Shown here in pieces: positions 1-64,000 of a stretch of DNA of 64,000 nt. The DNA is taken from contig OX597821.1 of NCBI GenBank assembly GCA_951406725.2, forward strand, positions 39,432,001-39,496,000, given 5' to 3'. The first letter of the stretch is position 1, and every line of letters begins with the position of its first letter. The DNA is from Octopus vulgaris. Its lineage: Eukaryota. A program made the position numbers and the translations under genes. The notes under the pieces were generated by a model. The model saw only the letters and a list, made by a program, of their open reading frames with translations, had not been told where the DNA came from and made no database searches.

Positions 1-1462
<1,462 letters not shown>

Positions 1463-2761
1463 AATACACACCTACAGGGGGAATAAATAAAAAGAAAAGG
1501 TAAATAAATGAATTGTGAGAGAGAGTGATATAGGTTTGATGTAAATGAAGAGGAAATAATTCAGAGAAAAAGTGTTGAAGAAACACAAAAGAACCACAAT
1601 GGAAGAATCTGTGATCAGGGGACACAGTTACTGCATGCCTCTTTGTGTGTGTATGTGTGTGTGTGAGGTTACCCAAGAAGTGAGAGGAGGAACATTATTG
1701 CTAATTTGTCTATTTACTGTTAAAGAGATATGGTAAATCTAGAGAATAAGATGCCAGAGACTAGAGGTATTTTTCTAAATTATGATCCGGTTATAAAGGT
1801 GAAAGCATTGTGCCATGAAATTTGCTAAATAATTCCTTTAAACATCAATAAATAATAGCAGAGTTAATAGATATTATGCAGTTAATCTAATTTTGTGAAA
1901 AGCCCGATCTGAGTTGCCAGTGGTTGCTTCCAATCCTTTAGCTCTTTGTTGATGACAGATTAAATTAGCTCCGGCTTTATTGTGAAGACAGCATTGTTGT
2001 TTTTGTTGAGTAGCAGCAGTTAACTCTGCCCAAACCAATCAGTAAAACCAAGTAACATGTCTTATAATACACTGAAATCAGCCAACAGACCCAGTAAGTT
2101 GATTACAACATGATCCTGTGTGTGGCTGGTATCAAGAAGTGAGATATTTCAGCTTATAGCATAGTATATTAGTTGTCATTTTACATCCAGTTTAGTCACG
2201 TACTTCAAATGTATGTTAAGTAGATGAACAGTATACAACTGGCCTACTGGTCTCTATTTTCAAGCCCTAGCAGAAGTGTTATGTTTTGTTCCTTGGACAT
2301 TTTGTTTCTTCACAATCACTAGCCATTTAGCCATTGAAGGGTCATCTTGGAAGTCAAGATGATTACAGTATAGGATGGTTTTATCTGTGATGAGAATATC
2401 AAATTACTAATTAGTGCAGAGAATATCACCATAGATTATTGGGCCTTGTATGCTTTTTGTTGTCCCTAATTCCAACAAATAACATGCCAGAGAGTAAAAG
2501 AAAGATGTTTGTCCCCTTTTGTCCCCATTATTAATCATTGGTTTCACTCACCTCCTTCAAGAAGAAAGTAAAAAGGTTTGTTACCATGGAAATAACCTTG
2601 GTTCTCATGTCTTAGTAACAAAGAACTTTTTATTAAATCCTATCTCATATATGATGATAACTTCTTTTATTGGTCACAACGGCTCACTGCTTATGTACAA
2701 TAATAGAAGTTAGAGGGACATATTTACATGTCTGATTTAAAGACAATAATCTAAATTTTAT

Positions 2762-3165
2762 GGGGCAGTGAACCGACAAAATCATTAGCACACCAGGCAG
2801 AATGCTTAGTGGTATTTTATCTGTCGTTACATTCTGAGTTCAAATTCCGCCGAGGTCGACTTTGCTTTTCATCCTTTCAGGGTCGATAAATTAAGTACCA
2901 GTTGCACACTGGGGTCGATGTAATCGACTTAATCCATTTGTCTGTTCTTGTTTGTCCTCTCTGTGTTTAGCCCCTTGTGGGTAGTAAAGAAATAGGTATT
3001 TTGTCTGTGTTTATGTTCTGAGTTCAACTACCACTGAAATCAATTTTGCCTTTCATTTTTTTGGAGTTGGTAAAATATGTACCAACTGAGCCCAAGGGTC
3101 AATGTAACTGACTTCATCCCCAACCCTGAAATTGTTGATCTTGCACCAAAATTTGAACCCAATAA
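2762..3165 (+). mobile_element. Chimeric pair of tRNA-derived SINEs with a Meta(MESC)-like central domain
   Basis: B-box GAGTTCAAATTCC, central tttgcttttcatcctttcagggtcgataaattaagtacc, tail ...gtagtaaagaaata (to ~2994), then a second degenerate copy of the central domain with a different tail. Confidence 0.75.
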
Positions 3166-3693
3166 TTTAAATATTATGTACAGCAGCATTTTAAATCCTG
3201 TGGAAAGTGAACTGCATGTGGATCAAAAGAACAAAAACAGTTGATATGGCTGAGAGACATAAGAGAGAGAGAGAGAGAGAGAGAGAGATACTCACTCTCT
3301 TGTGTATATATGTAGTTATATAGTTGACATGAACATGAAATATAAATGAATGATGCATCCTTGGTGAATAAGTTGCATGGTTTTGTTAAGGATTAAAAAT
3401 AAAGCCACAACTTTCAGATTAGATCTCACAGATGATCTAAAACATAGAAGAGAGCTGTATTCATGTTACCAACCACTGAAAAATGTAAAAAGAAGGAAGC
3501 CATCGATTACTTGTTTTAGTCTTCTCCTGATAAGTTTAATACTTTATCATCTAAATCAATAATTTTCAACAATTATGCAATATTCTTTTCCTTTTATTTG
3601 TCTTGTTTTTTTTAACCCCAGGTCAGCTCTGAACAAGCAGGCCTATATAACTAAATGTGTTCTCATCCTGATTGCTTTATTTTTTCTTTCTGA

Positions 3694-4172
3694 CGTGCCG
3701 CCGGCACAGGTATCATAAATGGAAATTGTAGTTATGATACCTGTGCTAGCGGCATGTAAAAAGCACCATCTGAACGTGGCCGATGCCAGCGCCGCCTTGA
3801 CTGGCTTCTGTGCCGGTGGCACATGACCTGCTGTGCTTGAGGAGACCTATTGAGTCAAGTACATCAACATCAAAATAAATATTAAATGGAAATTGTAGTT
3901 GTGATACCTGTGCCGGTGGCACATAAAAAGCACCATCCGAACATGGCTGATGCCAGCACCGCCTTTACTGGCTTCTGTGCCAGTGGCCCATAAAAAGCAC
4001 CAACCGATCGTGGGCGCTGCCAGCCTCCCCTGGCACATAAAAAGCACCCACTACACTCATGGAGTGGTTGGCGTTAGGAAGGGCATCCAGCTGTAGAAAC
4101 ACTGCCATATCAGACTGGAGCCTGGTGCAGCCTCCTAGCATGGAAAACAGACATCAAACGATGATGATGATG
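3694..4172 (+). mobile_element. 3' UTR fragment of RTE-type LINE with (GAT)n tail
   Basis: Internal gtgccggtggcac/aaaagcacc repeats, ggttggcgttaggaagggcatccagctgtag motif, GATGAT tail; same 3' end as the RTE coding remnant at 51296..52190. Confidence 0.8.
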
Positions 4173-4652
4173 ATATAACTAGGAATACATTATCCAAGTT
4201 AACTGTAATAAAACAATCAAAGTGGTATTTGCAGCATATTTGGCAGCCATATTGGTGACCAGATAAAGGTTCTGCCATTAAACAGAAGAATAAAACTGAA
4301 GTACATAATAACATAATCAAACATTCTAGCTTTGTTCCAAATAATTGTTTGTTAATATAATTTATTCATTAATATCAAACAATATTTTTGATGTTTAAAT
4401 TCCACTTTCCGCCTTTCTTGGATGCTGGTCTTCTTAATAATTTTGATGGACAAAGACTGAACAATGAACTTCATTTTCTAACCAGAAATAGATGGTTGTA
4501 TGGCTGTGCGGTTAAGAAGCTTGATTGGGTTCAGTCCTTCTGTGTTGTACCTTAGGCAAGTGTCTTCTATTATAGCCTTACATCAACTATAGCCTTGTGA
4601 GTGGATTTGGTAGACAGAAACTGAAAGAAGATTATTGTATATACATACACAT

Positions 4653-4888
4653 TCTTTTACTTGTTTCATTATTTGAGTGTGGCCATACTGGAGCACTGCC
4701 TTTAGTTGGACAAATTGACCCCGGAAATTATTCTTTGTAAGCCTAGTACTTATTCTATTGGTTTCTTTTGCTAGCATGGAAAGCGGACGTTAAACGATGA
4801 TGATGATGATGATGATGAAACCGCAAAGTTACAGGGACATAAACACACCGACATTGGTTGTCAAGCAATGGTGGGGGCACAAACATAG

Positions 4889-4924
<36 letters not shown>

Positions 4925-5075
4925 GACAGGGTTCTTTTAGTTTCCATTTACCAAATCCACTCACAAGGCTTTGGTCAGCCTGAGGCTATAGTAGAAGATA
5001 CATGCCCAAGGTACCACGCAGTGGGACTGAACCCGGAACCATGTGGTTGGGAAGCAAGCTTCTTACCACACAGCC

Positions 5076-5076
<1 letters not shown>
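4653..5076 (-). mobile_element. tRNA-derived SINE family A, interrupted by a short RTE (GAT)n tail at ~4770..4818
   Basis: Matches copies at 14797, 18516, 19921, 24348, 42984 and 57647. Confidence 0.85.
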
Positions 5077-5116
<40 letters not shown>

Positions 5117-5328
5117 GAAAGGTTTCTTTTGGTTTTCATTTATGATATATATATATAAATAAATATACATATATATATATATATATAAATAAATATACAT
5201 ATATATGTAAATAAATATAAATATATATATATATAAATAAATATACATATATATATATATAAATAAATATACATATATATATATATATATAAATAAATAT
5301 ACATATATATACATATATATATATATAT

Positions 5329-5457
5329 ATTATTCTTAAACAAGAATATCGTAGACAGTGACTTTGAAGTTTCAACCAGTTATGTCATCATTTGATGATG
5401 GCTTTAATGGCCAAATCTTTGAAGTCACTGTCAATAATATTCTTATTTAAGAATAAT
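5329..5457. repeat. Imperfect ~130-bp palindrome
   Basis: attattcttaaacaagaatat..gacagtgactt / aagtcactgtc..atattcttatttaagaataat, centre tcatca-tt-tgatga (5385..5398). Confidence 0.8.
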
Positions 5458-6559
5458 GAATTCATACTTGTTTTTATTATAACTGAATGTAAAAACAAAC
5501 ATCAATAATATGTGCGTTTGTGCGTATGTGTGTGTGTGTGTGTGTTCATGTGTGTGCCTGCATGTGTCTCTTTGTCTTGGACATCATGCGCTTGTTGTAA
5601 ACAACCATCCTCATTTTACAAATGTATCCCGTTTCCAATCTTCGAAGGAGAAATTTTATCTTGTTTGGAAACTGGTGAATGCTGGTGGCAGGAATGGCAT
5701 CCAACCACAGAGAACTCTGCTGCCATGAATTCTGTCTCATCCAAGCAAACATGGAAATGAGAACATTTAAAATGATAACGACAGTGATGATGATGATGAT
5801 GATGATGGTGATGGTGATGGTGGTGGTGATGGTGGTGGTGGTGATTGATTGAGGGTATGTGGCTGTGTTTTTTTTGGTCACTGATTGAAAAGTTGTAGGG
5901 GGCAGATGGAGTATAATGTGACAACTGAAGTGATAGAGGTCAAGAAATGTAAGTAAAATGGTGTTTTGGGGTGGAGTTTATATATAGGAAACAGGTACAA
6001 AACAGCATCGATAGGAATTGTAACAGTAATATATTGGGAAACAGGAATCAACTTACCCTGAGTAAATGATTCAAGAACATTACAAAATGATGGTTCTATC
6101 TCCGAAGAATTACTTGTTTTCTTATTTCTTTAAATCTGTATTAACAAGCTCACCATCATTTGGTACTGGAATATAATTATTTGTGGTAAGAAAAATATAT
6201 ATGTTGGTGTTTGCAAATAAGTTATAAAACTAACATCTCATGTAACTTGGATAATGTCTTCCAAATATACTATATAGAATGTAAGATAATGGCAGCCAAT
6301 TCTTTAACTTGCCTCGAAGTTGGCAACACCAAGTATGTTCTGCATGCAGTTCTTCAACTTGCTGGTATTTCCAATCAATTACCAGACTGCTCTGATCATC
6401 GTTTACACTGTTGACTTTGACAACCAATCATTATTGGCAGTAAAATAAGAGCTGGCACCAGGCAGAGATTGGCACACTTGGCCAATGTGTCTCCTCAGAC
6501 ATCTTGTCATATGAATGTTTGCCTACTTTCACCGATTTCTTCATGATATTTACAAACAC

Positions 6560-6595
<36 letters not shown>

Positions 6596-7849
6596 AAATA
6601 TATATATATATAATATATATGCACATATGTGTGTGTGTATCTGTGCATGTGTATATACTTGTGTGTGTATAAGCACACATGCATGAGTTTCTACAAAATG
6701 AAAAAACCACACATACTCACACACACATTTTACATACATGCAAATAGATAGAAATATATACAAGAGGCATACTTGGATGTGCTTGTGTGTCTGTGATTAT
6801 GTATGTATGGAACCACAAAACTATTACACACACATACACACACACACCACATGCAAAGTATGTCTCATGTTAATTATTATATGGTTGCTTTGTCATTCGA
6901 TACAAGTACTTTCTATGAATAAATATTTCACTAAACATTGAGTTAGCTAATGCTTCGCTCTATATTTATATTTCGTTTTTGGTTATTTCTTGTCCTACTA
7001 AAATGCACTTCACCACGACTAGAACAAACCACAAACATTGCTCTTTGTTCTAGAAATGTCTTCAATATTACATAGCTTCAGTAAATCACTTAGAATCACT
7101 TTGTATTGGAGAAAATATACCAACTAATCAGTTTTCGTTGAGAAAACATTGCATTATATAACTTTTCCCTATTTCTTCATTATTCAGATTTTTCCACATA
7201 CTTTTAACTTTGATGCAAGAATATGTTCATTCACTCATAAAATTAAGCTTATATGCTTATTTATATTGCTTAATTATTTATTTATTCATTTGTTTTTCTT
7301 TTTTTTTTCTTCTCTTTTACTCTTCACTAACTCAAAAATATAAACAAATTTTTCAAGTTATCAGAAATGATGAAACAAAAAAGTTATTTCATAAATCTAT
7401 TAAAGAGTTTGCATAAAATAAATTGTTTTTTTTTTTTTATCACTTCCTTTATCTTTAAAATGCAAAATTTTTAATCTAAAACTCTATAAGAAAAATATAA
7501 AATATTTATTTTAATTTGACTGATTTTGTTTTAATGTCCTTGACATTTTTTTAAAGTGACTTGAATATATGTGTGTCTCATGTTGATAATTTTATTGGAA
7601 CCAGCAGAGAGTCTATGCCAAGAAAGAATAGTGGTAAACTATTTTTGTTCAAAGTAAAACCTGGAAGGCAAGAAAAATGGTGAAGTAACAAAAAGAAAAA
7701 GACCGTTGCAGAATTTTGAATAAATTTAATTGTCATGAAGATAGGACATCTGATGCTTTGGGTTTTTGTCCTTCAAAAGAGAACAAAAGAACATGAAAAT
7801 GCTTTTGTTCATCTGCAGATAAGTTCTAACTGGAATAGAAGATTTATAT

Positions 7850-8074
7850 TTAACCCTTTAGCATTTAAACTGGCCATATCTGGCTGAAATATTCTACCAG
7901 TTTTATGCCCAAACTGGCCAGAGTCAGTGTCTCACACTTATCCCGCAATATCATTCTAAAAATAAGCAATCACACCTTTGAAATCCCTAAACTATAAGAT
8001 AATTCATGATTAATTTAAAAAAACGTAAATGACAAGCGTTACATTTGACAGTAATCTGAATGATATAGGATTAA
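7850..8074 (+). mobile_element. piggyBac-like MITE
   Basis: TTAA-CCCTTTAGCATT left end, degenerate AATGATATAGGA-TTAA right end; related copies at 12907..13817 and 26288..26494. Confidence 0.7.
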
Positions 8075-8650
8075 AGCCATTCCAGTTGTGACCATCATGT
8101 CAGTTTTTATTGTGTGTCACTCAACTACTTTGTCTTCAATGCATCCTTATTTAAGAGAGTTGGTCACGATTTGAAGGAAATTTGACTGCTATTTCCAAAA
8201 TATCATTTGGCCAAGAAGAATCGTCTTCATTTTTCATTACCAAATATCCCACAAGAGTTCAAATGATTCACAGCTTATACCAAACAGACATTATGTGTCA
8301 AGCTTTACTGCTTCCTTTTGAGCAACATTCTAAACTTAAATCCATGATTGTGACCATCAAAATTAAGCACATAAGGGTTTCATGTTACAGAGAAGTTTTA
8401 TTCCTGTAAACATTACTGTAGCCCGGATATTCATAACATGAATTTCCTCATTGAGATGTGTAGACACAGCTATGACTCAGTGCCACTGTATGGCGCTCGG
8501 AGCAAGTATATTCTACACTTTGACCAAAATCTTGAGAATGGATTTAGTAGATAGAAATTTCAAAGAAGCCTATTTGTGTGTGTGTGTGTGTGTGCCCTCT
8601 TTTTGACACTAGGTAATGGTTGCAAAATGCACACCACCATCATACGAGTG

Positions 8651-9370
8651 ATGTATATATACATATGTATATATATACATGTATGTATATATATATATAT
8701 ATACATACATATATACATGTATATATACATATATACATACATATATACATATATACATACATATATACATATATACATACATATATACATATATACATAC
8801 ATATATACATATATACATACATATATACATATATACATGTATATATACATATATACATACATATATACATGTATATATACATATATACATACATATATAC
8901 ATGTATATATACATATATACATACATATATATGTATGTATACATGTATGCATACATATATACATGTATGTATACATATATACATGTATATATACATGTAT
9001 ACATACATATATACATGTATATATACATATATACATACATATATACATGTATATATACATATATACATACATATATACATGTATATATACATATATACAT
9101 ACATATATACATGTATATATACATATATACATACATATATACATGTATATATACATATATACATGTATATATACATATATACATACATATATACATGTAT
9201 ATATACGTATATACATACATATATACATGTATATATACATATATACATACATATATACATGTATATATACATATATACATACATATATACATGTATATAT
9301 ACATATATACATACATATATACATACATATATACATGTATATATACATATATATATACATATATACATAT

Positions 9371-9429
<59 letters not shown>

Positions 9430-10935
9430 CATATATATATATACATATATACATATACATATATACATATATATATACATATATATATATATACATATAT
9501 ATATACATATATATATACATATATACATATATACATATACATATATACATATATACATGTATATATATACATATATACATATATACATGTATATATATAC
9601 ATGTATATATATACATATATACATGTATATATATACATATATACATGTATATATATACATATATACATGTATATATATACATATATACATACATATATAC
9701 ATGTATATATATATACATATATACATACATGTATATATATACATATATACATGTATATATATACATATATACATACATATATACATGTATATATATATAC
9801 ATATATACATACATGTATATATATACATATATACATGTATATATATACATATATACATACATATATATACATATATACATACATATATACATGTATATAT
9901 ATATACATATATACATACATGTATATATATACATATATACATGTATATATATACATATATACATACATATATACATGTATATATATATACATATATACAT
10001 ACATGTATATATATACATATATACATGTATATATATACATATATACATGTATATATATACATATATACATCTATATATATACATATATACATGTATATAT
10101 ATGCATATATACATGTATATATGTACATATATACATGTATATATATATACATGTATATATATACATATATACATGTATATATATATACATGTATATATAT
10201 ACATATATACATGTATATATATATACATGTATATATATACATATATACATGTATATATATATACATGTATATATATACATATATACATGTATATATATAC
10301 ATATATACATGTATATATATATACATGTATATATATACATATATACATGTATATATATATACATGTATATATATACATATATACATGTATATATATATAC
10401 ATGTATATATATACATATATACATGTATATATATATACATGTATATATATATACATGTATATATATACATATATATGTATATATATATACATGTATATAT
10501 ATATACATGTATATATATATATATATGTATATATATACATATATACATGTATATATATATACATGTATATATATATACATGTATATATATACATATATAC
10601 ATGTATATATATATACATGTATATATATATACATGTATATATATACACATGTATATATATACATGTATATATATATACATGTATATATATACACATGTAT
10701 ATATATATACATGTATATATATATACATGTATATATATACATGTATATATATATACATGTATATATATACACATGTATATATATATACATGTATATATAT
10801 ATACATGTATATATATATACATGTATATATATACACATGTATATATATACATATATACATGTATATATATATACATGTGTATATATACATATATACATGT
10901 GTATATATATATATACACAAGTATATATATACATG

Positions 10936-10966
<31 letters not shown>

Positions 10967-11002
10967 GTTATATATATATATATATGTATATATATATGTA
11001 TG

Positions 11003-11051
<49 letters not shown>

Positions 11052-11088
11052 ATATATATATATATATATATTTTTGTATGTATGTATG

Positions 11089-11141
<53 letters not shown>

Positions 11142-11156
11142 ATATATATATGTATG

Positions 11157-11208
<52 letters not shown>
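8651..11208. repeat. ~2.5-kb compound TA/CA/TG low-complexity tandem array
   Basis: Units such as ATATATACATGT and ATATACATAC; gives 800-900 aa artefact ORFs on both strands. Confidence 0.99.
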
Positions 11209-11211
<3 letters not shown>

Positions 11212-11825
11212 TCATCGTTTAAGTCCGCTTTCCATGCTAGCATGGCTTGGACGGTTTGACTGGGGTCTGGGAAGCCAGGGGGCTGCACCAGGCCCAGTCT
11301 AATCTGGCAGTGTTTTTACAGCTGGATGCCCTTCCTAACGCCAACCACTCCGTGAGTGTAGTGGGTCCTTTTTATGTGACAGGTGAGGCTGGCAACGGCC
11401 ATAATCGGTTAGTGCTTTTTACATTCCACCAGCACAGAGGCCAGTGGAGGTGGCACTGGCAACGGCTACATTCAGATGGTTCTCTTACGTGCCACAGGCA
11501 CTGGTATCACAATTGCAATTTCCATTGATTTTTGATCGATTTCGATTTCACTTGCCTCAACAGATCTTCGCAAGCAGAGTTTTGTGTCCCAAGAAGGAAA
11601 GGGCCACGTTCGGATGGTTCTTTTACATGCCACTGGCACTGTTTTGATTGATTTCGATTGCTTCAACAGGACTTCGCAAGCAGAGTTTTGTGTCCCAAGG
11701 AGGAAAGGTATGCACAAGTGGACTGGCTACATCCCAGGTAGAGGCCACGTTCGGATGGTTCTTTTACGTGCCACTGGCACTGGTATGACAACTGCAATTT
11801 CCATTGATTTTTGATTGATTTCGAT
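11209..11825 (-). mobile_element. RTE-type LINE 3' UTR fragment
   Basis: catcatcgtttaagtccgctttccatgctagcatgg...ctggatgcccttcctaacgccaaccactcc, with internal duplications. Confidence 0.8.
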
Positions 11826-12040
11826 ATATATATACACACGCACACACACATATATGTATATAGGATATAGATAGATAAATAGATAGAAGGTGGGAGGAGA
11901 GAGAGAAAGAAACAAGCTTCTTTCAATTTCTGTCTATCAAATCTACTCATAAAGCTTTGGTTGGAATGAGTCTATAGTTGGAGACACTTGGAGGACATGG
12001 AACAAATATAGTATTATTGGACGCTCAGGAAAGAAGGAGG

Positions 12041-12075
12041 GTTTAACGTTTCGAGCGGAGCTCTTCGTCGGAAAC
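12041..12075 (-). ncRNA. Minimal Penelope-type hammerhead motif (CCGACGA core variant)
   Basis: Minus strand GUUU-CCGACGA-A-GAGC-UCC-GCUC-GAAAC-GUU-AAAC: stem I GUUU/AAAC, stem II GAGC/GCUC, palindromic AACGUU stem III. Confidence 0.55.
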
Positions 12076-12906
12076 ATAGGAGAAGGAAAGATCCAGAGAA
12101 GGGAAGACAGAGGAAAAAAAATCGCCAACGGTACACATGTGTGTGTGTGTATGTGTATGCATGTCCATTTCAAACATAAGCATGAGCTGAGAAATTTTGG
12201 GTGGGTTGTGTTTGAAAAACCAATCATATCCATTCTTCTATTTTAGCTGGTAATTCTTATGTTCAATCTCTGAAGGATGAAAGGCAAAACAATCTTGGCA
12301 GAATTTGAACTAAAAATGTGAAACCAGAAGTAAAAGCTACAAGGCGTTTGACACTCTAACAATCTGCCAAGATTTATCAGAAATTATTTCTAAACTCGGT
12401 GTTAAAAATAAGAACAGTAAAGGAAGTTTGATGTTGTTTTTGTTTTTTTTTTCTTAGAAAATTTGTTCTGCTATCCTTTCTCATTGAAATGTTTTTAAGT
12501 GGACCTGGACTTGTTCCAGAGGAACAAAACAAATTTGGATCTATGACTAAGGTTTTTTGTAATTTGAGAACTGTAGTCCAGAAAATTTAAACTTTTAGAT
12601 AAAATGCGACATTCTGGAATTTTTAAGGGCCTACAGCTAATGGGGAAATATTTTGTCAGTTTTGCTTAGATGAAAAAGAAAAAAAGAAAAAAAAGAAAGA
12701 AGAAAGAACCCAGTCTGCTCCAAGAGCAACACTTTCTTTAATGTTAGTTAAATTTAATCTCAGTGTGTTGGTACAAGGTTTGGTTCATTGTAAAAAATTT
12801 TAATCCAGGGAGGAGTGGATTGAATTTATTTTAAAATAAAGAAACAGCAGTCACTTCCTTTTCTGCGTGTAGCATTGGTACAGGGACCCCACTACAAATA
12901 ATTCGT

Positions 12907-13817
12907 TTAATCCGTTAGCATTTAAACCGGCCATATCCAGCCAAAATATTCGACCTGTTTTATGCTCAAACAAACCAGGTCTGGCATCTCTACAATGACC
13001 TAACTGAAACTAAAGAATTACATTATTGAAATCTTGAAAGCACCAAGTATTGCATGAATAATGTTAAAAGTACCATCTAGAGATTTCGTTACCTTCGTGC
13101 GATCAGGTCAGCAGATCCGTTTCAAGAAGAAGATCAAGATACTTCCTGTGAAAGATGAAAAGTGGAACGGCTATTGGAAGGTGGCTGCAGATTTACCTGG
13201 GCACCAGGGATTCTTTCCCATCCCAATTACGAAAAAACCAGATATTTTGATGTGGTGTGAAAGAAGGAAAGTTGTAAATCTAGTCGAGTTAAAGGTTCCT
13301 CATGAAGATAATATGGATGCCACTCAGGCTTGAAAGATTGACTGTTATGTAAACCACCTCAAGGAATGTGAAGACGCAGGCTGGAAAGCAGAACATTTTC
13401 CAATCGAAGTCGGATGTAGAGGGTTCGTTGGACACAGTATGAGACGACTGTTGTTATCGTTAGGCCTAATTCATCTTAAAGTCAATACCACCATGACTGA
13501 TATCCAATCTACAGTGGAGAAGGCTTGCCACTGGATTTGGTTAAAAAGAGACGATGAGCGATGGCTAGAAGAATATTGAGCTTTATTTGATAACCAGCTG
13601 ATCTAGCAAGCGGGGTCTCATATCAGATGCAGTGCGTATTGATGCCATCAAGACACAGGCCCCGGAACGGTGCACATTCTCTCCTGATGGCCCCATACAC
13701 TTGCTGGCTTCCAGTATGCAGAGTTTTTGACTGGTAGCACTTGCATGTACAAGTTGTTTGCATGACATATAAATAAGAATTGCATTTGACAGACGAATCT
13801 GAATGCTAAAGAGTTAA
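12907..13817 (+). mobile_element. piggyBac-like MITE split by a HERO insertion
   Basis: TTAA-tccgttagcatt ... gaatgctaaagag-TTAA; the two halves match the 7850..8074 copy. Confidence 0.7.
13063..13771 (+). pseudogene. 5'-truncated decayed copy of the HERO-type retrotransposon (RLE domain and 3' UTR)
   Basis: Collinear with 31555..32265; peptide KKPDILMWCERRKVVNLVELKVPHEDNMDA; premature TGA at 13331..13333. Confidence 0.95.
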
Positions 13818-14087
13818 ATGTTAATAATTCAAATAACTTAAATTGTTTATAGGCATATGAAAATTATTTGGGGTATATTTTTTATAATCATATTTACTTG
13901 ATTCTGTGATTATCCAGAATATTTAGCAAGTATTCCTTTATTCTGACCAGCTGATATTGTCATTGGGCTGTTTTGCAAGGTTATTTGTGAAAATCAAACT
14001 GCTTCTTTACAATTCTTGTAATTGTCTGAAGAATTGCAAGAATCTTTAAGATATGATTGTAAAGTTTCAGCTATAATAAATAAATAA

Positions 14088-14121
<34 letters not shown>

Positions 14122-14796
14122 GATAGATAGATAGATAGATAGATATACATATATACATACATATATGTGTGTATATAAATAAATATACACATGCACATAC
14201 ATACATATGTGTGTGTATATATAGGTATAGATATACATATATACATACATGTGTGTATATGTATATATATACACACACACACAGAGACATATATATACAT
14301 ATGTATATATATATATGTGTGTACATGTAAGTATGTATATATATATAATACACACACGCGAGAGAAAGAGAGAGATGGAGAGATGGGGTTGGGGTTGAAA
14401 TCTTGTTATCACAATAGCAACTCTGCAAAGGAAAGAAAGGAAATATATGAAATAAAACAAAGAAAGCTGGAATTTAACGTTCAACATTTTTATTATCATT
14501 CTATCTCATCACTTGATATTCTTTTTTTAGTGTTTCGTTTCCCTAACTCCAGAGCTACTGCTAGTCTCATGACGTTAAGCATGCTTGTATCTAGGTTTTG
14601 CTAAACCAGTGACAGTAGACAGCAACCAAATGTTATTTGTATCAAAGTAAAGACATTGCTGTAGAAATCTCTCAAAAATGTTACTTATCTTCTGTTCTAC
14701 GTTGATCAAAAACTGGAGAGAGGAGTTGTTTCTTCCATTGAGGAAGAAAATTATCCATGCGACCAGTAATTTAAAGGTTTTTTTTTTTTAAATATA

Positions 14797-15200
14797 CTCT
14801 CTTTTACTCTTTTACTCGTTTCAGTCATTTAACTGCGGCCATGCTGGAGCACCGCCTTTAATCGAGCAACTCGACCCCGGGACTTATTCTTTGTAAGCCC
14901 AGTACTTATTCTATCGGCCTCTTTTTGCCGAACCGCTAAGTGACGGGGACATAAACACACCAGCATCGGATGTGAAGCAATGCTAGGGGGACGAACACAA
15001 ACATACACGCACACACACATATACATATATATATACATATATACGACAGGCTTCTTTCAGTTTCCGTCTACCAAATCCACTCACAAGGCTTTGGTCGGCC
15101 CGAGGCTATAGTAGAAGTCACTTGCCCAAGGTGCCACGCAGTGGGACTGAACCCGGAACCATGTGGTTGGTAAAGAAGCTACTTACCACACAGCCACTCC
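14797..15200 (-). mobile_element. tRNA-derived SINE family A, young full copy
   Basis: Head ggagtggctgtgtggtaag (A box), gggttcagtccc (B box), ccttgggcaagtg core, internal TA/TG tract, gtaaaaga tail; CpG-rich. Confidence 0.9.
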
Positions 15201-17296
15201 ATATATGTTACAAATCTGAATAAAAACAGTGAAGCGAGCATGAGAGCTGTGGGTGGTTGGTCACCAGAAGGCAAACTGAGAGGTGATTGACCAGTGTTTG
15301 AGCTGTATCTCTGACCATGGTACTTAAGTTGAAATGGCTAAATCTACTTAAATGTAAGCAGATACATCAGTGACATCAATAAAACTGACTTATATTTTGT
15401 TAACTTGCATTACCAAGTTCACTGCCCTCCAGTTTTATAGCTAGTTGTACCTAATACTTCCAGCCATTACTTAAACGATCATCAAACTAATTGATGTATA
15501 CCCCTGATCACAAAAAGTGGAAAGACTTGTTCAATGGTCTGACAACACAATCTATCACTAGATATTGGTGTTGATGATAGCAGAACTGTAGAAAATGTTC
15601 AAAAAATGTTGACAACCTGAGGAACAAGAAAGAGATATTGTTAATTTACTCTTTTTCCTTGTGACAAAATAATTTATTCTAGTTTATGAAATATTTGTAA
15701 TTAATATTTGCTATCAGTCATTTTCTCAGATTCTTCTTCATTAATTATAGAGGATGTAGTCAAAGTGAACTGACTGAGGCAGCAAAATATCGGAAGGCCA
15801 ACATTACAATGAATAATTTAAATCTGCTGCAAGTGTTTGGTTGTGTTTCTGGTAAGATAACTTAAGTGTAAACTTTTTCAGGAGACCATATTCTTGGAAT
15901 AAATACCAGGTATTACTTTTTTATTAGAAAGCTACTGGCATCAGACAACCTTAAATTCGGAAAGAGATTTCTTTCTCATCTATGTGACATTAGGGAAGGC
16001 AATGTTAGGCATTTTGATTATGATTCCTTGTTTTGTGGCAAGATTAACCAGAACATTTTGAGTTCAAATGTATAAAGAAAGAATAAATAGTTGCCAATAG
16101 AAATTAGAATATTAGAAAACTGAATTAAGATTATTTCTTGAAGGATATTGATATTTTTATTCACACGCCGAGAAGAATAAGAAGATGGTAGTGGAAGCAA
16201 ATATGTTACTATCAAAAGTAACAGATAGCTAGTATTCATAAATTTATTATAAGATCCTCAGAATAATATTGAATGTCAGACAGCATTTGAAGAGATATAA
16301 ACTAAAATGTTTAAAAAATCCAAATAGAAAAATATTGGCAACTAATGCAAGAATTATTTAATGACTGGAAGCTTTTGTTTTTTTGTTTGTTTTCTTTTTT
16401 ACTAAACATAGATGACAATGGTTGTTTTTATAAGATTATTTATTGCTGGATATAATAAAGAGATTATGGATGCCTAAGTGTAGCAGAGTTGTAAATCTTG
16501 TATTTACCTGATTTCTGTTGCAAGATACTGTTGCATAAAAATTATCTCTAATACACTGAAGAGTTCATGAGAATCTGTGCTCAGCTCTGGTTGTATAGCA
16601 TTAAGAATGTGTGAGATGAGTAACCTCAAGAAATATTCAAAGAAGATATGGTATTAACACTCTAAATAAGCAGGTGAACTTGTGGAATATAGTCTACTTA
16701 AAGACACTTTGAAATATTAGTGAATCTATAAGATGGTAGTCCAGCTCTAATTCTTTTAACCACTTCCCTTTGACTGTGTACTGAGAGGAGATGTTGGCAT
16801 ATATCCCTGCATTGTCATATCAAGTGACTAATTGGTGTAGATGACAGGAAGAGCATCCAGCTGTAAAATACCGCCTCAGAAAAACTGACCAATCCAAGCC
16901 TGGGAAATGCTAATGGAAAATGATGCTGATGATGATGATGATGGTTTGTACTGAGATGAAGGAATTTAGTTATTAATTAAATTACTGATAGTAATTAACA
17001 ACTTACTTGTTTAGAAATTAGAACTGTAATTATTTTTGTTAAATATCAGCTAATGCCACAAGTATTAGTCAGAAGTGAATTGTGTTTGTGTAGATTCACA
17101 AAAATCTGTTGTGACTGATTAAAAGTTCTTCAACAATTGGAGATTGAAAACTAAAATGTTCTCAAACTGCAGGAGACTCTGAATGGCTTGGTGTTGCAGT
17201 TGTTAATGGCATTGAAATGCTGTATCAGTAATGATGGTTCTGAGTTTAACCAAAGTATCAGGGTATGTATAGAGGAATAGACCACATGGATAGAGT

Positions 17297-17677
17297 ATCA
17301 TCATCATTGTTCGACTGTGGTCAAAACAATGGAATTTACTATGTTACGCCAGACTTCACGGTCCATCATAGCATTACGGAGGTCCTATTGCTGGATGCCT
17401 GTATTCCTGGAGATTACATCAGGGTAGGAGAGTGTGCGCCCTCTGGTATCGCGAGCAGATGGCTTCCAGAGGAGAGGAGTAGAAATTACCTCGTTTTCAG
17501 CTCTACAACAATGTCCAGCAAACTGGACTCTTCTACCTTTTACAAGAGATGATACAGGTGATAATTTCCCATATATTTGTACTTTGGTTGGATGACGTTT
17601 CCACGAGAGATTTTGAGCTCTCACAAGGAGGCGAGTATAAGTTCCATCCAGCTGCCTCTCAAGCTTCTTTGATAGAG
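17297..17677 (-). mobile_element. C-terminal remnant of an RTE-superfamily LINE (RTE/RTEX/Proto2-like)
   Basis: Peptide RRVQFAGHCCRAENEVISTPLLWKP..RGRTLSYPDVISRNTG followed by a (GAT)n tail. Confidence 0.7.
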
Positions 17678-17901
17678 TATAGGGTTAGGGTAAATGAAAC
17701 ATTCACCACATAGGTACCCAATATCCTCATCATCATCATCTTACATCCACTTTCCATGCACGAAAGGTTTGAGTAGGCCTTCACAGGTTGAACCTCATCT
17801 CTCTTAGATGGATCAGAGAACCATGTCTTGCTTGTACATGTTTAGATTGTTTTCGATGGCTGGATCCCCTTCCTAACTTTAACTTTACAAAATGTCCTGG
17901 A

Positions 17902-18987
17902 CAGTGGTGGTTCATGTATAGGCACTGTGGAACTACAGCACCCCCTATTTCCACTTGATATTATCGATAACATTCAATATAACGAGTCCTTTTTTCTTTA
18001 ATTCTTTCTCTATACTTGTACATTATATAATCCTTAAGCTTAATGTCTGTAGCCATCCCCTAATTAATGAAAAAATACAAAAATCCTTGTATAGAACTGT
18101 GTGCTTCACAGTTCCAGCATCACTGTGACTGTTGTGTGCATGCTCATATGTCTGAGATAGGAAGCTGCACGCTAGGGAGAGAGAGCACTGTGGTTTGCAT
18201 AATGCCAACCCTGGTGTGATGGTGAATGGTAATGTTTCTTTCTGACTGCGCGTCTGTTGTGCTTCAAAACATGTTTATAGTCTTGAATGTTATAAAGTGT
18301 AGAATTATATTATTATCGTGCTTCCAACTACAGTGTTCCTGCCAGGATTTGAAAAATAGAGTAGATTTTCCCCTTATTTTGTGAATTGGGGGGGGGGGGC
18401 GATTTTTGAAAAACAAGTGAATGAATTAAACACACTACCCTGCAGTGGCTAAAACGCAAACTGATCAAGTTTTATGGAGAAATTTTCTTTTTAAATGTTT
18501 GTTTCCTTTTACACAGCGTAGGAGTGGCTGTGTGGTAAGTAGCTTGCTTATGAACCACATGGTTCTGGGTTCAGTCCCACTGCATGGCACCTTGGACAAG
18601 TGTCTTCTACTATAGCCTTGAGCTGACCAAAGCCTTGTGATTGGATTTGGTAGACGGAAACTGAAAGAAGCCCAGCGCATATATGTATATATATATGTGT
18701 GTGTATATGTTTGTGTGTCTGTGTTTGTCCCCCTCCCCCCAACATTGCTTGACAACTGATGCTGGTGTGTTTACGTCCCCGTAACTTAGCAGTTCAGCGA
18801 AAGAGACCAATAGATTAAGTACTAGGCTTACAAGGAATAAGTCCTGGGGTTTATTTGCTCGACTAAAGGCAGTGCTCCAGCATGGCTGCAGTCAAATGAC
18901 TGAAACAAGTAAAAGAGTAACATTAAAACAAAAGCTAAAAATTTTCTGAAGCAGCACCCCCACCAATTTTATCTATGAGCCCCACTG
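17902..18987. mobile_element. hAT-like non-autonomous DNA transposon containing a SINE
   Basis: TIRs cagtggtggttcat / atgagccccactg; 8-bp TSD gtcctgga (17894..17901) / gacctgga (18988..18995), 7/8 match. Confidence 0.65.
18516..18920 (+). mobile_element. tRNA-derived SINE family A
   Basis: Full head-to-tail match with the other copies. Confidence 0.9.
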
Positions 18988-19920
18988 GACCTGGATGAAT
19001 TTTATTCGGGCTGAAGTACTAAAGAATTGATTGTGTCCATGACAAGACCAAAAGGTCCTATTGACCTGATGTAGTCCCTGTTTTTTGCCACCCACTTCAA
19101 AGTGAATACATTTAAATATGGCACCAGCATTAGGGAGATTGTGTTCTATCTTGGAACCCTTACTTGTCTATGGTGAAACTGGTTGCACGAGGCAATGTAA
19201 GCACCAAGATGATTAGAAAAGCAAACAATGACAGAAGAAAAACTAAGAGCGGATGAAGGGTGTAAGGGCATGTTGGTAGAGATAATGATTAGTGGAGGAG
19301 TGGGGAAAGTGGAGGATGGTGATAGAGTGAAGGAGGGAGGAAGAGAGAGAGAGAGGAATGGTTAATAATAGAGGGGTTAGACAATAATAAGGAGCAGTGA
19401 TGAATGTTAATAAGTGGACTGAGGGGAGGAGAGCTATATGAAAGTTAAAAATAATGATTTAGAAATGTAAGGCTATCAATAAGTCATTTCATGAATCGAG
19501 TTAGATAATTATTTTCTTGTCATATCGGAAACAATTAATGGACACTTTTCATTATGAAACTAATTATGAAATTAATCAGATACAGCTGGGAGGTAACATT
19601 GCATTTTGTAAAGATAATCAGATGTAGTATTTTTACGATGGCTGCATATTGGCCCCTTAATGTGGTATATCAAAGTCAAATGTCTGAAAAGTTATTTTTT
19701 TAGTGTGACATAACTTCAGACTGCAACATGGAACTGTTTTGGTAGAAATGTCTTCTGCTGAATAAGTTGCACAAAAATTATTTATGTTGCAAAAAATTAA
19801 TATTGGTTTCAAATTTTGACAGTTTTGTGGGGAGGGGGTAAGCCAATTACTTTGAACCCCCAAGTGTTTAACTGATACTTATTCTGTTGACCCTGAAAGG
19901 ATAAAAGAGAATTTATCCTT

Positions 19921-20328
19921 GGTGCAGGAGTGGCTGTGTGGTAAGTAGCTTGCTTACCAACCACATGGTTTCAGGTTCAGTCCCACTGCGTGGCACCTTG
20001 GGCAAGTGTCTTCTACTATAGCCTCGGGCCGACCAAAGCCTTGTGAGTGGATTTGGTAGACAGAAACTGAAAGAAGCCCGTCGTATATATGTATATATAT
20101 ATATATATGTGCGTGAGTGTTTTTGTGTCTGTGTTTGTCCCCCTAGCATTGCTTGACAACTGATGCTGGCGTGTTTATGTTCCCATAACTTAGCAGTTCG
20201 GCAAAAGAGACCGATGGAATAAGTACTGGGCTTACAAAGAATAAGTCCTGGGGTCGAGTTGCTCGATTAGAGGTGGTGCTCCAGCATGGCCGCAGTCAAA
20301 TGACTGAAACAAGTAAAAGAGTAAAGAG
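19921..20328 (+). mobile_element. tRNA-derived SINE family A inserted in an older minus-strand Meta-type SINE (~19801..20416)
   Basis: Full copy; the flanks rejoin into the Meta-SINE consensus. Confidence 0.88.
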
Positions 20329-20822
20329 GTGCAATTTGAACCCAGAAGGTAAAGATGGACAAAATGCTGCTAAGCATTTTGCCTGGCATGCCAATAATTC
20401 AGCCAGCTTGCCACCATCTTTGCAAGAATTAATATTGGAAACAAACATCATGTTTGGCATCACAAGGACAAGTTGACAAAAGAGCATCTGGGGGTTAGTT
20501 GGGGAGGAAGTAGAAGGGTAATAATAATTGGATACAAACAGGTATTTGATCAACCCCAGCTTTGTCACCTGAATAAGGGTGTATATAATGTTGAAAGCTC
20601 TGAGACACTTAATGACCAAAAGACATGTCACTGATGACATGTGAAAGGTTGTTATGTAGGAAAATGTCTCATTAAATGGAGAAACAGATGATGTCCTCTG
20701 GTTGCATCAGCAATAATCCTTAACTATTATTCATAACAATGGAACACTGACAATGCTTTTGACTAAGCACAATTTGCTTTCAATAATCACTTACCATTAA
20801 ATACTTAGACAACAATTCTCAA

Positions 20823-21021
20823 AGGTGGTGAGCTGGTAGAGTGGTTAGTACACCAGGCAAAATGCTTAGCAGAATTTCATCAAGCTACATATTCTGAGAT
20901 CAAATACTGCCAAGGTTGACTCTTTGTTTTGGGGTAGATAAAATAAGTATTAGCTGAGCAATGGGGTTGATGTAATTGAATCAGCCCCTTTGCCAAAATA
21001 GCTGTCCTTGTGCCAACATTT
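20823..21021 (+). mobile_element. Decayed Meta-type SINE
   Basis: ggtggtgagctggtagag...aaatgcttag...ttctgagatcaaat...cttgtgccaacattt. Confidence 0.65.
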
Positions 21022-21601
21022 AGTAAAATCTAGTTATGAAATATTAAAGATATTTATTCTGTCATCTTGAGAAAGTTGAAATAAAAGTCAATGTATTTCT
21101 CTTTGGAAATTAGAAGATAAAATAAAACTAGGTGAGTAGAGCTTCTGAGAGAAACAGTGCAAAATGGAACAAGACTTGTTTTGGATTCCAAGATAAGGAA
21201 AGGGGAAATGTTAAAATTCAAACAGGCTGTATTTTGGGCTTTGTTTTAAAGAAATGGGTCTGTCTGATGTTCATAAATTCCTCCTTTGCTTTCCAAGACC
21301 TCCAGACTGATGGATCTGCTTTTATATGGCTTTGCTGTAAGGCTTTTAGCTTAACATTCTACTAATGTTATTAACTTACTTAGAAATATTAAATTTCTAA
21401 ATATCTCAGAGAGATATGACCGGTGGTGGAATGATAGAGTGGTTGTATACTGTCAACTTAATGTGACAGTCCCGTAAAGGGAATCACACCACCGCTATTT
21501 AGCCCTAGGAAGCATCGACTCTTCCTGTCGGCTTTGACACATTTCCTGTGTCCTTATATTTGTGAAGGGGAGACAAGCACCCCCAACAGCTAGGCCTGCA
21601 T

Positions 21602-21641
21602 CCAGAGACATGTTTCTGAGTCTTGCTCGTCATTAGTCTAG
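21602..21641 (-). ncRNA. Degenerate Penelope-type hammerhead motif
   Basis: Minus strand CUAGA-CUAAUGA-CGAG-CAAGA-CUCA-GAAAC-AU-GUC-UCUGG; stem I CUAGA/UCUGG; G5->A core change. Confidence 0.55.
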
Positions 21642-22492
21642 GGTAGCATGGCCTGATATTAACTTACTAATTTACTATTAACTACTAATTTACCATCAAC
21701 TCATTGGTAGTAAGTTAATTTTATCAACTTAGTACCAGTAATTGCAGTAGTGTTCAAAATTTGATTGACAAATGGTTGTTCATATATTTTTAGTTTTAGA
21801 TTATTCTAAAATGTCAAACACTCTTAAGTAGAACAGCAACCGTATCTATACTTTATGAGTTAACTGAAAACTGATAAATGTTTTATTTAGTCATTATGTA
21901 ATGTTTGGTGTTTATGGTTGATTATTTGTAGGTACTAGTGCTTAAATTTTGTTTCTTGAGATTAAATGAATATTTCTGTGAATTAGGTCCCTTACTATCC
22001 CATATGACATTTACATGTAACCTGATATGGATTCCTAACAGTTAAGCGCATAGATGCCGCTCAAATACTGACCAAATACACAAAGAAACACATGTGGTGG
22101 ATTTTAATGCAAGCAACATGGATGGCTAACATTTTAGTATTTTTAAGCATTTTGCATCTGGTCCTGGAGTTATTTACTTGAGCAACCCACCACACAGAAG
22201 ATGAAGTGGAAAGTACAACATACATATCTTTCTTGTGTATAAGGGAGAGCCAATGAAAACAGTGGGAGTTGGGGATCGAAATCTAGTCTAAGTTTCTGTA
22301 AATAATCAGAGAAGAAAGGACATTTAGCACCAAAGCACAAACTACATTCCTCTCCTAAAAATTCATGCAATTGGTGATCATAATGAGGTTGGTGTTTATA
22401 GGAGAAAAAGTGTCCAGAAGGAGAAGTCCAGATGGCTCAGATCTGAGGTAAACCACAGAGTAAATACTGGGTGGCAGGCAGTCAGTCAGTTA

Positions 22493-23650
22493 TGAGGATA
22501 GTGGTATCAAAAGGGTTAAGGCGGCGAGCTGGCAGAAATGTAATGCGCCGGGTGAAATGCTTAGTGGTATTTCATCTGCCGTGACGTTCTGAGTTCAAAT
22601 TATGCCGAGGTTGACTTTGCCTTTCATCCTTTCGGGGGTCAATAAATTAAGTACCAGTTACACACTGGGGTTGATATAATCGACTTAATCCGTTTGTCTG
22701 TCCTTGCTTGTCCTCTCTGTTTAGTCCCTTGTGGGTAGTAAAGAAATAGGTATCAAAAGGGTTACGAACTAGTTATGTTTATTAAAATATAACTTATTTA
22801 CCTAAGTTTTAAAATCATCTCCTTTGAAATAGTCAACTTGCACAGCAATACACTGGTTCCAGAGTATTGCCTGCCACTTTTGGAATCTAGCCTGGAAGTC
22901 ATTTTATGTAAGCAAGCCAAGGACCTTCTGCGATCCATTCTGGATCTCAACAACAGTGTTAAAACAACAACCTTTAAGCTGAGTTGCATTTTTATCTTGG
23001 GGATAAGCTGGAAGTCTACAGGTGCTAAATCTGGTGAATCGGTTGGGTGCAGAAACAATAGCAATGTTTTTGGTGAGAAACTCATGAATGAAGAATGCTC
23101 GGTCACAGGGTGCATTGTTGTCATGAAGAGGCAATTCTTCTTGCTTCACAGATCTGATCGCTTTCACAAAATTCCTTCCCTCAAATGCTTCAAAATGTTG
23201 CAGAAGAACTCTTGATTGATGGTCTGGCCCTGAAGAATGAATTCTTGCTGCCCAATACCACATTTCTGATGTTGCCACTCCTGGCAGGTCCATCAGATCG
23301 TTCATTGTCTTCCAGGGACATTCTTCCACTTTTGAAGCACCCGTGCCACTCAAAACATTGTGTGCAACCCATAGCCTCGTTGCTGCATGCTTGCTGAAGC
23401 ATAATAAGTGTCTCCCTAGCTGATTTTCCTAGTTTAATTCAAAATTTCACTTTGGTTCTTTGTTCCTCTCCATGACAAAATCACAGACTACAGCATATAT
23501 GTGATGACATAAACACAAATTTCACAACTTGTGAAGTAAACACAGGCTGTCACTCAACATACTGCCTCATGAAGGTCACTGCTTGCTTTCACCGCGTACA
23601 CAACCATGTGCTGCCATCAGTTGGCATGCTATAAAACTAGTCTGGGAAAA
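22493..23650 (-). pseudogene. Mariner transposase pseudogene, internally deleted and frameshifted
   Basis: N-terminal EWHGCFKSGRMSLEDNERSDGP, LHDNNAP and DSPDLAPVDFQLIPKIK (YSPDLAP motif); degenerate TIR cores gaactagtt / aactagtct. Confidence 0.85.
22519..22748 (+). mobile_element. Young Meta-type SINE with 16-bp TSD
   Basis: TSD ggtatcaaaagggtta at 22503..22518 and 22749..22764; inserted in the probable mariner TIR. Confidence 0.9.
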
Positions 23651-23915
23651 TTATTTACATTTGACTGATATTTGTCCTCATCTCGTTTGTTGTTAACACA
23701 TTTCAGCTGATATACCCTTCAGCCTTCATCAGGTGACTTGGGGAAGTTTTGAACTTGGGTTCTCATTCCTAAGGTATTTTTCAACGTTATTATTATCATT
23801 ATTATTATTATTATTCAGGTCACTGCCTGGAATCGAACTCAGAATCTTGGGTTTAGTAACCTGTGCTCTTAACCACTACACCATGAGGACAAATATCCAT
23901 CAAATGTAAATAATT
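23649..23915 (-). mobile_element. tRNA-headed SINE-like element with Penelope-type hammerhead and inverted terminal duplication
   Basis: Head tggtgtagtggttaagagc...gagttcgattccagg (23883..23821); (AAT)n; CUGAUGA-AGGCUGA..UCAGCU-GAAA at 23732..23701; 33-bp inverted repeat 23649..23681 / 23883..23915. Confidence 0.7.
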
Positions 23916-23971
23916 CCTCTTCTCTTAAATATGGAACTGTAGTCTGGTAACAATTCGACACCACCGCACAA

Positions 23972-24262
23972 GTGTTCCAGCTAATCTGATCAACAGAAAA
24001 GTCTGCTTGTGAAACGAATGTGCAAGTGGCTGAGTACTCCACAGACATGTTTACTCTTAACATAATTCTCAGGGAGATTCAGTGTGATACAGACTGTGAC
24101 AAAGACGACCCTTTGAATTACAGGTACCACTCATTTTTGCCAGCTGACTGGGCTGGAGCAACATGAAATAAAGCTTCTCATTTAAGGACACTGCTGGGAA
24201 TTGAACTCATGGGTTTAGGATTGTGATCCAAATACCCAAACCACTAAGCCATGCTCCTTCAC
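23972..24262 (-). mobile_element. tRNA-derived SINE family C
   Basis: Head gtgaaggagcatggcttagtgg...gagttcaattccc; body shared with 58443..58721. Confidence 0.75.
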
Positions 24263-24306
24263 AGTAGAAGATGACGCGATATGAAAGATGGAGAGAGGGG
24301 TGAGCT

Positions 24307-24341
<35 letters not shown>

Positions 24342-24347
24342 TACTAC

Positions 24348-24758
24348 TCTCTCTTTTACTGGTTTCAGTCATTTGACTGCGGCCATGCTGGAGCACCGCC
24401 TTTAGTCGAGCAAATCGACCCCAGGACTTATTCTTTGTAAGCCTAGTACTTATTCTATCGGTCTCTTAAGCCGAACTGTTAAGTTACGGGGACGTAAACA
24501 CACCAGCATCGGTTGTCAAGAGATGCTGGGTGACAAACAGACACACAAACATATATACACACACACACATATATATATATATACATTTATATATATACGA
24601 CGAGCTTCTTTCAGTTTCAGTCTATCAAATCCACCCACAAGGCTTTGGTCGTCCCGAGGCTATAGTAGAAGACACTTGCCCAAGGCACCATGCAATGGGA
24701 CTGAACCCGGAACCATGTGGTCGGTAAGCAAGCTACTTACCACACAGCTACTCCTGCG
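24348..24758 (-). mobile_element. tRNA-derived SINE family A with 9-bp TSD
   Basis: TSD aaatactac at 24339..24347 and 24760..24768. Confidence 0.9.
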
Positions 24759-25246
24759 AAAATACTACATGTACATAGATACTACAAGGTAGAATACTTG
24801 AAACTACAAAGTAAAGAAGTATATTTATGATTTGGATATAAACTGAAATGTTAATATATTATTCATAGTTTTCAAAGTTGTTTGATTTAATGAAAACTTT
24901 AAATGTGCATTTATGGCTATTTAATTATGTATATTTACATCTTAGCATGTCTCCCAAAATATCAGGTTTAAAAAAAAAAAGAGACTATTATAAAAAATAT
25001 GAAGTAAATATCTTATACGACGTAAATATAACAGAGTTAACACCAAGACATATGAGAAGAACAATTTTAGTTCTTAAATATATTCAGTTATTTCCAAAAA
25101 TTTAGAAAAGTATTATAGTTGATTATTAATGCATATTTTTTGACCAAATTCTAACTGAAATTTAATCAACTTGTCTTTACAGTTTGAGATTTATGTATGT
25201 CACATATTGCTAGAAGGTGATTTATTATCTACAGAATGTATTTGAA

Positions 25247-25284
<38 letters not shown>

Positions 25285-26287
25285 TGTTGCTGCTGGTTGG
25301 CTGGTTGTAGTGGTAAAGATTTTAACCTCCATTCAACCCTGGTCAACCACGATCAAAGATGTTTTAGCTCTCGCCTTCTCAACCATGATGTAATTTCAAC
25401 TACCTCATACAATGTGGTTTTAGCTTTATCTGAGAGGTTCAGTTGTGGCCTGAATGACTTGCTATACAATTGTAGATGTATTCTGTCATCTAGTCTTCTC
25501 TTCTCTTGCATAGACTAGTAGAGCAATTCTTAGAATTAAAATAAATCAACCAGAGTTCAGTTTGAGTTGACAGAAGAGAAAAAGATCTTATTTTTGAAAT
25601 GTTTGAAGTGTTTTCTTAGTTTGTTCAACTTTGTTTCTAATGAAATCTGAAAACCGACTGCTTAGCTACCTCTAATAAAAAAAAAACCCCAACTATTCCT
25701 CAGATCCTAGTCATCATCATCATCAGTTGGATTATTTTAAAGGATTTAATGGATCCCAGGACTGCATCATGACTAATGTCTACTTCTGCATGGTTTCTAT
25801 GGCCTGATATTCTTCCACTTTACAGAGTGTACTGTTGGGGTTTTTTTCCCCCTTTTCTCTCTTTTCTTAAGTGGTTTGGCACCAGCTGTTGTGAGGCCAC
25901 CAAGAAACTTGCAGACTAAGGTCTCCTTTGATTAGGATGGGGACACAGTGGAGTGGGAGGTGGTTTTATGCTAGAAGATGTAAAGGTAATGAAAGAAGGG
26001 AAGAGAACTGATCAGGTGTCATGATGTAAAAGAGCAACGTGACAACTCCCATTTCCGGAGAGTGGGTGGATGTATTCAAGGTGGTTGCTTTCAGTAATAT
26101 CTGAAAACCCAAATATTTTGAAATAAAAACTAAAACCATTTCATAGTAGAAGAATCATAAGAATTCTTCCACATTAACTCATTTTATATTCACTTTTATT
26201 TTATTTTGTGATGGAAGTGTTTCAGTGACCAGGTTACACACATCTTGGTAAATCTCTTGAACAATTCATAAACTTTTTATTGTATTC

Positions 26288-26494
26288 TGACCGTTTAGCA
26301 TTAAGATTACTTTACCAAATGTAATGCTTATTTATTCACACAGTTTTGAAATAATCAAACATTATCTCACAGCTTTGAGATTTCAATGATGTCATTGTTT
26401 ATTTCAAGAATGACATTGTAGGGCAGGTGTGAGAGGCTGGAGCTGGCCAGGTTGAACTTAAAACTGGCAGCCAGTTTAAATACTAAAGAGTTAA
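26288..26494 (-). mobile_element. piggyBac-like MITE, reverse copy
   Basis: Reverse-complement match to 7850..8074; ends ccgtttagcatt / aatactaaagag-TTAA. Confidence 0.65.
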
Positions 26495-27587
26495 AGAATC
26501 AATATTTCATTGTATCGGATAATAATATATTGTATCACAAAACAAATATAAAGGTGAGCTTGTTCGTGTGTTTGAAATGGCTATCAGGACAAGTATTTTC
26601 AATTTCATTATTACATTAAATTTGTTGAAATTTATTCCTAACTTATTTTAATTAGGGATTAAAAAACATGTTTTGCTAATCACTTTTTAAGATCAGGAGA
26701 AACTACTTCAGATTGAATGTGATAAAATTAATATTTAATATTGTTTCAAAACCAATCAATATTGGAATTGATAAACATTTATAAGATGATGAAAATGAGA
26801 TTGAGACAATAGATTAGCACCAAGATATTAGATTATATTCTTGGAAGATATATCTTCTATAAATCGTAACTCAACACTAGGGACTGTTCCAGCATAAATG
26901 AATGACTCGATAATTATCAATATCTATGTAATTTCCTTAATTACCTATAATAGAAAAAATGTAATATTTATGACACTTTGTTGAGAATAATAGTAATTAA
27001 AATGTATGAAATGCAATAAAAGAAATCAAAATTAATTCAAAGAAAAATGATATTCTTAATAGGTTGTTATTAGTAAATAAATTAGCTGATGATCTCCAAC
27101 AAATCTTTCAAATATTAAAGACTCTCCTCGTTTATTGTTGATGAAATACTTTAAACCAAATTGAATGTAATCTGGCAATTTATTTTAATCAATATAAAAT
27201 GCTTCCCACATACACAAACTCATTATAGTTTTATAAGGTTAAGGAAAATGAAATTAAACTTACAATTTCTCAATTAAAACCTCATATATTTTTTGGACAT
27301 AACAGTTGAACTAGAAATCTATTGTCATTTATCAGGGATGTGATAAGTAAACCATTTTTCTCAATTACCACCAAGTATCTACTAAAAAGAATTCCCTTGC
27401 TAAATCTGACACTATTTAACATAAGATGTCCGTCCGTAAGTAGTTCGAAACTCATGAATTATTATAGACCTATTTTTTTATTTATTATAAAATTACCGAC
27501 AATGGTTTAGAATTACAGAAAAAAGTTATCTTTAAGTGATTACTGTCAATGTTTTATTACTTCAATATAATTTGTTAATCTACAAAC

Positions 27588-27920
27588 CATCATCATCATC
27601 ATCATCATCGTTTAATGTCCGCTTTCCATGCTAGCATGGGTTGGACGATTTTGACTGAGGGCTGGCGAACCAGATGGCTGCACCAGGCTCCAATCTTGAT
27701 CTGGCAGAGTTTCTACAGCTGGATGCTCTTCCTAACGCCAACCACTCTGAGAGTGTAGTGGGTGCTTTTTACGTGCCACCGGCACGGGGGCCAGTCAGAC
27801 GGTACCAGCAATGACCTCGCTTGAATCTTTTTTACGCATGCCACTGGCACAGCTGCCAGTAAGGCGACGCTGGTAACGATCATGCTCAAATGGTGCCCTT
27901 TTACGTGCCACTGGCACGGA
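27588..27920 (-). mobile_element. RTE-type LINE 3' UTR fragment
   Basis: (CAT)n plus gtttaatgtccgctttccatgctagcatggg...gtgccaccggcac repeats. Confidence 0.85.
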
Positions 27921-28795
27921 AATCTTGTCTTTGTGTAAAGGAAATATGATATCTTTTACATTCATGAAAAACTCTCTGGAAATCTCTGGTATCTCTTTTT
28001 ATCTTTCATTTGTTTGTCATAAGACAGTGGCCAAGCTGGAGCACCGCCTTGAAAGATTTTCATTGAATGAACTGATCCCAGTATTTATTCTTTTCTTTAA
28101 GGCTACGACTTATTTTGTTATTCCCTTTAGCTGAACTGCTAAGTTGCGAGGAAGTAAACACTCCAGCACTGGTTGTCAAGCAATGGTGGACACACACACA
28201 CACACATATGTGTGGTGTGTGGAAAAAGGTTGAATTAGACTCATCCTTTAATTTGGAAGTTTCAAAAAAAAAAAGATTTCTAATATAGATTCTTCATATT
28301 TTGTTTGTAGCTTACTGGCATAAAATTGCAAATATGAAAATAATACTTGTAGATGATGTGTTGTGAATTTATGGAAAGAAATCCCTTAAAACTCAACAAT
28401 TTTGTTTAAAATGGAGAAGAGAAGGTGTTAAAATATATAAGAGAATTTTAATTCATGCAGACGATCGTTTTGTACAGAGATATAAAAATCATGAAAATTC
28501 ATGGTTGAATTGAATTGAATTAAATATCACTGTGATATATAATTAATTCAATTAATTCTATTCAACCATGAATTTGCATGATTTTTAGACAAGAGGACTG
28601 CTCGGAAAGACCAGCGGACAATAGGAAAGACTATCGACACCAGGAAAGACTGGCGGAGGCTACGGACTTACGATCCTCGCCTCTGTATTTTATTGTAACA
28701 GACATAACAGGAAAAGACAGCCCCATGATTGACCGAGAGGGGGAGTCGAGAATCAATCAAACCCAGTCAGCACGGAAACGACCTTTGAAACGAAC

Positions 28796-31700
28796 ATGAT
28801 TATTCATTCGAACAGCGGACGAAATGCAAACAACTTTGGATGCAAGCTGTGCTATAGAACCTTTGCAACTGAGAGAGGCTTGAAGATACATCAGGGAAAG
28901 ACTTGTGAGAAGAGGACAGAGCAGTGTGGATCGTCAGATCGTAAAACACGTGGCAAATCATCCCCGGACTCAAACCACAGCGGATCGATAAATGCTACAG
29001 CACAGAACTCTTCACGTGAAGAAACTACAAGTCATGAAACTGGTGCATCGGATAATACTCAGAGGAAACCGAGGGTTTTGTGGCCTGCTGCTAATGAGAA
29101 AGTGAAATATAAAGAGTTTGAAAACAAGGTTTGTCGGACTCTTTATAAAATGACAGGCTCTACAGTGGAAAAACTGGGAAAATTATCAAGCTCAATATAC
29201 GATGTAGCAAGAGATTTATTTGGAATAAAAGAGAATATCCGACTAGAGAAAGGAAAGTGTGGACCAAGCAGGAGGATCAGAAAAATGCAGCAGTTGAGGA
29301 AGGAAAAGTCCGACTTAAGAAAGAGATGGAGATGTGCTGCACTAGATGAGAAACCTGGCCTTGCGTTGCTGTATAACGATTTGAAGAGGAAATGTCGTTA
29401 TGTGCAACGACATATTCGCCGATATGAGCGTCGAAAAGAAAGTAAAAGGACTCGAGGGCAGTTTCTGAAGGACCCGTACGGGTTTACTAAGAAGCTGTTC
29501 ACTGAGCCGAAGAGTGGTACTTTATCGTGCACTAAAGAAGAATTGGATGCTCATATCAAGGAAACCTACAGCGATCCACACCGTAATCAGCCGCTGCCAT
29601 CTCTACATGGGCTAAATCATCTCTCAGGACCTGATATCGAATTCCAGATTGGGGACATCAGGGAGAGAGAGGTGAATGACTTCGTAAGAAAAGCTAGAGC
29701 GAAGAGTGCCCCAGGAGGTGATGGCGTCTCATATAAAGTCTACAAATACTGCAATCGTCTGCGAAAGAAGCTCTTCGTCCTAATCCGACAACTGTGGCGC
29801 GAGGAGACTATAGTAGAGGATTGGTGTAAGGCAGAAGGTATATACCTGCCGAAAGAGGCCAATGCAAAGACCATAAAACAGTTTAGGCCGATATCCTTAT
29901 TGAATGTGGAAGGCAAGATCTTTATGGGAATTCTGTCGAGGAGAACAGTGACATATTTACAGAGTAACGGATATGTTGATGAATCTGTTCAAAAGGCCGG
30001 AATCCCCGGGATCCCTGGATGCGTTGAACACTGTTTTTCGATTTGGAAAGCGATTCAGGATGCCAAACAGAACAAGAAAAGTCTGAACGTGGTATGGCTC
30101 GACCTAGCTAACGCGTATGGTTCAGTGCCACACAAATTACTAATAACAGCCATGGACCACTTCCACATTCCTGACAAAGTGATCAAAATAATGAGGATGT
30201 ACTATGAAAGTTTCGAAATGAGGTTTACAACTGGAAGTTTTACAACAAATTGGCACCGATTGGAGGTTGGCATTGCTGCTGGCTGTACAATATCTGTCAC
30301 GTGGTTTATCTTAGTCATGGAGTTGATTTTGAAAGGTGTAGATTTTTCGGAACAAATCGCCCATGTACAATCGCCTAAGAAAGCCTTCATGGATGACGTG
30401 ACACTTCTAGCTACAGATAAACAAATCATGCAGAATGCCCTTTTGAGATTAGACGAACGTGTAAGGTGGTCAAGGATGCGATTTAGAGCAAAAAAGTCGC
30501 GTAGTCTGACATTTGTTAAGGGAGTGCAGAAAGAATTTAAATTTCGAATATCGGAAGAAAGCATTCCAACAGTCAAGGAAGAGCCCGTCAAGAGCTTGGG
30601 ACGAGTATACGCTGGAACATTGTCAGATAGAAGTCGTGGGATTGAAATTATGAAACAGGCCGAGGCTGGGTTATCAGCGATTGATGTTTCGAAGTTACCA
30701 GGTAAATATAAAATTTGGTGCTTGCAGTTCGGCCTGTACCCGCGACTTGCGTGGCCACTTTTAATATACGAAGTAGCATTGTCACGAGTTGAAAAGATCG
30801 AACAAAAATGTAATGTGTTCATTAGAAAGTGGCTAGGTCTACCTCGTATGTTGAACAGCTCAGCTCTTTATCGTAAAAGAGGTTCGTTGCAGTTACCAAT
30901 AGCATCAATAGTCGAAATATATAAGTTGGGGAAGATACGGACGGTCATGATGCTGAGAGAATCGAAGGATATGGAAATCAGGCGTAACCCACCAGAGGTG
31001 AAAACAGCCAGGAAGTGGAAAGCAGAAGCAGAAACTGACAACATCTTGTCTTCTCTTACACACAGAGATATGGTGGGAGCAACGCAGAACCATCGGAAGG
31101 GATTTGGTTTTGGCGCGGATCAGTTCAGACCGTTTGCAAGCATGATGCCGTGTGAACGCAGATCTGTTGTTAGCAACAGCGTCAAAACAAGAGAAGCAGA
31201 GAGAAGAGAGCTTCATTTGATCCGATGTGTTCATCAAGGTCAGATGACGAGATGGGAAGAACATGTTGTTGAGAGGAAGATAAGTTGGGATGAGATGTGG
31301 AAGTGGACAACATCTCGGCTGAGTTTCCTGATTCGTTCATCTTATGATGTTTTGCCATCACCTACGAATCTAGTAAGATGGAACGTCTTAGAGAATGACG
31401 TCTGCAAATGTGGAAAAGTCGGTACACTAAAACATATTCTTTCCAACTGTTCGTTAGCATTGAACAGGTACACATGGAGGCACAACTTGGTCCTTAAGGT
31501 TATCTTCAATGCTATAAAGAATCAAATTCATCTCAACAACACTGAGGAAAAATCGTTAAAAGTACCATCAAGAGAGTTCATTACCTTCATGCGACCAGGT
31601 CAGCAGATCCGTTTCAAGAAGAAGACCAAGAAACTTCCTGAGAAAAATGAAAAGTGGAACGACTATTGGGAGGTAACTGCAGATTTACCTGGGTGCCAGG

Positions 31701-32071
31701 TTTTCTTTCCCATCCCAGTTTCGAAAAAACCAGATATTTTGATGTGGTGTGAAAGAAAGAAAGTTTTAAATATAGTTGAGCTAACAGTTCCTCACGAAGA
31801 TAATATGGACGCCGCTCGAGCTCGAAAATTAAACCGTTATGAAAACCTCCTCGAGGAATATGAAGACGCAGGCTGGAAAGCGGAACATTTTCCTATCGAA
31901 GTCGGATGTAGAGGGTTTGTAGGACACAGCGTGAGACGACTGTTGTTATCGTTAGGCCTAACTCATCGTAAAGTCAATACCACCATGACTGATATCCAAT
32001 CTACAGTGGAGAAGGCTAGCTACTGGATTTGGTTAAAAAGAGACGATGAGCGATGGCTAGAAGTATATTGA
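28796..32071 (+). CDS. Zn-finger / reverse transcriptase / restriction-like endonuclease polyprotein (1091 aa)
   Basis: N-terminal CKLC-x12-H-x4-C; RT motifs KSAPGGDG, FRPISLLN, WLDLANAYGSVPH, GIAAGCTIS, FMDD; CKC-x7-H-x4-C then WRHN; RLE KPDILM..VELTVPHE..K..RY..PIEVGCRG; no stops or frameshifts. Confidence 0.96.
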   Translation: MIIHSNSGRNANNFGCKLCYRTFATERGLKIHQGKTCEKRTEQCGSSDRKTRGKSSPDSNHSGSINATAQNSSREETTSHETGASDNTQRKPRVLWPAANEKVKYKEFENKVCRTLYKMTGSTVEKLGKLSSSIYDVARDLFGIKENIRLEKGKCGPSRRIRKMQQLRKEKSDLRKRWRCAALDEKPGLALLYNDLKRKCRYVQRHIRRYERRKESKRTRGQFLKDPYGFTKKLFTEPKSGTLSCTKEELDAHIKETYSDPHRNQPLPSLHGLNHLSGPDIEFQIGDIREREVNDFVRKARAKSAPGGDGVSYKVYKYCNRLRKKLFVLIRQLWREETIVEDWCKAEGIYLPKEANAKTIKQFRPISLLNVEGKIFMGILSRRTVTYLQSNGYVDESVQKAGIPGIPGCVEHCFSIWKAIQDAKQNKKSLNVVWLDLANAYGSVPHKLLITAMDHFHIPDKVIKIMRMYYESFEMRFTTGSFTTNWHRLEVGIAAGCTISVTWFILVMELILKGVDFSEQIAHVQSPKKAFMDDVTLLATDKQIMQNALLRLDERVRWSRMRFRAKKSRSLTFVKGVQKEFKFRISEESIPTVKEEPVKSLGRVYAGTLSDRSRGIEIMKQAEAGLSAIDVSKLPGKYKIWCLQFGLYPRLAWPLLIYEVALSRVEKIEQKCNVFIRKWLGLPRMLNSSALYRKRGSLQLPIASIVEIYKLGKIRTVMMLRESKDMEIRRNPPEVKTARKWKAEAETDNILSSLTHRDMVGATQNHRKGFGFGADQFRPFASMMPCERRSVVSNSVKTREAERRELHLIRCVHQGQMTRWEEHVVERKISWDEMWKWTTSRLSFLIRSSYDVLPSPTNLVRWNVLENDVCKCGKVGTLKHILSNCSLALNRYTWRHNLVLKVIFNAIKNQIHLNNTEEKSLKVPSREFITFMRPGQQIRFKKKTKKLPEKNEKWNDYWEVTADLPGCQVFFPIPVSKKPDILMWCERKKVLNIVELTVPHEDNMDAARARKLNRYENLLEEYEDAGWKAEHFPIEVGCRGFVGHSVRRLLLSLGLTHRKVNTTMTDIQSTVEKASYWIWLKRDDERWLEVY

Positions 32072-32119
32072 GTTCATCATAACCAGCTGATCTAGCAAGC
32101 GGGGCCTCATATCAGTGAG

Positions 32120-32185
32120 GGGGCCGGTGCGCATTGATGCCGTCGAGAGGTAGGCCCCGAAACGGCGCGCATTCTCTCCTGATGA
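32120..32185 (+). ncRNA. Putative strand-permuted (pseudoknotted) hammerhead ribozyme in the HERO 3' UTR
   Basis: GUC at 32142..32144, GAAA at 32159..32162, CUGAUGA at 32179..32185, with stems I, II and III all pairing (see findings). Confidence 0.6.
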
Positions 32186-32388
32186 CCCCATACACTTGCT
32201 AGCTTCCGATATACGGAGCTTTTAACTGGTAGCACTTGCATGTGCAAGTTGTTTGCAAGATATATATACGAAACGATCGTCTGCATGATTTAAAATTCTC
32301 TTATATATTTTAACACATTCTCTTCTCCATTTTTATCATAATTGTTAAGTTTTATGGATTTCTTTCCATAGATTCACAACACACCAAA

Positions 32389-32668
32389 TCATCATCATCA
32401 TTGTTTAACGTCTACTTTCCATGCTGGCATGGGTTGGATGGTTTGACTGAGGGCTGGTGAGCCAGAAGGCTGCACCAGGCTCCTATCTGATCTGGTAAAG
32501 TTTCTACAGCTGGATGCCCTTCCTAACGCCAACCACTCCGAGAGTGTAGTGGGTGCTTTTACGTGCCACTAACACAAGAGCCAGTCAGGTGGTACTGGCA
32601 ATGACCACGCTCGAATGTTGTTTTTCATGTGCTACTGGCACATGTGTCAGTACGGCAATGCTGGCAGT
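32389..32668 (-). mobile_element. RTE-type LINE 3' UTR fragment
   Basis: (CAT)n tail and shared 3' UTR motifs. Confidence 0.85.
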
Positions 32669-32706
<38 letters not shown>

Positions 32707-32709
<3 letters not shown>

Positions 32710-33009
32710 TGGTGACCGACCAGGCTATCAGAAGTTGTTACACATCGCTGGTCACAATGTGCTTCGCATTGTTTTAGCCTTCAAATGACCCCACCCCACT
32801 GGCTAAGCGAGCAGGCCAACAGAAGAAAGGGTGAGAGAAAGTTGCAGCGAAAGAGTACGGCAGGGATCGCCACCACCCCCTGCCGGAGCCTCGTGGACCT
32901 TTAGGTGTTTTCACTCAATAAACACTTACAACGCCCGGTCTGGGAATCGAAACCGTGATCCTATGACCGCGAGTCCGCTGCCCTAACAACTGGGCCATTG
33001 CGCCTCCAC
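32707..33009 (-). mobile_element. tRNA(Arg)-like-headed SINE family D
   Basis: Head gtggaggcgcaatggcccagttgttagggcagcggactcgcggtc...ggtttcgattccc; by recollection it resembles octopus OR-type SINEs. Confidence 0.75.
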
Positions 33010-34483
33010 GCAGTATATATATAGGTATATTCCATGACTTTCTTTCAATTTCTATCTGTTGAATATTCTTGGTCAACACAAGGCTATTGTAGAAGGTACT
33101 TGCCCATGGTGCCATTCAGTGGACTGAACTGAATCCAGGACCATGTAGTTGGGAGGCAAACTTATTACCATACAGCCATGCTTTGACAGACTAGTCTTCT
33201 AGATCAATAGAATAAGCGTGATTCATACAAAAAATAAGTCCTGGGGTCGGTTTGTTTGATTAAAGGTGGTGCTCCAGCATGGCCACGGTCAAATGACTGA
33301 AAAATGTAAGAGAATAAAAGAACACACACACATATTTTTAATGAATGAGTTGCAGCTTTATTTTGCTTCATATATAGTTTATAATACTTGAGCTAGAGTG
33401 TATACGTGTGTGTGTGTGTGTGTACTTTACCTGTTATTAATGTCTGTTAAAGCATAATGGTCAGGTGTTCATGAAATGACATTTTCAATGAAGAAATCGT
33501 TTCAAAATGGTAAGGAGATACATTGCTGACATTTAGCATGGAGATCAAATGAGTGCTGTTTACTTACTGGAGATCAGTTGAGCTTTACTTAACATGGAGA
33601 ATGTTTTCTTAGAACAGCATTTTAATATGGTTACATTCTGGTATTGCTTGGTCTGCAGTATATTGAAATGCTGCATGAGGAATCATTTTCCATTTCTACA
33701 AAGTTGAAATTGCTCGGTTTACAAAGATCTTGATTCTTCAGACTGTGAACCTGCAATCTCTTCGATAACCCTCAACAAGAACCTACACATCTATCTTCAA
33801 GTACGGCATTTGTACATTTTATTTATCTAACATGAAAGTAGATTCGTAATTGAAGACACATCTGTCAGGGCTATCTTCACTTGGGTCAGCAAAGAAGCCT
33901 CTATTTGGTTGCTAGACTTACTAGAAAGAGTAATCAAATTCCAACAAGTCACAGCTTGTTCTTTAGAGATCTAAAAGGACAAGAACGTCGTGGTTGGATT
34001 GTCTGTGGTCATGTCTCTGCTGACCAAAGCTGATTTTCTTGTGTTGTTTCTTTCAGACTTTTAACTTTAGTTGAGGATTGTGACTTTAGAAGTAAAGATG
34101 ATCATTTTAATTAGACAGTCACCATTATACAAACAATTTTTAATTAGACAATCACCCTTAATGAGGCAATTTTGAAGTAGAGAGTCGACATTAATTAGAC
34201 AATTTTTCTTCACTTTACAATTACTTTGACATTTCTGATTGTCATCCTCATTAGATCTTCAGAGTTTGAGCAGAGACCTTTTGGCATTACTGCTATGTTG
34301 ATGGAAACTATGATTTTCAGGCCAAACTTGTTGAAAGTGTAAGTTAGGTCACTCCTAAGTCTCTGTCTAATGCGAGGCTCATATATAAGCCTTAATTGCC
34401 AAAGAAGCAATCTAAATATGGAACATCCCACATGAAAAGTCAGTAGTATTATTCTCCAGTATGAAGCAACTTTGAGAGTGTAT

Positions 34484-35293
34484 TTGAAATGAGATAATTA
34501 GGGAATGGAGTGGAAGGAACGATGTGATAGCAGCATACTAAAAGCACAAGTTCCACTGGACTGGACAAGTTGCAAAGTTCACAGACAACAAGTGGACCTG
34601 TGCAGTTGCAGAGTGGTGGTATCCAAGAAAGTGAAAAAGGCCACTTGGAAGGCCTCCATGATGACATGAATATGATTTAGTTAAACAATTTGTATCAAGA
34701 TAGAAAAGAATGATATGATCAAGACAGACTTGGAAGCACAGTGTGGCCAGTGGTGTATGTCAGCATCTGATGATCTGGTTGATACTCTGATGAAGCAACT
34801 TAAAATAATTATTTGCACAACACTGGTAGGACATTGCAAATTCAAAAGTCATCTTGGCACTATGAGGAGACCAAAAACAGCAGCTGTAATCCTGACAACT
34901 CAGATCAAGAAGCAACACCCATGGAAGCAACATTATTTCTTGTTTGCTTGCTTTCAATATTTTCAGGATCCATCCAACCAGCCCTCTGCTCCTTGTTTCC
35001 ATTTAATAATATGCACTTTACTCATCATAATTCTCAGATATTACACAACTTCTTTGGTTTTGCTGTCTCTTTAGCACCTGTAAATCTAGATTTCAATTAG
35101 CAAGAAGACTGATGACAAATTGTCTGAGACCTGAGCATTAGATTACCTGTTGTTTGCATCAATGAAACCATTTTCATATTTGTCATTAAAAGTCCTTCTG
35201 GAAAACTGTTCACTGCATTGGAATTCTTGAGATTTTTGGTATCATTCTAATCACATCATTTCTTCCACTCCATTCTCAAATTATCACATCTCA
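34484..35293. mobile_element. Decayed DNA transposon with ~45-bp inverted repeats, possibly Tc1-like
   Basis: gagataattagggaatggagtggaaggaacgatgtgat / atcacatcatttcttccactccattctcaaattatcac; interior has no intact ORF. Confidence 0.45.
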
Positions 35294-35828
35294 TTCTAAT
35301 GACTAGGAAATACCTGAGAAGCTGTTAGAAAACAATAATGGCTCAACACACTGAAATCTGAATGGCTAACTTTTACAAAACGTACAACTTTTGAGTCTGT
35401 CCCTCAAAATAACAACCATTTTCCATGTATTTTATCCTTGAGTAAAAACATTCGTTTTACTTGCTTCATTACACTGAGCTGAAAATGAATACCGGTGGTT
35501 CCTTGGAGTTAATCTTGCAATTGACTGGCTTTCTATTCAGAGAAAGCCTCTTTCTCCTATTCTTCCTCAACAGCTAATTTTAATTAGACAAGCAATTTAA
35601 TTAGAAAAACCCCAACCGTGACCCTAACCTTCTTAAGATGTGCCAGAGGGAACCAGAATAAATTGTTGTCAGGAATTTGTAGACATAGGGATATCATCAT
35701 CATTTTTTTAAACTGTAGTAATAAACACACACACACACAGTTAACTAGGGATAAGGCACTAACAGAACAACATTTTTCAATCTTTAGAAATTACATGCAT
35801 AATGAAAAAAATGACAATTATCTAATGA

Positions 35829-36214
35829 CTAGCAGTATCGCCCGGCGTTGCTCAGGTTTGTAAGGGAAATAACTATAAAGCATTTTTAGAGAGTTATAGC
35901 CAAAAAATAGCAAAAAAATGGAAAAAAAATTATGGTAAATTTTTTTTTGAGATTTAAAAAAGGTGGAGTTGCGTCCCCTAGACTGTTTGTGGTTCGTGTT
36001 TCTGATTCTCGACCCCATGTCGAATTTATCGATTTTTTTCAGAACTGGGGGAACTTTTCAAAATTTTCGCTACATTAGTTTTGAATTATGACATTGGGCT
36101 ATGTGTGTGTCAAGTTTCATCAGAATCGGTTGAAAGCCGTGGTCAGGGTGAGGGTACAAGCAAACAGACACACAGAAACACGCACAGACAAACTGCCGTT
36201 TATATAGAGAGAGA
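35829..36214 (-). mobile_element. Non-autonomous Helitron
   Basis: Minus strand 5'-TC...CTAG-3' between A and T; subterminal hairpin cctgagcaacgccggg; near-identical copy at 39946. Confidence 0.85.
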
Positions 36215-39200
36215 TAATTTCTCTCAGGAAGATCAAGGGAAACAACTCTGACTATATTTTCATCTTATTAGGTTACAAGTATCTTATTTTTACATACCAA
36301 GCATTAGACTTACTGACAAAATATACTAGCTATATATGTGTGTGTATGTGAGAGTTAGTACGTGTGAAAATTTTTTTATGTCAGTTAACACAAAAATTAC
36401 TACCAGAATTCTTGTATTCTATTGGCTGTTTGCATCAATTCAAAGAATATTATGAGAGTGGAAACTTCATGTTTTAACGAACACTCTTTACTAGAGAAAA
36501 CTTCTGTCAGTTATGTCCCTTTACCATAAGAAAAATATTTTTCTCTCCTATTATATTGTCCAATTATAGAATCAGATAAAAAGAGCTACGAAGTCAAGCT
36601 TTTAAGTTTTTACGCCCTGATATTCTTTCAGGTTGACAGACATCTATATTTCATAGAACAGTTTAAAAAAATATATTTCTGCAAGCATAGTGGCATATTT
36701 CTCTCTCATGATACCCTTTACAATGAATGCAATGGACAAAACAGGAATCTTTCATGTTTACAGGAGTTCAAGCATATAAGATATGCAAGCAATTATCTCC
36801 ATTTTAGACATAAACTACTTTTCTCTTTTTAGTGCTACATTTCTTCTCCAAGAATGTGGCTTCTGATGAAAGAATCTTGCTTTGAACAACTTTGATTCAA
36901 CATCTATTCATCGAACATATTGGTAACCAGCGTGAATGGAAGAGATTTTCAACTTCTTGTTGTCTGCTTTGAACCATTTAACTTATCTCGGTTGGAACAG
37001 TCTTTTTACTTTAGTCATACCAAACAGTGTATGGCATTCTCTCCCTACAAAACAATAGGAATTGGTACCGACAAAAATAATGAATGCCTGAAAGTTGAAG
37101 TCATTTTAAGATGAGGCAGTATAGAATTTTAGTATGGAACAACTATTGTTTGTAAGATTTATCACATAAAAAGTTATGGCATCAATGAAGATCAGCTACT
37201 TTAAGTTCAATAATGGAGAATGTTCTGATGCTAGTACATATATTTTTCAGAATTCCTGGTTTTTGAATAAAGATTTTACATACTTATTTGGGCATGTCAC
37301 TGTATCTTCAAACATGCATCTCTTTGTATGACGTACAGTTAAGATACTCAGTGGTTTATACTCTACACGGCCAAAGTCTTCTGACTGACTGTCTTACGTA
37401 AACCAAATCATTTATAAAAACATCCCTGAAGAACTTGTAATATATCATTATCATCACTGTTTAACATCCGTTTTCCATGTTGGCATGGGTTGGACGGTTT
37501 GACATGGAGCTGGCCATCTGGGAAACTGTCTGGGCTCCAATTGTCTGTTGTGGCATGGTTTCTATGGCTGCATGTCCTTCCTAACGCCATACACACATAC
37601 TTTGATTTTGTATCTGGTGTGCAAGATTCTTTATGTGAATTCATGTGTTGAAGCAAATTATGTTGTGTCTGAGGAGAGTTATATTGTCTTAATGCCTTAT
37701 CTAACACACTCACTGGTTTGATTTATATTTTTTCTTCCAAAATTTTCGTTGCTTTTGCAATAATGAGACAGAGTCAACATCCATTGGCAAGGTTGCAAAA
37801 GCAACGAAAATATTGGTAGAAAAAATATAGATAATAAATGAGTGGAAATTGCACTGGTGTCTAAAGGCATTAAGACAAGATGGCTCTCTCCAGACACAAT
37901 ATATATATATATGGCATCAAAAGCGGTGTGGTGAGTGAATCGTTAGCATAGTGGGCAAGGTGCTTAGTGGTATTTAACCTATCTTTATGCTCTGAGTTCA
38001 AATTCCACCCAATCTTTCATCCTTTTGGGATTATTAAAATCAATACCAGTGAGTACTGGGTCAATGTAAATGACTTACCTCCTCTCCCAAAATTGCTGGC
38101 CTTGTGCCAAGATTTGAGACCAGTAAATCAATGATACATATTTGTCTAACCCAGTCTAGCATGAAAAACTGGTGTAAAAAATGGATGAAAGAATACAGCA
38201 ATATTCCTGACAGTATTGCTGTGATGTTCCTCCTGAGAAAGATACAAATTTTAAGTGACAAACATTCATTGTTCTCATAACTTAAAATATATTTTCTTTA
38301 GTTATAAGATTTTTAAAATTCTCAATATGTTGCAGTAACATGTTCAAATTATAGGCGCAGGAGTGGCTCTGTGGTAAGCAGCTTGCTTACCAACCACATG
38401 GTTCTGGGTTCAATCCCCTTGACTAAAGGCAGTGCTCCATCATGGCCACAGTCAAATGACTGAAACAAATAAAAGAAAAAAAAAGTATTATTTAGTTTGA
38501 GGCCAAGAATTCTGCTCTCTCACAGCTTTTGCTACCATTTTCCAAGACGCTGCAAGTATGTCTATATAAATGAAACAGTCCTGTAACATTAGCATTCCCA
38601 TTCCTTCTTCCACACAAATTGACATTGCTATGTCCTTTACCAGAGCTTTTCCATTACCAAATAATAATTTTTATATTCATTTTCTAAGCCTCCTCTGCAT
38701 ATTTGTTGAAAGATTTTTTATTTGGTTTCTCTGTTTCCTCTACAGAAGTAAGAACACCTATAACATTAAGGCCTTGAACTGCTTAGATGGATTTCTGACT
38801 TATATTTAGCATCCATTACCTTGGTACAGTCATTTCTATGATCTCTCCAATCTTTAATATAATATTTTGATGTTATAAGATATGCTGGTCTTTAAGTTAT
38901 TCCACAAGCACAATGTATGAAATGTGTTGATGTGTAAAGTGTGGGATATGACTTATTACCTAGGTGATCAAGGTAAGGCTGCTGGTGAAGTTAGAAAGAA
39001 ACGGTGCAAGACAAGAGCTGAGAGCAATCAGGTGTTAAATGTAATGGCTAAAATTGTTGTTGTTGATCAGTCATATATCAGCCATGGTTGTGCAGACTTC
39101 TGCTGCATAATAATATTCCAGCCTTCATGCTTCTGAGTTTCTTTTCTATGTCCTTCTATGTAGATAATGAGATGTGATCTTAGAGATTTTTGGGTGTTAT

Positions 39201-39504
39201 TTCTTGTTGGTCAAGCAGTAATGCTGAATCTCACACAGGTGACTCCATTGATATAAATATGTGAGGCAAATAACTGAACTATGATGGGTCGCAAAGTGCT
39301 GACTGTGAAATATCACTGGGGTGGCTGAAGAGCAATTAAAAGCAAAAGAATTGTTGGCTTGGATGTAAATATAATGCAGTTTTGAGATGACTAGAATACA
39401 TAACAGGATGAGGAATAGTTGTAGTCTGTAGATTCATTTGATATTTATATTAAAGTACTAACAGATATACCTGGCATTGCCTAGTGCTTTTTTTTTATTT
39501 TGAT

Positions 39505-39835
39505 AAGCCTGGTACTTATTCTATCAGTTTCTTCTTGTCAAACCAGTAAGTTATGAGGATGTAAATAAACTAACAGCAGTTGCGAAGCAGTGATGAGGGA
39601 GAAACACAGAGTCAAAGACACACACATACACTTACTTACATACATACATACATACATACATATGTACATACATATACGCACACACACACAATTGATTTCT
39701 TTGAGTTTCTGTCTACAAAGCTTTGGTTGGTCTGAGGCTATAGCAGAAGACATGCAAAATCACCACACAGTGGGACTGAATGCAGGACCATGTGTTTTGG
39801 AACCAAGTTTCTTACCACACAGCCACACCTGCACC
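39505..39835 (-). mobile_element. Decayed SINE family A-related copy
   Basis: cttaccacacagccacacctgcacc head; aagcctggtacttattctatc tail segment. Confidence 0.65.
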
Positions 39836-39945
39836 TATGTATATATGTGTGTGTGTGTGTATGTATGGGTGTATATATGTATGCATGTATATATGTGTAC
39901 ATATATATATATACATCTACACATATACATCTATATATATAAACA

Positions 39946-40328
39946 CTAGCAGTATCGTCCGGCGTTGCTCAGTTTGTAAGGGAAATAACTATAAAGCATT
40001 TTTAGAGAGTTATAGCCAAAAAATAGCAAAAAAATGGAAAAAAAATGATGGTAAATTTTTTTTGAGAGTTAAAAAAGGTGGAGTTGCGTCCCCATGACGG
40101 TCTGTGGTTTGGGTTTCTGATTCTCGACCCCATGTCGAATTTATCGATTTTTTTCAGAACTGGGGGAACTTTTCAAAATTTTCGCTGCGTTAGTTTTGAA
40201 TTATGACATTGGGCTATGTGTGTGTCAAGTTTCATCAGAATCGGTTGAAAGCCGTGGTCAGAGTGAGGGTACGAGAAAACAGACACACAGAAAACGCACA
40301 GACAAACTGCCGTTTATATAGAGAGAGA
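39946..40328 (-). mobile_element. Non-autonomous Helitron, second copy
   Basis: Very high identity to 35829..36214, same TC/CTAG ends. Confidence 0.85.
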
Positions 40329-40348
40329 TGTATACATATATATACATC

Positions 40349-40384
<36 letters not shown>

Positions 40385-40970
40385 CACATCTATATATATA
40401 CATTTGTGCAGATGTATACATATATATATATATATATGCATAATATATATATGTATGTATGCCTGTATATATGTGACATAATAGTTTCACTTTAATAGTT
40501 TCAGTATTAAACTATGAAAGTGAAAATATCTGACATTACAATAGAGAGATGTTATTGTTTCACTTTTGACACGTAATACTAAAATAGTAGAGAAGATATG
40601 ATATTGCTCTGGGCTCGCACTAGGCAAGAAGTTAAAACTTTTTTGACCCTATGACCCTACATGGACCCTAAGTAAGGCATGTGTAAAATTTGAATGAAAT
40701 TGGTTGTGTAGTTCTCATGTTTGAGAGATTCACACAGACACACATTCTCATCTTTATATATATATAGATTTGATAAGGAAGGTGCTTGTGCAAGTGTGTG
40801 TACATGTATATTAATATATCTAACTAACCGACTTCACGGCAGGAGGTGCAGATGAGGGCAGCTGCATCGAACTCTCTCATGCACCAAATGGCAGTTGCTA
40901 AAAAGCTTTCGTGAAGTAAAACCAAGTAGCAACACCAAATGGCATGGCCACAGCTCATGAGCTGAAACTA

Positions 40971-41203
<233 letters not shown>

Positions 41204-41495
41204 AACAGGTAAGCAGACAGTCCTTGAAACAGTATTATTTTTAAAAAAATGAATAGAATTGGTTTTTCTGATGATTTTTCCACTTTAATGATTAGATGTT
41301 TGTGAATTATGAGGAGTTAATAAATTGTGTTTATAAAGACCTAATAATTTATAAACATTTTATTAAAATTATCTGCAAAGTTACTTTTATTAATTTTTCC
41401 AAATATGTGTGTCTGTGTGTATTGTCAGTAAATCACAAATCTGCTTATCCGTGGTTTTTACAGCTGGTATGTTTGTACGTAAGCATGCATGTATC

Positions 41496-42187
41496 TGTCA
41501 CTATTCAGTTTATTTCAAGATTTCTTGCCAATAGAGAAAGAACCAGTTTCTAACCTAGATCCAAGGTTCCTTCATTGGAATTTCAACAACATCAACATGC
41601 GGATTTGTATGTTTGCATTCTCATGCATATAGTTGCATATCTAGACATGTTCATATATATTTAAATGATAAACTTCTGGAAAGTTTTACAGATTTTTACA
41701 GTTCCAGTGGTGGATTGGATCTGTAGTCTTCAATATGTATGTACATATGCACGTATGTATGTGTGTGTGGATGTATGTATGTCATTATTCAATTTTATTT
41801 CAAGATTTCTTACCTATAGAGTAAGGCTCCTTCACTGGAATTTCAATATAAACAAGAGAGTATTTTTGTTTGTATGTATATATGCAGGTTTGTATGTTTT
41901 GCTTTATGTATGCATTCTCATGCATATAGTTGCATATCTACTCATGCTCATATATATTTTAAATGATAAGCTTCTGGAAAGTTTTAAAGATTTTTACAGT
42001 TCCAGTGATGGACTGGATCTGTAGTCTTTGAATTAGCTTTATCCTTTCTGGTTTTGAGAAGCCTAATTTCTCAAGATTGGTATTTAGGCCATGTGTTACG
42101 TATCCCAGAGCCCCAACGATCACAAGTATAAACCTGAACTTGTAATCTGATAGAGTAACTGCAGATTTCTCAATAGTTCACTTTTTG
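41496..42187 (-). mobile_element. 3' end of an R4-like RLE retrotransposon, two tandem truncated copies (41496..41730 and 41781..42187)
   Basis: Minus-strand peptide ELLRNLQLLY/DYKFRFILVIVGALGYVTHGLNTNLEKLGFSKPERIKLIQRLQIQSITGTVKIFKTF (RLE C-terminus); duplicated 3' UTR. Confidence 0.75.
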
Positions 42188-42632
42188 TATGTAAATAAAT
42201 GTATTTACAGTGATTCTTCCAAAATATAACAATGTGTGTTTGTGTTTATAATGAAATAACCAAAATGCTGTAATGTCATGGGTTCAGGATTTCTTATTAT
42301 TGTGAAAAGACAAAGCACTCATTTCAAACAGAGGAAGTTTAATATCATCCAATTCTGTAGCTATGACTTGGAACAAACACAAATTTGGATTCCATTTACA
42401 TTGTATAAAATATTGGTTTCTTTCAGTAGACTTTCTTCTTTGTGGAAGTTATTTTAATTTTGATTTCTTAAAGCGATTCTTTCATCTTAATGTTTTTCAC
42501 TTTCAAAATCTTTTCATATTACTTTTGATATTCTAGTTTACGTAGAACCAACATTGCATACAAGCATGATCACTTTATAAGTTCTTTTTTCTTTTATATA
42601 AACTGACTGCATTTATATACATATGCATATAC

Positions 42633-42664
<32 letters not shown>

Positions 42665-42883
42665 ATATAAATACATATATTTTTATGTATATGTGGACTG
42701 TCACTTTGTTGGTTATGATGATGAGGGTTCCAGATGAATTATTAAAAATTAATATAAGCAGCTAGGCACATTATAAAACAACACGATAAAAGTTTAATCA
42801 TCCCTAATTGTGACTGAGGGTGCTGAATAGCACCTATATTGCAAGAAATAAGAGTTAAAACCCTTAATCTTACATTAAACTCA

Positions 42884-42943
<60 letters not shown>

Positions 42944-42983
42944 TGTATGTATTATGATTAAATTTTTCCTATACATATATATA

Positions 42984-43375
42984 GGTGCAGGAGTGGCTGT
43001 GTGGTAAGTAGCTTGCTTACGAACCACATGGTTCCGGGTTCAGTTCCACTGCATGGCACCTTGGGCAAGTGTCTTCTACTATAGCCTCAGGCCGAACAAA
43101 GCCTTGTGAGTGGATTTGGTAGACAGAAACTGAAAGAAGCCCGTCATATATATGTATATATATATGTATGTGTATATGTTTGTGTGTCTGTGTTTGTCCC
43201 CACAACATCGCTTGACAACCGATGCTGGTGTGTTTACGTCCCCGTAACTTAGCGTTTCAGCAAAAGAGACCGATAGAATAAGTACTAGGCTTACAAAGAA
43301 TAAGTCCTGGGGTTGATTTGCTAAACTAAAAGGTGGTGCTCCAGCATGACCACAGTCAAGTAAAAGAGTAAAAAG
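42984..43375 (+). mobile_element. tRNA-derived SINE family A
   Basis: Full copy within a TA tract. Confidence 0.9.
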
Positions 43376-43379
43376 ACTA

Positions 43380-43432
<53 letters not shown>

Positions 43433-43679
43433 ATAATAAATATGATATACACCTAGTAATTTGCTAGTTAAGCAGCTTCATTGTCTATGGTTAGCTGATG
43501 TGATCTGCACTATTATTATACATGTCACTATATCTACATCAGGAATTTGTCAGTTCATTGGGTATTTAATTAATGAGAGAGAGGGAAGATGGAATATACA
43601 AGAATATTTATTGATCATTACAAGCGTTTCAGTCAATCTAGCTTTGATCCCTCATGGGTGGGATACTGTACAACTAGTG

Positions 43680-45412
43680 CATCATCATCATTATTTAACA
43701 TCCACTTTCCATGCTGGCATGGGTTGGACAGCTTGACTGAGGACTGCCAAGCCAGGAGGCTGCACTAGGCTCCAATATGATCTGGCAAGGTTTCTACAGC
43801 TGGATGCTCTTCCTAATGCCAACAACTCAGAGTGTAGAGGGTGCTTTTACATGCCATTGGCATGGGGGCCAGTCAGGTGACACTGGCAACAAAGCCGCTC
43901 AAAGGGTGCGTTTTACATGCCACCAGCACAGGACCAGTCAGGCAGCACTGACATCAACCATGTTTGTCTTGTGCTTTTTATGTGCCACTGGCATGGGGGC
44001 CAGTTAGGTGGTACCAGCATCAGCCATGACAATGATTTCATTTGACTCAACAGGTCTTCTCAAGCATAGCATAATGCCCAATAATTGAAGAGCACTCTTA
44101 AATGGGTCTGTTATGCGACACTGGCATAGACCATGGCTACGGTCTCAAGCTCAGCATATCTCCAAAGGTCTCAGTCGCTTGTCATTGCCTTCATGAGGCC
44201 CAACATTTGAAGGATATGCTTTACCACCTCATCCAAGGTCTTCCTCCACTGTTAGGATGTGACACATTTTCACAAAGCTGTCCTCATCCATATGCAACAC
44301 ATGACCATACCAGTGCAGTTGTCTCTCTTGCATACCACAACTGATGCCTCTTGTGTCCAGATAAGGGATAGGGGGGATCCTGTCAAATGCTTTCTCCATG
44401 TCAACAAAAGCCAAGTACAGAGGTTTATCTTTGTCTAGGAATTTCTCCTGCAGCTGCCTTACCAGAAGTGTAGTATCAGTAGTGCTTCTCCTGGCACAAA
44501 CCCAAACTGCATCTTATCTGGACTGACTCTCTCCCTAATTAGTCAGGTTATGACCCTCTCAGTGACTTTTATGGCCTGATCCAACAACTTGTAATTATTC
44601 GTATGTAATGTGTCACCTTTACCTTTGTAGCAGTTGTCTATGGTGCTGCTACACCAACCTTTGGGTATGACTCCTTCATGTGTCACCTGATTGACTATAC
44701 AGGTGACTAGACTATAGCCGACACCACCAGACATTTTGAGCATCTCTGTGGTGATTCCTGAAGGGTTGGGAGCTTTCCCTGTCTTCATACCCTTAATTGC
44801 TTTATCTACAAAGGTACTGTCAATTTGGATAACTGATCCCTCTGTTGGGCTGACATTTGGCGGACTTTCTTTCTCCCATCCATTCTCTCCATTTAGCAAC
44901 CTTTCACAGTGGTGTCTCCAAGTCTCTCGTTTTGCAGCACCATTAAATGCAAGTGAGCCATCATCCATGCAGACACATTACTCTCCTAGGACATCAGTTT
45001 TCTTTCACACACTGTCTTGCAACACGAAACACTTCAAGTCTTTGGTCCTCACGATGCAGAACATTGGCAAATTTTTTCTTATCTGCTTCCCCTCTGGCTA
45101 AGTAAACCTGTCTCCTAGCTTCCCTTCTGGCAGTCTGATACAGTTCCCTGCTACCAACATTCTTCCATGTCCCTGTCAGCTACATTGTTCCACCACCATG
45201 TTACCTTAGGTCAGGAGGGTACTTTGCACCATCCACAGATCTGGTCAGTAGCCCTCAACTGGTTGTCCCATAGGAACCTCCAGTTGTCTGTGATGCTATA
45301 TCCTCCTCTTTTTTGTCAGAATCTTCAAGTAATTCATCTCTAAATCTCTGTCCATTCAGAAGATCCTTAAGCTTCCAGACCCTTCTTTTCTATGCTGGTC
45401 GCCTTCTGGGCA
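43680..45412 (-). pseudogene. RTE-clade LINE remnant with RT fragments
   Basis: KAIKGMKTGKAPNPSGITTEMLK, YKGKGD, AFVDMEKAFDRIP, ERQLHWYGHVLHM; internal deletion; (GAT)n tail. Confidence 0.9.
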
Positions 45413-45436
45413 TCTATACATAGGTATATATATATA

Positions 45437-45662
45437 TATAATACAAATAAGAAAATGGAGTAACAAATTTAGTTTGTTCATCAACTTTCGGATATTAGAA
45501 TGTTGGATTATTTATTCATTCAACAAAATGAGAACCCCAATATCATACATATATACCTTATAGGTTCTCATTTTGTTGAATGAATAAATAATCCAACATT
45601 CTAATATCCGAAAGTTGATGAACAAACTAAATTTGTTTCTCCATTTTCTTATTTGTATTATA
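45437..45662. repeat. Near-perfect 100-bp inverted repeat with 26-nt spacer
   Basis: 45437..45536 versus 45563..45662, one mismatch seen. Confidence 0.95.
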
Positions 45663-45874
45663 AATTTACGGTAAAAATATTTCTTTACCTTCACCCGTTT
45701 AATACAATAAATGATTAAATTGCATTGCAATTAAAAACATTTATGTATTAAGAATCTGGGTACTGTACTGACAGTATATTGGATAAATACTATCCCATAG
45801 TGGGTTACACCCATAACCCCTATCTTACTTTGTATATATATATATATATGTATAAATACATACACACACACATA

Positions 45875-45915
<41 letters not shown>

Positions 45916-46203
45916 AAATACATACACACACACATACCTATATATGCATATATATTTCTAGTGTAATATATGATTTATAGAATCATGTGGCTATCATAGA
46001 AAGGTGCTCCAGCAGACCCAGCTTGCAAACCACATAGTAATCCAATATGGAGGAGTTTGATAGAGGTCTATGCAGCTGAAATCAAGGAGATCTAATTGAT
46101 GGAATTATTTCATAAGGAGTATGTACCGCCTGACATTTTATACTTTGCTTATATCTATCTACCTACATACCTATCTATCTCCGTCCACCCCTCTCCCTTT
46201 CTC

Positions 46204-46247
<44 letters not shown>

Positions 46248-46919
46248 TGTATGTATGTCAATGTACATGTATATACACACTACACACACACACCTGCATA
46301 TTTATGTATCTTCATCTTAATGGCTTAGTCTTTGTATAACTCTTTCCAAGGCTCCTGAGTCTGATGGGAAGAAAGAAAGAAGTTTTTCTCCCCAGACTTG
46401 AAACCAAGTCCATATATAAATAAACTCTGCTAAAAGCAATGAAGAACTTAATGATGGAATTGAACTCAGTGATGGATGAAGCCTAATTCTCAAAGTGAGA
46501 GAGAGAGAAAAGAAGGAAAGAGTCATCATCAATTCATTCTGGAATTATTTTAACGAGGTTATTAAGTAACATAATACTTACTCAAATGCCATGCAATTAT
46601 ATCTAAGCGTATAATGCCTGTGCATGTACATGCATTGCATATACAGCAGTGGTGTGTTGAATGGATGTAATATTTGGCAAATTCTTGAAATATAATTTTA
46701 AAAATGCTGATATTCATTAAAGTATTCAATGTCAGAGCTTTAGTCTGGATTCCATAACTGTGGATTGCCGTATCAAGACAATTACCCCCTCTCTGATAAT
46801 ATTAAGAAGTTTTAAAGGGATAATTGTCTTGGGGGTGGGTGGATTATTGTCCATGATGGTGAGCTAAATGTCCTTGCCTCGTGGATTGCGTGTATGCAGA
46901 TGACTTTTGAGTTAGAATT

Positions 46920-47620
46920 GTAATGTTGCACAGTAGTGAATGAGACCTTGGTGTTGGATGAAGAGGACTTGAGAAGACAGAAAACAAATGAAGCAAGTAT
47001 GCTATGTTGGATGTGCAATGTAGATATGCATGAACATCATCATCATCATTGTTTAACGTCCACTTTCCATGCTAGCATGGATTGGACGATTTTGACTGAG
47101 GACTGGCAAGCCAGATGGCTACACCAGGCTCCAATCTTGATCTGGCAGAGTTTCTACAGCTGGATGCTCTCCCTAACACCAACCACTCCGAGAGTGTAGT
47201 GGATGCTTTTTACATGCCATGAGGCCAGTCAGGCGGTACTGGCAATGACCTTGCTTGGATTTTTTTACACATGCCACCAGCACAGGTGCCAATAAGGCGA
47301 CGTTGGTAACAATCATACTCGAATGGTGCCGTTTTATGTGCCATGAAGCACAAATGTGTTGAGTGAAAAACAAAGCACAAGAGGAATCCCCGAAGTAGTG
47401 TGCAAGAAAAAAGACTAGACTAGTACAGCTGCGATGGATGGGGACAAGAAGTACCAATTTTTCATATAAATGGAACTTGCTGATGTGGGAGACCCAGGAA
47501 GACATGAGATGAAGTGGTGAAAACTGATCTCATGATTTTGAACCTCAAAAAGATGACAAAAGACTGGAATAACTGGTGATATGTGGTTCTTAAGTAGACC
47601 AGCCCATCTTGACACACCTC
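46920..47620 (+). mobile_element. Old RTE C-terminal remnant interrupted by a younger minus-strand RTE 3' end (47035..47345)
   Basis: ETLVLDEEDLRRQKTNEASMLCWMCNV before the insert; degenerate continuation after it. Confidence 0.6.
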
Positions 47621-50382
47621 AGTCCTGTCTGGTAGAGCTATGAGTGTATGCACCAGTGGGCACCTCCCATGATTCCCTTCCTTCACAAGATACTCTCCAC
47701 CACCCATCACTTTCCTACCTGCATCTCTCCTTGAAACGATTTACTTTTCTACCCAGAATCATTCCACTTGTTATCTACCCTTCTCCCATCGATACTGTTC
47801 AATCCATCCATACTTTCATCGATTCCCCTCACCACTGAGCCACCACTTATCTCTCTTCATGTCTCTCTCTTTCTCACCCAACTCTTGCAACCTACCCAAC
47901 ATCATTCCTTTCTCGTTCTTCTCCTGTCTACCCTTTATCATTACTTTTCTGCTGTCAGCCATCTCCTCACACCTGTTTCCTCTGCTTCACAAATTTCTAC
48001 CTGTCTCTTGAAGGACCATATTGGTATCTTTATTTTTACCTCTTGCCAACCACACTCAGTTACTCCCATCATCTTTCCTAAAATGTGAGAAGTCATGTGA
48101 TTAAATGTAATTAAATGCATCGAGAAACCTGTTCTCCCCTCGCTCTTTTTCTCATACTTTTACCCATCTTTAACCTCCCCCCCCGCTATTTCCTTGTATA
48201 AAGTTTGTTGCTTTAGGCTCAATGTCTTGTTAACTGAACAGTGGGTTCACTAGTGCTGGTAGCAAGAATAAAGTATCCAGCAGCAAAACAGATACGGAAA
48301 CATAATGCAGTCTTTGGACCCGTGTGATCCTGTCGAACCATGCAACTCATACCAGCAAGGAACAGGGAAGTTAAATGATGCTGATGATGATGATGTAATG
48401 ACTTACTGCAGCACTTCTCAAAATTGACAATATCACACCTAGGGACAGTGGGAAATTTTATATGGGTACAAGAGACAAAGGTGGTGGTGAGGGCGGTAAG
48501 TTGCCCTAATTTTCAAAAATATTCTAAAATTTTAATCATCGGGCTTGCAGTTGTGATTAAAATATTGCTTTGACATTCCAGACTACATTGATGAAATAAC
48601 TTATATACAAGAAGTCTTTTAAGGGCAATGAACATGTTGGCAGCAATGTTATTCTGGTGTACTTAATTTTGTCAAGGGGGCATTGAAACAGTAATTTCAA
48701 AAGAAAAAGGGGTGAGGTGATAATTAAAAATATGCGGAAAGTGATGGTTTAATTGAACTAGATCTCCTCTATGGCTGTTCTGAATTCCTGGTTTGGTAAT
48801 CAGTGAGTCATTTGATAAAATAGCAACTTTGAACTTGATGTTCTGATATTGTGAAAGTTCACCATTCACTAAATGAATAAATATATTCTATAAAATGTTG
48901 TATTAAGTACTCTCCTCTTCCACCTCCTCCTTCTCTTCATCCTCCCCCTCTTCCTCTTTATTCTAACATAAACATAATGTGATCTGATGTAACCAATCAT
49001 ATTTATATACTGATCTTGACTGATTGTTGTTGTTGATGATGATGATGATGGGGTTAGCTATTGTGACAAGTATTACATCTATGGAGCTACTAATAGAATT
49101 ACTATTAAATTTGTCAAGAACTCCACGGAACACTTTTGTTCTTGAAGCTGTATTGTTCTCATTTGGAATTAAGTGACTTGGGAAGTTATTCCATTTTACC
49201 ATTTGCTACTTAAAAGCATGGAATTTGGTGTTTTGTGAGAAAAAATTTCTTTAAACATTGACAGAAATTTCCTGTTCTTCCAGTGATTTTTCTAAAGAAC
49301 ACCTGTGGTTGAAAGAAAATCTTTTGATCACAAACACCTGAAATTCATGAAACAGTTATTGATCTTTGTGTTGAACTAACAACACAAAAGCATAATATAT
49401 TTAGAAATAAATAAATACTATATAAAATAAGAGCAAAACAGATAGAAATGTCTGATTCTTTAAAGAAACATTATGGCATATATTGGATGTTGTTAGATTG
49501 TTATGATTCTAATCTGTTACTAATCAATATCTTTGCAAATTATCTTGTTTCTTCATTGAAAGGTTTTCTATTAGTTTGGCTCATGTTGTTTTTCTTGGGA
49601 TTATATAAAACTAATTCTATGTTTGATTCGTTTCTTCATCTTTATTTAATTCTCATTTGCTTTATTTGATATCCGTAGTATCTAAATCAAATTATTATGT
49701 TTGCTACTTCAGAATGCAACCATATAACGATATAAAGTGCTGTGGCATAAATTCCGATCATTGCATTCGGAGAGTTTAATTGAACATCAGGACAACTGTT
49801 AACTTTCTGTCAGTGACTGGTACATTTTCTAACAAAATTCAGATAAAATATGGAAATATTTTATTCACTATTTACAACATATAAAAAAAAAACTTAGTTA
49901 AAGTGTAACACTGTATTTGTAACATAATCTTTTCCAGAAATGGAATATGCAAGCATTCCTCCTCCAAGTCTCTGACTAAATATTCAAATCAAAAGAGCAA
50001 AAATGGTGTCAGCCAGGCCCTCAAACTTTATAGTGTTGGTTAGGTAACTAAGCTTTCAGTTTTCTCCTGGTGCTTGGTGTTAATTAAACAGAGACAGCAG
50101 TCAGTTCTTGTTTGGTATTTAGTTGAAGTGTAACTACTGCCATGATATCCAAGTCCACCAATACAATAAATGAAGATATCTTTCAAACATATACTGCACT
50201 CTATGGCTGATATTGGTTTCAAATTTTGTCAGAAGGCCAGTAATTTGAGGGGAGGGGTTCAAGTTGATTACACTGCCCCTAGTACTGATACTTATTTTAT
50301 TGACCCTGGAAAGGATTTGAACTTAAAATGTAAAGAAGGACGAAATGCTGCTTGGCATTTTGCCTGACATTCTAATGATTCT

Positions 50383-50610
50383 TATTTCTTTATTGCCCAC
50401 AAGGGGCTAAGCATTGAGGGGACAAACAAGGACAGACAAACGGATTAAGTCGATTACATCAACCCCAGTATGTAACTGGTACTTAATTTATCAACCCCGA
50501 AAAGATGAAAGGCAAAGTCGACCTCAGCGGAATTTGAACTCAGAACATAGCAGATGAAATGCCGCTAAGCATTTCGCCCAGCATGCTAATGTTTCTGCCA
50601 GCTTGCGGCC
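50383..50610 (-). mobile_element. Young Meta-type SINE with 13-bp TSD, nested in an older Meta-type SINE (~50211..50638)
   Basis: TSD ttctaatgattct at 50370..50382 and 50611..50623. Confidence 0.88.
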
Positions 50611-51295
50611 TTCTAATGATTCTACCAGCTCGTTGCCTTCTCCATTGCTAATACTAGCAACAATCTATTATTACATTTTATTTGAGAATACTTCAGGCAG
50701 TTTTTTTCTGCTTAATATATTAACCACTGGCTTCCGTGTATTTTCTCATGGTCCACTCAATTCATTATAAACTTTACATGAAATTTATTATTTTTAAACA
50801 ATTTTTGTTCTGTCATAAAAGATTTCAAAGAACCAGAAAATAATGGAATAATGGAGATATAAACAGTAATCTCTGCTGTCTGCATGTCTGTAGTACAGAG
50901 ATCATGCCACTACCATGGCACGCTAGAACCGGTGCCATAGTCACAAACAGATATTGAATTAATTACCAATATCATTATGATTCCACTGTTTACAGTGAGT
51001 AAGACATTAGGATTCTTTATGATAGTCAGATGAACTGGAACTTGACATCTCAAACTGTGGTTCTGGTGATAAGATAAAACTTGATAACCATATCTTAAAG
51101 AGATTTCTATTTAAAGCTACAGATTTGCGTTTGTGTGAATAACTCTTGTAGAAAGGAAGAAGTTGTATTTTGTCCATTGTTAATCTGAATTTGATAATGG
51201 AACATTTCTAATTTCATTAAAAATATTGTTGAGATATGATGTATTGCTTTTAATTTAATCTGAGAACAATGAAGAAATAGTTCCGGTAAATAATA

Positions 51296-52190
51296 TCATC
51301 ATCATCATCATCATCATAGTTTAATGTCCACTTTCGATGCTAGCATGGGTTAGACAATTTGACTGAGGGCTGGCAAACTAGATGGCTGCATCAGGCTCCA
51401 ATCTTGATCTGGCAGAGTTTCTACAGCTGGATGCCCTTCCTAATGCCAACCACTCCGAGAGTGTAGTGGGTGCTTTTACATGCCACCGGCACAAGGCCAG
51501 TTCAACAGCACAGGCAACGACCTCGCTCAAATGTTTTTTCACGTACCACCAGCACAAGTGCCAGTAAGGCGACGCTGGTAATGATCACGCCCAAATGGTG
51601 TCTTTTATGTGCCACCAGCACGGAAGCCAGTTAGCTGCTCTGGCAACAATCACGCTCAGATGGTGCTCTTCACGCTCCACTAGCACAGATGTCACTCATC
51701 GAATTTGATTTCGTTTTCAATTTCACTTGCCTCAAGCAGTGTCCAATGAAGGAAAGGTACACATAAGTGGACTGGTTACACCCATGGTATAGGCCACGGG
51801 GTTATTGTCTCATTTGGCTTGCTGGGTCTTCTCAAGCACAGCATATTTCCAAAAGTCTTGGTCACTAGTCATTGCCTCTGTGAGGCCTAATGTTCGAAGG
51901 TCGTGCTTCACCACTTCATCCCAGGTCTTCCTGGGTCTACCTCTTCCACATGTTCCCTCAACTGCTAGGGTGTGGCACTTTTTCACACAGCTATCCTCAT
52001 CCATTCTCGCCCCATGACCATACCAGTGCAGTCGTCTCTCTTGCACACTACATCTGTTGCTTCTTAGGTCCAACTTTTCTCTCAAGGTACTTACATTCTG
52101 TCGAGTATGCACACTGACATAACTCATCCATCGGATCATACTGGATTTATTCCTTGCGAGGTTATGCATGTCCTCAGCAGTCACGGCTCA
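51296..52190 (-). pseudogene. 5'-truncated RTE (BovB-like) LINE: ORF C-terminus and 3' UTR
   Basis: QERRLHWYGHGARMDEDSCVKKCHTLAVEGTCGRGRPRKTWDEVVKHDL..DQDFW; (GAT)n tail. Confidence 0.92.
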
Positions 52191-52465
52191 CACTTTATCT
52201 TATTGACCCCAGAAGAATGAAAGGCTAAGCTGGACTTGGCAGGACTTGAACCCAGGATATAAATGGAAATCAATCCATCACTCTACTGACTTTGCCATGA
52301 AAATGCACGGCCTTGTGGTTAGGTTGTTCAGTTTATAATCATTAAGGCTGTGAGATAAATTCCTGAATCAGGTAGCATGTTGTGTTCTGGAGCATTTTAC
52401 ATTCTCCCCTCAAATATTACTAAAGTCACAGAAAACCATGAACACCACCACTTCAAATAGCTATA

Positions 52466-53530
52466 GTCTCAATGGTCCTGTGGGTAAAGACATACAGACA
52501 TAGCAACACATATACCCCTTGGACAAAGGATCAATCTTGGCCCATGGCCTATACTGATTGTGTTTTTTTTTCTTCCCCCTTTTAATACATCTCTAGAGAA
52601 AAATAAAACTAAATGAGATCATATCACTAATCCCTACCTGAGACTGAAACCTCAATCTACCTCACTGTCTTGTCTGTAAACCAAACACCCTAATCCACTA
52701 GGCTATAAAGCCAGTAATACTACTAATACAAAATAAGAGATATTTAAATCTATTCTAACGACTGGTTGTTGATTAAATTAGTCTGATAGGTTTAAATATA
52801 TTATTTTCACACTAGTTATTGCTGTTGTCTCAATGGTCTTGTGGGTAAAGGCATGGATACAGCAACACACAGGCCACTTTAACAAAGGTTCAATCTTGGC
52901 CTTAGGTTTCCCCCCCCCCCCTCTTCTCCATTTACAGAAAAAAATAAAACTAAATATCACATCACAATCCCTACGTGAGACTGAAACCTCCATCTACCCT
53001 ACTGTCTTGTTTGTGACCAAACACCCTTATCCACTAGGCCATAAAGCCAGTAATACTACTTATATATAATTTGAGATATTTAGATCTATTTTAATGACTG
53101 GTTGTTGATCACATTAGTCTGATGGGTTTAAATATATTATTTTCACACTAGTTATTGCTGTTGACTCAATGATCTTGTGGGTAAAGACATGGGTACAGCA
53201 ACACACAGGCCTCTTTTACAAAGAGCCTCAGGCCAAGATTGAACCTTTGTTAAAGTTTTTTTTCCCCCTCTTTTCCATTTACAGAAAAAATAAAACTAAG
53301 TATCACATCACAATCCCTACCTGAGACTGAAACCTCCATCTACCCCACTGTCTTGTTTGTAACCAACACCCCCTTATCCACAAGGCCAGTAATACTACTT
53401 ATACACGATAAGAGATATTTAACTCTAGTCTAATGATTGGTTATTGATTACATTAGTCTTGTGGGTGGAGACAATAGCAAGCAATATAGAAGCATCCTGA
53501 TACAGAGTTCAATCTTGTCCCTGGGCATGA
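52466..53530. repeat. Tandem array of ~340-360-bp units (three plus a partial) containing tRNA-like modules
   Basis: Unit starts at 52466, 52827, 53163 and ~53456; shared ccctacctgagactgaaacctc and gccagtaatactac blocks. Confidence 0.85.
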
Positions 53531-53863
53531 ACTGAAGGATTTTTTTTTCTTGCAGTTGTTTGAGTGGGGCTGACCTGGGGCACCTTCTTGAAGGTTTTGA
53601 TTAAATAAATCGATCCCGGTAACTAATTTTTTTCCAAGGCAGGTCCTTATTCTATCCATCTCTTTCACTGAACCATTAAATCCAAGTAAAAATTATCCAC
53701 CCCACTTTGTTTTCCCCTCCTATCTAACCAGATAGAAAACATGTAAATATTAAAACTCTTTTATAATACTTGGCAGAGATTGAAACCCTCCACCTCAACA
53801 TATGCCTCTGCTTATAAAGCACCTTTACTCACAAAGCTACCAAAGAAACAACTATACCTATTT

Positions 53864-54086
53864 TTAACCCTTTCATTACTGTATTTAAGTTGAGATGCTC
53901 TGTGTTTCTTTCAATTACTTTAAATATAACAAAGAATTTAGTAAAATAACTTAGTTATCATTCAGCTAGTGTTAGGAACATAAATTGTGACTAAGGTTTG
54001 GTGGAAGATTTTAATTCAAAACTTATGAAAACAAGACATTTGTACTACAGAGCCAGTTTCAGCTGGGTTGGTAACGAAAGGGTTAG
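53864..54086. mobile_element. piggyBac-like MITE, second family
   Basis: TTAA-CCCTTTCATTAC ... GTAACGAAAGGG-TTAG. Confidence 0.75.
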
Positions 54087-54469
54087 AAAATGTGATATTT
54101 AAATATAATTTCATCCTTCACTTCATAGCTGCATTCATTATAAAGATGCTCAATCTGCTACGAATAGCAGCTAAGGCTCGCTTACATCACCTGTAACTGG
54201 TCTTCAGAAAAAAACAAAGAACACCTCAGAGACATGGATCTAAAAGGCATGTACAACAGATTATTTTGATAACATTTCACTTTAAAATATTTTGTTTTAA
54301 CTTTAAATGAGAAATGTTGCAGTAAAAGTAATTATATATTTCATTGTCTGAGCTTAATGATCCATTGATTGTTAAATGGCAGAGGAACTGACTCAACTTT
54401 TTAGTGTCCATAATCTTTGAAACTTTTACCAAACAGGTAAGATTGATACAGTTGATGTTTAGCTGGAAT

Positions 54470-56100
54470 ATCTGTAGGTTGGGGGCCAGTTTGAAAAATC
54501 TGAGAAGTGAATGAATTCCAGATGGCCTTTGTTGTGTGGGGAGGGGATTGGGAGAAGTGTTTAAGATAGAGTGTCTGGGGTGTTGGGAGAAAGAAGGACT
54601 GATGATCAAGTTGGGCAGTTTGTAGAGGGTATAAGGTTCAGTAGTGCAGAGGCTACTGCAGTAGTGGTACAAGAGACAAAAAGAAGAAACAGCACATCCA
54701 TGAGCTACAAGTATGGTCATAAATGTTTCATTAACAAAGTTTAATAAGTTTCTTTTGAAATTAGTCCACAATATTAGGGTGCATAGTACTCCAACAGACC
54801 TCTTTCCTAAACTTTCTTGAAGACTGTCATCTACTTAGAAAGGAAGTGTTTCTTTTCTTTAAAGAGAGCCTGGATTTTGTGATACAGTTTGGTCAATGTT
54901 GAATAGGTGGGAGTCACTATAAGAGATCATCAGAAATTTTGAAGCTGGCTCAAGGTTTGTAGCAAGTTTACAGGCTATACTTGTGTACAGTTCTTGGCAA
55001 CTGAGTCTGAGGAATAAGACTATCACTTTGCGATATCTGTACTGAGTCTTTGCTACTCATATCCTCAGTAAATGATAATCTCAAGTCAGTCTTATTTATG
55101 GATTCAGTATATGTCTAGAAAGAGCTATTTATGCTTGATGTGTGTATGGAGATATTCATCATCATCTGTAGGAATGGGTGTCGTCAGATGTGACAGTGAG
55201 TCAGTTGTGAATGTACAGAAGAGTGAGTGTCTGAGACATTACTGAATCGTGAAGGTATCTGGGAGTTAATGTGGGTCAGTTAGAGTTTGTTGTAGTTTGA
55301 CAAGAACCTTCTGGTAGGTAGGTAACTTAGCTTGGATATGTTCAATGTTAAATGATTTTCTAATGTCAAGCCCAACATTGCTTTAAATTGACTTTCTGAA
55401 AACTGAGAGACCAATGGTGAATACCATAGAAGAGTAAGTGTTCTGTATATGTGTTTAAAAGCAAACTGCATTTAGGGTCACTAACGACAAGAGACTGGAT
55501 GGAGTGATTGGTGACAACTGTTTAAATGACCTTTGAGTGCATTACATCAGAGGTTTTCTCAGTTAGAGTGACTGGTCTTTTATTTTAGAGAATGAGACTC
55601 AGTAAACCAATTTCAGAGATTGGAATAAATTCTTCCAGAGTGATATGGAACCATTTAGCAGTGATACCTGGATGGAATTGCTGTAGACAAAGAAAAACAT
55701 CATCAGATCAGTTGGTTTGTTGAATTCATGCGACCAGAGGAGTGTTTACTCTTGAGTGAGCGAGTGTATTCATGAGTGAAATGGGGTGCAAGGGAATGGA
55801 ATGCTTTGTTAAGCATGTGTTGTGTGGAATTGGGGTGTATGGGGTGGAATTGGACAGCAAATGTGGAGACTGTTTCAAAGAGTGTGATACTGGCTAAGCC
55901 AAATTAGTCCAGCTGTGGTGGCTGGAAAAAGTGGAAGAGATTTTATGCAGTTTAGAAGAACATTCACAGGTTGTATGATGCACAAACACATCTGCTTTTT
56001 CGGCGATTATCTTTGTAGGTGTTGCAGTGATAGAAAAACTTCTTTGATTTGTTGATGGTGATGAACCTTATTTAGGTATTGTAGGTGTGAGTAGTTGTCT
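54470..56100 (-). pseudogene. Heavily decayed retroelement, possibly Penelope-like
   Basis: Composition shift; weak peptides LPTQQRPSGIHS (cf. LxTxxPxGxN), CAVSSFCLLYHYCSSLC and SSINSSFLDIY. Confidence 0.35.
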
Positions 56101-56967
56101 TTTTTTGCAGTGTTGAAGCACAGCTAATGGTAAACTACTTGGGGATTTACAGGTTATATGTTTTAGTTACATGAAAAGAAATGAGATGTATACGTGCCTA
56201 GAGGGGTGGTTTTCCTTATCTGCTTAACCATCTCGGACGAGTTCAGGATGAAACTCATTTGTTGCAGGTTTAATAGTATAAAACTAGGGCTGCTGCTACT
56301 GTTCAGCTCACTTGAAATAAAGAGTGCAGTGTAGCATTGTGGAGTGTTGACACTAGCAAGAAATGAGCAAACACATATGAAAATTCATTATTTATAATAC
56401 CATCATTATCATCATCATTTAACGTCTGCTTTCCATGCTAGCATGGGTTACTATCTTATCAAAACCAGCAGGCACATTCATACACACACCTACATAAACA
56501 ATGGAAAAACTGTACTTGGTACTATCTTGAAGCTAGAGAGAATTCAGTCCAGATTAACTGGAGACTTATAGAATAAGAATTTATTACAGTCTTTGGAATA
56601 CCTCAATACCTTTCAGGGACCAAATATTTTCTCACTTACTGATCTGTGGTTGAACCATGAATGCACTCAAATTAAAATCAGAAACAGCTGTAAGTGCATA
56701 ATAAATAAATAAATGCATATGACCCCCATTATATATGTCTGTTTATGTATCACTCTGTAAAAACATATCATATAAACTGGATACTGGAACCATGGATTTA
56801 CAGATTTGACTGGTAATGGACTTTGATCTGGATTACCAGGAGTACAAGACAGATCACCAGAGAGTTTTGTTTGCTAGGAGTTATATTATCTGTGGAGTGC
56901 TTAAGTATTTTGCCTTATTAATCCCTTTTTGTTTTAATATATATACACACAAATATGCATGTATGTA

Positions 56968-57011
<44 letters not shown>

Positions 57012-57646
57012 CACACACACACACACACACACATATATGGTGTGTGTATGTGTGGTTAAAAGAATGATAAAAGTTGGACGTGGAGTATAGAAACACATGA
57101 AAGATGTCTGACATATTAGATACTAAAAACAAACCACATACTACTAAGATTTTCTTTTCCTTTTTCGCTGTTTCTTAAATATTAAGCTCCAAATTAAATA
57201 ACTTAATATACTCACAAACACTTCAGAGTAGAAATAGTTCTGAAACCCAACATTTTAATTCAGACTAGATCTATTTTACTTAAATTATATTTTCCAGTAT
57301 TCTTTGAAAAAAAGCGTGAAGACCGCAGTATATTTCTTTTTCTAGTAATTATAGTTAATCAACCAGTGATTGCTATAACTGATTACAAAATAGTCAATTT
57401 AAAACTCCAGACATTCCAGGCTCTGCTGTATTTCCCATGTGTCTGCAAAATAACTTACCAGTGTTTTTAAAACAAAATTGACTTTTTACCCCAACAACGG
57501 AAATGGTTATTACATTTCAGACAGCCTTATAACGAATTACACTCTTTAACAAAAATATTGTTTGCTTACAACATTACTTATAATCCTTGCTCCGTCTACA
57601 TGTATCAAATCCATTTACATACTAAATACAATAATGTATTTTTTTT

Positions 57647-58030
57647 CTTTTATTTGTTTCAGTCATTTGACTGCAGCCATACTGGAGCACCACCTTTAGT
57701 TGAACAAATTGGCCCCAGGACTTATTCTTTGTAAGTCTAGTACTTATTCTATTGGTCTCTTTTGCTGAACCACTAAGTTACGGGGACATAAACACACCAG
57801 CATCGGTTGTCAAGTGATGGAGGGGACAGAAACAGAAACATACATACATATATATATAATTATATATACGACGGGCTTCTTTCAGTTTCTGTCTACCAAA
57901 TTCATTCATAAGACTTTAGTCGGCCTGAAGCTATAGCAGAAGACACTTGCCCATAGTGCCACGCACGGGACTGAACATGGAACCATGTGATTGGTAAGCA
58001 ATGTACTTACTACACAGCCACTCCTGCGCC
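57647..58030 (-). mobile_element. tRNA-derived SINE family A
   Basis: Full copy, moderately diverged. Confidence 0.88.
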
Positions 58031-58442
58031 TAACATTTTTTTTTAGTTTGAAAAGCACAATAAGCAACCAATTGCAAAATAAACGGAGCTGAGCCCAATT
58101 GTTTGCTGTTAAACATAATTATTTATTGTTCTAATTGCTACAAAAATATAGATAAGATGAAAACCAGAGGGACAAGATTTTCTGGCAGTATCTTAATTTA
58201 TAGAACCAACAACAAGCACAACCATGATAGAACAAGAAATAGGTTCCTAACATGGTAGGTCCATTACCTTTTCAATTCTTCTTCACTTATGCTGCTAATA
58301 TCTTCGTCAGGTACTTTATCAACCCGGGAGGGATGAAAATCAAAGCTGCCCTTGGTAGGATTTGAACTCAGAACATGAAGAGCTGGTAAACATACCAGTA
58401 GCATTTTTTTCTGGTGCTATAATGATTGTCAGCTTGTTGCTT

Positions 58443-58721
58443 ATGATCTGATCAATGGAACAGCCTGCTCATGAAATGAATGTGCAAGTGGTTGAGTACT
58501 CCACAGACATGCGTACCCTTAATGTAGTTCTCAGAGAGATTCAGCATGACACAGAATGTGACAAGGCTGGCCCTTCAAAATGCATTTTTGTCCGCTGAGC
58601 TCACTGGTGCAACATGAAATAAAGTGTCTTGATCAAGGAAACAGTGCACTGTTGGGAATTGAACTCACAGCCTTACACTCATGAGTTGAATGCTCCCAAC
58701 CACTAAGCTATGCACCTTCAC
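58443..58721 (-). mobile_element. tRNA-derived SINE family C
   Basis: Matches 23972..24262. Confidence 0.75.
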
Positions 58722-59127
58722 ACCAACAAAGATAATAATAATAATAGTAATGGTTTCAAATTTTGGCACAGAGGTAGCAGTTTTTGAGGGGAGGGGCAAG
58801 TCAATAACATTGACCCAGCAGTGGACTGGGACTTATTTCATAGGCCTTGAAAGGGTGAAAAGTAAAGCTGGCCTTAGTGGGATTTGAACTCCATAACATT
58901 ACAATACTATAATGGTTTCAATTTTAGGAGGTGGTGGGGTCAACTACCTTAGCTGCAGTACTCAACTGCTAAAGAATTTTATTGATCATGAGAAGATGAA
59001 AGGCAAAAATCAATCTTGGCTTTATTTGAATTTAGAACGCAGAGGACCTTAAGAAATGCTACAAAGTATGGGAAGGGGAAGGCTGATGGTTCTGCCAGCT
59101 CATCACTATAATAATAATAATGATAAT

Positions 59128-59556
59128 AATGCAAAGATCCTATGGGATTTTATGATTCAGTGCGACCATGAGATTGAGAATAGGAAGCCAGGTATAGTCT
59201 TACTTGAGAAAGAAAACAAACTATGCTGGATCATAGATATAGCATGCCCAGCTGACAAGGTATGTGATAAGGAAGAAAGAAAAGTCGATAGATATGACAG
59301 GTTAGCTTGGGAGGTTAAGCAGTTGTGGTTGATGAAAAATGGTGGTAGAAGTACCAATAATTGTCAGAGCCCTAGTAATAGTGAGCAAAAATCTTGAGAA
59401 GTACGAGGAACAAATAGGGGCTGCAATAAGGGTGGAGCACTTGCAGAAAACAGCACTGCTTGGAACCGCTCGAAAAATAGGGGGTGTTACCTAAGTTCAC
59501 TGGTAGTGAACAGCTGACACTGAAGTACATCTTCAGCATTAGAAGCTGTGCAAAGG
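59128..59556 (+). pseudogene. 5'-truncated R4/Dong-clade RLE retrotransposon in (TAA)n
   Basis: KILWDFMIQCDHEIENRKPGIVLLEK..CWIIDIACPAD..KEERKVDRYDRLAWEVKQLW and HLQKTALLGTAR; TAA repeats on both sides. Confidence 0.85.
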
Positions 59557-59805
59557 TAATAATAATCCTTTCTTCTATAGGCACAAGGCCTGAAATTTGG
59601 GTGAGCAGGTAAGTTGATCACATTGACCCCAGTACTCAATTGATACTTAATTTATTGCCCCACCCCACCCCACCCCACCCCAAAAGGATAAAACGCAAAG
59701 TCGACCTTGGCAGAATTTGAACTCAGACCATAAAGATAGATGAAATGCTGTTAAGCATTTTGCCTGTGCATGGTAAGGATTCTGGCAGTTTGCCACCTTA
59801 ATAAT

Positions 59806-59841
<36 letters not shown>

Positions 59842-59869
59842 TAATAATGATGATGATGATGATATGTTA

Positions 59870-60900
59870 TGAAGATTGATGTAACTCTTCAGGAAGGTAA
59901 ATAAACAATAAGAAGAGTGTGATGCGATTTGTAATAAATTGTTTATTTAATGGTTTGAATGATATTTTGACAGATCATCTCTCTTCTTCAGGTTCAAAAT
60001 GCAAAATGAAAATAAGCGCAGAAGAACAAAAATTCAAAATATAAACAAGAAAATCTTGCATTCCTATTTTGATGGAATGACATCATCAGTTTTCAATTTT
60101 GTAACTGATAAAAGGAAGGAAAAAGAAAAAATTGAAAGAAAGAATATTTTGTTGAACGGTTTTTTGTAAATGTGATGAAATTCACCTGTCATTTTATTTA
60201 TTCCTCCAGGGCTTGATGTACACAAATATATTTGTCCTCATGCATTTTGAGGTCTGAAAGTGTAATAGTCAGAATAGTTTCTGAGAATATGTACTTTCAA
60301 GTCTTTTTTCAAAATTGTAGTTGTTTGATGCAAAATGTTCAACATGTTCTGCCAAACTACTATTATTGTGCCTGATGTCATATCTGTAGCCATTGAATCT
60401 TTTGTTTAATTGTTCTGTTGTACAACCAACATAAATCAAGTTGTGTTTCATGCATTCTGCCATGTACACCAAATGGGAATCTCTACACATAAAACCTTCC
60501 GTATAGATCATAACATTCCTATTATGATTCCTCATGGAATTGACTTGACTCATGTTGTTGCACAATGAACAGAGTTTGCCTCTCTTGCAGTTGTTTTTCA
60601 AGGTGCAGCACTCAGAAACTGCAGTGGTAGTTTTCTTGGAGTTAGAGGTAGCGGTTAATATTTGTCTTACATTTTTATCCCATCTAAAGTCTTCAATAGG
60701 CAGTTGAAGGAATATTTATTTGAAATGAGGATATTTTTCTACAACATGCTGGTATCTTTCATGCAACTCTTTTGAATTGCCAGTGAAATTTCTGTGCAAG
60801 TTAATCACCAAAAGAAATTCTATCACAAATTTTACTTTGGTTGCTAAAATTATGTGTAGGAGTTTGACTTTCCTCGTTAATTTTAGCTATGACATTTGTG
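59870..60900 (-). pseudogene. Penelope-like element remnant (GIY-YIG endonuclease plus pLTR with degenerate hammerhead)
   Basis: CSLC..FMCRDSHLVYMAECMKHNLIYVGCTTEQLNKRFNGYRYDI..LAEH..HF; minus-strand CUGAAGA..AAAAUAUC at 59954..59998. Confidence 0.8.
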
Positions 60901-61040
60901 ATTTTCCTTTAATCATGATTCACAGTGACCACATTTGACATAATAGCGTACAAAAGCATTTGCTTATTTCCAGTAATCCCCTATATCAGTATGATTTTGC
61001 AAGCTTGCCACAGCAACAACAACAACAATAATAATAATAA

Positions 61041-61175
61041 TATGCCATGGCCAGAATAATTAGGTAAGTATTAGATAGCTGAAAAGAACGGATAGCATAG
61101 TACCATAGGTTGCAGGTAGCAAGCCTGCTATGCATGCAAACTCCAGGAGCTCCAACAAAAACTATGATAACGAAA
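61041..61175 (+). mobile_element. Very short 3' end of an R4/Dong-like element in (TAA)n
   Basis: ARIIR*VLDS*-like C-terminus and UTR between AAT repeats. Confidence 0.5.
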
Positions 61176-61184
61176 AATAATAAT

Positions 61185-62460
61185 GATTTCTTTTATTGAC
61201 CATAAACGCCCAAAACAGGGAGGACAATATTGAAAGACAAGTTACAGCACAAAAAGATTACAAAAACAAAAACATGTGGGGAGTCCACTTTGGGCAATCC
61301 AGAATAAACCTCACACAAAAATCCTGGATTACTCTGCCATCTCCAAAGCATGGGAAAGTACCCTCTTCCAGTTTCTTTCCTCCTGCTTAGAAAAGCATAT
61401 TCAGTCTTGCTACTGTCGACCACCTTTTGATAAATGCACTGGAAAGCAGCACCTCACTCTCTACCCTCACCTTCCTCTTCAAATGATATTTGAGGAAACT
61501 GATGAGGGCTTGACCAGGTAGGAATGCGCCTGTCTTCAAACCTTTCAGGCAGGTTCACCACACAGCCTTTTTACCACAGCCACTCAGCAGAGAAAGATCA
61601 GCCTTCCTTCTCTGCTAAGAGAAGGTAGTGCGTTGATCTTCACTATACACTCAGCAGACAGCTGCATTCATCTTACATGCAACAACAGCTGCTCCACAAC
61701 TCTCTAATGCACAGACACTGAATTAGTGCATGCAGGATGGTTTCGTCCCCAGCAAGCATCTCAGGCAGGTTTGACTGTTGGCACTTCCATGCCTGAAGAG
61801 TTTGTCTTGAACAGGCAATGCCTCTCTGTAGCACTGCCCAAGACAAAAACTTTTGGAAATTATCTATGATCCTCAACCAGAAGGTCTTCTGGAAGAGACT
61901 ACTCAGACTGCTCTTGTCGATTCAATCCTAGGCCATCATCGCTTATACCCTCGACTGGCCCTCTATAAAAATGTTGGGTTGTTTTCCTGCTAACAGTTTT
62001 GGGCAGCTGGTACAATGCAGTGAGCACCTGGCATCATTCTAGATGCCAACATTTGACCCATGACTGCAGCTGTCAGTAAGATGTGTTGCATGAAAGACGC
62101 CCACACCAGTTCACCCTTATTTTCATCATTGTCATCGTCTACATCATGTGCTTCTTCTAAGTTACTGACTAGTTTATTTTCAATTCTGTTATTTTCTAAA
62201 GCAATCTCTTTGCTAAAACTGACACCCTGCAGATTTTCCTTTTTAAGAAACCCTACCACTTGTTGTTGATGATGGCTCCTGTTTAATCTACTAATCTGGA
62301 TCCTGAAATCTTTTTGCGATGGGAAAGAAGCATTCATCTTCCAGTAGCTAAGCCCTAGTCTGATTGTTTTCCATAAGTTGGCTGTAAAGAGACTGAGATT
62401 GCTCCAATCTGGCCAGCCCTAAGGAAAAACTAAGCTAAGAGCATTAGATTCCTTGGAAGA
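61185..62460 (-). pseudogene. L1/Tx1-clade LINE remnant
   Basis: GLSYWKMNASF..F.IQI linker motif; DNFQKFLSW..ETILHALIQC CCHC region; 3' tail aataaaagaaatc. Confidence 0.75.
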
Positions 62461-62835
62461 AAGCAGCGAATGTATACAAAAACAAGGATGGAAAAACACA
62501 GTCAATGTTACACAAATACAAATACAATAAAAATAATAACAGGACATAACAACAGGTGTCTTTCGACAAAGGACGGATTGAATTAAGCTGGCGTGTGTGG
62601 AAATGAAGCCTTATGGTAGAGATACGAGATTTCACAAACACAAGGAAGAATATTGATATTGCACAGACAACGGCCAGACCAAGAAAGAAAGAACAGGCTT
62701 GACCGAACGCCGGTCACGTGGGAAGAGAAGAGAGAGAAGTAGAGGGACAGAAGAATTAAGGAGTGACAAGAAAATGACGGACACAGTGAAGTGAAAAGTG
62801 GAGGGAAAGTGAGCAAGAAGAGAAGGCAAAGAAAT

Positions 62836-62879
<44 letters not shown>

Positions 62880-64000
62880 CCCACACACACATATATATGG
62901 GTGGTGCACCTGTGTGTGTGTGCGTGCCAAACTGTCAAGTGGCTCTCTCTAAATACATCTATATATACACTCTACGCACTACCTAAAAATTGAAATCCAC
63001 TGTAACTCCCAGAGTGACAAATTGTTTTGAAGTGAGTGTATGTATTAGAATTCATAGAAATGTCACTTCTATCAAAAGAGGTTGGTGAAATGCTGCTGAA
63101 ACACTGCACTCAAAATAATCTGTTTGAATTCAAGAAGAGAACTTATGAAATTCTCCAGTTTCATCTCAATAAAGACAGAATTATGTTATTTAGTTGTTTA
63201 ATATATATATATATATTTGTTTATTTCACTTTGGATTTAAATAACAGCAACAAGAAAGAGAGAATTAGCCCATAGCAGTTGGAGTTCTTTGCCTTGCCAC
63301 TAACCTTTATATAGATTTAACTTGAATAATATTGCTAGACAATAGAGAACGGTTATTTTTTAACAGTTTCATAGCTGTAAACAGGCTGTAGTTTCACTCT
63401 AAATGGAAGGACAGACTGGCAGGAGGTAAAGTTCTCTTAGTCAGATTTTTATTGAGAGATTCGGAGTGAGAGGAGAGTGTGTGGTGAGGAGAACCACAAG
63501 GGAATCACATTAAATGAGAAAAGTGAGGGAGAAACAATATACAACTCCTCTGTGTGTGTGTATGTGTGTGTTGGACTTAAGTATGCTTACTCATATATAT
63601 ATGAAAAGCATATATTCATAAATGTTTGCGGACACATACGTTTCCAATATGTATAATTGCATATATCTTTATATATTGGTGCTTGCATATATATGCATAA
63701 TTTAAAGTACTCGCTCCCTCATACCCCACACACTTGTTTTGTGTGTGTGGGGTGTGTGCGTGTGGCATCTGTACATTAACTCTCATATGTATACATCTAT
63801 TCATATATAGAAATATGCATATGTCTGTGTTTGTGCATGTGATATCTGTTTATAGATATTCACATACATGCATCTATGCACATATATATATATGCATGTG
63901 TGCATGTATGTGTATGCAATCAAGTGCATGGGTGTGTGTGTGCATGTTTATATGTGTATCAATGTACAAATACAATTATGCAGGCCTTCATAAACTAACA

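Follow-up and report, generated by a model that had tools for sequence, protein, structure and literature searches.

A split hammerhead ribozyme motif in the 3' UTR of an octopus LINE, and its possible place in a circular RNA life cycle

The element and its surroundings

The window analysed here, a stretch of 64,000 nucleotides from Octopus vulgaris (contig OX597821.1, positions 39,432,001 to 39,496,000), carries a copy of a non-LTR retrotransposon with a ribozyme motif 3' of its single ORF (Table 1). The copy is truncated ~55 nt into its own 5' UTR and ends at ~32260-32268. RVT_1 (E 4.9e-19) was the sole Pfam domain found in the ORF, R2 proteins were its best solved relatives (E 1e-17), and the C-terminal CCHC and PD-(D/E)xK-type motifs are common to 54 homologues, the endonuclease motifs having been read from the alignment. 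A single ORF with reverse transcriptase (RT), CCHC knuckle and PD-(D/E)xK endonuclease, together with dispersed 5'-truncated copies, identifies a non-LTR element encoding a restriction-like endonuclease (RLE), and an earlier sequence-only reading had correctly placed the motif in the 3' UTR of such a LINE. We found 3057 first-look candidate copies in the host genome, with 99-100% identity in the 40 that were scored, and 696 exact matches to the 21 bases 3' of the predicted cut. The element is therefore described here as a young, high-copy RT/RLE LINE.

We provisionally call the element HERO-like; its database matches are unnamed or 'uncharacterized'. Elements of the HERO clade are described as inserting mostly without target specificity, with some families in microsatellites (PMC4640811), and the flanks of our copies, which are mutually unrelated, AT-rich and often (TA)n, fit this habit. 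The single ORF with RT, zinc knuckle and RLE, and dispersed insertion that is often into AT-rich or microsatellite DNA, are likewise shared with the clade, and neither a ribozyme nor a tandem mechanism is mentioned in the available part of that account (PMC4640811). Identity as a Penelope-like element or retrozyme was rejected, as Pfam gives RVT_1 only, the nearest structures are R2 and the hammerhead topology differs.

Elsewhere in the window lie an older (88%), 5'-truncated second copy of the element with a decayed motif (13056-13771) and a 2.5-kb (TA)/(TACA) microsatellite (8653-11208) that accounts for long frames in all six readings. The element is nested in a short AT-rich element (28447-28587, 32264-32300) with terminal inverted repeats, 28447-28480 being the reverse complement of ~32262-32298; this host element has an internal palindrome at 28484-28586 and is probably a MITE. 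No clear target-site duplication was seen at the window insertion.

Table 1. Features of the retrotransposon copy and of its predicted ribozyme in the window
Feature	Position	Strand	Remark
Non-LTR retrotransposon copy (RT and restriction-like endonuclease, HERO-like)	28588..32268	+	Copy boundaries
Single ORF, 1112 aa stop to stop	28733..32071	+	N-terminal C2H2-like motif, RT, CCHC knuckle, PD-(D/E)xK-type endonuclease motifs
Px 5' strand (closing helix, with GGGG 32101-04 next to the junction)	32092..32104	+	Pairs with 32186-32202, -15.4 kcal/mol
P4 hairpin, 3' of the Px strand and 5' of G10.1	32105..32119	+	Hairpin ends 32105/6 and 32119/20
Stem II 5' strand GGGGCC, G10.1 = 32120	32120..32125	+	Pairs with GGCCCC 32153-58
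Helix 'I' 5' strand GUGCGC, corresponding to the stem I-II clamp of type SGC	32127..32132	+	Pairs with GCGCAU 32167-72; clamp as described in PMC10085705
Bulge of 6 nt on one side, separating helix I from stem III	32133..32138	+	k-turn-like G-A pattern in most relatives instead
Block S: stem III strand GCCGU 32139-43, GUC triplet, stem I strand GAGAGG 32145-50	32139..32150	+	Cut predicted at the 32144/32145 bond
Block G: stem II strand GGCCCC 32153-58, GAAA 32159-62, stem III strand ACGGC 32162-66	32153..32166	+	
Helix I 3' strand, stem I strand UCUCUC 32173-78, CUGAUGA 32179-85 (block C without its stem II strand)	32167..32185	+	
Px 3' strand, starting directly 3' of A9	32186..32202	+	
Zone of cDNA initiation, where copies have their 3' ends (+113 to +124 relative to the cut)	32258..32268	+	

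A hammerhead core closed by a four-way junction

The hammerhead strands noted by the sequence-only reading begin and end 49-114 nt 3' of the ORF stop. All of them were recovered with the partners it had assigned, and each duplex folds in isolation either fully or minus one terminal pair (-6.4 to -12.5 kcal/mol). Compared with the hammerhead core consensus (PMC3088659), the window holds a complete core: C3 U4 G5 A6 N7 G8 A9, G12 A13 A14 A15 and U16 H17. The blocks run in the order S > G > C, and the claim that this lies outside types I-III stands, since those types are circular permutations of C > G > S around a three-way junction.

The sequence-only reading had left A9 unattached and bounded the motif at 32120..32185, and both points required correction. 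A9 (32185) joins CCCC 32186-89 directly, and this strand pairs with GGGG 32101-04 to form a closing helix, Px, which is extended by pairing of 32092-99 with 32195-202. The motif, with Px and the P4 hairpin that had been overlooked, thereby spans 32092-32202. Px and P4 abut A9 and G10.1 with zero unpaired bases, making a perfect four-way junction, and in the predicted structure two crossings of this junction, whose four arms are stem II, the core at its G12-A9 end, Px and P4, take the place of the A9-G10.1 bond. A course in which A9 leads into its own stem II strand was rejected, as CCCC and GGCCCC do not pair, and CCCC covaries instead with the Px strand that lies upstream. C32105 can also pair in 50/90 ORF-anchored copies, which have a longer G run than the five G of the window copy; length variation of the G run at ~32119 is more likely slippage than a scar.

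A four-helix descriptor (U16, GAAA with at most one mismatch, YUGANGA and the four helices) scored 23 at the motif and, over both strands of the window, at most 16.5 at any other site. Its maxima in Markov resamples were 16 (447 kb, motif composition) and 19 (768 kb, window composition), so a chance origin of the motif is excluded. Rfam ribozyme families gave zero matches in window 27000-34000 at E<=10, and a nested minimum free energy fold did not recover the motif (z -1.0), as would be expected of a pseudoknot. Taken with the conservation described below, we regard a conserved hammerhead fold as almost certain.

Relation to type SGC hammerheads

Eckert, Friedrich, Weinberg and Weinberg (2023; PMC10085705) split the hammerhead into blocks S, G and C. 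In their type SGC (HRIMA-1 and variants), a linker of ~3 nt joins stems I and II, a fourth helix 'I' is present, all four helices were proven by compensatory mutants and cleavage in vitro proceeds at 0.007-0.13 per minute (PMC10085705). The motif in the window resembles this type in its S-G-C order, short linker (2 nt here, typically 3 there), clamp helix, full core and circular strand order. It differs in the placement of the stem II strand and of one half of the clamp helix, both 5' of everything else, and in the Px and P4 junction at A9/G10.1. Thus the sequence-only reading was right to propose a new topology only in part: the order NUH > GAAA > CUGANGA with a fourth helix is already published as type SGC (PMC10085705), whereas the splitting of block C is new relative to it. 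That scheme treats block C (stem I strand, CUGAnGA, stem II strand) as continuous and assumes that nothing can interrupt it (PMC10085705). On the evidence of its strands, the window motif would work like type SGC but is not a member as defined, its block C being discontinuous.

The setting is also different. Type SGC is reported only from metatranscriptomes and CSG only from metagenomes, with none in known organisms except one bacterial GCS candidate (PMC10085705), whereas the window motif sits in an animal LINE. In the supplement to that paper the word 'HERO' is absent and retrotransposons are named only in a reference. In the open-access papers searched, we found no description of a split-block-C form or of a hammerhead in HERO-like elements, and type-SGC hammerheads were met only in the 2023 paper (PMC10085705).

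A viroid hammerhead tolerates a single extra base at A9/G10.1. Against activity of the split form stand the assumed integrity of block C (PMC10085705) and the core insertions of natural hammerheads elsewhere, which impair or slow cleavage (PMC3088659).

Conservation and covariation in related elements

Conservation and covariation in other elements, proposed as a check by the sequence-only reading, were both found. A search with 13 aligned C-terminal regions gave 79 loci of relatives (the best 80 of 273 confirmed; 31-48% protein identity), and the descriptor parse succeeded in 55 of them within 450 nt of the protein match. Among the 24 unparsed relatives, 12 lie on contigs that end within 190 nt, L085 ends 7 nt past the triplet, and six show the motif by eye, either farther downstream (L067, L069) or with mismatches (L119, L122, L127, L132). 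The motif is absent in five relatives (L090, L103, L095, L099, L137).

The 53 distinct cores, window included, have C (23), U (16) or A (14) and never G at position 17, and U (31), C (11), A (8) or G (3) at position 7; neither pattern is imposed by the descriptor. A position 17 that is never G and a position 7 that is free form the pattern of active hammerheads, which supports cleavage by these cores. The 10.1-11.1 pair is GC in 46 cores, GU in five and other in two, with G at 10.1 in 52/53; the 16.2-15.2 pair is GC in 50 and AU in three, and the 1.1-2.1 pair takes five pair types. Zero unpaired junction bases occur in 49/53 cores, a figure mildly biased by a parser that penalised gaps, and Px reaches at least 4 bp in 48/53. 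In the window and the parsed relatives alike, Px directly follows A9 and G10.1 lies 50-70 nt upstream, and the linker from the stem I strand to the stem II strand, 2 nt in the window, is 1-8 nt in relatives. In 36/53 cores a k-turn-like G-A pattern separates stem III from helix I, but the subclade of the window lacks this pattern and has the one-sided bulge; a k-turn in the window copy was rejected accordingly.

Covariation was assessed in a MAFFT alignment made from sequence only, covering 45/53 cores after exclusion of eight near-duplicate, truncated or misparsed rows. Pairing held in 83.8% of 1302 cells, compared with 58.6% when shuffled and 37-44% when slid, and 29/31 pairs vary on both sides (351 such cells versus 115), with the caveat that columns were picked by majority vote of our own parse and that the sequences are related. 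Seven rows, including the window, are misregistered at stems I/III and thus count against the structure. Changes on both sides affect 5/5 pairs of stem I, 4/5 of stem II and 5/6 of stem III, with 78-95% of cells paired, as well as 5/5 pairs of helix I and 8/8 of Px.

A parallel in fish, which the sequence-only reading had suggested, is supported indirectly: in six named fish proteins, read-through adds a tail resembling DHPRLGRPGEGV, and this tail matches the translated 5' half of the motif of L126 at 10/12 residues, with a stop just past GUC. About 13 of the 42 relatives with enough sequence run, in assembled contigs, from the motif or 3' UTR into 5'-UTR-like repeats (14 by regular expression, one of them false). 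No relative was found in viral contigs, and a search of genome contigs gave three short fragments without a 3' UTR. Pieces of animal-type protein on short contigs of two bacterial assemblies (L140-L142) are probably contamination.

Copies that start at the predicted cut

Copies starting at 32145 are expected because cleavage would leave an RNA 5' end at G32145, where RT must stop. We surveyed starts in 90 copies, drawn from the first 100 in chromosomal order and anchored on the 21 bases 3' of the cut. Four start exactly at 32145, the most at any of ~260 upstream positions, followed by three at -121. Genome-wide, where three mismatches were demanded directly before the 21-base anchor, 9/696 host copies start exactly at 32145, and all nine matches are true boundaries: eight stand against unrelated DNA (three of these being among the four found in chromosome order) and one is joined to an ORF piece of the element.

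Comparison positions gave two true starts at +1 (four matches), one ambiguous start at -1, one at -7 and one at +27 (two matches), such that the cut site holds 9/14 starts over five positions (binomial p 4e-4). The hot spot at -121, chosen post hoc, has four true starts (seven matches) of 900, which is not significantly below the 9/696 of the cut site (Fisher p 0.09); with it added, the cut site holds 9/18 starts over six positions (p 0.001). The start signal at the cut is sharp but modest, at a few percent of copies. The remaining ~97% of copies cross the cut site intact, which fits an uncut template equally well as a sealed one.

Scars at the bond are rare: L308 carries a 19-nt duplication ending exactly at C17, and L392 has lost G1.1. 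Among 90 ORF-anchored copies the bond is free of indels, the nearest being a 9-nt deletion that ends 2 nt upstream. Priming at the cleaved 3' end was rejected, as 0/90 ORF-anchored and 0/30 upstream-anchored copies end at the cut, and a contig of run X19 starting at 32145 was set aside because it resembles a graph branch. From the starts and the conserved core we conclude that the element RNA is very probably cleaved after C32144.

Tandem insertions and the template that was copied

Copies that include the 5' UTR were chosen by that region alone (30 fetched of the 40 best of 83 candidates), and two of the 30 have one boundary in common and may be duplicates. Twenty-two run upstream beyond their own start into 3' UTR, 17 of them through the cut site, with scattered boundaries; of the rest, one starts at +113 and seven within the 5' UTR. 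None of the 30 starts at the cut or at +124/125. Whole insertions were obtained for 20 of the 22 copies that run past their start, and 17 contain two units, with 17/17 junctions free of indels. Template jumping as the routine path at the head-to-tail junction was rejected on this precision. In tandem copies the zone where cDNA synthesis starts continues unbroken into the 5' UTR.

Within one insertion, the upstream unit matches the downstream one at 400/405 subfamily-diagnostic non-CpG sites, compared with 4164/5150 (81%) across insertions. Three insertions have private alleles common to both units, and no site consistently differs between upstream and downstream. Additionally, the 3' ends of copies, scattered from +113 to +124, match the junction sequence up to +123, with the junction-like bases C at +119 in 47/106 copies and G at +123 in 31/106. 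Because the units agree, the junctions are precise and the 3' ends match the junction, one unit appears to have been read twice per tandem insertion, and the annotated boundary shows no trace of an RNA end. The predicted cut would then be the sole detectable RNA 5' end. Contigs spanning the head-to-tail junction in three presumed-RNA runs provide no evidence, as the junction is also present in DNA.

Eight of the 30 5'-UTR copies (L153, L155, L160, L162, L164, L167, L171, L172) are internally deleted, at ~0.6-1.5 kb. Each has its own breakpoints, all keep both ends and the ribozyme, and six of the eight run beyond their own start. These forms are candidates for retrozyme-like mini-circles.

A proposed life cycle and its alternatives

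We propose that element RNA is cut, circularised, primed internally and copied round the circle. A read-through transcript of a head-to-tail insertion would carry two ribozymes, and cleavage by both would release a unit of ~3.74 kb starting at G32145. Its 5'-OH and 2',3'-cyclic phosphate ends, kept together by the ribozyme helices, could be ligated by the ribozyme or by a host RtcB-type ligase. The element protein would then prime cDNA on target DNA ~115-124 nt 3' of the cut, pairing with the RNA there, and the RT would cross the sealed site, the ORF and the 5' UTR, often continuing past its own start. The resulting insertions of a partial plus a full unit would again carry two ribozymes, and unsealed molecules would yield the 120-nt copies that stop exactly at the cut. 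In the structure envisaged, the continuous strand from C11.1 to G12 keeps stem II stacked on the G12-A9 pair, with Px and P4 forming the second stack; the alternative stacking of the four arms would disrupt the core and might act as an off state. Judged from genomic copies, we give this scheme as a whole slightly better than an even chance.

The most serious alternative is that linear read-through tandem transcripts are primed internally and no circle forms, the cut serving to trim the RNA, to limit its level or to provide an uncapped 5' end that is translated. There are precedents: the Penelope element PAc primes internally on uncleaved RNA, its hammerhead cleavage being dispensable for insertion in vitro (PMC11167929), and self-cleavage alone can drive cap-independent translation (PMC13725137). 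The intact crossing of the cut site by most copies is in keeping with such transcripts, as are young copies whose 1175-codon frame opens 139 nt past the cut with no ATG for ~60 codons. However, linear tandem transcripts predict separate upstream and downstream lineages, with the upstream one eroding, and the units instead agree at 400/405 sites and show no consistent difference; moreover, 0/22 of the copies that run past their start begin at the cut. We consider this alternative possible but unlikely.

Another possibility is a nicked circle, in which base pairing within the ribozyme product complex holds the monomer ends together and the RT jumps the nick in the manner of R2, without covalent ligation. 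Template jumping of this type is established for R2Bm, and it usually leaves untemplated bases. The rare scars at the bond in L308 and L392, and a switch from the cut site into the ORF in L359, are what such jumps might leave, yet an indel at the bond occurs in 0/90 ORF-anchored copies, which makes a nicked circle rather improbable as the usual template.

The sequence-only reading had also offered a catalytically silent scaffold for RT binding, in which a hammerhead-derived fold is kept only as a protein binding site that sets the priming position. The split core, the location of the motif just upstream of the priming zone, like the 3' UTR binding element of R2, and four relatives (L094/L135, L131, L136) in which the helices persist but AAAA replaces GAAA, possibly through decay of the copies, could be read in this way. 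Such a scaffold gives no reason for hammerhead rules at both position 17 and position 7, nor for copies starting at 32145, and we judge it very unlikely. Finally, a motif that works only as a dimer of two RNAs sharing strands, like minimal Penelope hammerheads, is scarcely credible: dimer cleavage is known for Penelope-like hammerheads and tandem copies exist, but all stems here have at least 4-6 bp, type-SGC RNAs of the same knot cleave during transcription (PMC10085705), and dimerization would not restore the A9-G10.1 link. Of the double pseudoknot or dimer that the sequence-only reading had thought necessary, the former thus has precedent in type SGC and the latter is unnecessary (PMC10085705).

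Parallels in other mobile elements and implications

Circle copying from ribozyme-cut RNA, the reading we favour, has parallels in Penelope-like elements and retrozymes, which also form tandem or partial-tandem copies with one hammerhead per unit, and among which internal priming by PAc and the circular RNAs of retrozymes recall the proposed life cycle (PMC6765202, PMC11167929, bioRxiv 10.64898/2026.07.22.740005). Those elements use type-I hammerheads and a GIY-YIG protein or none, whereas the element in the window has an R2-like RT and endonuclease and another ribozyme topology. With R2 and other LINEs bearing 5' HDV-like ribozymes it shares an RLE-type single-ORF protein, and in those elements too a ribozyme releases the RNA of the element from a longer transcript, with a possible benefit for translation (PMC6765202, PMC7650587). 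The R2-type ribozyme, however, is of another class and lies at the 5' end, where full-length copies begin (PMC6765202, PMC7650587), in contrast to a ribozyme 120 nt before the apparent 3' end in a motif that most copies cross.

Circle copying would be a new spreading route for this class of elements. In its widest form, our proposal is that a whole clade of autonomous LINEs replicates via RNA circles produced by this ribozyme, a seventh hammerhead architecture whose catalytic core incorporates the four-way junction as an on/off switch, with the true RNA ends at the cut site and the annotated 3' end an internal priming site; we hold the chances of this to be evenly balanced. If it is true, non-circular RNA permutation extends from unassigned metatranscriptome RNAs to animal genomes. 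It would also break the stated rule that the CUGAnGA block of the hammerhead cannot be split (PMC10085705), and descriptor and Rfam searches would therefore miss a widespread ribozyme. RLE-type LINEs would gain a second life cycle (cut, circularise, prime internally) beside the R2 paradigm, and would be linked to two groups with a tandem structure that has long been puzzling, Penelope elements and retrozymes. An R2-like protein using circular templates would additionally matter for RNA-templated gene insertion.

Other sequence features of the element family

Relatives without the hammerhead include a family (L090 2656-2900, L103 2748-2900) whose 3' UTR runs into its 5' UTR. Short words in this 3' region are reminiscent of twister ribozymes; Rfam finds nothing there and nothing stands out in its fold. 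Another ribozyme in place of the hammerhead would be telling, if in one family only. Rfam gave no ribozyme family at the 3' ends of L103 or six other relatives. Between the stop codon and the hammerhead, a tRNA-like sequence is seen by eye in L068, L070, L111, L112, L121 and L125; in L068 and L111, Rfam at E<=0.5 finds no tRNA.

Translation of the element may be unusual. The open frame of young tandem copies, 1175 codons long, starts 139 nt 3' of the cut site and runs ~60 codons before its first Met, and this long Met-free start in intact copies suggests non-AUG or internal initiation. In the window copy (28725-28745) the G run just 3' of the first ATG is one G shorter than in young tandem copies, and one host copy (G000:C5:25186015-25186644) has an open frame of 1877 codons as against the usual 1112-1175. 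The 5' UTRs of the window copy (28588-28745) and of L077, L097, L102, L114 and L126 hold repeated GGAAAGAC words common to distant families and a C-rich/G-rich hairpin-like word directly before the ORF, which together form a second predicted conserved RNA element.
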